Assembly (NCBI GenBank): GCA_963682135.1
Contig: OY821645.1
Location: forward strand, 640,001 to 704,000
Origin: Methanothrix sp.
Lineage (GTDB): Archaea; Halobacteriota; Methanosarcinia; Methanotrichales; Methanotrichaceae
DNA: 64,000 nt
Direction: 5' to 3'
Shown piece after piece: positions 1-64,000 of the stretch. The notes below the pieces were generated by a model, which was not told the origin of the DNA, searched no databases, and saw only the letters and a program-made list of their open reading frames with translations. How positions within the stretch are numbered: position 1 is the first letter of the stretch; each line of letters begins with the position of its first letter. The position numbers and the translations under genes were made by a program.

Positions 1-371
1 ATGACATCATCTACAACAATAACGCGATCGCCCTTATTTATACCGTTCAAGAATAGCTGCGACTTGGAGTAGCCGGTCACCTGGGAGACCTCAATCTCGC
101 CGGGTAGACCGTATTTGCGTTTTCTTATTATTACTAGAGGGATGTCGCAGATAATGGAAAGGCCGATGCCTATGGGAATACCCATGGCTTCCACCGTCAC
201 AATCTTGTCTACCTCCAGATCGGCAATGCGCACGATATGGCCAGTAATCTCCCGGATCAGCTCCGGCCTGACTTCGGGTACACCGTCGGTGATGGGATGA
301 ATGAAGTAATTGTATTCGCCCCTCTTGAAGATCGGAGCTTCAAGTAATGATTTTGTTAGCCTTTCCAGCAT
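1..371 (-). CDS. hpt: Archaeal hypoxanthine/guanine phosphoribosyltransferase (runs off window start)
   Basis: Manual translation from ATG 371: [32 protein letters not shown]...VEAMGIP...DRVIVVDDV (PRPP-binding loop); not in ORF track because truncated. Confidence 0.9.
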
Positions 372-541
372 CTTTAGAGCCTCAATGCTCAATATTCATA
401 AATCAGGGAAATAAAGGTGTTGGATGGGAATGAGAGAATGCGAAAAATGGCGATTAACTAATAATTATGACGAAAATCGCAAGCTACAGCCGCAAGACAC
501 AAAGAATGAATTGAGCTCTCAGACTTCTATTGAAGCGACGC

Positions 542-871
542 TCAGGCTGAAGCCAAAGCCGGCTCAATAGCGATCCTATCGCAGAAGGCTTTGACCTGTG
601 CTTCATCCATGCTATTCTTAGGAATGACCATGACTTGATATCCATCGCTCTCCAGCCTGTTAATGAGGTCTCGAAACTGGCTCATGGCCACTTTAACCTG
701 TTTTGTCAAATCCGGCATCTTCAGAATGACTATCTTGATTGAAGGAATAACTGCATCCACGACATAACCCCATCGTGTGGGACGATGCATCAACACAACT
801 ATCCCTCTCCTGCCTAGTTCGGAGACTATGCCCTCAAACTTCACAATATCTTGCTTCTCGGCTTGTTTCAT
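542..871 (-). CDS. Hypothetical protein, DUF559/Vsr-like endonuclease fold, probably degenerate
   Basis: YVVDAVIPSIKIVI...RD..NRLESDGYQV resembles DUF559 but lacks the E-x-D-G segment; likely start ATG 871. Confidence 0.5.
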   Translation of the reverse strand: MKQAEKQDIVKFEGIVSELGRRGIVVLMHRPTRWGYVVDAVIPSIKIVILKMPDLTKQVKVAMSQFRDLINRLESDGYQVMVIPKNSMDEAQVKAFCDRIAIEPALASA

Positions 872-1014
872 TTCGACTCTACCCCATGCGCAATTTATTA
901 TTTTTATTATTGCAGTAAAAACTGAAGAGGACGGAGCATTTGCCTTCATTCAAGGTTTCCGTTATAAACGGATGCGGCCCTCTTACAAATAGATAATTAA
1001 GAAAGATTGAATGT

Positions 1015-1212
1015 CTAATATCTACCAGGTGATCGAGCAGGTCTATGCTTCTGATAGCATTCACTGCAATATACCGGTCTGGATCCATCCGGCTTGAAGG
1101 GCACTTGTGTCTGTTTGCCACATTCTGAACAGGTAACATCTGTCATTTCTCTGGGACGGCTATTGTAACCACTTCTACTGCTACCGCTGTTTTCATATTT
1201 TCTCTCAAACAT
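1015..1212 (-). CDS. CxxC-x17-CxxC zinc-binding domain protein
   Basis: REMTDVTCSECGKQTQVPFKPDGSRPVYCSECY. Confidence 0.9.
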   Translation of the reverse strand: MFERKYENSGSSRSGYNSRPREMTDVTCSECGKQTQVPFKPDGSRPVYCSECYQKHRPARSPGRY

Positions 1213-1362
1213 TTAATTCACTTACCTCTAGGATCGATTCAAGGAACCGAAACTGCTCTGAAAACATCTCAACAAAGAACTTTGAATCAACGAATCCAGC
1301 ATCACTTAAAGAACCGCTCGACTTATATACCTGTTGGTTAAGCCAAAAAGATTTTTATTCTG

Positions 1363-2466
1363 TTACCTTCTCTTGGTAATTATGGAGAGGATATCGCAGT
1401 CTCTGAGCTCATGATCCAGCCCTACAGATTGACCGGGAAACTTTGCGCTCTTGCCCCAGACCAGAGCGTAGCGGAAAAGATTTACAAAGTCGCGATGAAG
1501 ATGCTCGCAAACCGATTTGACGCTGCTTCCGTCCAGGAGTACCAACGGCTCTTCCAGGTCAGCCTTTCCCCCTTTTGGCTTCAGATAGACGCGAATGAAG
1601 CCCAGTCTCTCGTAAATAAGATCTTTTAGCTCCTCAAGGCCCTGGGTAGTGGCGCAAGAGAGTGGCAAATAATCCCTTCCAAGATCTTCTTTGATTCTGG
1701 TCTCTACATCTCCGAATCGGAGGTCGAACTTATTTATGGCCACAACGGATGGTATGTAAACCCTGTTTCCTGCCAAAAAGTCCACCAGGCTGTCGGTATC
1801 TATATCTTCGCGAACTGTGACATTTGCATTGACAATTCCATAGGCCCGAATGATATCTGCAATCTCAAACTCTGTCATGTGGGTGAGCTTCACAGTGCTT
1901 CGTATGATTATGCCGCCCTTCTTATCCGGTGTGATGTGAATATTCGGAGGTTGTTTGTCGAGCCGAATTCCAGCTTCATAAAGCTCACGCTCCAGAATAT
2001 CCAGCCTGTAGTTGAAGACGTCACCTAATAATAATATTATATCCGCAGCGCGAGCGGCTGTAATGACCTCTCTGCCCCGACCCTTGCCCTTGGCGGCTCC
2101 TTTGATGATGCCGGGCATATCCAGTATCTGGATTTCAGCGCCTTTGTATTTCATGACCCCGGGAATTACTTCCAGGGTTGTGAATTGGTATGCGGCAACC
2201 TCTGATTTGGAAGCAGTCAGATGGTTGAGCAGACTTGACTTTCCAACAGATGGAAAGCCCACCAGGGCCACAGTTGCATCTCCAGACTTCTTGATGTAGT
2301 ATCTTCTACCCCCGCCGCCGCCCTTGATCTTTTGAAGCTCTTGCTGCGCCTTTAGCTTCGCGATCTTGGCCTTGATCTTGCCCAGATGGTGCTCAGTTGC
2401 CTTGTTCTTCTGAGTGTTAAAGATCTCCTCTTCCAGTGCCTTGATCTGTTCCTCGATGGTTGCCAT
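1363..2466 (-). CDS. DRG/OBG-family GTP-binding protein with TGS domain
   Basis: GFPSVGKS, YQFTT, DMPG, NKFD motifs; C-terminal TGS. Confidence 0.95.
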   Translation of the reverse strand: MATIEEQIKALEEEIFNTQKNKATEHHLGKIKAKIAKLKAQQELQKIKGGGGGRRYYIKKSGDATVALVGFPSVGKSSLLNHLTASKSEVAAYQFTTLEVIPGVMKYKGAEIQILDMPGIIKGAAKGKGRGREVITAARAADIILLLGDVFNYRLDILERELYEAGIRLDKQPPNIHITPDKKGGIIIRSTVKLTHMTEFEIADIIRAYGIVNANVTVREDIDTDSLVDFLAGNRVYIPSVVAINKFDLRFGDVETRIKEDLGRDYLPLSCATTQGLEELKDLIYERLGFIRVYLKPKGGKADLEEPLVLLDGSSVKSVCEHLHRDFVNLFRYALVWGKSAKFPGQSVGLDHELRDCDILSIITKRR

Positions 2467-2803
2467 TTATTATCCTCTTAATCCGCCAAGAACAGCGCGC
2501 TTTGCTATCGACTCAGGATGTTCTTGGCTTCGTAGCTGCAAATGAGGCTTCCCCTTTATAAGGTATGGGTTTGCACTTCTGACATTAAAAGGATCGTCAT
2601 GCCAGACTATGCTTTGGGCTGCAATAAATTTTTTTTTGGGTTAAAGCGTTTAAAATGAGTCAAACGTATGTGCTTCTTCAAAGGGATTTGTAGGAAAGGC
2701 AAACGCACCCATCATTATAGAAAAATTTAAATTGTAATAACTAATAGTAATATATTAGCAGCACCTCGCTGGCTAATACGTCTGTTTAAATGAGGTACTT
2801 GAA

Positions 2804-3220
2804 ATGAGAAAAATATTTGCGTTGGTGCTATTGCTGGCCTTTTGCATTCCAGCCATGGCAACTGAATTGCCAAACATGACAGGTAACTGGACCGGAGTTA
2901 TGGATTTTGTGGGATATGACAAGAATACAGCTTGGCTACCGAATGAGACTGTCTCCTTCTGGCCTGGAGAAGAATATAGCTTGACCATATCTGAGCAGCA
3001 TGGACGAGCATTTTCGGGGACGATGGTTCCAAGCTTGAGCCCCAGGACATTGCAAGTTGTGCTGGGGGTCTTGTGCAGCGAAAATGAATCCATAACAATG
3101 GTAGACGAGAACGCCTACTGGTGGGGCGATGTGATCTCGCCGACAGAAATTGAGCTGAACTACCAGAAAGTCAATATGGAAGGGATGGTTGTAGGAGGAG
3201 GGATATTTAAGAAAGTATGA
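2804..3220 (+). CDS. Secreted hypothetical protein (beta-rich)
   Basis: Signal peptide MRKIFALVLLLAFCIPAMA; GAGGT upstream. Confidence 0.8.
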   Translation: MRKIFALVLLLAFCIPAMATELPNMTGNWTGVMDFVGYDKNTAWLPNETVSFWPGEEYSLTISEQHGRAFSGTMVPSLSPRTLQVVLGVLCSENESITMVDENAYWWGDVISPTEIELNYQKVNMEGMVVGGGIFKKV

Positions 3221-3339
3221 TGGCGATTTCATATTCAGCATAAAACACTCTTTTCATCATACTTTTTATAATGGATAACTATTCAAATTTACCATAAACC
3301 TTTTAGCCGAACCATGCTAATAAGCATTCAGGTGAGTTT

Positions 3340-4047
3340 ATGAAAGCCCTCTTTATATTAGCTGTGCTGGCAATATCTATCACCTCAGCAACAAACGCAG
3401 AGGACAACACCAGCGCGTACTGGACCGCTCAGGGCGATGAGCTCAGAGAGCAGTACAAGTTCAATGATTCTATCCAGGCTTACGATAAGGCCCTGGAGAT
3501 CAACAAGTCTCACATAGCCGCACTGGCCGGCAAAGGCGAAGCCTTATGGAATATCGGCAGGTATAATGAGTCCCTCCTAAGCTTTAATGAAGTCCTGAAT
3601 CTAAGCCCATATTACGTCAGAGCATGGGTTGGTAAAGGTGTGGCTCTTCACGGTTTGGGCAATTTCAATGAGTCGCGCCAGGCTTATGATGAGGCACTGG
3701 AGATAGATCCCGCCTATGCTATGGCCTGGAATGATAAAGCCTGGCTGTTCTACAAGCAAGATATGTACCAGGAGGCAGTGGATTATTCTGACAGAGCAAT
3801 TAAGATTTTAAACAAAAATCTCGCAGCGACTATTGACACGAAGGCCGTTGCGCTGGAAAAACTTGGCAAGAACGATGAAGCCCTACAGTGCATCGACAGG
3901 GCCCTGGAGCTGACCCCCACGGATTCAATAGTTTGGATACACAAAGGCGATATCCTGAAGGCACTGGGCAACCAGACCGGATCTGATGCAGCATATGCTA
4001 AGGCAAAGGAACTCCCTGAGCAGATCCTGGACGAATCCAGCGTATAG
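3340..4047 (+). CDS. Secreted TPR protein
   Basis: Signal peptide plus multiple TPRs (AYDKALEI, AWVGKGVAL, AWNDKAW); GGTGA RBS. Confidence 0.9.
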   Translation: MKALFILAVLAISITSATNAEDNTSAYWTAQGDELREQYKFNDSIQAYDKALEINKSHIAALAGKGEALWNIGRYNESLLSFNEVLNLSPYYVRAWVGKGVALHGLGNFNESRQAYDEALEIDPAYAMAWNDKAWLFYKQDMYQEAVDYSDRAIKILNKNLAATIDTKAVALEKLGKNDEALQCIDRALELTPTDSIVWIHKGDILKALGNQTGSDAAYAKAKELPEQILDESSV

Positions 4048-4059
4048 GCAGTGAAACAG

Positions 4060-4189
4060 CGGCGGCGCACCCCGCTGCAAGCATACGGGGCATTCGAGGC
4101 GTCCGCATGAAGACGGAAATAGTTGGTTGATCCGCACTAAAGTCGGAGACGCATGCCCTTTATCCCTGCAGCAGAGCTGCAGGGTATTC
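4060..4189. repeat. REP/IS200-IS605-end-like palindrome pair enclosing a structured core
   Basis: GCACCCCGCTGCAAGCATACGGGGCATTC (4067-4095) and TATCCCTGCAGCAGAGCTGCAGGGTATTC (4161-4189); related copy at 18938-18973. Confidence 0.6.
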
Positions 4190-4354
4190 ATTTTAAAATC
4201 AAAGCCCGCACTTCATGCCTGGGCTCCAACAACGGTGATTGTAGCTTCAGCGAAACGGAGGCATTTGCCCAAATGTGCTGTAGAGCATTGATCTTCGCTT
4301 GTTACTTTTCCCGTGGAACCATTGACAAGTTTTGAAACAGGCTTTGAGATTCCT

Positions 4355-4912
4355 CTAGTCCCCCTGACATATTGCCAGCGTCTGGGCCTTGACCATTTGC
4401 ATCTTCTCCTTTCCTGCCAGCACCTCCACCAGCTTCAGGCCGAACTCCAGGGCAGTTCCCGGCGAGCGGCTGGTTACCAGGTTGCCGTCCACCAACACCC
4501 GCTCCTCGCTGAAGTTTGCGCAGGCCTCCACCTGGGCCTTGCCGGATGGGCTGACAGTTGCCCTGCGGCCCTGCAGGACTCCTGCCTTGATGAGGACCGA
4601 AGGAGCCGCGCATATCGCCGCCACGACCTTTCCCACTTTATCCATCTCCTGTGCCATCTTCAAGATGCGCTCGTCATTTCCCAGATTGATAAAGCCCGGC
4701 GATCCTCCCGGTAAGACCAGCCCGTCAAAGTCCCGATAGTCGATCTTATCCAGAGTGGTATCAGGCAGCATCTTGATTTTATGAGAGCCTTCCACAAGTC
4801 CCTCTTTCAATCCCGCCGTGACGACATCCACATCTGCGCGTCTTAAGATGTCGATGACATTTACAGCCTCAATCTCCTCGAAGCCATTTGCCAGTGGCAC
4901 TAGAATTTTCAT
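4355..4912 (-). CDS. DJ-1/PfpI (ThiJ/YajL) family protein
   Basis: MKILVPLANGFEEIE, LPGG, AAICAAP, TSRSPGTA. Confidence 0.93.
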   Translation of the reverse strand: MKILVPLANGFEEIEAVNVIDILRRADVDVVTAGLKEGLVEGSHKIKMLPDTTLDKIDYRDFDGLVLPGGSPGFINLGNDERILKMAQEMDKVGKVVAAICAAPSVLIKAGVLQGRRATVSPSGKAQVEACANFSEERVLVDGNLVTSRSPGTALEFGLKLVEVLAGKEKMQMVKAQTLAICQGD

Positions 4913-4968
4913 GCTACCATCAATCGCAATTATAATTAATAAAGACGCTCCCACATTCTACTACGACT

Positions 4969-5271
4969 ATGATCTGCCTGCGCTGCGGCCAATGCTGCCT
5001 TCATCTGGACATTTTCATCGTCAATCCTTCTTCTATTCAGGCAGATGGCAGCATCGATGCCGATGATCAGGAGGCCATGATCTTCAAGCCCGCCGGACAA
5101 AGGTGCCCCCATCTTGTCCTTGAAGCCTACTGCGAAGGAGATCGGGCAGTTTGCACGATTCATCACCTGCCCTGCTACCGGGGAACTCCATGCGAACAAT
5201 TCGAGCTGCTCGGGCCGGAGGATGCGGTCTGTGTCATGAGCCGATACCTGCAGGCTCTGGATGAAGGATGA
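4969..5271 (+). CDS. YkgJ-family cysteine-cluster protein
   Basis: CLRCGQCC...RCPHL...CTIH...C. Confidence 0.8.
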   Translation: MICLRCGQCCLHLDIFIVNPSSIQADGSIDADDQEAMIFKPAGQRCPHLVLEAYCEGDRAVCTIHHLPCYRGTPCEQFELLGPEDAVCVMSRYLQALDEG

Positions 5272-5981
5272 TAATCATATCGCATCCCTGGCCACCTTGC
5301 AGAAGACATAGCCTCTTCTCATCTGGCTGCCGGATTATGCCCTGACCCGGCTGGCCAGAGGAGCGCCGGACTTTTGGGGATGACGCAGCGGCGTGTTCGA
5401 GTTCATCCCAGAGGCAAGGATAATCTCTGCAGTAGAGCGGATGGCCTTCCGAGATACGGGTTTTTTCAATTTGAGCCGGGAAGAGAAGATAGTGCGAGCA
5501 GAGTACCTGGATGGACTTGCTCGGGACTATTTCGAATTGAAGAGAGGTGAGCGCGAGGATCGAGCATTGGCTGAAGTTCTGCGGCGTCTGGGAGATATTC
5601 GAACTGATCTGGCTGACTATCCTCAGGCTATCCGGCTCTTTTCGCAGAGCCTGCAAATATCCCGGAATGTTTGGGATAAAAAGAGGGTAGCCGATTCTCT
5701 GGCTGGGCAGGATCAATCCCACATCCCGCATGTCACCCTTCAAACATAGTATTTTTCGCATTCCTGTCCTAGAAACTTTATAATTTTAATTTGCTCATCA
5801 TTTAAATTAATAATCTCTCGCTGAATTGCACCCTTGAATTCAAAGATGGCCTCGTTGATATTCCTGAATTTCTGGAATATCCATTTTAGAGTTGGACGCG
5901 CCGTGGGCTTTCCGAGCTGATTCAATACGGTTTCGCTATATTCCTTCAATTTTTGTCTGATCATCCATTCGGCAATCGAAT

Positions 5982-7122
5982 GAGGATTCCTATTTACTTC
6001 GGTTTAAGAGATTGTTTTCAGAAATTCATGCATAATTCGCTTCACGAGGAGGCAATTTCGCTAAATACTTCATTCGTCAGCCCCCTTTTCTGATCATTCT
6101 TCGACAGCGTCCGCTAGGCTCAAATGATTCCGGCTTTTTTCAGAGTGCAGAGCTGATATAAATTGAAAGCAAAGGCGGTAGCCATCATTTTTATATGAAC
6201 CCTCTTTATCGTTGTAACCAACACCCAGCCCGAGTTAAAAATTCTCTTGATCACTGCATGGGGGCGCTCACCTGGGGATCTTAGCTTGCTGATCAATCGA
6301 TTTCGCTCCTTATCAAGTTCCTCCAGTGGCTTATCGGTTGTCCTGCGCTTCATTGTAAAATCTATTCCCCTGGCCTTTGCCCCAAAATACCCCCTGTCTC
6401 TTAACACCACTTCATCCTCAATTGAGAGATCAACCTGACTATCATGCAACGAAGCCGTGGAAGTCTCGATTTCACGAATCAGGCAATAATCAATATCGGT
6501 TTTTTGATGCAGTTTGTAGCCAAAATGGAATTCATTGCCCTTCTTGGCTATTGTCCCATCCCTACTGCGGCGGGTCTTAGCATCTTTTCCACGTGGTTTC
6601 TTGAACTTTCCGGGATCTGCTTCAATGAACGTGGCATCTTGGATCGTTCCATGTTTGACCTGTAAACCCATAGCATCCAATTGCCTCTGAAGTTCTGCCC
6701 AGACAACTTCATCTTTTCCAGCATTGGCCATGCGCTCTCTAAATAGCCATATCGTCCTAGAATCGGGGAACATATCAGGGAAACCAAGAAATGACATAAA
6801 CGAGATGCGGTCAGCCATTTGTCGCTCAATTTCCAAATCGCTCAAGCCGTACCATTGTTGGAGTATCAGGATCTTGAACATCAAAATTACATCGCAGTTG
6901 GGCCTTCCACCCTTTTCGCTCTTATTGTCATACATCTCATCCAGTATCCGGCGAATGGGTAACCAGTCGATCAAATTCGATATCTGCGATAACCGAGATT
7001 TACCTTGCGTCTCGCTAAGCCCTCGCAATACCCAAGTGGTAAAAGAATTCATAACATATAATGGTGTTAATAGTATATAAACATTTCTATATTAAGAATT
7101 GGGCTGGTTTATAGGAATCCTC
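5982..7122 (-). mobile_element. IS5-family insertion sequence nested in IS1634
   Basis: TIR GAGGATTCCTAT(TT/AA)AC at both ends (14/16); 4-bp TSD GAAT (5978-5981, 7123-7126). Confidence 0.92.
6120..7052 (-). CDS. IS5-family DDE transposase
   Basis: GGRP, LQQWYGLSD, IQDATFIEA, FGYKLH, DRGY, RSPGERPH; intact 310 aa. Confidence 0.93.
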   Translation of the reverse strand: MNSFTTWVLRGLSETQGKSRLSQISNLIDWLPIRRILDEMYDNKSEKGGRPNCDVILMFKILILQQWYGLSDLEIERQMADRISFMSFLGFPDMFPDSRTIWLFRERMANAGKDEVVWAELQRQLDAMGLQVKHGTIQDATFIEADPGKFKKPRGKDAKTRRSRDGTIAKKGNEFHFGYKLHQKTDIDYCLIREIETSTASLHDSQVDLSIEDEVVLRDRGYFGAKARGIDFTMKRRTTDKPLEELDKERNRLISKLRSPGERPHAVIKRIFNSGWVLVTTIKRVHIKMMATAFAFNLYQLCTLKKAGII

Positions 7123-8988
7123 GAATAGATCAATAGGGAAAGAGCCATGATCATAGACAAGGCTTCAATCCGTTCTTCTTTCTTGAGATAGACTTCCGCT
7201 ACCCGAAAGCTTTTGTCCTTTAAGAATCGGAAGCCTTTCTCGACAGCGTTCTGGCCTTTGTAGTATTTTAGCATCAATTCGCCATCAAGTGCTTTATCGT
7301 TGCTTGCCAGGATGAACCTGCCCAGTCTCGCTCTCTCGTTCGCGATGCTTTCCTCATTTAGCACGACTTCGGCTTCAATACGATAGCCTTTTTCAAGTTC
7401 CTCATCTTTCTTCGGACGCCCTTTTTTAGAGCCTTTGCGTTTGCTGAATGCATTAGTTTTCAAATTTTCAAGGATGAAATGAGGATTCTCCAATAGCCAT
7501 CGATCAGCCGCCTTTCTAGCATCGGCTTCGCACGCGAAGAGCACTCTTCCCAGTTTTTTGAACGATTTTCTTGTTTCAGTGAACTCTTTTTCAATCCTCT
7601 TATCAAAGGTCTTTGCCTTGCTGGTATGCATTTCCCTGGAATCGACCACAACCCACTTTTGATCTATTCCGCCATAGTTTATATATGTCTCAAATATGCT
7701 GTAACGATCATCTGAGCATGTCTTCATCTCAAGATCGCGTTTTAGAAAATCCTTGACTTCGCCAACAGTTGAAGGGACATGAGTAATCCATAAGGTCTCG
7801 TCACCTAGGAGGCGGATATTCTCTGAACTGAAAAAAGCGCTATCTGCGGCAAAGTAACCTTTTTCAGAAAAGTCTAGGTTGGACTTGAACGCTTGAATTG
7901 TCTCGATGATAGTTTTCTTATCTGATTTATTTCCGGAATGAGCCTGGACAAAAAGAGGGATGCCACATTGGTTGGTTACCATGCTGATAACGAATTGTTT
8001 TAGATCCCATCGACCGTCCTTGGGATGACCGAGAGTTATTTCCATAGCAGGCAGACAATCCGGTCCTTCGTAATCCCCATGGACGCTGAAACTTGTAGTA
8101 TCGACATGATAGATCTGAGTGCCAATCGATAGTTTCCGAACGCACTTCAAGGCTATCTGATTGAAAAGCATGGTCGAGCCGTATCGATTGATTCTATCAA
8201 GAGTCCTGCCAACAGCATCTTCATTAAAATCTGTTGAAACAACTCCAGGATGAAAAAGGCGTTCAAGCGCAAGATTCTCGAAATAGCTTGGAAATATGTA
8301 CAGCCTTCGCTCAACGAAACCCAAACCGTTGATTATCAAGGCCTTTATTATTTCAGAATGGCTCAGCTTGCATTCGCGAGTCTTCGGAATCAATCCATCA
8401 ATCAATTCAGAAATGCCCAAAGCATCGAAGATTGCTGCAACTAATCCAAGATGGTCAAGCGACAAAGTTGATAATTTCATTTTGGCCCCTTCGAATCCCT
8501 TTGGGGCTAAGAAATCATGGCAGCATAAAAATGTTTCACAAAATTAAGGATACCTGCGGGATGTGGGATCAATCTATTCTTGGCTGATTATCCCAAAGCC
8601 ATCGAGTACCACGAGCAGGCGCTGGCCATTGATCGTGAGATCGGGGACAGAAGGGTCGAGGCCTTAGCATCCTGGAACCTGGGCATGGAATATGAGATAG
8701 CAGGCAATCTCAAGCGGGCTGGCGAAATGATGCAGATACGCGTGGATTACGAAAGAGAGATCGGCCATCCGGATGCTGAGAATGATGCTGCTCACCTGGA
8801 AGCCCTCCTGGACAAATTGAAGAGCTGATCCTGAGGCACATACGATTTCCTGCCCTCGGCCAGGAAATTGCAGGATGCGTTTCGAGCAGGCAATCGCTGC
8901 CGGCGGGAGCCCGGCCCGCTTGCAGCCGCACGCCCATGCGGACGTGTTCACGAGCGGGGGTGGAGAACGAGATGCGACGGATTTAGCG

Positions 8989-9345
8989 CTACTTGCAAGC
9001 CATTTCAAGGAGGCGATTCCTGACAGGTTCCAGATCGTGAAGCAGATAATAGACCTCTATTCCAAATCTTCTGGCACTAATTGCCTGAAATTTATCATTG
9101 GAAATTATGATTGCTTTGTCTGCAATTGCGCAGGCTATGTAGAATGCATCTGATGCCCTTGATCCAGTCTCGAGAGCAATGGAAAATGCGTCATCATAGA
9201 TTTTGGCGGTCTCAATAAATCAGGTTCAATTATTGTCAGGTCATTTTCTTCAATTATCGAAAGCACTTCTTCAGCGCATCGAGTCCTTTCGGAATCATAT
9301 TCGAAGAGAAGATCGATAAAGACCAAAAGCATCTATTACTATCAT
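8989..9345 (-). pseudogene. PIN-domain (VapC) toxin, frameshifted and internally deleted
   Basis: ATG 9345 overlaps antitoxin stop; MIVIDA / VFIDLLFEY / ETGSRASDAFYIACA...IISNDKFQ separated by frameshifts. Confidence 0.75.
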
Positions 9346-9539
9346 CTTCGCTCCTCAACGAACTCCTGCATAACGTCCTTGTCCACTTTGATCCTGAACT
9401 TTCTGGCAGCTTCTGTGATTTTTCCCGCCTTGAGGACAACGAATGCCTTAGTTCCCTCTTGCAGCTTTATTTCCTGCAGGGGCTTAAAGACGCCATTTTC
9501 ATAAACCACTCTTACCTTATCAGCTACAGAATCGGACAT
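9342..9539 (-). CDS. AF2212/DUF104-like antitoxin
   Basis: VRVVYENGVFKPLQEIKLQEG; directly upstream of PIN gene. Confidence 0.88.
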   Translation of the reverse strand: MSDSVADKVRVVYENGVFKPLQEIKLQEGTKAFVVLKAGKITEAARKFRIKVDKDVMQEFVEERR

Positions 9540-9850
9540 ATGAAACCTCCAGATAATGGCAGTCAGAATAGAAAAGGCCCGTCTAGGATAAATATTGTTT
9601 GAAGCAGTCCGGTTCCATCTGCCTTCAGTTCCACCATTTTAATCGCTTCCTCAGCCAGCTCGCCAGGACCGCACGCCTCGGCATCGATCATCTGCTCCGT
9701 CTGCTCGGTCTTCTCCTGCCCAGCGCATCTTTTTCTCAAATGATTGCCGCCGCATTGTCATCGTCTAAGCAATCGCATCATCCGGGCAAGATTATTTAAG
9801 GTCTTGGGGATATCCGCTTCTCATAATACTGCAAGGAGCAAAGAGCAAGA

Positions 9851-12436
9851 ATGGGCTATTATGTCTTCATCAGCTATTCTCATAAGGATTCCCAGTATAT
9901 TTTAAAGCTTGCCGACTACCTGCGTAATTTCAGAATCTCAATATGGATAGATAATCGGAATCTCGATGGTGGGCAGATATGGAATGAAGAGATAAAAAAG
10001 GCTTTGCAGGAATGCAATTACTTCCTGATAGCTCTTTCCACGTATTCAGCGAAATCAGAAGAGGTCAAAAAAGAGCTTGATGCAGCTCTCTCATCCGGGA
10101 GAGCCATAGTCCCAATAATGATTGAGGACTGCAATATCCCTGAAGAGATCAGGTCCCTGCATTGCATCGATTTTAAAGAGAGAGACCTAAATGATTCTGT
10201 GGCAATCAATTCGCTGCTGAGAGCATTGAACCTTGTCACCAATCCAGGCGATCGGCCTTTCCAGATAGACCGTCCTCCTCGAGATTTTACAGGTCGCACA
10301 ATAGAGATCGAAGAAATGCTCTCCCAGTTCGAGAGGGGAATTACCATCTCTGGATTTCATGGCATGGGCGGCGTAGGAAAGACCGCGCTGGCTTATGTTT
10401 TGGCCGAGAAGTTGAGAGATAACTATCCTGACGGCCAGATACTGGTAAAGATGGAGGGTACAAGCCAAAATCCATTAAATCCGATCGCAGCGATGGAGAA
10501 AATAATTCATGCCTATGAGCCAATGGCCAGCCTGCCCGGAAACGATGAAGAAATTACAGCTAGATTTGAAAGGCTAATGAGAGAAAAGCGCGCTCTGATC
10601 CTGCTGGACAATGCTAAAAATAGCGAGCAAGTAAAGCCTCTGCTCGATAAGTTGCCAGGTACCTGCGCAGTGATAATAACATCTCGCCATATCTTTGCTT
10701 TGCCAGGAATGAAGAGAAAGGATTTGAATGTTCTGAAGCCGGAAGAAGCCACAGAACTCTTGCTGAGGATTTGTGGATATGATCTTGCCGACCCCAATTT
10801 TGCAGAGAAAGAAGAGATATGCAGGGAGATCGCCAGCCTCTGCGGCCATCTCCCCCTGGCCCTGCGCCTGGCAGGCACATTTCTGGTCAACACCAGAGAT
10901 CTGAGCCCTGAGGATTACGCCGGGAGCCTTAAGGATGAGAGAAGCAGGCTGGAGCATATCGATAAAGGCAGCAAGAGTAGCAGAGAGATCAGCGTGCAGG
11001 CAAGCCTGCTTCTGTCTTACTCCCGCCTGCCTGCTGAAGCTGCCAGGGTCTTCCGCCTCCTCTCCGTCTTTCCCCTTGACTTCGATTCCGGGGCGGAGGA
11101 GGCTGTTTGCCAGGATAAGGATCACGAGCAGCTCAGCGAGCTATTGCGCTGGAACTTGGTCGACTACCAGGAGGAGAACAAACGCTACCGGTTACATGAC
11201 CTGGTGAGGATCTTTGCTTCCGCCAAGCTCTTGGAGGTAGATGGCGAGGATGCGAGAGACGAGGCCAGACAGAGACATGCTGAGCGCTACAGAGATGTGC
11301 TCTCTTCTGCTACTGAGATCTATAAAAATGGAAATGCTCTGGCGGGATTGAATATATTCGACCTGGAAAGGATGAATATCGAGTCTGCCTGGGCCTGGGC
11401 AAAAGAGAATCTAGCCAAAAGCAATGCTGCAGCCACCATATGCAGCTCTTTTCTCAACTGGCCATATTTGCTTGATCTGCGCCATCATCCGAGAGAGCGC
11501 ATTTTGTGGATGGAGACGGCTCTCTCTGCAGCTCGGCGGCTGAATGATCGAAGCATGGAAGGAGTGCATCTGGGCAACCTGGGCATCGCATACAAAAACC
11601 TGGGCGACGCCCGCAAGGCCATCGAATACTACGAGCAGCATCTCGTCATCGCCCGCGAGATTGGGGACCGAAGGGGCGAGGGTAATGCGCTGGGCAACCT
11701 GGGCTTGGCCTACGCCGCTCTGGGCGACTCCCGCCAGGCCATCGAGTACTACGAGCAGCATCTCGTCATCGCCCGCGAGATTGGGGACCGAAGGGGCGAG
11801 GGTAATGCGCTGGGCAACCTGGGCCTGGCCTACGCCGCTCTGGGCGACGCTCGCCATGCCATCGAGTACTACGAGCAGGCGCTGGCCATTTTACGCGAGA
11901 TCGGGGACAGAAGGGGCGAGGGTGCTGATCTGGGCAACCTGGGCAGCGCATACTACGCGCTGGACGACGCCCGCCAGGCCATCGAGTACTACGAGCAGGC
12001 TCTGGCCATTTTACGCGAGATCGGAGACCGAAGGGGTGAGGGTGCTGGTCTGGGCAACCTGGGCTTGGCCTATGCCGCTTTGGGCGACGCCCGCAAGGCC
12101 ATCGAGTATTACGAGCAGGCTCTGGCCATCGCCCGCGAGATCGGGGACAGAAGGGGCGAGGGTGCTGATCTGGGCTGCCTGGGCAGCGCTTTTTACAGAT
12201 TAGATGATATCGATAAATCCCAGGATTACTACCAGCAGCAACTCAAGATTGCACAGGAGATAGGCGATCGCAATGGCGAAGCCAATGCCCTCTGGGGTCA
12301 GGCCATCTGCCTGAAAAAGAAAAACGATCCCGTACAAGCCATTGCAAAAACGGAAAGCGCATTGAGGATCTTCGAGCAGATCGAGTCGCCCAGTGCATCA
12401 ACCATGCGTGAATTGCTGGCCGAGTGGAAGAAGTAG
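9851..12436 (+). CDS. TIR + NB-ARC (STAND ATPase) + TPR protein, NLR-like
   Basis: VFISYSHKD...EVKKEL TIR; GMGGVGKT Walker A; LILLDNA Walker B; GHLPLAL; LHDLVR; C-terminal TPRs. Confidence 0.93.
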   Translation: MGYYVFISYSHKDSQYILKLADYLRNFRISIWIDNRNLDGGQIWNEEIKKALQECNYFLIALSTYSAKSEEVKKELDAALSSGRAIVPIMIEDCNIPEEIRSLHCIDFKERDLNDSVAINSLLRALNLVTNPGDRPFQIDRPPRDFTGRTIEIEEMLSQFERGITISGFHGMGGVGKTALAYVLAEKLRDNYPDGQILVKMEGTSQNPLNPIAAMEKIIHAYEPMASLPGNDEEITARFERLMREKRALILLDNAKNSEQVKPLLDKLPGTCAVIITSRHIFALPGMKRKDLNVLKPEEATELLLRICGYDLADPNFAEKEEICREIASLCGHLPLALRLAGTFLVNTRDLSPEDYAGSLKDERSRLEHIDKGSKSSREISVQASLLLSYSRLPAEAARVFRLLSVFPLDFDSGAEEAVCQDKDHEQLSELLRWNLVDYQEENKRYRLHDLVRIFASAKLLEVDGEDARDEARQRHAERYRDVLSSATEIYKNGNALAGLNIFDLERMNIESAWAWAKENLAKSNAAATICSSFLNWPYLLDLRHHPRERILWMETALSAARRLNDRSMEGVHLGNLGIAYKNLGDARKAIEYYEQHLVIAREIGDRRGEGNALGNLGLAYAALGDSRQAIEYYEQHLVIAREIGDRRGEGNALGNLGLAYAALGDARHAIEYYEQALAILREIGDRRGEGADLGNLGSAYYALDDARQAIEYYEQALAILREIGDRRGEGAGLGNLGLAYAALGDARKAIEYYEQALAIAREIGDRRGEGADLGCLGSAFYRLDDIDKSQDYYQQQLKIAQEIGDRNGEANALWGQAICLKKKNDPVQAIAKTESALRIFEQIESPSASTMRELLAEWKK
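11558..12190 (+). repeat. Tandem 120-bp (40-aa) TPR repeats with high internal DNA identity
   Basis: Units start at 11558, 11678, 11798, 11918, 12038, 12158; EGxxLGNLGxAYxxLxDxRxAIEYYEQxLxIxREIGDRRG. Confidence 0.95.
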
Positions 12437-12526
12437 CCCCTTCTGAACGGCAGCCGACACCCTCCGGCAGATGCCCTCGCGCCTTTGACAAAGCCCGCTT
12501 AAAAAGAATAGGAAAAAATAGAAACC

Positions 12527-14563
12527 CTACGCCCTGCTCTCTAGAGCCTCCTGCAGTCCCGGAACCGCTCCCGCTCCCGCAGGCACAGTCAGATTGGCTC
12601 CCACAAAGTCCTGGCCGATGGGCTGGAAGCTGCCGCCCAGGTGAGCAGCCAGGAACGCCTCGGCAATGGCGTAGAAAGAGAGCCGGTTCTCGGGCCTGGC
12701 AAACCCGTGACCCTCGTCGCCGTAGAGCACATAGGTCACAGGAAGCCCTTTGGCCTGCATGGCTTTGACGATCTGGTCTGACTCATTCTGCTTGACGCGC
12801 GGATCATTGGCACCCTGGCCGATGAGCAGGGGCCTCTCTATTCTCTCCACGTAACTGAGCGGCGAGCGCTCTCTCAGCAGCTTCTTGCCCTCCTCAGTGC
12901 GAAAATCGCCTACCCTCTTGGTATAGTGCTCGATCTCCGGCTTCCAGTAGGGTGGAATGGTCTCCAGGAGCGTTATCAGGTTGGAGGGGCCTACGATATC
13001 AACCGCACAGGCAAAGGTCTCCGGGGTGAAGGTCAATCCGGCCAGAGCAGCATAACCGCCGTAGCTTCCTCCCATGATGGCAATCTTCTTTGGATCAGCG
13101 ATCTTCTTCTCCACCGACCAGTTTACCGCATCTATCAGGTCATCCTGCATCTTCCTGCCCCACTCCAGGTTTCCGGCATTGATGAAGCTCTTGCCCAGGC
13201 CGGTGGAACCGCGGAAGTTAACGCTCAAAACGGCGTAACCCCGGTTGGCCAGCCACTGATGGGTGGATTCAAAGCCCCAGTAATCGCGGCCCCATGGTCC
13301 TCCGTGCACATACAAAACCATTGGGAGCGGCTCATCCGGCAGCCCATCGCCATTCTTATCGCTGTTACACGGCAGGGTGTAGTAGCAGACCATATCCAGG
13401 CCGTCGCGCGATTTTATGACGGCGGGAATCATCCTGGACAGGAGCAGTCCCTGCAGCTTTTCTCTGTCTGTGAAGAGGAAAGAAGCCTTCTTCAGAGTAC
13501 GGTCATAGCGGTAGTAGCGCGCCGGACCATTGTCCTTGGTGAAGACGACAATCCAAACCTTATCGTCCAGGGTACGGCTTACTACCGACATGTCCCCATC
13601 TTCCATCTTGCTAAGAAAGTCGATATCCAGCTGGATGGACGGGTCCATGATCTTCCATGCGACCCGATCATAGTAAAATGCCACCGCCTGCACAGTCTTC
13701 TCTGTAGGGTGAGTCATAGCACCGTAAAGGTCAGATTTAGGGTCTTCTGCCAAAAGAGAACTCTTATTCGTATTCATATCAAAGGCATAAAGAGCGGCCG
13801 TATTTCTGCCTCTGCTATCGATAAGGTAGCTCACTTCATTGCTCTTGTTAAATCCGGAAAAGCCGGTGGTGAGGGCATCCTCCATCTCGATCTTCTGGAA
13901 GGGCACCCAGCTGCCGTTTTCGGCTGGCTTGAAGATCTGGGTTCCTCCGTCCGGCGTCATGTTGCTGGCCATCCTCACCTGGAAATCGTTATCGATCTCA
14001 AAGTTAGAGAACTCTTTATTCTCGAGGATTAGTGTCATGTTTCCGGTCTCGAAATTGAGCCTGTAGAGATCGTGATACTCAGGGTCACGCTTATTCATGG
14101 CAATAATAGCTTCATGAGGGTGATTGAGGCTAATAGCCCTGATCTCGGCCCGGACACCTTCAAAAGGCGTGAGGTCCAGGATCTTGCCGCTGCTGAGATT
14201 GACGCTGTAAATGCGCCAGTTCTCGTCTCCATTGGCATCCTGCTGGTAGAGGATATGCTGACCGGTGTAAGACCAGAGGTAGCTTCTAATGCCGCGATAT
14301 GTGTCATTGGTCACCGGCTTTGCCGTCTCCGGTGCATCAGCTCGCCCCACCCAAATATTGAGCACTCCGTCTCTCGGGGCGAGAAAGCTGATATTTGAAC
14401 CGTCGGGGCTGATTCTGGTGGTGATTTTGTCCGGATTGCCAAAGAGCAGATCCCGAGAAATAAGTGAACTAATATTTCTATTCAGCTCTCCAGCCTTCGT
14501 ATCAGCGCCAGCCAAGGACGCCAGCAGGATCGTAAAAATGATAATAATAAGAAAATTTTTCAT
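12527..14563 (-). CDS. S9 family peptidase (dipeptidyl/acylaminoacyl peptidase), secreted
   Basis: Signal peptide, VHGGPW, GGSYGG, NDPRV, EGHGF. Confidence 0.93.
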
Positions 14564-14621
14564 CGTCCAATCTCCTAGTTGCAGCAACTAACCTCAACCT
14601 CTTCCAGATATAAATAAATAG

Positions 14622-15098
14622 TCACATAGTCTCGGTAGCTATGAGAAATCCAATGGCTCTTTCCGCCAGAGGGTATCTATGCACCAGTGCCTTGAACCTC
14701 TTGCCGTGATTGGGTTCAAGAAGATGGGCAAGCTCGTGCACAATCACATAATCCTCAACCCACTGGGGTAGATTGGCCAGCTTGCTGCTGATTAGAATCG
14801 TCCGGGCGGTACAATTGCATGACCCGCGCCTTCGCTCCTGGTTTGAAGAGTAGCGAATGCTGTTCCAGCGCAAAGAACCCTGGAAGTATTTGCTGTTTAG
14901 AAGGCAGGCTCTTTCATGCAGATGATTGTCATCCTTGGGATAGACCCGCTTCTCCAGTCGAGAACGCAGTTTCTCTATGTGACCATGCAAAACAGCGTCC
15001 GAGATAGAGGCCGGTGCCAAGACCTCCATCTTTCCTCCCACCATCCTGGCCTGGATGGTCTTTTTGCGTCGCGCTGATCTCTTTATCAGAACCTCCAA
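14622..15098 (-). CDS. YgjP/DUF45 (M48-like) metal-dependent hydrolase
   Basis: RSARRKKTI, RGSC, DYVIVHELAHL; start uncertain (TTG 15098 chosen). Confidence 0.85.
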   Translation of the reverse strand: MEVLIKRSARRKKTIQARMVGGKMEVLAPASISDAVLHGHIEKLRSRLEKRVYPKDDNHLHERACLLNSKYFQGSLRWNSIRYSSNQERRRGSCNCTARTILISSKLANLPQWVEDYVIVHELAHLLEPNHGKRFKALVHRYPLAERAIGFLIATETM

Positions 15099-15210
15099 AG
15101 CGTTAGCCTCCCTGGTGCAACAATGGTTCTCTGGCTGGCTATTAATAACTTTCTTATTTGATGGTAGTATATAAAAAATAACGAAGTAAGTCTCAAAAAG
15201 ATTCTCCACC

Positions 15211-15711
15211 TCAAGAGCAGGGCAGCCAGTCCACGCAAATCTCTCCAGGAGGACTGCCTGACCAAAGCTGTATAAACTTCTCAATGGAGAATACCCCTGT
15301 CAGATCCTCTACGCTGCGACCCAATAGCTGATGGCGGCCCATGCGAGAGCTTGCCGGATCGATTGATTGCCAGGCGATGTGGGCTTTGCCTATCACATTG
15401 GAATTTATGCTGGCCTCAAGACCGCCTGCGCCGTTAACGGCTGAGCTTAAATCCCGGCTGTCGCCCGGCTCCCCGGCATCGGAAGGATCGGACTGCATCC
15501 CATAAGCTACAGTATTTACCTGCGTATTTCTCTGCAGATGCTCTATGTCAGTGTACGCCTCGGTCAATGATGCTCCTGTATCATAATTCTTGATGGTGAG
15601 GATATCCTTCTGGACGGCGTTGTTCATAGCTTCTGCAAAACTCACGGGCATTCCTTGCACCCCGGAAATCAGAAACGCTGCTGCCAAGATCAGACAGAGC
15701 TGCTTGAGCAT
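15211..15711 (-). CDS. Secreted hypothetical protein
   Basis: Signal peptide; EDLTGVFSIEKFIQL C-terminal segment. Confidence 0.75.
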   Translation of the reverse strand: MLKQLCLILAAAFLISGVQGMPVSFAEAMNNAVQKDILTIKNYDTGASLTEAYTDIEHLQRNTQVNTVAYGMQSDPSDAGEPGDSRDLSSAVNGAGGLEASINSNVIGKAHIAWQSIDPASSRMGRHQLLGRSVEDLTGVFSIEKFIQLWSGSPPGEICVDWLPCS

Positions 15712-15820
15712 TTCCCAACACCTCTGATCGATATTTGTCGAACATTTATTTCAAGCTATTGCTCAATTTAATGAAATCGACGAAAGATGCCCGCTAAAAA
15801 AAGAAATGGACTTTACAGGC

Positions 15821-16495
15821 TCACTGCATATCTTGCGTGCTCATGCTTGGAGCTGTCGGTTGTTCCTGCTCCATGTCTTGCAGGGTTAGCTCTCGGTTCT
15901 GCCGGGCAGCCTCATGAGAAGAGTCAAGGGTGAGAGCTTTGCTAAAGCAGGTCAAAGCATCCTGATATCTTCCCATTTGCCGTAGAACGACGCCTTTGTT
16001 ATTCCAGCCGGATGGGTCACGGGACCTGACTTGAGTGGCTTTTTCGAAGCAATCCAGAGAGCCGGAAAGGTCGCCTTCATTGGCCAGAGCCATGCCCTTT
16101 CCAATCAAAGCGTCATAATAAGATGGATTTGCCTGCAGAACCTGGTCAAAAATGACAATGGCCTCGCTGTATTTATTCAATCCCTGAGAAAGCGCAATTG
16201 CCAGCAGGTTCATAGATGCGAGATCGGAGGCATTGATTTCAAGCGATTTATCAAAACAAGAGATCGCGTCATCAATTCTGCCCAAGTTGGCCAGAGCTTT
16301 TCCTTTATTATTCAACAGGTCAGTGCTGTTCGGCTCCAGTTCCAGGGCCTTATCATAGCTTGCAGCCGCCTTTTCAAAGTCACCGGAAATGAAGTACTCA
16401 TTGGCCTGGTCAGACCAGAACTTTGCCGATTCTCCCATGGCCGGCAGGACTAATATCGACGCCAGCACAGCGATAATAGTAATTGCGAGTTTCAT
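15821..16495 (-). CDS. Secreted TPR protein
   Basis: Signal peptide and several TPRs. Confidence 0.9.
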   Translation of the reverse strand: MKLAITIIAVLASILVLPAMGESAKFWSDQANEYFISGDFEKAAASYDKALELEPNSTDLLNNKGKALANLGRIDDAISCFDKSLEINASDLASMNLLAIALSQGLNKYSEAIVIFDQVLQANPSYYDALIGKGMALANEGDLSGSLDCFEKATQVRSRDPSGWNNKGVVLRQMGRYQDALTCFSKALTLDSSHEAARQNRELTLQDMEQEQPTAPSMSTQDMQ

Positions 16496-16548
16496 GGAAG
16501 GCTCTTCTTAAACGAAGGTGTAAATATCTCTACCCCTTGACTTAACTA

Positions 16549-17100
16549 CTATCCGCCATTCCTTTTTATTTCATCCATAAACTTGTTCCATTTTTTCGCC
16601 TGGTCAACCTTTCGCCTGATCAGGTCCTCTGCGCCGTATTCTGTCAGTGTGCCATGTTCTCTCTTCTTTAGGATATCCTTGAGATCCAAAAGGGCTCTAA
16701 TTATGCTGGCAGCTTCATCGTGAAGCTCTACTGCCTGTTTTAGGTTCAGCTTTGCCGCCTTGAGATCTTCCTCGTCTTTCTTCTCCTTCTTATCCAATAT
16801 CTCGATCAACTCGTTAATCTGCAGCCGCTCTTCATCTGTTATCTCCTTCTCGTTGATCAATCTCCAGATGAGGCGATGCAGATCAACTCGACCCTGTCCG
16901 GCATGAATTTCGGGCGGCAGATCCTTTTCCGTCTGATGATACTTTTCCATCTCGCTTCGGAGATCATTGCCGTCTATCTGCATCTGCTCCGGTTCTGTAG
17001 CTCCTACCCATACCAAGAAATGATGAAGACTGGCCAGCAGTTTTGTTCGTTCCGCCTCTGTCAGATAATCAGTAATGTCCTTTTTTTCAATTTCAGACAT
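16549..17100 (-). CDS. Conserved archaeal coiled-coil protein (DUF5788-like)
   Basis: ERTKLLASLHHFLVWVG...IIRALLDLK; ATG 17100 with GAGG upstream. Confidence 0.7.
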   Translation of the reverse strand: MSEIEKKDITDYLTEAERTKLLASLHHFLVWVGATEPEQMQIDGNDLRSEMEKYHQTEKDLPPEIHAGQGRVDLHRLIWRLINEKEITDEERLQINELIEILDKKEKKDEEDLKAAKLNLKQAVELHDEAASIIRALLDLKDILKKREHGTLTEYGAEDLIRRKVDQAKKWNKFMDEIKRNGG

Positions 17101-17289
17101 GAATCCTCTTCGAATCGTTTTGCATTTATCTTCGGCCCTGAGATCATGCCGGCTCGCCAGAAGCGTTTTGGCGATGCTGCGCGGCGGGATGCAACGCCAA
17201 TCGAACGCGGTCAATTGGTTGTCTATCTACCTGACCATTATGCGCAATACTTGAGGTCATCTCCGAGGCCTTTTTTTGCATTGGGCGGC

Positions 17290-17302
17290 AAAAGTTTTAT
17301 AG
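17290..17302 (+). promoter_or_regulatory. Putative BRE/TATA promoter for leuA
   Basis: AAAAG-TTTTATAG about 25-30 nt before ATG 17325, implying a leaderless mRNA. Confidence 0.55.
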
Positions 17303-17324
17303 CTATGGATGCTATCCTTGATCT

Positions 17325-17381
17325 ATGACACACGAAACCTCTGTGGGGAATCGTCTTCTACGACGTTCGTTCGCTTGTTGA
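17325..17381 (+). other. Short upstream ORF overlapping the leuA 5' end ([18 protein letters not shown])
   Basis: ATG at predicted transcript start; CTT CTA at 17355-17360; leuA lies in its +1 frame. Confidence 0.55.
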
Positions 17382-18897
17382 TGAAAAAGTCCGCATTTTT
17401 GACACGACTCTTAGGGATGGCGAGCAGACTCCCGGCGTATCACTCAATTTGGACGATAAGCTCAAGATCGCAAGGCAGCTTGATAAACTCGGTGTGAATG
17501 TTATCGAGGCTGGTTTTCCCGTATCCTCCAAAGGCGAGTTTGACAGCGTCCGGCAGATTGCCAGAGAGGGCTTGCAAGCCCAGGTCTGCGGCCTCTCTCG
17601 CATTGTGAAAAAGGATGCTCAGGCATGTCTTGATGCCGATGTGGGCATGGTGCATGTCTTCGTCCCTACCTCCGACATCCAGATAGCTCATACTATTAAG
17701 AAGAGCCATGATGAGATTGTGGCCGGAGCAATGGAGACTGTGCAGTTTGTCAAGGACAACGGCAGAACATGTCTCTTCTCTGCCATGGATGCCACCCGCA
17801 CCTCGCCGGAGTTCTTGCATCGCATCTTCAAGGCAGTGGAAGAAGTGCACTGCGATATAATCAATATCCCGGACACGGTAGGAGTAGCAGCTCCATCTGC
17901 TTTCTACCGTTTTGTCAAGGATATCTGCGATGATGTGGATATGGTAGTTGATGTGCACTGCCACAACGACTTCGGTCTGGCTGTGGCTAACAGCCTGGCG
18001 GCAGTCGAGGCAGGAGCCAGAGAGGTCCAGGTCTGCGTAAACGGACTGGGCGAGAGAGCTGGCAACGCCAACCTGGCCGAGACAGTGATGAGCTTGCATG
18101 CCATTTATGGTGCTCGCACCAGCATAAAGACGGAATACCTGGTGGAGACAGGCCGCATGGTAGAGCGGCTCACCGGGGTTAAGATTCCCATAACCGCACC
18201 CATCATAGGCGATAATGCCTTCTCCCATGAGAGCGGCATTCACAGCCACGGAGTTATCGAGAACAGCAAGACCTTTGAGCCAGGCATCATGACACCGGAG
18301 ATGGTAGGCCACAAGAGACGCATAGTCATGGGCAAGCACACGGGACGGCACGCTGTGGCCAAGGTGTTGGAGGAAGGGGGCTACCTGCCCACGGAAGAGC
18401 AGCTCCAGGAAATCCTGGAGAGGATCAAAGAGCTGGGCGACAAAGGAAAGCAGATTGCCAATATCGATCTTCAAGCCATTGCCGATGTGGTGATAGGAGA
18501 AGTGGCCAAAGGCAGTCAGGCTGTGATTCTCAAAGAGGTCTCAGTCATGACCGGCAACATCATCACCCCCACAGCAACCGTAAAGGCCCTGGTACGAGGT
18601 AAAGAGAAAGTTCTCGCCCATATCGGCGTGGGGCCGGTGGATGCCGCCGTAAATGCCGTGCAGGGCCTCCTGGAAAGCGATACATCAATTCACCTCTGCG
18701 ACTTTCGAATTGAGGCCATTAGCGGCGGGGCCGATGCCCTGGCGGAAGTGGTGATTGGCGTAGAGGACGACCGGGGACGCAAGGTCAGCGCCAGATCGGC
18801 ACGCGAGGATATAGTCATGGCTTCAGTGGAGGCTCTGGTCAGCGCCATAAACCGTTTGATGCTCCTCAATGACGCAGCAGAACGCAAGAAGGCTTGA
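17341..18897 (+). CDS. leuA: 2-isopropylmalate synthase (start non-canonical)
   Basis: [17 protein letters not shown] lies upstream of the track's TTG 17449; HCHNDFG, GERAGN, HESGIH, C-terminal regulatory domain; open frame begins after TGA 17326-17328. Confidence 0.85.
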
Positions 18898-18937
18898 ATT
18901 TCAGGCCTTCCATCTATTTTATCGATATCTTTATTTT

Positions 18938-18973
18938 GAATACCCTGCAGCTTGCTGCGCGGGTGCGCTGCCG
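18938..18973. repeat. REP-like palindrome, same family as 4060-4189
   Basis: Reverse complement CGGCAGCGCACCCGCGCAGCAAGCTGCAGGGTATTC; lies between convergent genes. Confidence 0.6.
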
Positions 18974-18997
18974 TTTTATGCGCGTTCTTTTGTCATT

Positions 18998-20707
18998 CTA
19001 ATGCTCGAAATGCATATGCAGCTCTGTCTTCCCTTCTTTTGTTGAAAAGCTTATCTTATCCACATACCTGCTCATGGTAAACGCGGCGAGAGCCAGCGCG
19101 CTTGCCTGCTCATCATGCATAAAATCTATGCTGGGCATGGCGGTAGGAATATCGAAGGGCTTGCCCTCATAGACTGCCCGAACGTCCAGGTTGAACTCAT
19201 CAAACGAAGCGCTCAGGGCGATCTTTTTTTCAGATAGACCCAGGAAGGGTGCCGCATCCAGAAGCTCGTTCATGGCAGAGATGGCATTGAAGATTACCTC
19301 TCTTCGAGCACCCCAAATGCCGCCCTGTTTTTCCATGACCTGAAATATCTTTTCCGAGGTATCCGTAGCCGGATCGATCTCAAACTCCATCTTCCGGCTG
19401 ATGCCCATGCGGAAGAAGACGTTGAGCACCACGGCGCAGATGGTTGCCAGCGCCAGAGACGATGATAAGAGGGGCCGCAGCATAGGATCCAATCCGGCAT
19501 ATAGTCCGGGCACGGCATCAAAAGAGAGCCCGAATATGATGGAGAGCCCTACCACGAAGGTCTTTCTGGAATCGATCATTCGTGACATGATGATCTGAAT
19601 GCCTGCCATGATCATGAAGCAGACCGTAAAGATCAGAGAGGCTCCCATTACCGGTGTGGGCATGATCACGAAGATGGCTGCCAATTTGGGAAAGAAAGCC
19701 ATCAATATGAGAATGCCGCCTGCGGCATAACCGATGCGCCGGCTCGTCGCGCCGGTGGCGATGGATAGACCAATATTGCTGGAAGAGACCGACTGGCCCA
19801 GAGCCCCCAGGAGCCCGGAGGCTATGTTTCCTGCTCCGCAGGCCAGCATGCCACGACTTATGGACCGCATCTCTATTCTCTTCCAATCGGCATCGTTGAT
19901 CTTCTGGCAGGTGGTGAGGTCGCCCATGGTCTTGAGGGCAGAAGATAAGGCTGCCACCAGAAAGGGCACAAGCATGGCAGTGCTAAACGACATTCCGAAT
20001 TTGCCGATCTCAGGAAGCTGGAAAGATGCAGAGTCGACTATCAGCCTGACCTGGTCCATGGTCAAGATGCCTGTGGCAAAGGAGATTGCGTAGCCTGCAG
20101 CCATGCCGATCAAAAGAGAGTAGAGCCGCATCTTGCCTTTGCCCCAGACATTAAATCCGGCAGTGACTGCCAGAGTGATCAAAGCCACAAGAAAAGGCAG
20201 AGCTTGAACTGAGGGATGCAGACTATCCACCCCAAAGAACTTGGGAACGGCGATGGGTATCACCTCCACACCCACCATGAGCACTACAGTTCCCGTCACC
20301 TCCGGCGGGAAGAACTTGCGCATTCGGCCCACAACTTGAGAGAAAAGGCCCTCGAAGATACCGGCCAGGGCCGTCATGCCGAAGATGAGAGCCAGGCCAC
20401 CCGCCTTGCCTGCCAGGAGCGACGCCGGCACGAAAGCCGGACCGTTTAGCAGAGGGCAGAGATAACCGGAGCCGACCGGCCCTTTATTCAATGCCTGCAA
20501 AGCAGTGGAAAAGCCGGTGGCCAGCATGGCCATGCAGATGAGGTTTTGCGCATCTTCGGGCGAAGCACCGATCTCATTTATTATCACTACTGGGAAGATG
20601 AAGGCAATGGAAAGAATGAAGATATGCTGAAATCCCAGGATCAGCGTAGTGGCAAGAGGCGGCTCATCGTCAACGCCATAGATGAGATTGGTGGGTTTTC
20701 TGGCCAT
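18998..20707 (-). CDS. NCS2 (xanthine/uracil) permease with C-terminal degenerate RsbW/HATPase-like domain
   Basis: LGFQH, FPPEVTG, SSSNIG...TGATSR signature, FFPKL; extra ~135-aa soluble tail. Confidence 0.88.
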   Translation of the reverse strand: MARKPTNLIYGVDDEPPLATTLILGFQHIFILSIAFIFPVVIINEIGASPEDAQNLICMAMLATGFSTALQALNKGPVGSGYLCPLLNGPAFVPASLLAGKAGGLALIFGMTALAGIFEGLFSQVVGRMRKFFPPEVTGTVVLMVGVEVIPIAVPKFFGVDSLHPSVQALPFLVALITLAVTAGFNVWGKGKMRLYSLLIGMAAGYAISFATGILTMDQVRLIVDSASFQLPEIGKFGMSFSTAMLVPFLVAALSSALKTMGDLTTCQKINDADWKRIEMRSISRGMLACGAGNIASGLLGALGQSVSSSNIGLSIATGATSRRIGYAAGGILILMAFFPKLAAIFVIMPTPVMGASLIFTVCFMIMAGIQIIMSRMIDSRKTFVVGLSIIFGLSFDAVPGLYAGLDPMLRPLLSSSLALATICAVVLNVFFRMGISRKMEFEIDPATDTSEKIFQVMEKQGGIWGARREVIFNAISAMNELLDAAPFLGLSEKKIALSASFDEFNLDVRAVYEGKPFDIPTAMPSIDFMHDEQASALALAAFTMSRYVDKISFSTKEGKTELHMHFEH

Positions 20708-20814
20708 CTTGGATCTCCATGCCCTCAAATATTTCATTCAAATTGATTTGCTGGTTCAGGCTGATTTGCATTTCAAATATTTCAATCTAATGTCTGATTC
20801 AATTTACGGTCGGA

Positions 20815-22185
20815 TCACCTTTCCACTTTGATAACAATGGCGGTAATATCGTCCGACTGCTCCATACCTACGGTAAACTGCCCCAGGTCACGCAAAACGC
20901 TATCCAGTATCTCTTGGGCAGAGAGATTTGAGGCAGCAGCCAGGGCGGATCTGAGACGATTCTCGCCGAAGAATTCCTCCTTGTCGTTCATGGCCTCCAC
21001 TATGCCATCTGTGTATGAAAGCAAAACATCACCCGGTTCAAGCGCCACCTGTCGCTGCTCGTAGTCCATATCTGCCATCATTCCCAGAGCTGCGCCGGTC
21101 ACATCCATCCTCTCCATACTACTTGATTTGGCTCGGAAGAGCAGAGGTGGATTGTGGCCGGCATTGGCGTAAACCAGGCTATGGTCTTTCTGGCTCAGCC
21201 TGGCCAGGAAAAGAGTAACGAACATACCCGAAGTCGTAGAACCGGAATCATCCACGATCATATTGTTGGCGCACTTCAGCCGTTCGAATCCCCCTCTTTG
21301 AGGCGCAGAGCAAGCTCGCACAATTATTCGGGAGAGGGCCATGAACAATGCAGCAGGAACTCCCTTTCCGGACACATCTGCGATCACAAACTGCAAATTG
21401 TCGTCCTGCTCGATGAAGTCGTAAAAGTCTCCGCCCACCTCTCTGGCGGGAATAGCAGTAGCTGCTATATCAAACCCTTTCAGAGAAGGAATCTTGCCGG
21501 GAAGAAAGCTCTTCTGAATATCTGCGGCTACCACCATCTCTGCCTGTTTTATCTGCAGCTGCAACTGGTAGCTGTCTCTTTCCTTCATCGTCTCTCTTTC
21601 CCGGATGACATTGGCTATGATGAATGCGAATATGAGCATGCCTGCTCCATTGGCAAGAATCATGGGTACGGATGCCTGCTCTACCACATGCAGAGCAAGA
21701 TCAAAGGGACGGGAGATGGCAATAGTCATCAGCATATGAAATAGCTCGAAGAGGACGGCAAAGGCGGCAGAGAAGACGACACCGGGAAATCTGCCTTTAT
21801 GCAGATAAACCAGGCCCCCAAAGAGACCTGCCAGAGTTACTATTATGCTACAGGCCAGAGCCGTGAAGCCGCCTTCAGAAAAGCGGAAAGCTGCGCCGAT
21901 AAGCCCGGCGCCCAGTCCCACCACCGGCCCGCAGGCGAGACCTGCCACAAGCGGCCCCAGATCACGGACGTTGATGATGGCCCCGAGCACATTAATGCCG
22001 ATTGCCGAGCCGTAAATCGAGACCAGTCCGAAGAAGAGAACAAGAAGTAGCTGGCTCTTCTTTGTTGGCCGCCCTTCAATAATCTCGGTGAATTGTCGGC
22101 TGCGTGAGATCAAGAGAGCAGCGACTACGATAACGCTTACCGCCTGGAGCAATACCAGGGAATCGCTGATTAGTAAATTGGCCAT
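20815..22185 (-). CDS. 5TM-5TMR_LYT membrane sensor fused to SpoIIE/RsbU PP2C phosphatase
   Basis: GAIINVRD...GPVVGLGAGLIG; VGGDFYD, ADVSGKG, NAGH, YTDG, DDIT. Confidence 0.92.
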   Translation of the reverse strand: MANLLISDSLVLLQAVSVIVVAALLISRSRQFTEIIEGRPTKKSQLLLVLFFGLVSIYGSAIGINVLGAIINVRDLGPLVAGLACGPVVGLGAGLIGAAFRFSEGGFTALACSIIVTLAGLFGGLVYLHKGRFPGVVFSAAFAVLFELFHMLMTIAISRPFDLALHVVEQASVPMILANGAGMLIFAFIIANVIRERETMKERDSYQLQLQIKQAEMVVAADIQKSFLPGKIPSLKGFDIAATAIPAREVGGDFYDFIEQDDNLQFVIADVSGKGVPAALFMALSRIIVRACSAPQRGGFERLKCANNMIVDDSGSTTSGMFVTLFLARLSQKDHSLVYANAGHNPPLLFRAKSSSMERMDVTGAALGMMADMDYEQRQVALEPGDVLLSYTDGIVEAMNDKEEFFGENRLRSALAAASNLSAQEILDSVLRDLGQFTVGMEQSDDITAIVIKVER

Positions 22186-22220
22186 GTGAATTATCAGCTA
22201 TATGTGAATATCAGCGATAT

Positions 22221-22568
22221 TCACGTTTGAAGACTCTTGATCGCTTCATCCTGACTGGGATAGATGGAAAAAAATCTATTGGCCCCGGTCAAAAAGAAGA
22301 CATCTTTGACAAAAGGCTGCAAAGCCGCTAGGAGCAGATCTCCGTCCTTGTGTTTGAGCTTGTTAAGCGATGCCATGAGCACCCGCAGGCCAGAGCTGCT
22401 GAGAAACTCCACCTTTTCCATGTCAATCACCAAAAACCTCTTGTTCTTATCTATTAGTCCTGTTATTGCAGTCTCCAGGTCCTTGGAAGTCACTGCATCG
22501 ATTTTACCGGATACGAAGAGGACCGGAATATCCTTGATAAGACTATGGATGATCTCCATTTTGCTCAT
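22221..22568 (-). CDS. STAS-domain anti-anti-sigma (RsbV/SpoIIAA-like) protein
   Basis: GKID...DMEKVEFLSSSGLRVL with the phosphorylatable Ser. Confidence 0.92.
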   Translation of the reverse strand: MSKMEIIHSLIKDIPVLFVSGKIDAVTSKDLETAITGLIDKNKRFLVIDMEKVEFLSSSGLRVLMASLNKLKHKDGDLLLAALQPFVKDVFFLTGANRFFSIYPSQDEAIKSLQT

Positions 22569-22772
22569 GACAATGATCCAGGGACTTCAAACTTATATTC
22601 CTTATGCGAGATTACCCTCGCGATAGAATACCCTGGTGAAAAGAAGGCATCCTAAGCAAGGAGGAAGGGCAGCACTTTGCGAGTGACGCCTAAGTCCGAG
22701 CTACACCAAAAAAGATAATACCATCAAGTCTAAAAAGGAGAATGTGGAGGAATCTCATCGATAAATGCTTCT

Positions 22773-23528
22773 TTGCAGGGTGTAATCGATTCGCATTGCC
22801 ACCTTGACTTTAAGCAGTTCAATAAAGACCGCGAAGCAGTACTAGATAATGCCCGGAAATCAGGCGTAGTCCACATGATCAACTCAGGAGTGGACTATTC
22901 CACCAATGCCAAGTCCCTGGAGCTGGCCAAAAAGTACGATTTCATCTCCGCTACGTTGGGGCTTTCCCCTAACACTTTGCAGAGCATAAGAGAGCCTGAA
23001 CTGGAGATGCTTTTTAAGCAGATTGAAGACAACGCCGGCCAGGCAGTGGGCATAGGCGAGGCAGGATTAGATTACTATCACTGCAAAGATGCTCCCAGCA
23101 GGCAGAGCCAGGCGAAGGTCTTTAGCAGGGTCATAGAGATGGCCAAATCCCTCGATTTGCCTTTGGTCATTCATTCCCGTGATGCCGAGCAGCCAGCTCT
23201 CGAGATGGTAAAGCACCTGGAAAAGGTCGTCTTCCACTGCTTCAGCGGCTCAATCGCAACCATGAAAGAGGCCATTGATCAGGGATTTTACATTTCTCTG
23301 GCGACGAATACCTGTCGATCCGGACATCATCAAATCCTGGCTAGAAATGTATCACTGGACCGACTGCTGGTGGAGACCGACAGCCCCTTCCTCTCACCTC
23401 GGGGCGGCAGAAATGAACCATCGCTTGTCTTAGACAGCGTCCGCCTCATTGCCAGGATTAGAGGTTTGGAGCCTCAAGAGATCGCCCGGATAACTGCGGA
23501 AAATACCAAACGAATTTATAACATCTGA
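22773..23528 (+). CDS. tatD: TatD family hydrolase
   Basis: DSHCHLD, GEAGLDY, HSR, HCFSG, ETDSP. Confidence 0.93.
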   Translation: MQGVIDSHCHLDFKQFNKDREAVLDNARKSGVVHMINSGVDYSTNAKSLELAKKYDFISATLGLSPNTLQSIREPELEMLFKQIEDNAGQAVGIGEAGLDYYHCKDAPSRQSQAKVFSRVIEMAKSLDLPLVIHSRDAEQPALEMVKHLEKVVFHCFSGSIATMKEAIDQGFYISLATNTCRSGHHQILARNVSLDRLLVETDSPFLSPRGGRNEPSLVLDSVRLIARIRGLEPQEIARITAENTKRIYNI

Positions 23529-23553
23529 TAAAATATATCAAGAAAGGATCAAC

Positions 23554-24048
23554 ATGAATCGGATACCAATACAGTTCGAGCATATCATGAGTTACCTGGG
23601 TTCCAAGAAGGAGAAGGGGAGAAAGAAGATCGGACTGCTCGTGGATGGTCCCAATATGCTCAGAAAGGAGTTTCAGATGGATCTGGAGGAGATTCGAGAC
23701 ATCCTCAAGGATTATGGCGATATCAAGATGGGTAAGGTTTTCTTAAATCAGTACGCCTCGGAAAAACTGGTAGAAGCTGTGGAAAATCAGGGCTTTGATC
23801 CGGTAATCTGCACCAGCGATGTGGATGTGAGAATGGCGGTTGAGGGTGTGGATATGATCTATAATCCCGTTATCGATACCCTGGCCCTTGTGACCCGGGA
23901 CGCCGATTTAAAGCCGGTGCTCATGAAAGCAATGGAGCACGGCAAAGAGACTATCATCTTTGGAGCGGAACCGGGTTTTTCAGTGGCTCTGCGAAACTCC
24001 GCGGATTATGTTATAGTTCTGCGAAACGGCCAGTATGTACCGGAATAA
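23554..24048 (+). CDS. NYN-domain protein (TIGR00288-like)
   Basis: LVDGPN, DVDV, TRDAD. Confidence 0.88.
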   Translation: MNRIPIQFEHIMSYLGSKKEKGRKKIGLLVDGPNMLRKEFQMDLEEIRDILKDYGDIKMGKVFLNQYASEKLVEAVENQGFDPVICTSDVDVRMAVEGVDMIYNPVIDTLALVTRDADLKPVLMKAMEHGKETIIFGAEPGFSVALRNSADYVIVLRNGQYVPE

Positions 24049-24116
24049 GCGCTGTCCGAAGGTTATAGTCCCAAGGATATACGCGTTGCCGGCTACGATG
24101 CCAAGAGGGAGCTAAA

Positions 24117-24779
24117 TTGAAACCAATTCAGACTGTGATGGGTAGAAGAGTGGACTATAGACGCAGGGATGAATGGGGCGAGCCGATACCAGTCAGCGGC
24201 TGGCGTAGCTACATTCCTCCCGGGCTGCCTGTGACCTATTCGGGCCTAATATTATTGGCATGCATAGTAGTATTCCTTGTCAATCTCGTTATTCCTGACT
24301 TCGTGGAAGATTACTTGGTTCTAAACTTGGGATATGTAATGCAAAGGCCCTGGACGCTTATTACGTATATGTTCGTGCATGCCGACTTTAACCACATATT
24401 CTGGAATATGGTAGTCCTTTTTTTCTTTGGCATGGAGCTGGAGCGGCGTGTGGGTGAGAACAAATTCCTGCAGATCTACATCTTCTCCGGGATCGTAGCA
24501 GCACTGGGCCAGATGATGATATCAGGGGGCTCCTTAATGGGGGCGAGCGGAGCGCTCTATGGTGTGATGGGCTGTCTAGCGATAATTGCTCCCGAGATTC
24601 GCATATTGCTCTTCTTCGTTATACCGATGAGCATTCGTGGCGCAGTCGTACTATACGCACTATTTGATTTCCTGACATTAGGTTCGGCAGACAATATAGC
24701 TCATATGGCTCATATCGTGGGGCTGCTGGTCGGGCTGGCCTACGGGCAGGCGATGAGTAGAATGCCGAGATACTACTAA
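24117..24779 (+). CDS. Rhomboid intramembrane serine protease
   Basis: HIFWNM, GASG, AHMAHIVG; start uncertain. Confidence 0.92.
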   Translation: MKPIQTVMGRRVDYRRRDEWGEPIPVSGWRSYIPPGLPVTYSGLILLACIVVFLVNLVIPDFVEDYLVLNLGYVMQRPWTLITYMFVHADFNHIFWNMVVLFFFGMELERRVGENKFLQIYIFSGIVAALGQMMISGGSLMGASGALYGVMGCLAIIAPEIRILLFFVIPMSIRGAVVLYALFDFLTLGSADNIAHMAHIVGLLVGLAYGQAMSRMPRYY

Positions 24780-25062
24780 TAAGAGAGCCAAACAATCGAA
24801 AAAAGCATTGATGCATAATTAATATTATCTACAGAAATGTTTCCCTGGGTGAGACAAAATTTATCCTATTTACATCAATTAGCAAATTTGATTAATTAAT
24901 TGTTGTGCATAGTATTGCAGGGAGTTAAAGCTTTATAGCTCAGTGCACGATTATATTAAATTAATTTCCTATGCAATGGACTAACCTTCATTTGGACCAA
25001 TCTTTTTATACTTCAAGATACGTAGTAAAAATGGGAATGTAGCAAGAAGGCGATGCAAGAAG

Positions 25063-26670
25063 ATGATGTCTATAGCAAAGGGATCGGTCGGAACAATTGT
25101 TGGTGAGACCAATCCATTAGCATTCAAGTTCATTATAAACAAAGAGGTGGGTCGAGGCACCTACATCAAGGCTAAAGCTGACGGAAGGGAATGGGCCCTC
25201 GCCCAGGTGGAGGACATCAAACGATCAAACATCGCCTACAGTGTAAACCAGCTCAATGATGCAGCCCGCAATTATGATTCAAAAGAGATGATGATAGCTG
25301 AAGCCAGGGTTATCGGTGTGACAAGCAATGGCAAACTGCGTCTTCCCACCAGCCCTGCCCGGCCGGGAGATCCGGTATTCATAGCAGACGAAAAACTTAT
25401 CAAGGCAACCCTGGGCCTGGCCAAGGGAGATATGTACATAGGCATGTTGCGAGGTTATGATATCCGGGTGGAGCTGGATGCCAATACCCTTGTACAAAAG
25501 CATTGCAGCGTGCTGGCCAAGACAGGCTCAGGAAAATCCTATACAGCGGCCGTGATTTTGGAGGAGCTTCTGGAAAGGAAAGTGGCTCTGCTCATCATAG
25601 ATCCTCATGGCGAGTACGCCTCCATGAAGGAGCCCAATAAAGTGGGCGACTTCTCCAAATATAAGGTCAAGCCGCGAGGCTATGACGCAACCATCTACAC
25701 TCCGGGCGAGATGGCCATGAATCCCAGAGCCGACCGGCCTTTTCGCTTTAACGGAATGAACATGTCTGCCCGGGAAGTCTCGAAGATGATTCCCCACGAG
25801 AGCAGCAGCAGCGGCCAGTTGGGATTGCTCTACGAGGCAGTCAGTGCCCTGCGGGCGGAGACTGATGTCTACACCCTGGAAGACATCATAGAGCAGGTAG
25901 TACGAAGTAATTCCAAGACAAAGTGGAATTTAGTGGGCCAGCTTGAGTCACTTCTGGAGCTGGGACTCTTCTCGGGAGCGGAGACACCAGTTGAAGAGCT
26001 TCTGCGGCCCGGCAAGGCAGCAGTTATCGATATGACCGGCATCCTCCCCGAACTGCAGGCCATGATCGTATCTCGACTCTTAACAGATGTCTTTGAAGCC
26101 AGAAAGCGCAGGCTTGTCTCACCGGGAATGGTAGTGGTAGAGGAAGCCCATAACTACATTCCGGAACGGGGCAGCGGAAACGCCGCTTCCACCAGCATTG
26201 TGCGCACCATTGCCGCGGAGGGCAGAAAATTTGGCATGGGGCTGATGGTCATCAGCCAGAGGCCGGCCCGTGTGGACAAGAACGTCATTTCTCAGTGCAA
26301 CACACAGATCATTATGAGAGTCACCAATCCCAATGACCTCAAAGCTCTCTCTAAAGGCCTGGAGGGAATGACAGGCGATCTGGAAGAGGAGATCAAGAGG
26401 CTGCCGGCGGGGGTGGCCATGCTGGTGAGCAATGAGATCGAACGGCCTATCACAGTTGATGTCCGGCCCAGGAAATCCAGACACGGGGGAGTGAGCACTC
26501 AGATAGTGATCAAAGAGAAAGCGTCCGCTGCCGGATCGCGTGCTTCTCGAAGCGCGGATAAAAGATCAGGCACTCCACCGACTTCACCAGGGGGAGCCAA
26601 GGCGAGCAGGCCCAGGGAGAAGAAAGCAAGCGGCCTCCTAAAGAAGGTTTTTGGGGCGAGAAAAGCATGA
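25063..26670 (+). CDS. HerA-like ATPase (HAS barrel + DUF87)
   Basis: AKTGSGKS, IDPHGEY, EEAHNY, EGRKFG, SQRP. Confidence 0.92.
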   Translation: MMSIAKGSVGTIVGETNPLAFKFIINKEVGRGTYIKAKADGREWALAQVEDIKRSNIAYSVNQLNDAARNYDSKEMMIAEARVIGVTSNGKLRLPTSPARPGDPVFIADEKLIKATLGLAKGDMYIGMLRGYDIRVELDANTLVQKHCSVLAKTGSGKSYTAAVILEELLERKVALLIIDPHGEYASMKEPNKVGDFSKYKVKPRGYDATIYTPGEMAMNPRADRPFRFNGMNMSAREVSKMIPHESSSSGQLGLLYEAVSALRAETDVYTLEDIIEQVVRSNSKTKWNLVGQLESLLELGLFSGAETPVEELLRPGKAAVIDMTGILPELQAMIVSRLLTDVFEARKRRLVSPGMVVVEEAHNYIPERGSGNAASTSIVRTIAAEGRKFGMGLMVISQRPARVDKNVISQCNTQIIMRVTNPNDLKALSKGLEGMTGDLEEEIKRLPAGVAMLVSNEIERPITVDVRPRKSRHGGVSTQIVIKEKASAAGSRASRSADKRSGTPPTSPGGAKASRPREKKASGLLKKVFGARKA

Positions 26671-27029
26671 TGAGCCGAAAATTCAGCGATCTAAAAGCGA
26701 GCGATCTGGCCAAGCTGCCGGCCTTAACCTATGATCACTCTTGTATTGGTGAAGAGAGAATTTATCTGCATCTTTTCAACAAAAAGAATATGCACTGGTA
26801 TCTGGCAGAGTATGGTTCCATCGGCAAAAAATTCTTCGGATTCTTTGAGAATAAATCGGACGGATTGACCTCAGGGCAATGCAGCGTCGAAGAGATCACC
26901 TATTGGGCGAAAAAGGGAGAAGCCTGGGAGCCAATGGTTGATGAAGACTGGAAGCCGGTGGCAGCCAAGGAGATTCCCATCCTGACTGAATATGTAAAAA
27001 TGATGATTTGCCAGCCGGATATAACATAA
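26667..27029 (+). CDS. Hypothetical protein, DUF2958-like, translationally coupled to the HerA-like gene
   Basis: ATGA overlap; HLF...WYLAEY...FFGF...G..SVEEI pattern. Confidence 0.6.
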   Translation: MMSRKFSDLKASDLAKLPALTYDHSCIGEERIYLHLFNKKNMHWYLAEYGSIGKKFFGFFENKSDGLTSGQCSVEEITYWAKKGEAWEPMVDEDWKPVAAKEIPILTEYVKMMICQPDIT

Positions 27030-27060
27030 GCCTTAAGACGTCAAAACGCATATTAATTCT

Positions 27061-27756
27061 GTGGCTATGAAATCCGGGAAATTTGAATTTATACTAGCCT
27101 TAGCGCTGGCAATTAATGCACTATTTGCCCTCAATGCCTGCGCTATCATAGATGGTGGCTCGGGACTATCCGCTGATCAGCTCATCGATGCCAGCAATGG
27201 CATCTATGTCTTTAATAACGGTATACCGGAAAATCCTCAGGTATCGAGAAAGCTGTGGAGCAAGGAGATGGGCACTAATTTCACCATTCCCGGCAAGCTA
27301 TCAGGAAACCAAACCAATCCAGTGGAGGTTCGAAGTTCTGTAAACACCGGCGAGGCACTTGCCTTTCAGACTGCAAGTACCGTGAGTTCAGGCCAGGCTA
27401 AAGCCGCATCATCGCCGGAGCCGACCGTCTTGCCGGCAGCAGGCGTGGCAGGAAACTGGTCCTTCCGACTTAGAGACAGCAAGAATCGATTTATGGCCAT
27501 CACGCTTTTCCAATCAGAGAACACAGTTCTCGGGACGGGCAACATAAATGATGGCGGCGATACCCTGAAGGTCCTGGCTTCAGGCTTAATTTCCGCAGAT
27601 AAGCTCCATCTGGATGTGATATCCTCCGGGATCGTTAACCTTTACCGACTCAGCCTCAATCTGAGCGGCAGTTCAGCTTCCGGTGAATACAAGGCGTTCT
27701 CAACCAAAGGCGAGACATGGATAGGAAGCGCGGAAGGTATGCTTGGCGCTAATTAA
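27061..27756 (+). CDS. Secreted protein with C-terminal beta-barrel-like domain (paralog of 55239 and 56439)
   Basis: Signal peptide; GNWSFRL...LFQS..V.GTG...ASG.IS..L.LDV...SGEY. Confidence 0.75.
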   Translation: MAMKSGKFEFILALALAINALFALNACAIIDGGSGLSADQLIDASNGIYVFNNGIPENPQVSRKLWSKEMGTNFTIPGKLSGNQTNPVEVRSSVNTGEALAFQTASTVSSGQAKAASSPEPTVLPAAGVAGNWSFRLRDSKNRFMAITLFQSENTVLGTGNINDGGDTLKVLASGLISADKLHLDVISSGIVNLYRLSLNLSGSSASGEYKAFSTKGETWIGSAEGMLGAN

Positions 27757-27933
27757 GAAAATGAGTAGAACCCGAGTGCTAAAAAATTGTGGACCGAGTC
27801 CTTTTTTCCCAGCGCAAAGTTTAATAGGTTTTACATATCAACTCACATATCTGATAATAGTAACCATCCGTGTTTACATGGTCCAGAATATGACCTGTAA
27901 TGTGACAAACGATAATTCCGGAGGAAACACCAA

Positions 27934-28782
27934 ATGATAAACAAATATGTATTTCCAGCCTTAATTGCGGTCCTGGTTTTGGCCTCATTTGCAGGATCTG
28001 CATCGGAGCCAAAAGAGATCACCGTATTTACTGCGGCGTCACTGACCGGCGCTTTTGGCGAGATCGGAGGGATTTACGAGAATGAAACCGGCATCCATGC
28101 AGTCTTCAACTTCGACGGCTCCCAGGCACTTCGTACCCAGATAGAGAATGGAGCTTATGCAGATGTCTTTGCCTCTGCCAACAAGAAGCAGATGAATGCC
28201 TTAAAAAATGGCGGACTGATGAATAACAGTAGCGTAGTAATATTCGCAAAGAACAAGATCTCGCTCATTGTTCCCAAGGATAATCCGGCTAAAATCAAGA
28301 GCCTCTCAGATCTGGCCAAGCCTGGCATAAAGATCGTCATGGGAACCAAGGATGTACCGGTGGGCGACTATGCCCTGCAGATCATAGATAAATTGGGCAA
28401 TGATTCCTCATACGGTCAGGACTATAAGACAAAGGTGCTCTCCAATGTCATTTCGCAGGAGACCACTGTCAACTACGTGGTTACCAAGGTAGCCCTGGGT
28501 GAGGCAGATGTGGGATTTGCATATGTTTCCGATGTCACCGAGGAGCTGGCCGGCAAGGTGGATAAGATCGAGATCCCGGATGAATACAATATCATCGCTG
28601 AGTACCCCATGGGATTATTGCAGGAATCCAAGTATCCGACTGATGGCATGGAGTTCATTAATCTGGTCATGTCGGATAAAGGCAAGACTGTCATGGAAAA
28701 ATACGGCTTTTCTCCCGTGGAAAGCAATCCTGCTAAATCCGAAGGGACCGCAACAGCTCCCGTAGCAGTAGCCGCAGCTTAA
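27934..28782 (+). CDS. modA: Molybdate ABC transporter substrate-binding protein
   Basis: AASLT, GSQALRTQIENGA, DVFASA, VPVGDYA. Confidence 0.93.
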   Translation: MINKYVFPALIAVLVLASFAGSASEPKEITVFTAASLTGAFGEIGGIYENETGIHAVFNFDGSQALRTQIENGAYADVFASANKKQMNALKNGGLMNNSSVVIFAKNKISLIVPKDNPAKIKSLSDLAKPGIKIVMGTKDVPVGDYALQIIDKLGNDSSYGQDYKTKVLSNVISQETTVNYVVTKVALGEADVGFAYVSDVTEELAGKVDKIEIPDEYNIIAEYPMGLLQESKYPTDGMEFINLVMSDKGKTVMEKYGFSPVESNPAKSEGTATAPVAVAAA

Positions 28783-28802
28783 GACGAACGAAATTAAAAG
28801 AA

Positions 28803-28842
28803 TGATCGAGTGATCGTGTAATCGAGTGACAGAGTGATCGAT
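28803..28842. repeat. 8-bp tandem repeat, five copies (TGATCGAG consensus)
   Basis: TGATCGAG TGATCGTG TAATCGAG TGACAGAG TGATCGAT between modA and modB. Confidence 0.7.
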
Positions 28843-29743
28843 GGCTTCCCATCAGGCAGATATTGGCCGATTGCATAAAGGAAGTCCGGCTGAGGTGGCC
28901 AATAAAGAGCAGGAAACCATCGACCATCCTTACCAAAGTTACCGGAACCGGGAAGTAGCCGTTAAAACCGGTCTGGGCCTTTTGCTGATACTGTCCATGA
29001 GCTTTATAGCTCTGCCCGTAATGGCGCTCTTCCTCAAGAGCCCCCTGGACACTATCCTCAGATCTCTGCACGATCCGATGGTGATGGATGCGCTTTGCCT
29101 CAGTCTCATGACCTCGACCATAACCACCATCACGGTCGTAATCATGGGCACACCTATCGCCTATGTCAGCGCTCGCTTTAATTATTTCGGAAAGGAGCTG
29201 GCCGACTCCCTGATCGATCTGCCTGTAATCATGCCTCCGGCGGTGGCCGGAATTGCTCTGCTTATGGCTTTTGGCAGAATGGGAATTGTAGGCCGGCCTC
29301 TCAATGCCCTGGGAATCAGCATAGCTTTTACAACTCTGGCGGTAATCATAGCTCAGACCTTTGTCTCCTCGCCCTTTTACATTCGCCAGGCCAGGACGAG
29401 CTTTGAGGATGTGGATCTGGCCTTCGAGAATGCGGCCCGCACTTTAGGAGCTTCCCGGTTTTACACCTTCTTTCATGTTATCCTGCCCATAGCCATGAAC
29501 GGTCTCATCTCCGGGGCTATCATGGCCTTTGCCCGCTCGCTGGGCGAGTTCGGAGCTACCATCATGTTTGCGGGAAACTTCCAGGGACGCACCCAGACCA
29601 TGCCTCTGGCCGTTTATACCGCCATGCAAGGAGATCTGGACGTATCGCTATGCTTGGCCATAATCCTGGTGGTCATCTCCTTTTTGGTCATAGCTCTGGT
29701 GAAGATCCTGACAAGGCGAGTGTACAAAAATTTTAAAAATTAA
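28841..29743 (+). CDS. modB: Molybdate ABC transporter permease
   Basis: LPVIMPPAVAG, ENAARTLGA, ARSLGEFGAT. Confidence 0.93.
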   Translation: MASHQADIGRLHKGSPAEVANKEQETIDHPYQSYRNREVAVKTGLGLLLILSMSFIALPVMALFLKSPLDTILRSLHDPMVMDALCLSLMTSTITTITVVIMGTPIAYVSARFNYFGKELADSLIDLPVIMPPAVAGIALLMAFGRMGIVGRPLNALGISIAFTTLAVIIAQTFVSSPFYIRQARTSFEDVDLAFENAARTLGASRFYTFFHVILPIAMNGLISGAIMAFARSLGEFGATIMFAGNFQGRTQTMPLAVYTAMQGDLDVSLCLAIILVVISFLVIALVKILTRRVYKNFKN

Positions 29744-29764
29744 AATCGATAAGAGGAGTAGCAT

Positions 29765-30814
29765 ATGATAGAAAATGATACTGACATATTTACTGAAATG
29801 TCTGGAATTCTGCCCTATCAGGAGCTTGTAGATCAGGTATGGCAGAAGAATCTCTGTTCAGGCTGCAGGGGCTGCATCGCTGTCTGTCTGGCCGGTACTC
29901 TTGGATATGACCAAAATCTCTGCAGACCCTATCAGATAAATCCCTGTGTAGAGTGCAAAGCATGTCTTGATGCCTGCCCGCGCTTGAAGGAAAATGCCGG
30001 GAAAATTGCCTCTTCAAATGTCCTGGGAAATTATCTGGAAATCAAGAATGTGAGGTCAAAGACAGGCAGCGAGCACTTCCAGAATGGAGGAGCAGCTACT
30101 GCATTGCTGGCTGTGGCTCTGGAGGAAGAGCTTGTGGATTGTGCTCTGGTCATGGGACTGGATCGATGGACTCAGAAGCCATATCCGCGCATAGTCTATC
30201 AGGCGAAGGATCTGGAAAGGTCTGCAGGAAGCAAGTACACGAGCAATGCAATTTTAGAGTCCATGAAGGATCTGGTAAAAGACCCGGGCATAAAAAATGT
30301 GGCACTGGTAGGCTCTGCTTGCACCGTCCAGGCGGTAGGACTTCTTTGCCGATCACAAAATGAATATGCTATGAAGTTGGCGCAAAAGGTGAGGTTCCTT
30401 TTGGGTCTGTTCTGCTTCGAGGCTTTTGATGATTCCATGATTGCTGAGATCACCAGGTGCATCGGTGAGCCGTCCTGGCGCATAAGCAAAATCAGTGCAA
30501 GTGAAGGACAGATGAGGATCACACTTCGAGATCAAAGTGTGAGGTGTATTCCCCTTCGAGATCTGGCGAGATTCGTACGTCCAGGATGCAAAGTCTGTAC
30601 AGACTTCACCGCTAACCTATCTGATATCTCAGTGGGTGGGGTTGGAAGCGCGCCGGGAATGAGCTGCGTCATCATCAGGACACAGAAAGGATTGGGTCTC
30701 TTCAAGATAGCCGAAGAGATGGGCTTTCTGGAAGCCTGGGATGGGGTAAACGTTGAGGCCATAGAAAAAATTGGCAGGCTGAAGCAAAAGAGAATCTTAT
30801 CAGAAGGCGCTTGA
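29765..30814 (+). CDS. Coenzyme F420 hydrogenase/dehydrogenase beta-subunit family protein (FrhB/FdhB-like)
   Basis: Two CxxCxxCxxxC motifs, QNGG, GSKY, GLFC, CKVCTDF, DISVG. Confidence 0.9.
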   Translation: MIENDTDIFTEMSGILPYQELVDQVWQKNLCSGCRGCIAVCLAGTLGYDQNLCRPYQINPCVECKACLDACPRLKENAGKIASSNVLGNYLEIKNVRSKTGSEHFQNGGAATALLAVALEEELVDCALVMGLDRWTQKPYPRIVYQAKDLERSAGSKYTSNAILESMKDLVKDPGIKNVALVGSACTVQAVGLLCRSQNEYAMKLAQKVRFLLGLFCFEAFDDSMIAEITRCIGEPSWRISKISASEGQMRITLRDQSVRCIPLRDLARFVRPGCKVCTDFTANLSDISVGGVGSAPGMSCVIIRTQKGLGLFKIAEEMGFLEAWDGVNVEAIEKIGRLKQKRILSEGA

Positions 30815-30895
30815 AGCCTGTCTGCGTGAAAGTGCAAGTAAACGAAGAAGAAGTCCGGGACTTCGAGAAGGACTTATCCGGAAAAATCAAACTTA

Positions 30896-30940
30896 TTGCG
30901 GCCACCCCACCCTAATGGATGGGGTATGCTTCGGGCCGCA
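30896..30940. repeat. IS200/IS605-end-like hairpin
   Basis: CACCCCACCCTAATGGATGGGGTATGC. Confidence 0.5.
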
Positions 30941-31017
30941 CTCCCTCACGCCAGGTTTTATAGAATCCAGAAATCGTCGAGTCGTCGTTGCCCAGATCTC
31001 CTGACCGGAATAGTGAC

Positions 31018-33402
31018 CTATTGGAGTCCATCTGGCTTTTGGATGCTTCTCTCTTCAGACGACGAAGCGGAAAACGTGGTATGAGTATTTCGCCATAGAG
31101 CATGATCGGTTCCTACGACGAAGGCTTGTGTGTTACCAACGATTATTGCCCCTGATGTATATGTCAAAATCGCTCCGCCCATGCTTTGCCACTGATTTCC
31201 GTTTGGATTCCATGGATTGGTGCTGAATATATTCTCCCACAGTGCCGAATTGCCGCCGCGGACAAAGACATGTATTTTGTTGGCAGATGTATCTGCAATT
31301 GCATCCGGATCTGAGGTAATTACTCCCCCAAGTCCATACCAACTGCCTATCTCAGGTTCGCTGGCAGAGTTTACATCGCATATCCATATGGCATTGTCAC
31401 TACCCTTTACAATTACAACGACATGAGCATCAACTCCGGGTTCGATTGTAGCTACCGGACCGTTTGCCAAAATACCTCCCAAGTAGCTCCAAGTACGCGT
31501 ATACGCGGATTCACTCCACACTCCTTTTTTGTCCCACAATGCGTTATCGCCTCCTCGGACAAAGATGTGCTCTTTACCGGAAGGATCAAACAGTATGTAA
31601 GGACGTGATGTAAGGAAGCCGCCTTGAGATGCCCAGGCAAAAGTCTCAGTATTGATATCGAATTCGCAAGTCCATAGAGCATTATCACCCCCAATAACCG
31701 CTACTCTGAGGATATTGCAGTTTGCCGGGTCTATTGCCGCAGTGAGGCCATTCGTGATGTAGCCACCCAGATTTTTCCATTGTCCAGAGGAGGTAGTCGA
31801 ATCATAGATGAAGTCCCAAACACCATTGTCTCCCCCGCGAACCAAGACATGTATCTTGCCATTGCAGTCTTTTGCTGTGAAGGGATCTGATGTTAGAAAA
31901 CCTCCTTTGCCTTGCCAAGATCCATCTATGTTGACCCATAGCGCATTGTCCCCGCCTTTCACCCAGACTTCGGTCTTGCCTTGGTTGTCTATAATCACGC
32001 TTGGACTACTTGTGATATAACCACCAAGAAGATTCCAGCCGGAGACGGGGGGGGTGTTGGTGGTGAACGTTGCAGTGCTGCCAGCCCAGCCTGTCCCGGC
32101 AGAGTTGGTTGCATAGCACCTGTAGTAATACATTGTTGCAGGGGTCAATGAACTAAGATCCCGATAATACGTTCCCACGCCCTGCACACCCAGATTTTCG
32201 TTATGCTGCCATGAACTCGGGTTTGTGCCGGCATCGCTGGTTCCCCAGCATATATGCAACTCAGGATTTGCGTTACCGGTGTTTGTTATCTGTGCACCTA
32301 CCGTGGCTATAGTGTTCCCGATACCGCAGGCAAGTACATTATTGACTGTGGGCAAAACGGAGTGTGACTCTATCCATCTGTGATACGCCACATTTAGCAG
32401 CGTGACAAACTCTCCGGTTGCCTTAAGGTTTCCGGCCCGGCCAGGGTGATCATCCCCTGTCGGATAAGACAGTACATTGTGAGATGGATTGCCATCGAAG
32501 CTGTGCTGAATTGCTCCCTCCCATAGGCGGTGGTGGTTGCCGGTTGTCCAGCCCAGATCGTTCACGCTGGGACTTCCACCGTTAGTTGTCAGGACGTTAT
32601 AGAAATCAAATACGAATACGTTGCTATAAGGATAGCCATTAAGCCAGTCATTTATAAGCCATTGATTAAATGCACGGGCGTTGCCGGAATATTCAAGATT
32701 GCTAAGTGGTGGCGCAGTTATTACTATGAAAAGCTTCTCCTGGTGACTGCTAAAGTATTCCAAAATGTCTATATAAATGCCTTTGGCATTGGCAACGGTA
32801 TGATACTCAGACCCACTGTCCTGTCCGCGCAGAGGATTGCTTGCTATTGGTGGCACAGGATCACTTGGATTTCCAAGAAGCGCAGAGTTGGGGAAACATG
32901 ATTTGAACATTACGATCTCGTTCTGGCCACCTGGGTTGATAGGAAGTCTAGAATATTCACAATGCTGGCCGCTCTCAGCATATAACGCATTCATATATTC
33001 GTTGCTGTCAGGCCCTCGAAACCACAGCCACCAATGGCCAACGTCTGTGTGATCTCCAATGCTGTCCGGTCCCCACCCGTAGTTAGTATCACTTAAGAAG
33101 TAGTTATTATCACGTAGCGACAGACCGAGGGCCCCATTGTAGTCATTGAGCCAGTTCTCACCGGTCGAGTGGTGTATAAAGATCAGACGAACAGGCTCTG
33201 TGGGTGGGCTTGGATTTATCTGTACGTCCCTGAAATTCTTGCCGGTCACATCCGAATTTGAGATAGCAGTCGCAAGTGTTCCATTTTCAAGAGCTGCATC
33301 GGCTGCACAATAGCTCTGTGCCGCTAAGATCGAACAGAAGATGAACACATATGATATAAATGATAATGCAGTTCGCATTTTCATTCTTTTAAGGATATAC
33401 AT
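31018..33402 (-). CDS. Secreted multidomain protein: hydrolase-like N-domain, FnIII-like domain, lectin-like beta-propeller repeats
   Basis: Signal peptide; IFIHHSTG, MFKSCFPNS; LTPATMYYYRCYATNSAG; repeated W..LGG..TS.P...V.GGDNALW. Confidence 0.8.
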   Translation of the reverse strand: MYILKRMKMRTALSFISYVFIFCSILAAQSYCAADAALENGTLATAISNSDVTGKNFRDVQINPSPPTEPVRLIFIHHSTGENWLNDYNGALGLSLRDNNYFLSDTNYGWGPDSIGDHTDVGHWWLWFRGPDSNEYMNALYAESGQHCEYSRLPINPGGQNEIVMFKSCFPNSALLGNPSDPVPPIASNPLRGQDSGSEYHTVANAKGIYIDILEYFSSHQEKLFIVITAPPLSNLEYSGNARAFNQWLINDWLNGYPYSNVFVFDFYNVLTTNGGSPSVNDLGWTTGNHHRLWEGAIQHSFDGNPSHNVLSYPTGDDHPGRAGNLKATGEFVTLLNVAYHRWIESHSVLPTVNNVLACGIGNTIATVGAQITNTGNANPELHICWGTSDAGTNPSSWQHNENLGVQGVGTYYRDLSSLTPATMYYYRCYATNSAGTGWAGSTATFTTNTPPVSGWNLLGGYITSSPSVIIDNQGKTEVWVKGGDNALWVNIDGSWQGKGGFLTSDPFTAKDCNGKIHVLVRGGDNGVWDFIYDSTTSSGQWKNLGGYITNGLTAAIDPANCNILRVAVIGGDNALWTCEFDINTETFAWASQGGFLTSRPYILFDPSGKEHIFVRGGDNALWDKKGVWSESAYTRTWSYLGGILANGPVATIEPGVDAHVVVIVKGSDNAIWICDVNSASEPEIGSWYGLGGVITSDPDAIADTSANKIHVFVRGGNSALWENIFSTNPWNPNGNQWQSMGGAILTYTSGAIIVGNTQAFVVGTDHALWRNTHTTFSASSSEERSIQKPDGLQ

Positions 33403-33469
33403 AATAGAATCATTTACAGTCTAAATATATAAACTTTTCATCATATTGAACCAACTAACGGGTCCTCGA

Positions 33470-33510
33470 AGCAGGAAGCCCCATTCTTTAGGTTGGGGAG
33501 TAAGTTACAT
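33470..33510 (+). mobile_element. Orphan IS200/IS605-type right-end remnant
   Basis: GAAGCCCCATTCTTTAGGTTGGGGAGTAAGTTAC. Confidence 0.55.
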
Positions 33511-33542
33511 AATTATGTAACAACAATAGGCGACTAGATAAC

Positions 33543-34019
33543 ATGGATATCATCATGCGTGCGGCGATAGAAGAAGCCCTTAAGGGATTGAAAGAGGGTG
33601 GAGTTCCCATAGGCGCTGTATTGGTCGAGGACGGGAAGATCATAGGAAGAGGACGAAACAAGAGAGTGCAACAGGGAGATCAACTCATGCATGCGGAGAT
33701 TGATTGTTTGCGCAATGCCAGGCTCACGGGCGGCTACCACAATACGATCCTCTATTCCACGCTCATGCCCTGCTACCTTTGTGCCGGGGCGATCGTCCAG
33801 TTCGGGATAAAAAAGGTCGTAGTTGGAGAATCCAATAGCGCACCAGAAGCCAGTGATTTCATGAAATCTCATGGCATAGAGGTGGTAAACTTGGACTTGA
33901 AAGAGTGCAGGGAACTGATGGAGAGATATATAAGCGAGAACCGAACGCTTTGGAATGAGTTCCTATCAGAGCTAAATCCCGATCTTCTAATGCCATCTGG
34001 AGTGAAGTCAAAATCCTAG
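33543..34019 (+). CDS. Cytosine/nucleoside deaminase (CDA fold)
   Basis: EGGVPIGA, HAE, PCYLC. Confidence 0.92.
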   Translation: MDIIMRAAIEEALKGLKEGGVPIGAVLVEDGKIIGRGRNKRVQQGDQLMHAEIDCLRNARLTGGYHNTILYSTLMPCYLCAGAIVQFGIKKVVVGESNSAPEASDFMKSHGIEVVNLDLKECRELMERYISENRTLWNEFLSELNPDLLMPSGVKSKS

Positions 34020-34159
34020 TGCATGATATGAAAAAGACCATCGATATTCTGGCCGTGACTATAGCCGTCAGACACATTATCGCCCGAAGGCGGCAGACTT
34101 TTCTCTCCGTCTTGGCTGTAGCCCTGGCTGTGAGCATCTCGGTCATCTTCACCTCACTA

Positions 34160-35413
34160 GTATTACAGTTCTAAATTAACATATCAATACTCCGCCGTCC
34201 TTGTCAGCAACAATCCCGCCAGCCATTTTATCCATTTTGTACTTCCATTTAAATATTGTTGGAGTTTCATTCATGTCGTCTATATATTGACTCATGCGAT
34301 CTTTCAACTCTTTTTTGGATGATACACGAATCCCTCTCAGCATGCTTCGAGTCATTTTGCTGAATAGGCTCTCGATTATGTTTAGCCATGAGGCATGTTT
34401 TGGTGTAAAGACAAAATGAAAGCGTTGCGGAACTGTTTTGAGATATCTCCTGGTTTCCTTAGATGTGTGTACGCGAACATTATCAAGAATAATAATTATT
34501 TTTATATCTTTCAGATAGGCTGAATCGACGCATTTTAAGAATTCAATGAACTCCCTACTTCTATGCCTGTCGAATATCTTATAATGGACAGTCCCGGTTA
34601 AGAGATCAATCCCTGCAAGTAGGGATATTGTTCCGTGCCTTATATATTCATAGTCGCGAGAAAGCGTGGCATATTCACCTGACTCAGGCATTAAATCGGG
34701 ATATTTATTTTCAATAGCTTGAATTCCTGGCTTCTCATCGTATGAAATGATAACCATGTCGAGCGGCTTATTTTCTTTGGACATCTGTTGAAGCAATTCT
34801 ACCTGCTTGTAGGTATGTAGTACAACCACGCTCTTCGGCTCAAATTCCGGATCGATTGGAGCAAGGTATGATGAAATTTTATGAGGCTTTACGTTGCTAG
34901 CGCCAAGTATTTTTGAGACGGTTCCGCGAGATAACTTTGATAATTCTGGAAACCCATTATTTAAACAATGGTTCCGAATATGTTCTGCTAATAAACTTTG
35001 TGTCCATAATTCATATGAATATCCAAGGTCTAGTGGTTTTGAGCAAGCAAGAGACAGAATCCATGTTCTTGCGCCTGAGGATATTTTTCGTGGTCTGCCA
35101 CTTCTTGGAAGATCTTCCAATGCTGCATATATTCCATAGGCGAAGGCTTTGTCAATCGTACGCTCAATTTTAGGCCGATTGGTTTCTAAGTCTCGTGCAA
35201 TTTGCGAAATTGATTTGCCCTCATAATACTCAAGAAGGATTTTGGAATGATCTACTGCTCTTTCAGGGAGCGTTCTTGACTTGCTAGCTTTATTAAGGCA
35301 CTCAAGCTCTTCTTCAGTTAATTGCAGAGCAGGCCGCTTACTCACAAATGGCATGATCTCTGATTGAGTTCCAAGTATTAATATATTGCTATGTTATTTT
35401 GGAAGCTAAACAC
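34160..35413 (-). mobile_element. IS630-family insertion sequence
   Basis: TA duplication in a CTAG target (34158-34159, 35414-35415); imperfect IRs GTATTACAGTTCTAAATTAACATA / GTGTTTAGCTTCCAAAATAACATA. Confidence 0.9.
34176..35354 (-). CDS. IS630 transposase
   Basis: RSGRPR, DEKPGIQ, EYIRHGT, LDN..H, HASWLNIIE. Confidence 0.93.
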   Translation of the reverse strand: MPFVSKRPALQLTEEELECLNKASKSRTLPERAVDHSKILLEYYEGKSISQIARDLETNRPKIERTIDKAFAYGIYAALEDLPRSGRPRKISSGARTWILSLACSKPLDLGYSYELWTQSLLAEHIRNHCLNNGFPELSKLSRGTVSKILGASNVKPHKISSYLAPIDPEFEPKSVVVLHTYKQVELLQQMSKENKPLDMVIISYDEKPGIQAIENKYPDLMPESGEYATLSRDYEYIRHGTISLLAGIDLLTGTVHYKIFDRHRSREFIEFLKCVDSAYLKDIKIIIILDNVRVHTSKETRRYLKTVPQRFHFVFTPKHASWLNIIESLFSKMTRSMLRGIRVSSKKELKDRMSQYIDDMNETPTIFKWKYKMDKMAGGIVADKDGGVLIC

Positions 35414-36140
35414 TAGTCACCGGCCAGCAGCAGATCCTCACGGGCCTCGTGGAAGAGAAGCTTCCCCATGTTGTAGTCAAGCCGCAGCCGGGCGAGGACT
35501 TCATTCACCTTTATAAGAGCCTGCTGAATAGGATCAGGACCCTGCCGGGCATAAAATCCAGTGCGCCGTCCCTCTCATCCACAGCCACGTTATCCCGCAA
35601 AGACAAGACAAAAAACGCTCCGCTGAAGGGGTAAGACCCCCAGGAAATGGAAAGGATCTACAAGATAGGCGAAACAATGGTACAGGGTGATTTAGGCAGC
35701 ATTCAGCAGATTGAATATCAGGGATATCTTTCTGGTGGAGAGCGCCATCCTCGGTTTTATGGGTGCTGTAGCAGGGACTGCTCCAGGCCTGGCGGACGTG
35801 CTGCTTCTTGGAAATGCTCCCTTTGAGATCGCAGCCGGAGGCAGTGAGATTACCACTCTGCCCCTCATCATAAACCCCTGAGAGATCTTCTTGCTCGTCT
35901 TTTGGGCGGTAGCTTTGAGCATAGTGGCGGCCGTCTATCCGGCAAGAAAAGCATCCCGGCTCGATCCGGTCATGGCCTTGCGAGACGGTTGAAGGCGGAG
36001 GATATGTTCGAGGATCTTTTCCAGGCAATCCAGGTTTTTGGCGACAGTCTTGATAAGCCTCTCCTCCGAATAAGATGCGAGACAAAAGGTATGGCTGGGC
36101 GTGCAGACCAAATCCAGAGCGATGGTAGGATAGCCAATCA

Positions 36141-37160
36141 TCATGATCTTTGAATCCCTCTGGCGGACTCTCTTCCTTCAAAAAGCTCCGAGCCAGACCA
36201 TTCGCATTGAGTGTCCCGGCACAGCTCAATCAGCTCCTCAGGAAAAGGCGCAAAGATGGTCTGATTCCTCAAGTACTCTGCCCCAAAACGAGCTATCCAG
36301 CTCTGCAATACAGCCAGGAGGGCGCTGAAAGGAAGCCTTTTTTCCTTAAATCGCTCTATGTTCCTGAGAAAATTGGCTTTCTCGTCAATAGACAGCTCCT
36401 CGGAGAAGTATCCCAGAGAATGATTGAGCATATTTGCCTTCGAGGTATATCGGGGAGGGCTCTTGAGGGCTTCTGCCAGATGCATTCGATACAGTTTGGC
36501 TTGATCTGCAAAATCTAGGCTCTCGCGATTGGACACTATATTTCCCAAGATCTTGGCCTCCTTCTGGCTATGAGCGGCAAGAAGCAGCTTATTTTCGGTA
36601 TGGAATTGGATTAGATCAGAGACCGACCTGCGGTTCTGCATTTCTCTGAAGCTTGACAGAGCATAAAGCTTGGTCAGGAAGTGCTCTCTGATGTTGAAAT
36701 TTCGGAGCCGCCCTTCATCCTCGATGGCCAGATCGGGAAAGGACTTGACCACGGCTCCTCCAAAGAAGCCCGCGGTCTTGGATACGGCTGTTGACTTTGC
36801 AGAGCCTGAATAGACCTTGATATCCTTCATGCCGCAGGAAGGAGAGCGATACTTGAGGATGAATCCGTCCACCTCCTGCAAAGAAGCCAGGAAGCTGCTT
36901 GAAAAGTCCCCCATTTTGTCCGTTACATCCAGGCCGGTGGCCGGCTGGACCAGCCTATGTTCTCCCTTAATCGATACGATCCTTATGGAGTCTCTGGGCA
37001 CTCCGAGGCCTATCTCCATCTCCGCGCAGACCGGGATGAAGTCAACATGAGGCTCTAACGCCTTGACAAAATCGCTGGGAATCATGCTGCCGTCATATCG
37101 GCATTTAGCAACTTCGATGCACTTGCTCAACACCACCTTAGGCCTGGCGAATGATCTCAT
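36141..37160 (-). CDS. DUF523 (TudS-like) + DUF1722 (YbgA) protein
   Basis: SKC...[32 protein letters not shown]. Confidence 0.9.
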
Positions 37161-37357
37161 AAGGATATACTGTGGAGCCGCTCTCTATAATAATTGTCGC
37201 TGATTCGCAAGGGGCATTTCTCAAAATCATGAAAGGAGTCGCTGCAGCATCAAGCTGCATTGTATTCATCGCAACCATGATCTGAATTCATGAACCGAAA
37301 TTTCCTGGACCATAAAAGATAAGTTAAATAGGCAAAAAGAGGATAGGTTGTTTAAGA

Positions 37358-38401
37358 TTGGTGTTGAGGAGATGGTCTAAAGTGAGCGATAAATTAGCAG
37401 CATGGAATATACGAGAATCTGACTTCCCGATAGCTGGACCCATGTCAGATCAGCTCAAGTTCTTGCTCAATTATGCGGTTCTGGCTCCTTCCGGGCCCAA
37501 TACCCAGCCCTGGAAGTTCTCGATCAAAGATAATGAGATATCCTTGATAGCTGACTTCAGCCGGGCTTTGCCTTCCTTGGATCCTTCGGACAGGACTCTT
37601 TACATAAGTCATGGCTGCGTTCTCACAAATCTTCTCCTGGCAGCCGAACACTTTGGCTTTGCATATGATGTGTTATGCCTGCCCGATGGCACCTCCGGGG
37701 AGAGAACCGCAACCGTGCGATTATCCAAGAAGGCATCAAGCCCGAGGTTTCCGGACCTGTTCGGGGAGATTATCAGACGTCATACAAACCGAAAGAGCTT
37801 TGAGAAGAGGGCCATAGAGGGCGAGAAGCTTCAAAAATTAAAGGATTGCGTCAACAGAGATGGCTTTCGGCTGGATATCCTGACCAGTGATGAAGACAAG
37901 GCCAGGATGGCAGAGCTCCTGGCCAGGTCCCAGAAGATGCAGCTGGGAAATAAGGCATTCCGAAAAGAGCTGGCGTACTGGATTAGGCCGAACAACGCTG
38001 ATGAGAAGGATGGGCTGCCGGGCTACTCCTTTGGCTATTCGGATTTCGAGTCTTTCTTCGGCTCATTCATCTTCGGCGCTTTTGACATGTCTTCCTCCCG
38101 TGCAAGGGTAGAGACCGCCAATATGAACGCCTCGCCTGCTGTGGCGGTGCTATCCACAGAGAGCGATGACAAATTGACCTGGATCAAGACAGGGATTATC
38201 TTCGAGACGTTATTCCTGTTGGCTACCCAGATGGATGTCAGGTTTGACCTCTTCAGCCAGCCCACAGCACTCCCTGAGCTGAGAATGGAGATGGCGCATA
38301 TATTGAATGCGAAGTATCCTCAGATACTCATTCGCATGGGATACGCCGAGCCTGCCAAACACACTCCCCGAAGGCCCGCAAAAGAGGTGCTGATCTCTTG
38401 A
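37358..38401 (+). CDS. Acg-family FMN-binding nitroreductase
   Basis: LAPSGPNTQPW, RRHTNR, RMGY...TPRR. Confidence 0.9.
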   Translation: MVLRRWSKVSDKLAAWNIRESDFPIAGPMSDQLKFLLNYAVLAPSGPNTQPWKFSIKDNEISLIADFSRALPSLDPSDRTLYISHGCVLTNLLLAAEHFGFAYDVLCLPDGTSGERTATVRLSKKASSPRFPDLFGEIIRRHTNRKSFEKRAIEGEKLQKLKDCVNRDGFRLDILTSDEDKARMAELLARSQKMQLGNKAFRKELAYWIRPNNADEKDGLPGYSFGYSDFESFFGSFIFGAFDMSSSRARVETANMNASPAVAVLSTESDDKLTWIKTGIIFETLFLLATQMDVRFDLFSQPTALPELRMEMAHILNAKYPQILIRMGYAEPAKHTPRRPAKEVLIS

Positions 38402-38612
38402 AGACACGGATTTAGGAAGTGCCGGAGCTGGCTCCCAGAGTCCGCTAAATTCCAGCCCTGGAAAACTGAAGAAAGACGACTGCGCCGTCATGAGATCGAT
38501 CAACACCCTGAAGCTTTGCATCTCCTGTGAAAGTACCGGCCCCAGCTTGAGCTTGCCGGCCACCTGATGCAAGCGAAGGCCTAAATATTGATCTCAATAG
38601 CAAAAAATTACT

Positions 38613-38640
38613 AAAAATATACACTGAGGGTGAGACTTCA
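38613..38640. repeat. Degenerate copy of the tRNA-Ser 3' end (att-like)
   Basis: AAAAATAT-ACACTGAGGGTGAGACTTCA vs AAAAATATCACGCTGAGGGTGAGATTTGA at 42178-42206; 12-bp exact core 38624-38635 = 42190-42201. Confidence 0.65.
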
Positions 38641-38717
38641 GCCTATTTTTACCGGTAAAAATGCTCGATTTTTCCACAAATTGAAACCATTTTATGCAGA
38701 GCGAAGTGCACGATTCG

Positions 38718-39095
38718 TCACTTTCTTTTTCTAAATAATTTTAGGAAGGCTGCATACTCTTCTGGCGTGATCCCCGCGTTTTCTAGAGATTCGATTGTGC
38801 GAGAATCGGTCAACAGGACATCAATGATTTTAGGGGTCTCTGCATAAGCTTTATCATGGTGATCAAAATTAATCAATAAAATTGTATCTTTAATTATTAC
38901 ATATATAATAACAAAGGGATCAAGATGCTCGCTCCACAATCCTTTGAGTACATAGCGCTTAGGTTCTCCAATATCCGGATTGATGCTGATCTCCTGGAGC
39001 TTCCGGATAATCCTTTCTTTTAATAATCCATCTTTTTTGGTTAGCTTTTTAAATTTTTTATCAAAATAGTATGTCGCTAAGGTCTGGTAGGCCAT
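38718..39095 (-). CDS. RelE/ParE-family toxin with C-terminal extension
   Basis: FDKKFKKL...NPDIGEPKRYVLKGLWSEH...FDHHDKAY. Confidence 0.8.
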   Translation of the reverse strand: MAYQTLATYYFDKKFKKLTKKDGLLKERIIRKLQEISINPDIGEPKRYVLKGLWSEHLDPFVIIYVIIKDTILLINFDHHDKAYAETPKIIDVLLTDSRTIESLENAGITPEEYAAFLKLFRKRK

Positions 39096-39101
39096 AACGA
39101 T

Positions 39102-39287
39102 CTACAGGTTGCGGAAATGCTCTGCCAACTCTTCAGGAGTCTTGAGGCGCGTGAATCGGCCTTCTTTAAAGTCATGGAGCCCTTTGATTATGCCTTCTGC
39201 AAAGCTATCCTCTTTTGTTTCTGTGTGGTGGGCCTCTTTGGCATCCTCTATGACAGCTTCGCTGGTTGCTCCGGCCATGATAGGCAC
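39102..39287 (-). CDS. Putative antitoxin
   Basis: Small acidic ORF upstream of the toxin; GLHDFKEGRF motif. Confidence 0.7.
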   Translation of the reverse strand: MPIMAGATSEAVIEDAKEAHHTETKEDSFAEGIIKGLHDFKEGRFTRLKTPEELAEHFRNL

Positions 39288-39461
39288 TTCTCGCTGCTGA
39301 GGTATAAGGATTGCGAAAGGCGGCTTGAAAAAGCTATTTCAAAGACAGAAAATCTATTCCGGATTGATCTTGGCGACATCATCAAGCATTGCCCATGACA
39401 TCGATCCAGCGAACCGTTATCACCTTTCTGTGAGATACTGCTCCATATCAGCCGGAATTAG

Positions 39462-41053
39462 GTGCGAGCAAAAAGCATGATACCTGAACTCTTGCGCGAA
39501 ATTGTAGCCAAAGGCGAAAGCCAGAATGTGGAGTTCAAGGGCGAGGAGAGGGCAGTCCTGTCAGATTCGGCGCTGGTCGAAGCAGTCATCTGCCTTGCCA
39601 ACCGATCCGGAGTGGAGCCGGGATGGCTACTGGTCGGCGTGGAAGACGATGGCCGCATTACCGGTTCCAGGCCGCGCCACTCTGGAGAAAAGACCGATAC
39701 ATACCGTGTTTCAGCTCTCATCGCAAATCGCACCCGTCCCTCTCTGGCCTACGGGTAGAGATCGTCGAGATGGATGGTCTGACGGTTCTTGTTGTCGAGG
39801 TCCCCACATCCCGAACGCCGGTGAGCACTCCGGAAGGCAAGTATCAGCGCCGGGCGATAGGAGGCAAGGGAAACCCAAGTAGCATGCCCTACATCCTCCC
39901 TGAGATGCTCGCCCGCCAGGCAGACCGGGGAATACAGGATTACTCCGCTCTGGTGGTGCCCGATGCTTGCTGGGAGAGGATCTGGACCCTCTGGAGTTCG
40001 AGCGGTTTTAGGAGAATGATACGCGAGAGCCGGGGAAGAAGCAATGCCGCCCTGGCCGATCTCCCCGACCAGGAGATAGCCAAGGCCCTTGGCGCAGTAG
40101 AGGCGAATCACGAGGTCTCTGCGGCTAGGGTTCTAGGACTTTTGCTCTTCGGAAGAGAGGACGCAATCCATCGCTACCTTCCCACTCATGAAGTGGCTTT
40201 CCAGGTTCTTTCCGATACAAGGGTTGTAGTCAATGAGTTATTCAAGTGGCCGCTCCTGAGAATAATGGAGGAGCTATTGTCCCGGCTCCAGGCCAGGAAT
40301 CAAGAAGAAGAGCTGATGGTGAACATCTTTCGCATTGGAATTCCTGATTACTCAGAGCCAGGCTTTTCGTGAGGGGATGGCCAATGCCCTGATTCACCGC
40401 GATTACTCCCGGCTGGGGGCTGTGCATGTGCAGTGGCACGAGGACTGGATTGAGATCTCCAATCCGGGCGGCTTTCCGGAAGGCGTCAGGCTGGATAACT
40501 TGCTGGTCACACCACCCAGGCCACGCAATCCCTCTCTTGCGGATGCCTTCAAGAGAGCCGGAATCGTGGAGCGCACTGCCAGAGGCATAGAGGGAAAGCA
40601 AACCGGGATTTCGTGCGGCTGGTAGTGGAAGAGAACCAGGCAGGCCGGCCCTTCCGGCTGGATGATTTGCTCTTGCTTAACCAGTTGTGGCTGGAGCGCC
40701 ACTTGGCGGTTTCGGAAGCTGCTTTAGTCATTCAAAAGCCTATTGCAGAGGCGAGATCAATCCTTGAGCGACTGACAGAAAGCGGAATTGTAGATGCCCG
40801 CGGAGAAGGCAAGAATCGCTCGTACCAGTTCTCTGCTCACACCTACAAGAGATTGGGTCAGGAAGCTGCATATGTGCGACAGCGAGGCTTTGAACCGGTT
40901 CAAGCAGAGCATATGGCTCTCCAGTATGTGAAGGCTTATGGGAAGATCACACGCAAGCAGGCAGCAGAGCTATGCAAGATCTCCTCAACACAGGCACGTG
41001 ATCTTCTGAGTCGGCTGGTGAAAAAAAGGAGTTCTGGAAATGCATGGCAGTAA
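39462..41053 (+). pseudogene. AlbA_2 (Schlafen-like) + HATPase_c_4 + wHTH protein, frameshifted
   Basis: GESQNVEFK, LVGVEDDG; REGMANALIHRDY, SNPGG, RNP.LA spread over four ORF fragments. Confidence 0.85.
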
Positions 41054-41167
41054 GAAAGATGCCAATTATGCGGATGCGTCCAAAAATATGGATGGGTTCA
41101 AATAGGATTTGGATGCATTCAAAAAAGAACTATATAATTCGTTAAAACGGGACTTTTTCAACTCTGT

Positions 41168-42091
41168 CTAAAGCAACTCGATGTGAGGTCTTAATGCGGC
41201 TTCCAAGCGCATCATTTCCGCTACCATAGCATTTTGTATCTCGTTCCATTTCTCTTTGTCCTCGCGGTAGCCTCCTATTTCTAAAGTTTTCATTATCCGA
41301 CATGCTTTTTTGTCATCTAAGCGATGCCATTCAAGTTCGGAGCCAAAATCTACTTCTATTTTGGCTTTATTTTCGCTAATATGATCATATATATTTTTGT
41401 TTTTCCTTTTATTTCCGCCATCTATATACAGCTCGACTTTTGCAGCATGCATAAGAATATCGTACTGGTAATATAAGCCAGCTTTACCAGCACTCACGCT
41501 TACGTAACTGCCTGAGTATGGCGAAATCTTTGCATGCAAATCTGTTTTAGTCGATGCATATTTGAGAAAGGAATCCCAAAATTCGTAGCGAATCTTGTCT
41601 CGCTCAGGGGTATTGGGCTTTTCAATTTCCTGATTCTTTCCTACAATCAGAGTCAATAGAGGTGCATGGTTTGATTCATCAATTTTAATTGCTTCCAATT
41701 TAAATAAATAAAAATAAGCATTTGTAGATTCGTTAAGCCAATTAATTGCTTTTATATGTTCAGGCCTTGGATATGAATTGATCCAAATTGCATTTTTGGC
41801 GCCAAAGGATGTCAGGTACGTGATCAACTTCCCAAGATGATCGTGATCACTCTGTTCGAGCTGATTTTCGATAACAACTATATCTCCTGAATCTGCCTTT
41901 GCAACCATATCTACAGAAAAATCGCCTGCATCCTGTTCAATTTTTGCCTCTGACAAATAAATGTCGATTTCTTCATGCTCCAAAACTTCATTGAGAACAT
42001 CGATGTGATCTTTAAGCCACGGCGTAAAATTCTGTGCTTCATCATCCCAGACTTCGCGAAGTGGAACTCGCTCCAGCTTTCCTATCCTCAA
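41168..42091 (-). CDS. DUF4268 protein with N-terminal PD-(D/E)xK nuclease-like domain
   Basis: LREVW.DEA..FTPWL, VD...IENQL..SDHDHLGKLITY. Confidence 0.88.
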   Translation of the reverse strand: MRIGKLERVPLREVWDDEAQNFTPWLKDHIDVLNEVLEHEEIDIYLSEAKIEQDAGDFSVDMVAKADSGDIVVIENQLEQSDHDHLGKLITYLTSFGAKNAIWINSYPRPEHIKAINWLNESTNAYFYLFKLEAIKIDESNHAPLLTLIVGKNQEIEKPNTPERDKIRYEFWDSFLKYASTKTDLHAKISPYSGSYVSVSAGKAGLYYQYDILMHAAKVELYIDGGNKRKNKNIYDHISENKAKIEVDFGSELEWHRLDDKKACRIMKTLEIGGYREDKEKWNEIQNAMVAEMMRLEAALRPHIELL

Positions 42092-42187
42092 TGCAATTCA
42101 CCTTCTACAAAATCCACTTAACAAAGTGCTTATGCGCCCTAATTATAAGCATTTCGACTTGATTCCCGAAATTTGATAAAAATATCA

Positions 42188-42305
42188 CGCTGAGGGTGAG
42201 ATTTGAACTCACGAGATGCGTCGCATCACTGGTTTGCTCGTCCCGCCCTCCGGATGGAGAGCAGTACCTCAAGACCAGCGCCGTAGGCCGCTTGGCTACC
42301 TCAGC
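42188..42305 (-). tRNA. tRNA-Ser(UGA) with 33-nt intron at 37/38 (42235-42267)
   Basis: Acceptor GCTGAGG/CCTCAGC, G73, long variable arm GATGCGACGCATC, GTTCAAATC T-loop, bulge-helix-bulge CUUG/CGAG. Confidence 0.93.
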
Positions 42306-42386
42306 TCAGCCTGACTTCTTTGCACCATTAGCTTTTAAGCCTGACGATTCGATAATCTTAATATCCTTCACAGCCATTTTTCTCTG

Positions 42387-43625
42387 ATGCTGATAAAAGA
42401 CGTCTCCATTATAGAATCTGGACAATTGCAGCCTGGCCGGGACATCCTCCTCGACGGTGGCAAGATCACCAATGTAGGCCGTGACCTCAGGGATGAGAGC
42501 GATGACGAGCCGATCGACGGGCGGGGAAAATTGGCCATCCCCGGCCTCATCAACGGCCATACCCACCTGGCCATGACCCTCCTGCGCGGCTACGCAGACG
42601 ACATGGAGCTGATGCCCTGGCTGCAGGAGAAGATCTGGCCTCTGGAAGCCAAGATCAATGAGGAAGACGTTCGCTGGGGAGTGAAGCTGGGCTGCCTGGA
42701 GCAGATTCGCTTCGGCATCACCTGCTACAGCGATATGTACTACTTCCCGGATGCTACCGCCCAGGCCACAAAAGAGATGGGCCTGCGCGCCTTTCTCTCC
42801 GGCGTGGTCTTCGATATGAAGCCGGAGCTTCTCGGTCAGGTGGAGCCTTTCATCCGCCGCTGGAAGGGAGACGAGCTGATCACACCCGCTGTGGGCCCGC
42901 ATGCTGCTTACACCTGCTCAGAGGAGACGCTGCTAAAGGCAAAGGAGATCGCCGACCGGCATGATGCTATGATTCACATCCACCTCTCTGAGACCCGCGA
43001 GGAGGTGGACGGATTTCTGCTCTCCAAAGGCAAAAGCCCGGTAGAGTACCTGGACTCACTGGGCCTGCTAAACTCCCGCCTGACAGCGGTGCACTGCGTT
43101 TGGATCTCTCCGGAAGACTGCGATCTTCTGGCTGAGAGGAAGGCCAATGTGGTGAGCTGCACAGAGAGCAATCTCAAGCTGACTTCAGGCATCGCACCGC
43201 TCAATACTATGATGAAAGCTGGAATAAACGTCTGCCTGGGCACTGACGGCGCTTCCAGCAACAACAACCTGAGTATCTTCGAGGAGATGAAGACCACCGC
43301 TATCGCCCAGAAGAATGCTTACCACACTCCTGCCGCATTCTCAGCAGAGCAGATCTGGCGCATGGCCACAGAGAATGCCGCTCGAGCCTTTGGCCTCAAC
43401 CTGGGGCTTCGCCCCGGCGCTCTGGCCGACCTGGCTCTCATCGATCTGAAAAAACCCTGGTTCTGGCCGCAGAGCAATATTATTTCCCACCTGGTCTACA
43501 GCATGTCCGGAGGCGTGGACACAACCATCGTCAACGGTAAGGTGCTCATGCAGGGTGGGGTGATACCGGGCGAGGAGGAAATCTTGGAGAAGGCCCAGGA
43601 GCGTTTCCTGCGTCTGACCTCTTAG
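42387..43625 (+). CDS. mtaD: MTA/SAH (5'-deoxyadenosine) deaminase-like amidohydrolase
   Basis: PGLINGHTH, GPHAAYT, HIHLSET, GTDGASSNN. Confidence 0.8.
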   Translation: MLIKDVSIIESGQLQPGRDILLDGGKITNVGRDLRDESDDEPIDGRGKLAIPGLINGHTHLAMTLLRGYADDMELMPWLQEKIWPLEAKINEEDVRWGVKLGCLEQIRFGITCYSDMYYFPDATAQATKEMGLRAFLSGVVFDMKPELLGQVEPFIRRWKGDELITPAVGPHAAYTCSEETLLKAKEIADRHDAMIHIHLSETREEVDGFLLSKGKSPVEYLDSLGLLNSRLTAVHCVWISPEDCDLLAERKANVVSCTESNLKLTSGIAPLNTMMKAGINVCLGTDGASSNNNLSIFEEMKTTAIAQKNAYHTPAAFSAEQIWRMATENAARAFGLNLGLRPGALADLALIDLKKPWFWPQSNIISHLVYSMSGGVDTTIVNGKVLMQGGVIPGEEEILEKAQERFLRLTS

Positions 43626-43668
43626 TACTGTCAGGCCTAATTGATGCCATCTTCATGAGTCGGACCGC

Positions 43669-45219
43669 TCAATCCGATATCGCCTTCTTTCGCAGCAGGC
43701 GATTGTAGGCGATGGCAAATCTGTGCGCCTCATCTCTGATCTCCTGCACAAAGAGAGAGGCTTTTTCATTCTTCCGGATCAAAAGCGGCCCGTCCAGTCC
43801 GGGCACATAGATCTCCTCCTCGCCCTTGGCCAGAGAGATGATGGGAATCTTCAGCCTCAGCTCTCGCAGCACTGCCAGAGCCGAGGAAAGCTGCCCTTTG
43901 CCCCCATCGATGACAATGAGGTCCGGCATATCCTGTATCTCTTCCTTGAGGCGAGAGTAGCGTCGCAAAACGATCTCCGCGATGGAAGCGAAATCATCTA
44001 TTCCCTGCACGCTCTTGATCTTGAAGCGCCTGTAATTGCTCTTGTCCGGCCTGCCTCCCCGAAACTGCACCATGGAGCCCACGGAAAAGGTGCCTGCCAG
44101 ATGCGAGATGTCGAAGCATTCAATGACCTGAGGGGCCTTGGGAAGATGCAGCACCTCCGCCAGGGCCTGCACCTTCATTCGGTCTCCAAAGAAGCCGATA
44201 TCCAGATTCTTTCTGGCCAGCTCCAATAGCTCCTTCTTTTCACCCTGCTTGGGAACGGTGACGTGTACCTTCTTTCCTTTGACGTGTGAGAGAAAATCCA
44301 CCAGAGACTCATCCAACGGCTCATCGAGGATCAGCTCCTCAGGAGGCTCCCTTTCCGAGTAGTACTGCACCAGAAATTCCTCCAGGAAGTTGTCGCTCTG
44401 GGCAAAGACGAAGTCCTCTTTTCCTTCCAGAGTGCCATGGTAAACCTTGAAGAGCATGAGAAAGACGCTGGAGCCATCTATCTGATAGCTAATAACATCC
44501 TGATCGTACTTGCGGCTCTTCTCTACCTGCTGGCGCTCCTGCAGGTGCTGCAAAGCTGCTATTTCATCACGCAGCTCTATGGCTCTCTCGAATTCCTGAC
44601 GAGCGGAAAGCTGTGTCATCTCTTTCTGCAAAGATTCGACCAATTCCCCGGTTTTGCCTCCCAGGGCCGAAGCGGCTTTTTTTACCCTGGCCAGGTAGTC
44701 TGCTTCAGCTATCTTTCCCAAACACGGGCCGGTGCAGTGACCCAGATGGTAGCGCAGGCATGCACGTTTGGGCAGCCTTTTGCAGGTGCGCAAACCAAAG
44801 GTCTTGCGAAGAAGCTGGTAGACGAATGTCCTCTCCCGAGCGGAGGTGAAGGGGCCGAAGAAAGAGCCTTTGCCGGCGGCTTTGCGGGAGACTCTGATGC
44901 GCGGGAATTTCTCATCAGTCAGCTCAATACAAGCATAGCGGGAAGAGTCTTTGAGCTTGATGTTGTAGCGGGGCTGATGCTTCTTGATGAGAGTGTTTTC
45001 CAATAGCAGCGCTTCAACCTCTGTGTTGGTGACGATGAACTGCAATCCTTTTGATGCCAGGACGAGAGCCTTTGTTCTGGGTCCGTGGTCCTGCTTCTGG
45101 AAATAATTGGAGACTCGCTTCTTGAGATCTCGGGCTTTGCCAACATAGATCACCTTGCCCTGGTCGTCCGTGAATAGGTAGCATCCGGGATTATGAGGAA
45201 GAGAGTCGAGAGAGATCAT
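43669..45219 (-). CDS. uvrC: Excinuclease ABC subunit C (lacks C-terminal HhH)
   Basis: GIY-YIG PGCY...YVGKA, IECFDISH, IDGGKGQ, RDEAHRFA. Confidence 0.95.
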   Translation of the reverse strand: MISLDSLPHNPGCYLFTDDQGKVIYVGKARDLKKRVSNYFQKQDHGPRTKALVLASKGLQFIVTNTEVEALLLENTLIKKHQPRYNIKLKDSSRYACIELTDEKFPRIRVSRKAAGKGSFFGPFTSARERTFVYQLLRKTFGLRTCKRLPKRACLRYHLGHCTGPCLGKIAEADYLARVKKAASALGGKTGELVESLQKEMTQLSARQEFERAIELRDEIAALQHLQERQQVEKSRKYDQDVISYQIDGSSVFLMLFKVYHGTLEGKEDFVFAQSDNFLEEFLVQYYSEREPPEELILDEPLDESLVDFLSHVKGKKVHVTVPKQGEKKELLELARKNLDIGFFGDRMKVQALAEVLHLPKAPQVIECFDISHLAGTFSVGSMVQFRGGRPDKSNYRRFKIKSVQGIDDFASIAEIVLRRYSRLKEEIQDMPDLIVIDGGKGQLSSALAVLRELRLKIPIISLAKGEEEIYVPGLDGPLLIRKNEKASLFVQEIRDEAHRFAIAYNRLLRKKAISD

Positions 45220-45426
45220 GCTTTGCAGAAAGACAGTGGTTTCCGGCTATTTTACTGTAACTGAAGGGGAGTATGAGCCTTCGGGGCGAAAGGGATTGAC
45301 ACTTGGGAAGGCTCCAAGATATCACTTGTATTTTTAACTATTTAAGTTTAATTAAATGTGCGCTGAAGCATTCCTTGCTGAAAATAGTCATCATAGTAAT
45401 ACCTATAATCCTGATAGTAATCACAT

Positions 45427-45837
45427 CTAAATCAATTGCACATTAAATGAAGAATTAGCTTTACTGTACAGTTTCTTATCCAAAGTCAATAGAGGGACTT
45501 GCTCTTTTTCTGCCAGGGCTAAAAAGAGGGAATCATAGAAGGACGCTGTAGTAACAATCGAGATATCATATGCCTTCGCCATCATATCCTGCCCTCTGAC
45601 GACATCGCACGCCTCGGAGATAAATGTCTGGCATTTCTGCAGAGCATTGAGAGTTAGATCCCTGTCCATCCCGAATAGAGTCACCTGTTTCCAGGCAACG
45701 TTTCCAACCTCAATCACTGCCAGGTCCAGAGTGATCAAATCCGGTTTGGTGACTGCATCCAGAGCTCTTTGAGAGGCATCCTCTTTGAAAAACATAGCTG
45801 CCAGGATATTTGAATCCAAAGCTACCTTATCAAGCAT
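45427..45837 (-). CDS. PIN-domain (VapC) toxin
   Basis: ALDSN, EVGN, YDSLFLALA, LTLD. Confidence 0.9.
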   Translation of the reverse strand: MLDKVALDSNILAAMFFKEDASQRALDAVTKPDLITLDLAVIEVGNVAWKQVTLFGMDRDLTLNALQKCQTFISEACDVVRGQDMMAKAYDISIVTTASFYDSLFLALAEKEQVPLLTLDKKLYSKANSSFNVQLI

Positions 45838-46054
45838 CTCGATCCTCCCGTATCATCTTTGCAGCACCGATTGCATTGGGCTTTTGATGCTTCCACAGTT
45901 GCTGAGCCTCGGCAAGGAGCCTTTCTTTTTTCTTTTCCCGAACCATTCTCTCCACGGTTTGCTTGATCTCTCCCTGCCAATTGACATCAGACATCTCATC
46001 CATCATCCGGCGTATACGGTCTTCAATGCGAAAGCTATAAACAGCAGTTGGCAT
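45830..46054 (-). CDS. VapB-like antitoxin
   Basis: YSFRI...VNW..EI...IREDRD; overlaps the PIN start. Confidence 0.85.
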   Translation of the reverse strand: MPTAVYSFRIEDRIRRMMDEMSDVNWQGEIKQTVERMVREKKKERLLAEAQQLWKHQKPNAIGAAKMIREDRDA

Positions 46055-46232
46055 AAGATAATGTTTATCCTAAATGTATATATGATTTTTCTGCAGCTCG
46101 CCCGTCGGCCCGTAGCTTCGGGCTGCGCTCTTGGGCCGGGCCGTGCGGACTTGCGGCGATGTTGTAAGGGCGGGCTGGATTGACTGGCAAGCGCTCGTAT
46201 CAGGGGGGCAGGGGCCGGTCGGACCTGAGGGT

Positions 46233-46495
46233 TCATATTAATATTTTTGCCAGTTTTAATTTTATCTCTGGAAGCTCATTTTTAATGGCATCATTCACGA
46301 TCTCCCAGTCCAACCCAAAGTAATGGTGAACCAGCTTGTTTCTCATGCCGATCATCTGTCTCCATGGAATCTCTGGGTGCTCCTTTTTCAAATCATCCGA
46401 GATATTCCTGGATGCTTCTCCAATGATCTCCAAGGATTTACTTTGCAATGAAATCCATCTCTTCAAGGATGTGTCACAGTAGCTCTACATCTTTA
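46233..46495 (-). pseudogene. HepT/DUF86 HEPN toxin, 5' region decayed
   Basis: SLEIIGEAS...HPEIPWRQMIGMRNKLVHHYFG intact; N-terminus has stops and a deletion. Confidence 0.8.
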
Positions 46496-46774
46496 TTCAG
46501 ACCAGATCACATCCTTCTCCACGTAAGGACGGATCCGTTGATGAAGACCCTTGACGGTTACCAGGTCCACCTCTCTTCCCAGGAGATCTTCAAGATAAAA
46601 AGATAGGTTCATGAAGTTTTTAAATGTGGGCTTCTCGAACTCCACCAGTATGTCAATATCGCTGGACGCCTTCTCTTCGCCGCGAGCGAATGATCCGAAT
46701 ATACCGATCCGCCGGACGCTGAATCGAGTCTTGATATCGTTGGCGTGGCTTTTGATAATGTCGAGGATATCCAT
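46493..46774 (-). CDS. MNT (minimal nucleotidyltransferase) antitoxin
   Basis: GIFGSFARGE...SDIDILVEF. Confidence 0.92.
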   Translation of the reverse strand: MDILDIIKSHANDIKTRFSVRRIGIFGSFARGEEKASSDIDILVEFEKPTFKNFMNLSFYLEDLLGREVDLVTVKGLHQRIRPYVEKDVIWSE

Positions 46775-47078
46775 ATTCAACCCATAGAATAGAGATGTTA
46801 CATCCCTAAAAACATTGCCCCTTTTGGTGCAAATGGTGTTTGTATCCGATCTGAGCAGTTCATTCGTGGCTCGTGCCTGCTGCTCGTGGCCTTGGGGCCG
46901 GGCCGTCCGGGGTTGCAGCGATGTCGTCACGGCGGGCAGGAGGCCGGTCGGGCCTGATGACCAGAAGAGCCACCCCGGAGTCAACTGCTTTTTGGGCGCT
47001 GAATTTTGGTAACGGCCGCATTTAATTATTACTATTATCAGAAGAAACTGCGGATCAAAACGCAAAAGGCGCAAAGGA

Positions 47079-47303
47079 TTATGCTACCTCTAACCATTCT
47101 TCGCGACTGATTCCAGATCGTTTTAAAATTTTCTGCAATAGATCCGCACTGATATCGCTGCCATGAGGATTAGGAATACGCGTCTCTACCAGTCCCCTGG
47201 ACATATACTCATGATCTGCTCCGGGATAAGGGCCGACAAATCCCAATTTGCTTAATCGCTTAATCAGTTCACGTCTTGAAACCGGCACAAGTTTATTCGA
47301 CAA
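47079..47303 (-). CDS. HicA-family toxin
   Basis: RELIKRLSKLGF...DH...IPNPH..DI...LLQKILK; TTG start 47303. Confidence 0.88.
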   Translation of the reverse strand: MSNKLVPVSRRELIKRLSKLGFVGPYPGADHEYMSRGLVETRIPNPHGSDISADLLQKILKRSGISREEWLEVA

Positions 47304-47550
47304 TAGCAACCGGCTCCGCAGACGCATTAATAACATAGCCGCCTATTGCAGGTATCGGATGACCCAGTCTCAGCTTTAACGCAATCCAGCCCTCGATAAC
47401 GCTCTGCAGTTCCTTGCGACATTCTTCGAGAGATTTACCTGTAGCCCAAACGCCCTGCAGTTCGGGAACCTCGCCATAATAGGGCTTAGGGTCTTCGATG
47501 ATTTCGTAGGTGGCCCTTTCCATAGCCGCCAAGATGTATTCTCCAAACAT
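47293..47550 (-). CDS. HicB-family antitoxin
   Basis: YYGEVPELQGVWATGKSLEEC. Confidence 0.9.
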   Translation of the reverse strand: MFGEYILAAMERATYEIIEDPKPYYGEVPELQGVWATGKSLEECRKELQSVIEGWIALKLRLGHPIPAIGGYVINASAEPVAIVE

Positions 47551-47985
47551 TATCATGATTATCAGCAGTGATAAGATTATAGTCTTTCGCTTTGCCAGGC
47601 TCCCGCTCTGGCTTGTGGCCGCCGCCCGTGGGCCGGGCCGTCCGGGCTGTGGCGTGGTCGTTAGGACGGACTGGATTGCTTGGCAAGCGCTCGTGTCAGG
47701 GGGCAAGGACCGGTAGGCCCACGATCACGGGTTCACGCGAAGGCGCGAAGCCGCGAAGTTCCGATGAGAAAAGGACAATTTTTCGCCATAGCTCTCGGGC
47801 CGCGTCGGTGGAGTCGTTTCTCGGCAAAGGTCATCCGGGACAGGGCGCCATCCGCCAGGCGGGCGCGCATGTGCACGCGTTCGCACTCGGGCACGGGAGG
47901 CCGGTCGGGCTTGGCATCTGGTTATAATGAACCCTGGATGAGGCAGGTCTCTATTTTGGACAGGCTCATTGTAGATAATGGCGAA

Positions 47986-48183
47986 TTAGTGGACTTCGTG
48001 GTGTGTACCAACTGCTTCAAGCAGAATGATCTCTTCTTGAGTTTCGAAATCTCGCACAAATTCAAATACGATGCGATATTCGAAGTCGACTGCATAAGCC
48101 CAAGAACCTGCCAGATCCCCTTTCAATTTGTGAGTATGAAGAGATGGATGAAGTGCATCGGTAGCGAGCAGTTTTCAGCGCAT
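47986..48183 (-). pseudogene. YafQ/RelE-like toxin, 5'-truncated
   Basis: Manual translation HPSLHTHKLKGDLAGSWAYAVDFEYRIVFEF...VGTHHEVH*; no intact N-terminus. Confidence 0.75.
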
Positions 48184-48185
48184 GT

Positions 48186-48410
48186 TCAATCTAACAAATC
48201 CGTCATCAGGTCTTCAAATGTGCCCCGCTTAGCTTCGCCTCTTTTGAACGCACCTCTCCCCTCTTGAACCTCAGCTACCAGCTCGGCCCGGCGCTTTTCT
48301 ATGATGCGCTTGTTGATCAGCTCCACCAGCATGGACTGATCATCCAGAGGCATTGACTCCACAGCTTCGATTAGATCCTGAAAGCTCAATGAATGCACGG
48401 CACAACTCAT
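48186..48410 (-). CDS. Putative antitoxin
   Basis: Small ORF directly upstream of the YafQ-like remnant; ...FKRGEAKRGTFEDLM. Confidence 0.7.
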   Translation of the reverse strand: MSCAVHSLSFQDLIEAVESMPLDDQSMLVELINKRIIEKRRAELVAEVQEGRGAFKRGEAKRGTFEDLMTDLLD

Positions 48411-48541
48411 TGGAATTCACCATTTCCGAGATCCTTGATTGCTGTTAAAGGAATTGAACCTTTGGGTTTTATGATCGATTCATCATCCATTGCAGTCTTA
48501 TCAGCCCCTCGACTGTGCGTGTGCCTGTTGCATTTGGATTA

Positions 48542-49714
48542 TCAAGGATCTCTTTTTATTTGCTGCATTTTTCTGCAAATATCAGCTTCGTTTTCGGCCC
48601 AGATCACATGAATACCCAATGATAATGCATCTTCTTCAAAAAATCGTTCTTCTTCAGCCTTCAACATCTTCACTGTATCTTCGAAATCAAGGTTATTGGC
48701 AATTTTCTCATCTAACATATCTTTATTAATTTTTAAAAATTTTTTAAAACATTTCCTGCAATCAGCGAGTCTTGGTCGAAGCTGAATGATATTATGAAAT
48801 TCATCATCATTTCTTTCATTTTTTGCAGAATCAAGCAACCTACGCAAATTGGGATCGTTTAAGGAGAGTCCTATTAAGAGACACTTATTTTTAATAAATT
48901 TATCTAATTGAGTCTTATTAGTCCAGGCATTACTCGTATTGTACAAAGCATGATACGCTTCTTCGCTTAGGATTATTCTGTTTTTATTCGTTAGATTACC
49001 ATTTCGGGGCAAGAATCCATGAACATGGTAAATCGGAATAGTTCCGGGTTCTTCTGTTTCGGAATAATATATTGACCTATAGTTCTCTTGATTATCTTTT
49101 TCGAGATAATGCTCCAAAATATCATCATAATTATATGTGATTATGCAATCTAATTTCTTTTGACCACCATCATCTGAACTAAGCCGAATTATCTCGTCCA
49201 ATAATTTCGATTTTTTAGATTTGTTATTTCTATATAATGCACATCTAACAAATTTCTCAAATACTATGCAATCATCATCTTCAAGTCCGAGACTGCTATG
49301 GTGATGAAGATTTCTAGCTAATACCAGCTCATTTCTATTGAACATTTTTAAAAATAATTTTTTAATGAAATATATTCTATCTTCAAAGTCATTTTCACGA
49401 ATATATATATTATTCTGTAATATCTTTAGGAGATCCTTCCAATCAGGCAAGCCGCAGCTTTTAGATACGCCAGCACCTAATATTAGTACTAATTTCTTGC
49501 TATTATATGCTTTGTTAAGTTGTATAAACTGGATTGAATCCTCTGGAGACAAAGGACGATTTGTTCGCCTTTGATGAAAAATTTTAATAATTGTATTTAT
49601 ATCTTGTATTTCATCAAATGTATAATTTCCTAGCTCTCCGAAAGTTATATGACGAAGGTCTTGGAAGGTTACTGAATTGCATTTGTCATCAGGCAATCTT
49701 AGATCATGATTCAT
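48542..49714 (-). CDS. SIR2-like (SIR2_2) domain protein, putative NADase defence effector
   Basis: LGAGVS..CGLPDW, ITYNYDD, HVHG, IGLSLNDPN; visibly AT-rich. Confidence 0.88.
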   Translation of the reverse strand: MNHDLRLPDDKCNSVTFQDLRHITFGELGNYTFDEIQDINTIIKIFHQRRTNRPLSPEDSIQFIQLNKAYNSKKLVLILGAGVSKSCGLPDWKDLLKILQNNIYIRENDFEDRIYFIKKLFLKMFNRNELVLARNLHHHSSLGLEDDDCIVFEKFVRCALYRNNKSKKSKLLDEIIRLSSDDGGQKKLDCIITYNYDDILEHYLEKDNQENYRSIYYSETEEPGTIPIYHVHGFLPRNGNLTNKNRIILSEEAYHALYNTSNAWTNKTQLDKFIKNKCLLIGLSLNDPNLRRLLDSAKNERNDDEFHNIIQLRPRLADCRKCFKKFLKINKDMLDEKIANNLDFEDTVKMLKAEEERFFEEDALSLGIHVIWAENEADICRKMQQIKRDP

Positions 49715-50115
49715 AGAATAGCCCTTATAGCATCAATCTGGAGATGATTTATTACAGCCCCCGAAACGCGGCACAGTGGCCGCGCTTCTGGAACTGCTCC
49801 TCCCTCCTGTGATGTAGTTGTTGTTGGGTTATAATCGTTTATCCCGAGGCCATAGCCTTATGGCATCGTGTCCGGGCACAGGTGTAGCCGCACCCGTCCG
49901 AGACCATGCTATAACTTCCCATGATATAAAGTTTCTTCTCGCCCCTCGCTTATTTCTGCAAAATATCATCCATATGGCGTCCTCTAACCAGCCGGTAAGC
50001 CTTCAAGCATTGTGGCTACCAGCTTATTGCGCGATCGAGTCAGCGATAGAGCGAATATGTTGATACTCAAATTGGCAAAAGGAGATCTGAAGGGCCGAGT
50101 TCAAACGCCTGGACT

Positions 50116-50193
50116 AAAAGAAGACCAAAAGAAAAACTGCAAGCCCTGCCTTTTTCCGGGCAGAGTTCTTCCTGCTCGTCGGCAAGGCTTGCA
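50116..50193 (-). terminator. Stem-loop plus U-tract after ilvC
   Basis: TGCAAGCCTTGCC...GGCAGGGCTTGCA (50181-50193 / 50138-50150) followed by GTTTTTCTTTT on the minus strand. Confidence 0.55.
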
Positions 50194-50216
50194 ACTCTTG
50201 TATCTACTATTACTGC

Positions 50217-51212
50217 TTATTTCTTCTGCAGCCAGGGCATCATAGCTCGCAGCTCTGCGCCCACCTGTTCGATGGGGTGCTCGGACTCAATCTTTTCCAG
50301 GGACTTCTTAACGGGAAGACCGGCCTGGCTCTCCAAAATCCACTCGCGTGCGAACTCGCCAGACTGAATCTCCGACAGAATTTCCTGCATTTCTGCTCTG
50401 GATTCCTCATTGATAATTCTCTGGCCGCGGGTCATGCCGCCGTACTCTGCCGTGTTGGAGACGTTGTTCCACATGCGCATGAATCCGCCCTCGTAGATCA
50501 GGTCCACAATCAGCTTCAGCTCATGGCAGGCCTCGAAGTAGGCGATCTCCGGCTGGTAACCGGCATCCACCAGCGTCTCAAAAGCAGCCTTGATCATCTC
50601 GGTAACGCCGCCACACAGGTCCACCTGCTCGCCGAACAGATCGGTCTCCGTCTCCTCGGTAAAGGTGGTCTCAATGACACCGGCCCTCGTGCCGCCGATG
50701 CCCTTGGCATAGGCCAGCGCCTTCTTGAGAGCTGCACCGGAAGCGTCCTGCTCTATGGCCACCAGACAGGGCACGCCCTTGCCTTCCTGGTAGGTGCGTC
50801 GCACCAGGTCCCCAGGCCCTTTGGGCGCTATCATGACCACATCCACGTTCTCGGGCGGCACAATCTGGAAGTAGCGAATGTTAAATCCGTGCGAGAAGCC
50901 CAGAACCTTGCCTTCCTCCAGGTAGGGTGCAATCTGCTCCCGGTAGATCTTGCCCTGGTACTCGTCCGGCAGAAGGATCTGAATGTAGTCTGCCTTCTTG
51001 GCGGCATCGGCCACAGACATGACCTTCACTCCATCCGCCTCAGCTCTCTTCCAGGCCTTGGAGCCCGGCAGGTCGGCAGCGATAACATCCAGCCCGGAGT
51101 CCTTCAGATTCTCACCCTGGGCATGTCCCTGATTTCCCCATCCCACTATGGCGATGGTCTTGTCCTTCAACACCCTCAAATCTGCATCCTTTTCATGGTA
51201 TATCTTCACCAA
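50217..51212 (-). CDS. ilvC: Ketol-acid reductoisomerase
   Basis: [33 protein letters not shown]. Confidence 0.97.
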
Positions 51213-51307
51213 GTTTCATTCCTCCATATCTCTATTCTAAAAGTAATAATAACCGCAAAAATAATGGATTCGAAGGATGCCTTTTTTTTCAGGCATCTCT
51301 CGAATCC

Positions 51308-51799
51308 TCAAGCCTTGACTACCCTCGCTCCCCTCACCATCGATACTTTGCCGGTGCGGGCGATCTCCTTTATGCCGAACTGACGCAGCAGTTGAACAAT
51401 GGCATCGACCTTCTCCTCGTCTCCCGTGACCTCAATGATCATGGACCGGTGCGAGACATCGATGATCTTGGCCCGGAAGATGTTCACGATCTGCATGATC
51501 TCGCTTCGGCTCTCTTTGTCCGCGTTCACCTTGATGACTGCCAGCTCCCTCTCCACAGACTCGCTCGCCTCAAGCTCGCTGACGCGAATGACGTTGATGA
51601 GCTTGGAGAGCTGCTTTATTACCTGCTCCAGAACATCCCGGTCGCCATGCACGGTGATGGTCATGCGCGAGTAATCGGGATTGTCCGTCGCTCCTACCGA
51701 GAGGCTGTCAATGTTAAACGACCTGCGGCTGAAGAGGCCGGCGATGCGCGTTAATACACCGGATTTGTTCTCCACGATTACGGCAATGGTGTGCTTCAT
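51308..51799 (-). CDS. ilvH: Acetolactate synthase small subunit
   Basis: [21 protein letters not shown]. Confidence 0.96.
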
Positions 51800-53554
51800 C
51801 TAGAACCCCTCCTGGCCCAGGATATCCTTTCTGCCTTGAGCATAGATCTTCTCCAAATGGCAGGATTGGTCAACATCACACCACTCCAGCTCCAGAATTT
51901 CGCTTAAAGTGGCTCCAGCCGGAACCATAGGCGAGACCTTCTCAGCTGGGCTTACGATGAAATCCATGACCACCGGCCTATCTGTTGCCATTGCGGCGCG
52001 AATTACCGGCTCAACTTCGGAAGGCTTGGTGGCCCGCAGGCCCACCGCCCCGTAAGCCTCGGCCAGCTTCACGAAATCAGGGCTTGTGCGTCCCAGAATG
52101 GTAGCCGAGTATCTCTTCTCAAAGAACAGCTCCTGCCACTGCCGAACCATTCCCAGGCAGCCGTTATTTAGCACAGCGACCTTCACAGGAATCTCATTGA
52201 CGACCGCCGTCGCCAGCTCCTGGCTGTTCATGAGGAAGCTTCCATCTCCTGCCACGTCGATGACATCGCACTCCGGCCGGCCCATCTTGGCCCCGATGGC
52301 AGCGGGAAAGCCGTATCCCATGGTGCCGAGGCCCCCCGAGGATATGAACTTTTGCGGGTCCTTATGCACAAAGAACTGCGCTGCCCACATCTGGTTTTGC
52401 CCTACCTCAGTGGTGATAATGGCATCAGGCGCGACTTCGCACAGCTTCTCAATCACATATTGCGGCTTGATGATATTCATATCAGGAATGTAGCGCAGAG
52501 GATAGTCCTTCTTCCAGCCTTCCGTCCTCTCATTCCAAAGGCTTCTGCCTTTGGGGCTGACCTCTTTTAAGAGTCCTTGCAAGGCATTTTTTGCGTCCCC
52601 AACAACTGGAATATCCACCCGTACATTCTTGCCCACCTCAGCCGGATCGACATCGATATGAACGATCTTAGCCCGCGGCGCAAAGCTTGCGATCTTGCCT
52701 GTAACGCGATCATCGAATCTTGCGCCGATAGCTAAAATGAGATCAGACTCCTGAATGGCGTAGTTGGCATACTTTGTGCCGTGCATTCCCAGCATGCCCA
52801 GAGAGAGTTGATGATCCTCAGGAAAACAGCCCACGCCCATCAGAGTAGTAGTAACCGGAGCGTTGATCTTGACTGCCAGCTCTATGAGCTCGCAGTGCGC
52901 ATTGGCATACTTTACTCCGCCGCCCACGTAAATAACGGGCCTTTCCGCCTCCATCAGCGCTTTGGCTGCTTTCTTGATCTGCATCTCATGCGCTTTAAAG
53001 GAAGGGCGATAGCCGGACAGCTCCACCTCCGGCCAGGTAAACTCGACCTCATCCACAGTCACATCTCTGGGCAGATCGATCAGCACAGGTCCGGGGCGGC
53101 CTGTACGAGCGATGTAGAATGCCTCCCGGAAGACGCGCGTGATCTCCTTGGCGCTTCGCAGCAAGTAATTGTGCTTGGTAATGGGCAGAGTGATCCCGGT
53201 TATATCCGCTTCCTGAAAAGCGTCCTTTCCAATTAGCCAGGTGTTCACCTGGCCGGTGATGGCCACCATGGGCACGGAGTCCATGTAGGCATTGGCAATA
53301 CCGGTTACCAGGTTGGTAGCCCCGGGACCGGAGGTGGCAATGCACACTCCTACCTTTCCCGTGGCTCGGGCATATCCATCCGCCATATGCGCAGCACCTT
53401 GCTCATGGCGCACCAGAATATGATGAATATCGGACTGGTAGATGGCGTCGTAAAGAGGCAGCAATACTCCGCCGGGAAGCCCGAATACTACATCTACTCC
53501 CTCTCTCTTCAAGCTCTCCAGTACTGCCTGAGCACCCGTCATCTTTTGAGACAT
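51800..53554 (-). CDS. ilvB: Acetolactate synthase large subunit
   Basis: [22 protein letters not shown]. Confidence 0.96.
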
Positions 53555-55062
53555 TTGGCTTTGTCCTCCTCTTCCAGTCGCATCAGCCGGTTGATGCCAT
53601 CCAGCACCGCTTCGACCGATGCCATGATTATGTCAGTGCCGGCTCCTCGAGCCGTTATCTTCCTGTCTGCCATTGCCATCGTCACCCATACTTCTACAAG
53701 TGCATTCGTTCCGCCTGTTATGGCGTCTACATGATACTCTTCCAGCCGCACATCCGCCACATCTGACATGGCTCTCCTTATGGCATTTATGGCCGCATCC
53801 ACCGGCCCGACTCCGGTTCCCGCCTCAAGCTTAATAGCTCCGTTAAGCTGTATCTTCACCGAGGCGGTAGGCGTCACCGTATTGCCGGCCACCACTGTCA
53901 CCTCTTGCAGCTTCACCTTCGGCTCCATCTGGATGGAGAGAACGGTGTCGGCTATGGACTGCAAATCAGCATCAGAGACACGTTTGCCTTTGTCGCCCAG
54001 CTCCTTTACCCTTTCAACTATCGAAGCCAATTGTTGCTCGGAAACCTGGAGTCCGAACTCGCGCAAGGCCAGTTCGACTGAGGCCCGACCGGCGTGCTTG
54101 CCAAGAACTATGCGCCTCTTTCTGCCCACAGTCTCCGGATGTATCGGCTCATAGGTCCTGGTATCGGCCAGGAGCCCGTGCACGTGAATGCCCGCTTCAT
54201 GCGTAAAAGCATTCTCGCCGACAATTGATTTGTTAGGGGCCATGGGAAGACCGGTCATTCGCGAAACCAGCCGAGATAGCTGGTATATGTCCTGGCATTT
54301 GATCCCGGTGTCGATTTTGTAGAGGGATTCCAGAGTCATGACCACCTCTTCCAGGCTGGCATTGCCGGCTCGCTCGCCTATACCGTTCACGGTCACGTGC
54401 GCCTGGGCTGCTCCGGCGCGAAGGGCCGCTACGGTGTTGGCGGTAGCCATGCCGAAGTCATTGTGGCAGTGGACACTGATCGGCGCTCCCAATTGAGACA
54501 ACCGGGAAAATATTTCCCCTGTCATCTCGGGGACCAGCACCCCTACTGTATCACAAAAAGCCAGCCGATCGGCTCCTGCCTCGATTCCCGCCATGTAAAG
54601 GCTGCTCAGATAATCCAGATCGGCCCGGCTGGCATCCTCACCGGAGAGCTCTACAATGAGGCCGTGATCTTTGGCATATTCTGTCACCTGCACAGCCCTA
54701 TTTATTACCGATTTTCGGTCGGATTTCAGCTTGCACGCTATGTGAAGATCAGATACCGGTACCACAAGATGGACGGAATCTACATCGCATGCCAATGCCG
54801 TGTCAATATCAGCGGTCACCGCTCGAACGTAGCTGCATATCTCCGCCTTGAGGCCAAAATCAGCAATTGCTTTTATCGATAGGCGTTCACCTTCTGAGGT
54901 CATGGCTGAGCCCGCTTCAATCACATCCACGCCCAGAGAATCGAGCCCCTGGGCGATGGCGAGCTTCTCATTCATGCCGAGTGATACACCTGGCGTCTGT
55001 TCACCATCACGTAATGTAGTGTCTAGAAAACGTATTTTACCAAATAAATCGATCCCACGCAT
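53539..55062 (-). CDS. cimA: (R)-citramalate synthase
   Basis: [25 protein letters not shown]; first gene of the ilvBHC operon (LeuA/CimA assignment by context). Confidence 0.8.
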
Positions 55063-55066
55063 TCAT
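55037..55066 (-). other. Short upstream ORF overlapping the cimA 5' end (MNAWDRFIW)
   Basis: GGTGA RBS (55073-55077) 6 nt before ATG 55066; TTT ATT codons; cimA lies in its +1 frame. Confidence 0.45.
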
Positions 55067-55238
55067 GCTCAATCACCCTTCAGCCCCTCGGGCCGTTCTA
55101 ACACGGACATCTTTAATGATTGATAAAGCTAACGAGGGACTGGCATGAGAATGGTATTTCGTTGAATGACGTTCCAAGGGGAAGCTTTAAACCGTTGCAA
55201 TTAAATCGTCCCTCTAGAATGGTGGAGGTTTAGGATAG

Positions 55239-56411
55239 ATGAAGTGCAAATCATTGTATCTTTCTATAGCTGTGCTCTTGTGCCTTATGACAATGCCCTT
55301 TTTGCTCAGCAATACGGCATTTGCAGGAGTAGGATGCGGCAGTAATTGGATGGGCGATACAACTGGGGATACAGACTTTTATGTGAGCAAAAACCAAAAC
55401 CAAGGTATCTCCGGCACATCATCGGCTGCACAATCTTCAAAGCCCGCTGTGACCCTTGGAGAGGTAGCCAAAATTAACAAGAATGCTACGATTCAGAGCA
55501 TAAATCCGGACAAGCCCAGTCCCCAAAGCCCCGGGTCCGTCGTTGTCTGGAAGGTTGAGGCATCCAACTCCGATAATGAAAAAATGCTCTACAATTTTCG
55601 GCTTATGGGACCCGCGACCGGCGGGCAGCTTAAAGATGAGACCGGCTGGATAGCCGAGAATTCCTGGACCTGGAACACTGCAGACGCAGATGCCGGGGAA
55701 AATCAAATTGAGGTACAGGTAAAGCGTTCCGGATCTGCCGGATTTGAGGACAGCAAGGTAAATAGCTACGTCATTGCATCATCGGCAGTTTCAGTTGCTG
55801 CATCATCCGGCACTTCATCAACCTCTGCTTCCAGTACAACATCCTCCGTAGGGGAGGGTCATCCTGAATCAAAAACGGGTGAGCCCATTTCTAGCAGGCC
55901 CAGAGTTGCGCCTGATGAGATGACGCGAGCAGTTTCAACAACAAGCGGGCCCAACATGCAAATGCCCGATACACAACCCAAACCTCTGAATACTCCCACC
56001 ACCACACAGGGGGTAGCAGAAACGGCTGGGATTGGGACTGAGCAGACGCAGGTCCAACCTCAGGATCCTGAGTTTATGGAAGTGGAGGGCAAGTGGACAG
56101 TAAAGCTGGAAAATGATGGCGCTACCCTAAACCCTCTCACAATCATCCAAACAGGAGGAAGTGTCATGGGCATGGGCACTCTCAATGAGAAGAACACCAA
56201 GCTTCAGGTCAGCTCCAAAGGTTCTGTTTCCAATAACGCCATGAGTCTTGATGTATGGACAATAGTCTCCGAATATGGAAATAAGATAGATAAGCGCATA
56301 AGTCTCGAGCTTGTCAAGGTAGATAGAGCAATATCCGGAAGCTATGAAATGTACTCGGGCGAAGATCTGATCAGCAAAGGGAATGCCACCGCCACCAGAT
56401 TTGCATCTTGA
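55239..56411 (+). CDS. Secreted protein: Ig-like domain, Ser/Thr-rich linker, C-terminal beta-barrel-like domain
   Basis: Signal peptide; PDKPSPQSPG...W..ENSWTW; EGKWTVKL...QTGG.V.GMG. Confidence 0.8.
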   Translation: MKCKSLYLSIAVLLCLMTMPFLLSNTAFAGVGCGSNWMGDTTGDTDFYVSKNQNQGISGTSSAAQSSKPAVTLGEVAKINKNATIQSINPDKPSPQSPGSVVVWKVEASNSDNEKMLYNFRLMGPATGGQLKDETGWIAENSWTWNTADADAGENQIEVQVKRSGSAGFEDSKVNSYVIASSAVSVAASSGTSSTSASSTTSSVGEGHPESKTGEPISSRPRVAPDEMTRAVSTTSGPNMQMPDTQPKPLNTPTTTQGVAETAGIGTEQTQVQPQDPEFMEVEGKWTVKLENDGATLNPLTIIQTGGSVMGMGTLNEKNTKLQVSSKGSVSNNAMSLDVWTIVSEYGNKIDKRISLELVKVDRAISGSYEMYSGEDLISKGNATATRFAS

Positions 56412-56438
56412 ATTATCTTATCAGAAGGAGGACCAGAA

Positions 56439-57029
56439 TTGAAGAGCCAGTTAATTGTATGCATGGTATTGATCTTAGCCTTGCTTGCCAGTCCAGCCTA
56501 TGCAGGCTGCGGAAAATGGGTAATTCGAGATAATACCGATTTTCTGAAAGATCCTATCTTCGATGATGCAGTTGCGTCCTCCACCGGGAGCAGTGCCACT
56601 GTAAATCCCGACGGCACGGCTAAAGCGAAGAACGAGACTGCTGAGAATAGCGAAAAAGCGGTAACTAACAACGTTGTCGCCGAAAAAAAGGCACCCACCA
56701 TCGACCTGGCAGGAAAGTGGAAGGTTTTGCTGGAAAAGAGTCCAGAGAAGGATGCGGGAAAAGCCATTAATCTGATATTGATACAGACCGGTGACCGGCT
56801 GCAGGGTTATGGCACACTTCTCGAAGGTGGAGCAGATACTCCGGCCACTGCCACCGGTTCCATATCCGATGAGGGCATAAGCCTGGACGTAAAATTGGTC
56901 CAGCAGCAGAAGGATTACAAGCTGGATATGGCCCTGGTTAGAAGCAATCTGGAAGGCAGCTACGAGCTGTACGAGATGGAGGCGCTGGCGGAAAACGGCA
57001 ATGCTACAGCCAGTCGATCCAATTCCTGA
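56439..57029 (+). CDS. Secreted protein with the same C-terminal domain
   Basis: Signal peptide, AGCGKW, AGKWKVLL...QTGDRLQGYG...GSYELY...GNATA. Confidence 0.8.
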   Translation: MKSQLIVCMVLILALLASPAYAGCGKWVIRDNTDFLKDPIFDDAVASSTGSSATVNPDGTAKAKNETAENSEKAVTNNVVAEKKAPTIDLAGKWKVLLEKSPEKDAGKAINLILIQTGDRLQGYGTLLEGGADTPATATGSISDEGISLDVKLVQQQKDYKLDMALVRSNLEGSYELYEMEALAENGNATASRSNS

Positions 57030-57032
57030 GCA

Positions 57033-57515
57033 TTATTTATGATATGGCTCGCCACGCATTATGCGAAAGCTTCGATAGATTTGCTCTAGAAGAATTACCC
57101 TCATCATCTGATGGGGGAAGGTCATTATAGAAAAAGAGAGAAGAAGATCCGCCCTCTGCGTAACTTCCGCTGCCAGTCCCAGGGGGCCGCCGATCACAAA
57201 GGCCGCCTGCGTTTTCCCTTCAAGGATCATCTTGTGCAGCTCTGCTGCCATCCCGGGCGAGTCGAGAGCTTTTCCCTTTCTGTCCAGCGCGATGATCGGT
57301 CCGCTGTGCCGCTTCAGCTTATCGAGAATGGCCAGTGCCTCCTCCTGCATGGCTTTCTTCTCCTCAGCAGGTGATGCGGCCTCTTTGATATGCGCTTCCG
57401 GCACTTCCACCGCCTCCAGACGGGCATAAGGACGAAGGCGGCGGGCGAAATCTGCAGCCGCATCCTGCCAGTACTTCTCCCGCAGGCGCCCCACAGCGAT
57501 GATGCGAATGATCAG
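57033..57515 (-). CDS. rlmH: 23S rRNA pseudouridine-1915 N3-methyltransferase
   Basis: IRIIAVGRLREKY, FVIGGPLG, TFPHQ, EQIYR, GEPYHK; probable CTG start at 57515. Confidence 0.92.
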   Translation of the reverse strand: MIIRIIAVGRLREKYWQDAAADFARRLRPYARLEAVEVPEAHIKEAASPAEEKKAMQEEALAILDKLKRHSGPIIALDRKGKALDSPGMAAELHKMILEGKTQAAFVIGGPLGLAAEVTQRADLLLSFSIMTFPHQMMRVILLEQIYRSFRIMRGEPYHK

Positions 57516-57799
57516 CTTCTCGCCTCCACATGCTTCAGGTAGAATTGACCGGTGGGCGAGACAATCCAGCCGCCTTCCGCCCGCTCGATCACCAGAGCCT
57601 TTTCCAGCATTTGCAGGTGATACTTTGCCAGGGACAGGCCAAGATCAAGATCCCTGGCGATCTGATCGCTGCTCTTCAATCCGGCGGCTATGAGGACCAG
57701 CATCTTTCGGCGCAGCGGGAGCTGCAATACTTCCAGGGCGAAGCGATGATCTTCAGCGCTCTCCCACCACTTAGCCTCATTTTTCTTGTCAGAAGGCAT
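57512..57799 (-). CDS. ArsR-like winged-helix regulator
   Basis: PLRRKML...AKYHLQMLE. Confidence 0.85.
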   Translation of the reverse strand: MPSDKKNEAKWWESAEDHRFALEVLQLPLRRKMLVLIAAGLKSSDQIARDLDLGLSLAKYHLQMLEKALVIERAEGGWIVSPTGQFYLKHVEARS

Positions 57800-57863
57800 G
57801 TTTTATCCTTTCTATGATTATTGAAAATTGCATATAAAAAACGATGAAAAAAGAGCAATAGAC

Positions 57864-58316
57864 CTAATCTTTCTTCTCACCTTGAATCTCGCAAGCTTCG
57901 CTTCCGATCTCGCAGACCCGGCAGACCTCCCGTTCGCTATCCAGATGACGGGTGGCTGTGGCCAGCACACTGGCAGAGGCCAGGTTTCCTGCCAGAAATA
58001 CGGCGGCTGCAATCTGATCATCCGGAATGCCCAGATTGGAGGCGATGCGAATGTGCAGTTTCAGGCAGTGGCTGCATCTCATGGCTGCCGACACGGCAAC
58101 CGAGATCAGCTCGATGGTCTTGGCATCAAGAGTTGAGCTTCTTTGGATGGCATTGTTGTGCAGCACCTTGGTGATGAGAATCTCGGGATTATCCTGCATG
58201 AACTGAAAAACGTAGGGTACCTCGCCGTAAGTTCTCTCTACCGCTTTTAGGATATCCTCGGCTGCTTTCTCCTTCCCCTTGACCAATATGGCGTCCAGAT
58301 CATCTTCGAAGCTCAT
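57864..58316 (-). CDS. Carboxymuconolactone decarboxylase/AhpD family protein
   Basis: LDAKTIELI...RCSHCLKLH; C-terminal CRVC...C. Confidence 0.88.
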   Translation of the reverse strand: MSFEDDLDAILVKGKEKAAEDILKAVERTYGEVPYVFQFMQDNPEILITKVLHNNAIQRSSTLDAKTIELISVAVSAAMRCSHCLKLHIRIASNLGIPDDQIAAAVFLAGNLASASVLATATRHLDSEREVCRVCEIGSEACEIQGEKKD

Positions 58317-58338
58317 GACCACTCCTTTTTCCCCGGGC

Positions 58339-59262
58339 TTAGAAGACAAACCCGGTTTCAGAAGCGGACAGTATTCTCACAAGTATATAATCTTTCATCC
58401 GCGACGGCTTGATGGTAGCAATTTCGCCAAGCTTCACACCTTCGTCGAAGGTCACATCTCTTACTGCATCCTTGTAAGAATCGAAGGGCAGCTTCACTCG
58501 CACACCCGTCAGATTCAGGGCGATGGGAAGCGGTGAATAGGAGAACTCTATATCAGGCACCTGTTCACGCACGGCATCCATGACTCGAGGCGGCGATGTG
58601 GTGAGCGGATCCTTGGCAATAGCAGCCCTGGTCTTATCCAGAGCTCTGCCTACCGCATCGACAATCCTGTCTAAAGATCCAATCTCCGTGGCTTTTCTGG
58701 CCCGGTGAGCCACCCGTCCGACTGAAGAGACATACTCAAAGGCATAGGGCAGATCTTTAGCCTCGATCTCCGGCCCACCCGTAACCACCACCGGGATGCT
58801 GATGTTGCGGTAAAGGCTCTCTTTCTTCGTGATGCACTCCCGGAAGTTGCCGAAGATGAATACGGCAGCATCATGCTCATTTATGAGAGCGGTTTCATAC
58901 TCAGTGATCTGGGCGATCTCGCGACCGACGCCTCTGGCCAGTCCTAGCATGTTGGTCTTTGAGCCATGACGGCGCAGGTACTCGGCAATGTCGCAAGCGG
59001 AATGAGGCAGGTGATGAATGGCCAACGTGGGCGTTACCACAGCCACCTCAGTTCCGGCCAGTGGCGCTCGCACCAATTCACCCCTCAAATCCTTGGCGAG
59101 TTGCTGCAGCGCAGCCAAATCTTCAGAGGGGACCAATATCAGAAGGATGATCTCAGTCTGCGTCACATTCTTTTGCAGAATGTAGCCACCCAGATCCTCG
59201 ACAAGCTCTACGACCAGATCGTGCTTGTACAATCCTCCCGTGAACATCACAGGCTCAAGCAT
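58339..59262 (-). CDS. Methanogenesis marker protein 7
   Basis: FTGGLYKH, HHLPHSACDIAEYLRR. Confidence 0.9.
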   Translation of the reverse strand: MLEPVMFTGGLYKHDLVVELVEDLGGYILQKNVTQTEIILLILVPSEDLAALQQLAKDLRGELVRAPLAGTEVAVVTPTLAIHHLPHSACDIAEYLRRHGSKTNMLGLARGVGREIAQITEYETALINEHDAAVFIFGNFRECITKKESLYRNISIPVVVTGGPEIEAKDLPYAFEYVSSVGRVAHRARKATEIGSLDRIVDAVGRALDKTRAAIAKDPLTTSPPRVMDAVREQVPDIEFSYSPLPIALNLTGVRVKLPFDSYKDAVRDVTFDEGVKLGEIATIKPSRMKDYILVRILSASETGFVF

Positions 59263-59827
59263 TTTCCATCTCCCGGATCTTTGCTTTGATCTCAGATACC
59301 ATTTCCGGAGTTAAACTCTCCTCAGCAGCAATGAAAAGAAAGCTGTCTTTAGTCATTATGTTGCGCCGATTGCGAAAGCCTTCCGGTGCCACTCTCACCA
59401 GAGCATCAGTCAGATCCTGCAGGAACTCTGCCTCCAGGTCAGCAACCATCAGCTCGGAAGGCGAGGTATCCGAAGCTATGATCACAATGTCCCTTGCCGG
59501 TTGCTCTACTCTCTCTCTTCCGTAGTGATCCCACAGAACCCGGAGCAGATCCGCCATATGCTCCTCATCATTGATCTTGATCTGATAGCCCCCGGAAACT
59601 CGCAGCACATCGCCCACATTCTTGACAGTCAGCGGCGGAATTCCGGAGCGAAGAAGCCCGTATACCGCGAAGTACGGCTTAAGTATGTCCACATAAACAT
59701 AAAGCCTGCCGATGGACCGGATGAGGCCGAGGTCCTGCAAAATGTCCATGATGAGTTCGCGGTATTTCCGGGCTGCGAACTCCTCCTGGCCTGTGACCTC
59801 AATCTTGAAGACCTCCATTGGGTCCAT
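59255..59827 (-). CDS. Methanogenesis marker protein 17
   Basis: RVAPEGFR; cluster position. Confidence 0.85.
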   Translation of the reverse strand: MDPMEVFKIEVTGQEEFAARKYRELIMDILQDLGLIRSIGRLYVYVDILKPYFAVYGLLRSGIPPLTVKNVGDVLRVSGGYQIKINDEEHMADLLRVLWDHYGRERVEQPARDIVIIASDTSPSELMVADLEAEFLQDLTDALVRVAPEGFRNRRNIMTKDSFLFIAAEESLTPEMVSEIKAKIREMENA

Positions 59828-59828
59828 C

Positions 59829-61055
59829 TCAGTCCTCCAGCAATCCCGAAACGAGCAGCGCAGCGCCTACCGCCCCTATGTATTGGGCATACTTGGGAAC
59901 CGTCACTTTAACATGGAGAAGCTCTTGCATGGCTTTGGGCAGCCCTTCTATGAGAGAGGTTCCGCCTACCATGATCACCGGCTCCTTAACCTCCACTTCC
60001 TGAAGCTGCTGCTCATAGACCTGCTCAGCCACAGAATGGCAGGCAGCCATAGCCACGTCTTCCGGTTTGCAGCCCAGGGCAAGGCTGTTGACCAGGCTTT
60101 GCGTGCCGAAGACTATGCAGTAGCTGTTCATGGCCACATTTTTATAGTCACCCTTAAGTGCCAGCTTTCCCAGCTCCGTTATATCGACACCAAGCCGCTT
60201 AGCGGTCAGCTCCAGGAACCTTCCTGAGGCTCCGGCGCATATTCCGCCCATGGTAAAGCCGCCCGGAATGCCGTCCTGCACGGATATGGCTTTATTGTCC
60301 ATTCCGCCGATATCGATGACTGTTGCCGGACCCTTTTGGGCATCAGCCAAAAATACAGCGCCCTTGGAATTGACGGTGATCTCCTCCTGGACAAGCTTGG
60401 CATTGATGTGTTTGCCTACCAAAAAGCGCCCGTAGCCGGTCACACCAATGGCGGCGAGATCTTCTTTCGCTACGTTCGCCATTTTTAGGGCACCTTGCAG
60501 CGCATCCTCAGCGCTCTTCAAGACCTCGTTGGTGGGAACCCAGCCGGTGCCTATCACAACATTGTCCCGCATCACCACCGACTTGGTGGTGGTGGACCCG
60601 GAGTCGATTCCCGCAGTAAGTCCCTTTTGTTTCTCGCGGGCCAGGAGACCCCGGAACTTGACGGTGGTAACCAATGCTTCCATCCTGGTGAGGAGCGTCT
60701 CCGCCGTCGTCCTCTCTGTGAATGAGTAGCTTAAGACAGGAATCTTGGAGTGCTCATGAATATATTTTCTGATCTCCGATCGAATGATGGCAGCCTCAGC
60801 GCAGCGAAAGCAGGTCATGACAATTACAGCATCGGCAAGATCGGGATTTTGCACAATGCGAACCGCACGAGCCATGGCTAAGTTGAGGTCGCCCGAGGAG
60901 ACAGAAACGCCAAACGTGTTCTCCACGTTGAGGATATCTTCCAATGATACCTCAGGATAGATGATCTTTGCCCCTACGGTTTGCGCAGCGCGCTCAATTT
61001 CTTGCTGAATGCCGCTGTACTCTGAACCGCAGGATAGCTGAGCAATGCGGATCAT
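59829..61055 (-). CDS. Methanogenesis marker protein 15 (CoA-substrate activase-like ATPase)
   Basis: [34 protein letters not shown]. Confidence 0.92.
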
Positions 61056-61489
61056 TTTAGGCCTCCCAAAAAGGCTTTGATCTTTTGCACAAATACGATA
61101 GCATCCGGATCATTTGTGGGATAAGATAAGTCGAGCACAGGAACTCCTTTGGTCCTGATGAGCAGCCTCACCAGCTCATTGGTTCTTGAGCAGCCCGCAC
61201 AGCCCGTCAGCCATCCCGGATCTTCTACTATGATGGCAGCCTCGGCCTCTTCTATGATCGGTCCGATGAGGGCCATCCGGCCTCGAACCCCGGAAGGGAC
61301 ATCTACCGCCGCATAACGCAGTCCCTTCTTGGGCTCCTCGGGGGTGACATTCAAAGGTGGCGAATCAATCTCATTTGCCGTGACGAGCCTCCGAACGGCC
61401 TCTGGAACCACAAGCGCCTTGTGGCCCATCCTCTCCACAAGGTCGGAGAGTATCATGCTGGTGGGAGGATAAACTATAACTTTTGCCAT
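61052..61489 (-). CDS. Methanogenesis marker protein 5
   Basis: [27 protein letters not shown]. Confidence 0.9.
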
Positions 61490-61504
61490 TGATTTACCTC
61501 AGGA

Positions 61505-61918
61505 TTAACCCTCTTTTATTATCTCTTCCAGCCTCTTGATGGCAAGAGGTTTCTTCTTTTCAGGAATGGCCGGGACTTCGCCCTCATAGGACAATGCCTT
61601 GGAGATCATAGGCAGCATCTTGGACTCGGACTCGATCATATAAAAGCCCGGCCTCGCTCCTCCACCTCTGCGACCTCGGCAGCGCCTGGGATCGCCTGGC
61701 GGAAAACCCCGGTCTTTTATGAATATGCCGGCAGGGTCAAGGGCCCTTATCTCTTTTATGAGCGCATTTATTACATCTTCTTCGCCGTTTATGACGACGC
61801 CAAAGCAGGTCTCCTTGACGGTAACTTCGTATTTCGAACCGTAAATCTTCATGGCGATATCTGAGGGAAGGATATTCGACTCAGAGGATGTTATCACATA
61901 TTTTGTGACTAACATCAT
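61505..61918 (-). CDS. Methanogenesis marker protein 6
   Basis: KETCFG, KDRGFPPGDPRRCR.RRGG.RPGF. Confidence 0.9.
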   Translation of the reverse strand: MMLVTKYVITSSESNILPSDIAMKIYGSKYEVTVKETCFGVVINGEEDVINALIKEIRALDPAGIFIKDRGFPPGDPRRCRGRRGGGARPGFYMIESESKMLPMISKALSYEGEVPAIPEKKKPLAIKRLEEIIKEG

Positions 61919-63438
61919 CTCACCTCCTTGATGTAAATCGTCTCCCCTTCCGAGACATCTCTTAGCTTCTCCGGTTCCAGTACTCGGCCAATGACGTTCG
62001 TCGCCTCAAACTTCTCGCCGGACGGGCCATATCGTTTATCATCCACGAGCTTCATTCCCACCAGGCCTATCTTCTTGGATACCTGGTTGGAGACGGCTAT
62101 AGAACCGGCAGGTACAGGGCCGGTAGGCTTATTTTCCGGTAGCAGTTCTTTTAAGGTGACAGCATCAATTTCCGGCTTGAAGAGCAGAGTATTCTCATAG
62201 ACAAAATAGACGGGCAAGGGGCCCACAGGTCGCTCCTTAAGGCCTGTGACGTGCCGGAAATAGTCCAGGGTCTTGGGTGCCAGATCATCATAAAGCTGAA
62301 CCGAGACCAAACGGGAGGCGGGGATAGAAACGATGCGCACTTTTTTGTGCTTTAAGATCGACATTGTCTCCCCAGGTTCCTGCTTCACAACTACTGCATC
62401 CTCACCTTCGTATCCTTCCACCTCGGTCTCGATCTCTCTTTTTTGCATCTCTTCCAAGGCATCTTTGAGGCTGCTGCCCATGAGCATGATACGCTTCGGC
62501 GAGACCTCGACCGTTATCAACTGGCCTGGGCCTGCCAGCTTTATCATGTCCATTCCGGATGTGATTCTTGCCACGGCAGAGTGGCCTGGATTCGAGGTTC
62601 GATCCTGTTTGTAGATGAATATCCTACCCAAACCTCGTCCGCTCGTTCTTACCGTCACCACTCCTTCCAGACGAGGCTCGCGGTGCTCGAAGATTATGGG
62701 GACGGTGAGCAACTGATCAGATGAAACATATGAACTGGAGACCGAATCAACCTTGATGGTTCCGTTTCTGGTCAGGGCCAGGAAGAATTCCGCCCCAATC
62801 GGTGCATCTTCGATCAGCTCAGCCCTAACTTCGGTGAAGATCTCTATTCCCTCTTCCATAGGCAAAGCCAGATCGGTTGTGGCCTGTTTTGAGGTTATAT
62901 CCTGCCATTCTACAATGGGCTCTATGCTCAATATTTCGTCGCCTGATTGCAGCCGATCGAGGGTATTTTTGCCGCCTACAATGTGGCCGAGCACACCCCC
63001 GCTCTTTGGTGTGCCGTAAGCTGCCGTATGCCTTCTCCTTATGAAAATGACCTGAGTATTTTCTCGGTCAAATCCGGCTGCACCGAGCACTACCTCCCAT
63101 CGGTTATATTCCTGGGCATCATGTTCAAAAGAGATGGTTGAGGCAAACGGCCCGAAGGCCACGCCATCAACTGAAGCCCATCTTACTGTTGATCTGGATA
63201 TCTTTTCTATGTTTTCGTGCCAGATCCTTTGCAGGTCGTTATCAATCAACTCTATTCTCAGTTTGCCCTTGGTGGTGTTAAGCCAATAGGAATTGGTCTG
63301 GAGACTCTTCTCACCGCGACCTTTGACAATTCCTATTATTGCGCCATTCGCAGGATGGGCGCTGGCTTTGCCCAGGGCATCGGATAGTAGCGCCCCAGGC
63401 AATAGCTCGATCTCTCTGCCATCAACGAAGACTCTCAA
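61915..63438 (-). CDS. Methanogenesis marker protein 3
   Basis: APKTLDYFR..TGL, LLPENKP, YGPSGEKFEATN. Confidence 0.9.
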   Translation of the reverse strand: MRVFVDGREIELLPGALLSDALGKASAHPANGAIIGIVKGRGEKSLQTNSYWLNTTKGKLRIELIDNDLQRIWHENIEKISRSTVRWASVDGVAFGPFASTISFEHDAQEYNRWEVVLGAAGFDRENTQVIFIRRRHTAAYGTPKSGGVLGHIVGGKNTLDRLQSGDEILSIEPIVEWQDITSKQATTDLALPMEEGIEIFTEVRAELIEDAPIGAEFFLALTRNGTIKVDSVSSSYVSSDQLLTVPIIFEHREPRLEGVVTVRTSGRGLGRIFIYKQDRTSNPGHSAVARITSGMDMIKLAGPGQLITVEVSPKRIMLMGSSLKDALEEMQKREIETEVEGYEGEDAVVVKQEPGETMSILKHKKVRIVSIPASRLVSVQLYDDLAPKTLDYFRHVTGLKERPVGPLPVYFVYENTLLFKPEIDAVTLKELLPENKPTGPVPAGSIAVSNQVSKKIGLVGMKLVDDKRYGPSGEKFEATNVIGRVLEPEKLRDVSEGETIYIKEVR

Positions 63439-63439
63439 A

Positions 63440-64000
63440 TTAACTCCCCAGCATCTCCTTCTCTTCCTCTTCCGTGATCTTGGCTAAGACCTCGCTGGGA
63501 AGACCGGTGAAAATCGCCTGCCCGTCGCGCATAAGCATGGCTCGGTCGCAGATATTTTTCACGAAGTCCATGTCGTGGCTTACAATGACAAATGTTTCTC
63601 CCAGCTCCTGGCGAGCATTAAGGATAGACCGCGTAACCTCGATCTTGGTAATGGCATCCATAGTGCCCGTAGGCTCATCCAGGATCACTATTCTCGGCTC
63701 TTTTATTAATACCTGTGCCATGGCCACGCGATGCCTCTCTCCCTCGGAAAGCTCGTCCGGCATCTTGGACAACACTGCTTCTGACTGCTCCTCCGTGAAT
63801 CCCACAGTCTCCAGGGTGTGAATGGCTTTTCTCTCCGCCAGTTCGAAGGGCAGGGAGAGGCCAATGGCCTCGGTCAGGTTTTCTATGACACTTCGGGAGG
63901 GGTAGAGTGTATACTCCTGATGAAGAATGCCGATGTATTTAGTGGCTCGTCCGCGACCGTTGGATCCGAGTACGGCCATGTCCACCCAGTCGTCTCCTAC
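63440..64000 (-). CDS. atwA: Methyl-coenzyme M reductase system component A2 (C-terminal part; runs off window)
   Basis: [31 protein letters not shown]. Confidence 0.92.

What the first reader, a model, noticed from the sequence alone, without database searches (positions are those of the whole stretch)
17290..17448. Candidate leucine-sensing +1 ribosomal frameshift needed to make LeuA
Seen: the essential DTTLRDGEQ motif (17401 onward) is in an open frame bounded by TGA 17326-17328 with no ATG/GTG/TTG before it. A TATA box (17295-17302) places the transcript start near ATG 17325. That ATG opens an 18-aa ORF in the -1 frame with GGG AAT CGT CTT CTA, its only two Leu codons. A +1 slip of P-site tRNA-Leu from CUU to UUC while the A-site CUA waits for Leu-tRNA gives [34 protein letters not shown]; without the slip, translation stops at 17379-17381. 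Knowledge: CUU in the P site followed by a slow codon is the prfB and Ty1 +1 signal, and prfB has a G-rich tract just upstream, as here. Inference: leucine starvation switches on the first leucine-pathway enzyme by frameshifting. Alternatives: a CTG start at 17341 (no RBS visible) or a sequencing indel.
Basis: partly seen in the sequence, partly recalled or inferred. Interest (0 to 1): 0.88.

Follow-up and report, generated by a model that had tools for sequence, protein, structure and literature searches.

The report
Start-less leuA behind a leader ORF
The leucine-pathway gene leuA of this methanogen has no usable start codon of its own and sits one base out of frame behind a tiny, well-signalled leader gene, an arrangement kept across hundreds of related archaea that most likely means the enzyme is made by a deliberate ribosome slip at a leucine codon.

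Summary
The LeuA frame is closed by TGA 17326-28 and has no ATG/GTG/TTG before [12 protein letters not shown] 17325 lies 30 nt after a BRE/TATA box and opens an 18-codon leader, with the enzyme in its +1 frame.

The same layout holds in 19 of 20 same-genus loci and in 46 of 50 genomes from 49 genera of the class. It also appears in four further families of the phylum.

Promoter or Shine-Dalgarno signals always serve the leader ATG, never the enzyme frame. The conserved core is a Shine-Dalgarno-like tract, 2 nt, an NUU codon, a Leu codon, then an early stop.

The paralogue heading cimA-ilvBNC (window 55066-55037, minus strand) has the same core with an Ile codon instead.

Best reading (about 0.5): a prfB-like programmed +1 frameshift at CTT-CTA (17355-60). 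Sensing of Leu-tRNA is inferred, not shown. Main rival (about 0.25): non-AUG initiation at ATC 17350-52. This is favoured by one family that lacks the leader and by +1-synonymous variation inside the motif.

My searches of the held library found no description of this. Pipelines instead call CTG, ATT or ATC starts or truncate the gene. No protein or ribosome data were available to me.

The parts
17287..17302 (+). BRE/TATA promoter element GGCAAAAGTTTTATAG
   Evidence: Nearly invariant in 19 same-genus loci. In the 16 family-f1 loci listed the TATA-like element starts 28-31 nt before the leader ATG in 15 of 16, which predicts a leaderless mRNA beginning at that ATG. The spacing rule is recalled knowledge. 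No transcript 5' end was seen.
17325..17381 (+). Leader ORF (frame 0), 18 codons, [18 protein letters not shown], stop TGA 17379-81
   Evidence: The ATG is invariant in 19 loci. The leader ATG sits 7 codons before the NGG codon in the 16 family-f1 loci tabulated (G325's leader read by eye) and in most f3 genomes, and 4-6 codons before it in f2, f4, f6, f7 and f8. Leader codons 2-7 vary most at frame-0 third positions (0.195, 0.152, 0.301). L006 has an in-frame 9-nt insertion.
17343..17352 (+). Shine-Dalgarno-like tract GTGGGGAATC (GAGGGATC in most other lineages), ending 2 nt before the shift codon. It contains ATC 17350-52, the rival start codon.
   Evidence: computed duplexes with this genome's 16S tail (taken). 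The median was -11.5 kcal/mol over 45 genus-level leuA loci, which is the top 0.8% of 5000 random coding 13-mers. The same-genus locus scored (G005) gave -6.7.
17355..17361 (+). Proposed +1 shift site CTTCTAC: CTT in the P site, CTA (Leu) in the A site, TAC as first +1 codon
   Evidence: Invariant in the genus apart from TTT replacing CTT in G363. Across 46 genus-level loci the P-site codon is NTT and the A-site codon is always Leu: CTA, TTA, or CTG in g23. CTA occurs at 6.7 per 1000 codons and is the 5th rarest of 61. tRNA-Leu GAG and UAG are each single-copy.
17359..18897 (+). 2-isopropylmalate synthase (LeuA) coding frame, +1 relative to the leader
   Evidence: NF002085 scores 697 bits against a cutoff of 517. 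Sources name relatives 2-isopropylmalate synthase. After the site, variation peaks at +1-frame third positions (0.297, 0.265, 0.465).
55037..55066 (-). Analogous leader of the paralogue: ATGAATGCGTGGGATCGATTTATTTGGTAA = MNAWDRFIW, with TTT then ATT (Ile). GGTGAT lies at 55077-55072.
   Evidence: Here a second ATG (55062-60) is in the enzyme frame.
50217..55062 (-). cimA-type synthase (53539-55062), ilvB (51800-53554), ilvN (51308-51799), ilvC (50217-51212)
   Evidence: JGI and some NCBI records name relatives of the first gene (R)-/D-citramalate synthase.

Best explanation
leuA is translated from the leader ATG at 17325 on a probably leaderless mRNA. After 11 codons the ribosome holds peptidyl-tRNA-Leu on CTT (17355-57) and waits for the rare Leu codon CTA (17358-60). 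A Shine-Dalgarno-like tract ending 2 nt upstream pairs with the 16S 3' tail. The P-site tRNA then re-pairs one base forward on TTC, TAC is read next, and the ribosome continues in the +1 frame to make the synthase. Ribosomes that do not shift stop at TGA 17379-81. What is shown: the two-frame layout, its conservation, the placement of initiation signals before the leader ATG, the SD-like complementarity, and the rarity of CTA. What is inferred: the shift itself, its exact codon, and the idea that scarce Leu-tRNA raises shifting so that leucine shortage turns on the first leucine-specific enzyme. The cimA-ilvBNC leader would work the same way with an Ile codon.
For: (1) The enzyme frame has no canonical start here. 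By my reading, the same is true of about 36 of 46 genus-level loci. In 20 of 46 a stop codon lies directly before the GGR codon, so the frame change must occur within NGGRATYGNNTTYTR.
(2) 46 of 50 genomes (49 genera) have a frame-0 ATG leader ending in that motif.
(3) Initiation signals serve the leader ATG. In f1 a BRE/TATA lies 28-31 nt upstream in 15 of 16 loci listed. GGAGG lies 6 nt upstream in f7, GAGGT in f6 and GGTGAT in parts of f3. In f16, GTGAT precedes the leader ATG.
(4) The frame-0 stop follows within 3 codons of the Leu codon in 37 of 46 loci, against about 13% expected by chance (the expectation is my arithmetic).
(5) The layout resembles prfB: SD-like tract, 2-nt spacer, then YTT.
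(6) Frame 0 is constrained at the A site. CTA changes to CTG in g23, which is synonymous in frame 0 but Tyr to Cys in +1. The cimA-type leader has ATT or ATC, always Ile, while the +1 residue there is Phe, Leu or Ser. CGN is four-fold variable.
(7) The A-site codon is Leu in leuA-type loci (46 of 46) and Ile in cimA-type loci (about 38 of 50).
(8) Lineages with ordinary starts (g35, g2, and a Methanocellales protein) lack the GIxFY stretch, so the enzyme does not need it.
(9) The minimal leader in f16 is 6 codons, MRDRFL, which argues against sensing by the nascent peptide.
Against: Inside the motif most variation is synonymous in the +1 frame: GGR, ATY, TTY and TAY read Gly, Ile, Phe, Tyr, and diversity peaks at frame-0 first positions (0.286, 0.01, 0.043). 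That pattern looks as if translation in the enzyme frame starts at or before the Ile codon. Family f5 (4 genomes) has no leader ATG yet keeps the motif, with ATA, or ATG in G046, at the Ile position behind a stronger GGAGG or GAGGAG. One cimA-type locus (G095) has ATG at that position. P-site re-pairing is poor for GTT (g29) and for ATT and TTT-before-A in cimA-type leaders. The SD-like pairing is weak in this genus itself (-6.7). The in-frame dicodon CTT-CTA is not avoided in this genome (83 seen, 65 expected). No conserved downstream RNA structure was found. I saw no RNA 5' end, ribosome footprint or peptide. The one RNA contig laid starts at 17382.
Confidence: 0.5

Rival explanations
1. Non-AUG initiation. 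The enzyme starts at the Ile codon ATC 17350-52 (ATT or ATA elsewhere), directly or by re-initiation after the leader ORF ends. The leader would then only deliver or throttle ribosomes, and its Leu or Ile codon would be a by-product of the Phe-Tyr or Leu-Phe residues in the enzyme frame.
For: Variation is +1-synonymous across GGR, ATY, TTY and TAY. Family f5 has no leader ATG but a strong SD and ATA or ATG at that position. G095's cimA-type locus has ATG there. NCBI annotates a Methanoperedens protein from this codon as MVFYT (P0227). 16 of 17 f1 cimA-type loci, 8 of 9 g45, and G184, G145 and G146 have an in-frame ATG two codons earlier, reading MRGI or MRGV.
Against: The proper initiation signals sit before the leader ATG, not before ATC. 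ATC lies inside the tract predicted to pair with the 16S tail, or 1 nt after its GAGG core, which is too close for a P-site start (the spacing rule is recalled). g47 (3 genomes) has GTT at that position and no canonical +1 start, yet keeps the leader and TTT-TTA. g45 has GTC there. This reading gives no sensible feedback logic, since a ribosome stalled at the Leu codon would cover ATC. It also does not explain the early frame-0 stop, or the GGT codon that creates that stop in 15 of 17 f1 cimA-type leaders.
Confidence: 0.25
2. A +1 shift earlier in the motif, with NGG in the P site re-pairing on GGR and Ile read next. Gly-Ile-x-Phe-Tyr would then be translated in the enzyme frame, and the Leu codon would play no part.
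For: This explains the +1-synonymous pattern from Ile onward. AGG to GGG re-pairing would be good for tRNA-Arg(CCU), which is my reasoning from anticodons. It remains compatible with the stop directly before GGR.
Against: The A-site codons there (GAT or AAT, AGT in g45) were not checked for rarity. The codon lies inside the SD-like tract. It does not explain conservation of NTT, of the Leu or Ile codon, or the CTA-to-CTG and ATT/ATC evidence for frame-0 constraint.
Confidence: 0.07
3. An ordinary rare start codon at CTG 17341, as some pipelines annotate (MWGIVFY).
For: CTG is conserved within the genus. P0123, P0124 and P0130 are annotated this way.
Against: Outside the genus that codon is not CTG, and in 20 of 46 genus-level loci the enzyme frame is closed by a stop downstream of that position. 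There is no SD before it, only a 16-nt gap from the predicted 5' end.
Confidence: 0.03
4. A sequencing or assembly indel, or a decaying pseudogene.
For: One relative (L002, G012) does carry two 1-nt insertions in this stretch.
Against: The same frame layout appears in 19 of 20 same-genus loci and 46 of 50 genus-level genomes. The remaining roughly 500 codons are intact, with codon-like variation. Contigs from other runs are identical.
Confidence: 0.01

Closest known systems
prfB (bacterial release factor 2) programmed +1 frameshift
   Same: A short 5' ORF with the main product in +1. CTT (or TTT) in the P site re-pairs one base forward. An SD-like tract lies a very few nt upstream (3 nt in prfB, 2 nt here). 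The A-site codon is slowly decoded, and its decoding rate would report the level of the end product. The prfB details are recalled, not tested here.
   Different: The slow codon is a sense codon for Leu or Ile, not a stop. The sensed quantity would be charged tRNA, not a protein factor. The host is archaeal, and the mRNA is probably leaderless in this family. The shift is unproven.
Yeast Ty1 CTT-AGG-C and laboratory 'hungry codon' frameshifting
   Same: A P-site Leu codon CTT is followed by a slowly decoded sense codon, and a shortage of one aminoacyl-tRNA drives the shift. This is recalled; hungry-codon shifting is described in PMC8211752 section 7, which I read.
   Different: Here it would be a conserved cellular control of amino-acid biosynthesis genes, with an SD-like stimulator.
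Bacterial leader-peptide attenuation (leu, ilv, pheL leaders)
   Same: A tiny leader ORF before a biosynthetic gene carries codons for the pathway's own amino acid: Leu before leuA, Ile before cimA-ilvBNC.
   Different: There is one regulatory codon, not a run. No terminator or antiterminator structure is conserved. The output would be a change of frame, not transcription read-through. For pheL I saw only the listing and abstract of PMC3082878.
Saccharolobus solfataricus fucA1 -1 frameshift
   Same: It is an archaeal cellular gene split over two frames. Per the 2021 review (PMC8211752, section 7 read) it is the only experimentally shown archaeal case.
   Different: It shifts -1 on an A-rich heptamer, occurs in very few strains, and has no known regulatory logic. 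The layout here shifts +1 and is conserved across a class and beyond.
infC (IF3) AUU start autoregulation
   Same: Relevant only to the rival reading: an essential gene using a near-cognate AUN start. This is recalled.
   Different: No factor-discrimination logic is evident here, and an overlapping leader ORF holds the real initiation signals.

Membership tests
Programmed +1 ribosomal frameshift site (prfB/Ty1 type) | A functional product requires reading an upstream ORF and then the +1 frame. There is no independent start for the downstream frame. | tested here: met
   for the window. By my reading, about 36 of 46 genus-level loci lack any ATG, GTG or TTG in the open +1 stretch, and 20 of 46 have a stop directly before GGR.
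Programmed +1 ribosomal frameshift site (prfB/Ty1 type) | A conserved P-site codon whose tRNA can re-pair at +1 | tested here: inconclusive
   CTT or TTT before C or T gives good re-pairing in most leuA-type loci. GTT (g29), and TTT or ATT before A in cimA-type leaders, re-pair poorly. Re-pairing was judged from anticodons and recalled rules.
Programmed +1 ribosomal frameshift site (prfB/Ty1 type) | A slowly decoded zero-frame A-site codon | tested here: inconclusive
   CTA is the rarest Leu codon and the 5th rarest of 61 in this genome, and is read by a single tRNA gene. TTA usage in other families was not measured. Decoding speed is not testable here.
Programmed +1 ribosomal frameshift site (prfB/Ty1 type) | A stimulatory SD-like element closely upstream | tested here: met
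   median -11.5 kcal/mol over 45 loci (top 0.8% of background), ending 2 nt before the P codon. It is weak (-6.7) in this genus.
Programmed +1 ribosomal frameshift site (prfB/Ty1 type) | The trans-frame protein or a frame change of ribosomes has been observed | not testable with these tools
   There is no proteomic or footprint data. The only RNA contig starts at 17382. Paper supplements were closed.
Leader-peptide transcription attenuation | Alternative terminator/antiterminator RNA structures downstream of the leader | tested here: not met
   RNAalifold on 38 genus-level sequences gave no consensus pairs. The window's own region has z = +1.1 against shuffles. Rfam gave no hit at E <= 1.
2-isopropylmalate synthase (LeuA) | Family profile above its curated cutoff, with the catalytic N-terminal motif present | tested here: met
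   NF002085 scores 697 bits against 517, and DTTLRDGEQ is present. NCBIfam does not separate LeuA from CimA here: the paralogue also scores 643 bits. The assignment rests on source names, not on an assay.
Non-AUG (AUN) initiation site | A near-cognate start in frame with an SD at working distance | tested here: inconclusive
   ATC 17350-52 is in frame. The only SD-like tract overlaps it or ends 1 nt before it. In f5 such a site appears to be the only option.

The most novel reading that the evidence does not exclude
Methanosarcinia and some neighbouring lineages use a frameshift version of attenuation. The first committed enzymes for leucine (LeuA) and isoleucine (CimA, heading cimA-ilvBNC) are made only when a ribosome, starting on a 6-19-codon leader, slips +1 at NUU because the next codon awaits scarce charged tRNA. 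That codon is Leu for leuA and Ile for cimA. An internal Shine-Dalgarno-like tract helps, as in prfB. This would be the first widely conserved cellular +1 frameshift in Archaea and the first natural hungry-codon sensor controlling amino-acid biosynthesis.
Probability: 0.35. Interest if true: 0.95.

Novelty: new variant of a known kind. Interest (0 to 1): 0.86.

Why it matters
Little has been described about how archaea regulate amino-acid biosynthesis at the level of translation. According to the 2021 review I read, only one archaeal cellular frameshift has been shown experimentally.

This is a precise, testable site in genetically tractable methanogens. Judging by the source names of relatives, the class includes Methanothrix, Methanosarcinales and Methanoperedens. 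The site would link charged-tRNA supply directly to enzyme synthesis.

Whichever mechanism proves right, hundreds of public leuA gene models are wrong or inconsistent. Annotated lengths run from 400 to 538 aa, against 478-512 aa (mostly 500-509) for the paralogue. The true N-terminus needs to be determined.

The Leu/Ile codon swap between paralogous leaders offers a clean experiment on specificity.

Tried and rejected
1. Homopolymer indel idea: ATG 17381 plus an A5 run would give MK(K)VRIFDTT if one base were missing. Rejected, because that ATG and the A-run are not conserved in the genus.

2. Other genes with the same leader in this genome. A relaxed motif scan gave 8 places. Only leuA and cimA qualify. 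In the other six the +1 frame stays open a further 11-252 codons upstream; four of them (41-252 codons) lie inside longer open frames.

3. Conserved RNA structure or a known RNA family in the leader: none found.

4. Reads. All runs offered were contigs, so no transcript starts could be read. X1 and X2 are identical to the window but may be its source. RNA run X10's contig begins at 17382, so it says nothing about the site. X6 contigs cover the site in relatives without indels. No habitat claim is made.

5. NCBIfam cannot tell the two paralogues apart.

6. Literature. The following searches of the held library found nothing on this:
   - 'frameshift' + 'isopropylmalate synthase' + 'Methanosarcina' gave 1 irrelevant paper, passages read.
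   - 'programmed ribosomal frameshifting' + 'isopropylmalate synthase' gave 0.
   - 'citramalate synthase' + 'frameshifting' gave 0.
   - 'leuA' + 'Methanosarcinales' + 'start codon' gave 0.
   - Term searches inside the M. mazei Ribo-seq paper PMC11456600 gave no frameshift, leuA, isopropylmalate or citramalate.
   - Term searches inside the 2016 frameshifting review PMC5009743 (first 300,000 characters held) likewise gave none.
   - Section 7 of PMC8211752 was read in full.
   Supplementary tables were closed, for example the uORF lists of PMC11456600. They may already list these leaders.

8. I did not run structure prediction, complex prediction or the representative-protein search, because they do not bear on the question.
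Full report
WHAT IS IN THE WINDOW. The synthase frame runs from TGA 17326-28 through DTTLRDGEQ (GAC at 17401) to 18897. It has no ATG, GTG or TTG before the motif. ATG 17325 opens ATGACACACGAAACCTCTGTGGGGAATCGTCTTCTACGACGTTCGTTCGCTTGTTGA (17325-17381), which encodes [18 protein letters not shown]. The enzyme frame is +1 to this leader. TTTTATAG lies at 17295-17302, inside GGCAAAAGTTTTATAG (17287-17302). The protein scores 697 bits on NF002085, 2-isopropylmalate synthase, against a cutoff of 517. The genome is one contig of 3,043,341 bp. Source names of close relatives place it in Methanothrix.

NOT AN ERROR. I first suspected a missing base in the A5 run after ATG 17381. The genus alignment rejected that idea: neither that ATG nor the A-run is conserved. 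Of 20 same-genus loci, 19 show the same layout. They share an invariant promoter element, an invariant ATG about 22 nt after it, an invariant block CTGTGGGGAATCGTCTTCTACGACG, a frame-0 stop near 17379, and no start in the enzyme frame. The twentieth locus, L002, carries two 1-nt insertions that destroy the DTTLR motif and looks like an assembly artefact. The 20-mer of the block is present in 51 of 58 genomes of the genus. Contigs of two other runs match 17200-17900 exactly, but they may be the source of this assembly.

BREADTH. The leuA orthologues of other genera and families have the same design with different letters. The pattern GGRATYGNYTTYTAY + 27-45 nt + TTYGAYACNAC occurs exactly once in 321 of 392 genomes of the class, covering 41 of 49 genera, with no hit for the reversed control. 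In an even draw of 151 genomes of the phylum it occurs in 38. Thirteen of those are among 126 genomes outside the class: family f16 10 of 10, and f13, f22 and f32 1 of 1 each. There were none in f9, f10 (24 genomes), f15 (11), f17 (19) and others.

I fetched the 5' ends of both paralogues from 50 genomes of 49 genera and parsed them. For the leuA type, 46 of 50 have a frame-0 ATG leader ending in NGG, RAT, YGN, NTT and a Leu codon. A stop follows within 3 codons in 37 of 46. In 20 of 46 the enzyme frame is closed by a stop directly before its GGR codon. This confines any frame change, or any start, to the five-codon motif. By my reading, about 36 of 46 have no canonical start in the open part of the enzyme frame.

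The four exceptions are informative. G025 (g2) and G088 (g35) have ordinary starts and no motif. G086, a second g35 genome fetched separately, shows the same. G042 and G047 (f5) keep the motif without a leader ATG. In f16 the leader shrinks to ATGAGGGATCGTTTTTTATAA, encoding MRDRFL, behind GTGAT.

WHERE THE RIBOSOME IS TOLD TO START. The signals lie in front of the leader ATG. In family f1 the TATA-like element starts 28-31 nt upstream in 15 of the 16 loci listed, which by recalled archaeal promoter geometry predicts a leaderless mRNA. In f7, GGAGG lies 6 nt upstream. In f6 there is GAGGT, and in parts of f3 GGTGAT. Nothing comparable precedes the enzyme frame.

Within 41 distinct f1-like sequences, leader codons 2-7 vary most at frame-0 third positions (0.195, 0.152, 0.301). 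The stretch after the site varies most at +1 third positions (0.297, 0.265, 0.465). The coding phase therefore switches across the motif.

THE MOTIF. The 13 nt before the NTT codon are predicted to pair with this genome's 16S tail. The median is -11.5 kcal/mol in 45 leuA-type loci, the top 0.8% of 5000 random coding 13-mers of this genome. It is -8.85 in 38 cimA-type loci, and only -6.7 in this genus. The duplex (GAGGGATC in most lineages) ends 2 nt before NTT. From recall, prfB has 3 nt between its SD-like tract and CTT.

CTA is the rarest Leu codon here, at 6.7 per 1000 and 5th rarest of 61. The next two frame-0 codons, CGA and CGT, are the 4th and 2nd rarest. tRNA-Leu GAG and UAG are single genes. 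No conserved RNA structure follows the site, and Rfam finds nothing.

THE PARALOGUE. The 45%-identical synthase at 53539-55062 (minus strand) heads ilvB, ilvN and ilvC. JGI and some NCBI records call its relatives citramalate synthase. Its leader is ATGAATGCGTGGGATCGATTTATTTGGTAA (55066-55037), encoding MNAWDRFIW. It has the same core as the leuA leader, but TTT is followed by an Ile codon.

Leaders with an Ile codon at that place occur in all 17 f1 genomes, 4 of 4 in f6, 3 of 4 in f8, 1 of 2 in f5, and as ATT-ATT in most of f3. The Ile codon alternates between ATT and ATC, while the overlapping +1 residue changes among Phe, Leu and Ser. The Gly codon that creates the leader's stop is GGT in 15 of 17 f1 loci.

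There are caveats. 16 of 17 f1 loci also have an in-frame ATG (ATGAATG), so cimA here may not depend on recoding. f3 leaders start at GTG, CTG or ATG directly before AGG. f7, f2 and f4 differ.

WEIGHING MECHANISMS. Several observations favour a +1 shift at NTT with the Leu or Ile codon in the A site:
- the placement of initiation signals;
- the early frame-0 stop;
- the prfB-like geometry;
- frame-0 constraint at the A site, seen as CTA to CTG in g23, ATT/ATC in cimA and four-fold CGN;
- the Leu/Ile contrast between pathways;
- the absence of the GIxFY stretch wherever a normal start exists.

Other observations count against it and favour a start at the Ile codon ATC/ATT/ATA:
- variation within the motif is mostly synonymous in the +1 frame;
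- f5 has no leader but a stronger SD and ATA, or ATG in G046, at that position;
- G095's cimA-type locus has ATG there.

Against that rival:
- ATC lies inside or 1 nt from the SD-like duplex;
- g47 has GTT there yet keeps the leader and TTT-TTA;
- a stalled leader ribosome would cover ATC, giving feedback of the wrong sign.

My estimates are about 0.5 for the shift at 17355-61, 0.25 for non-AUG initiation, 0.07 for an earlier shift at NGG, and the remainder for other readings. Leucine sensing is inference on top of the first.

KNOWN OR NEW. The searches listed under Tried and rejected found no description of this. The 2021 review of archaeal recoding (section 7 read) names one proven cellular case, the -1 shift in fucA1, and only suggested +1 cases. 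The 2016 general review, searched by terms, mentions none of these genes.

Public gene models disagree with each other. Starts are called at CTG (MWGIVFY), ATT (MFDTT) or ATC (MVFYT), or the gene is truncated. Lengths range from 400 to 538 aa, against 478-512 aa (mostly 500-509) for the paralogue.

I file this as a new variant of programmed +1 frameshifting, not yet demonstrated experimentally.

Noticed in passing
window 50217-55077, minus strand: Operon of a cimA-type synthase, ilvB, ilvN and ilvC. Its leader MNAWDRFIW (55066-55037) sits behind GGTGAT (55077-55072). Two overlapping ATGs (ATGAATG) give both a leader start and an in-frame enzyme start.
   Followed up: yes
L002 (G012:C3), around locus position 1500-1690: Relative to all other same-genus loci it has two 1-nt insertions, one in the leader and one inside the DTTLR motif. 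Together they put the leader ATG in frame with the enzyme but garble the essential motif (protein P0126). This looks like an assembly or frame-'correction' artefact in a 6-contig, 75%-complete genome.
   Followed up: partly
G022, G020 (same genus) and G316 (g11), whole genomes: A search with the LeuA-type protein found only the 44-45% paralogue and the short homocitrate-synthase-like copy. These genomes are 93-97% complete and may lack the leuA-type gene altogether.
   Followed up: no
L129, L114, L120, L123 (family f7 cimA-type 5' ends): The enzyme frame carries a Thr/Ile-rich N-terminal extension (RGIRITDTTGT...). The overlapping frame is His/Arg-rich. No canonical start was evident.
   Followed up: no
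genome C1:2880402, 2993941 and 2215743 (16S 3' ends) versus window 17345-17352: The leader's GGGGAATC is identical in sense to the helix-45 loop region of this organism's own 16S rRNA. This is possibly a coincidence.
   Followed up: no
window 16549-17214 (-) and 55239-56411 (+): ORFs of 221 aa and 390 aa flank the two leaders and have no NCBIfam match at E <= 1e-10. The 221-aa ORF diverges from leuA, and its upstream region is not conserved in the genus.
   Followed up: no
window 17358-17378: After the proposed shift site, frame 0 runs through CTA, CGA, CGT, TCG, TTC, GCT and TGT. Four of these are among the five rarest codons of the genome, including TGT, the rarest. This may simply reflect out-of-frame reading.
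   Followed up: partly
whole genome, tRNA scan: ARAGORN with introns allowed reports 51 tRNAs, including unusual anticodons (Phe AAA, Ile AAT). These are probably false calls.
   Followed up: no
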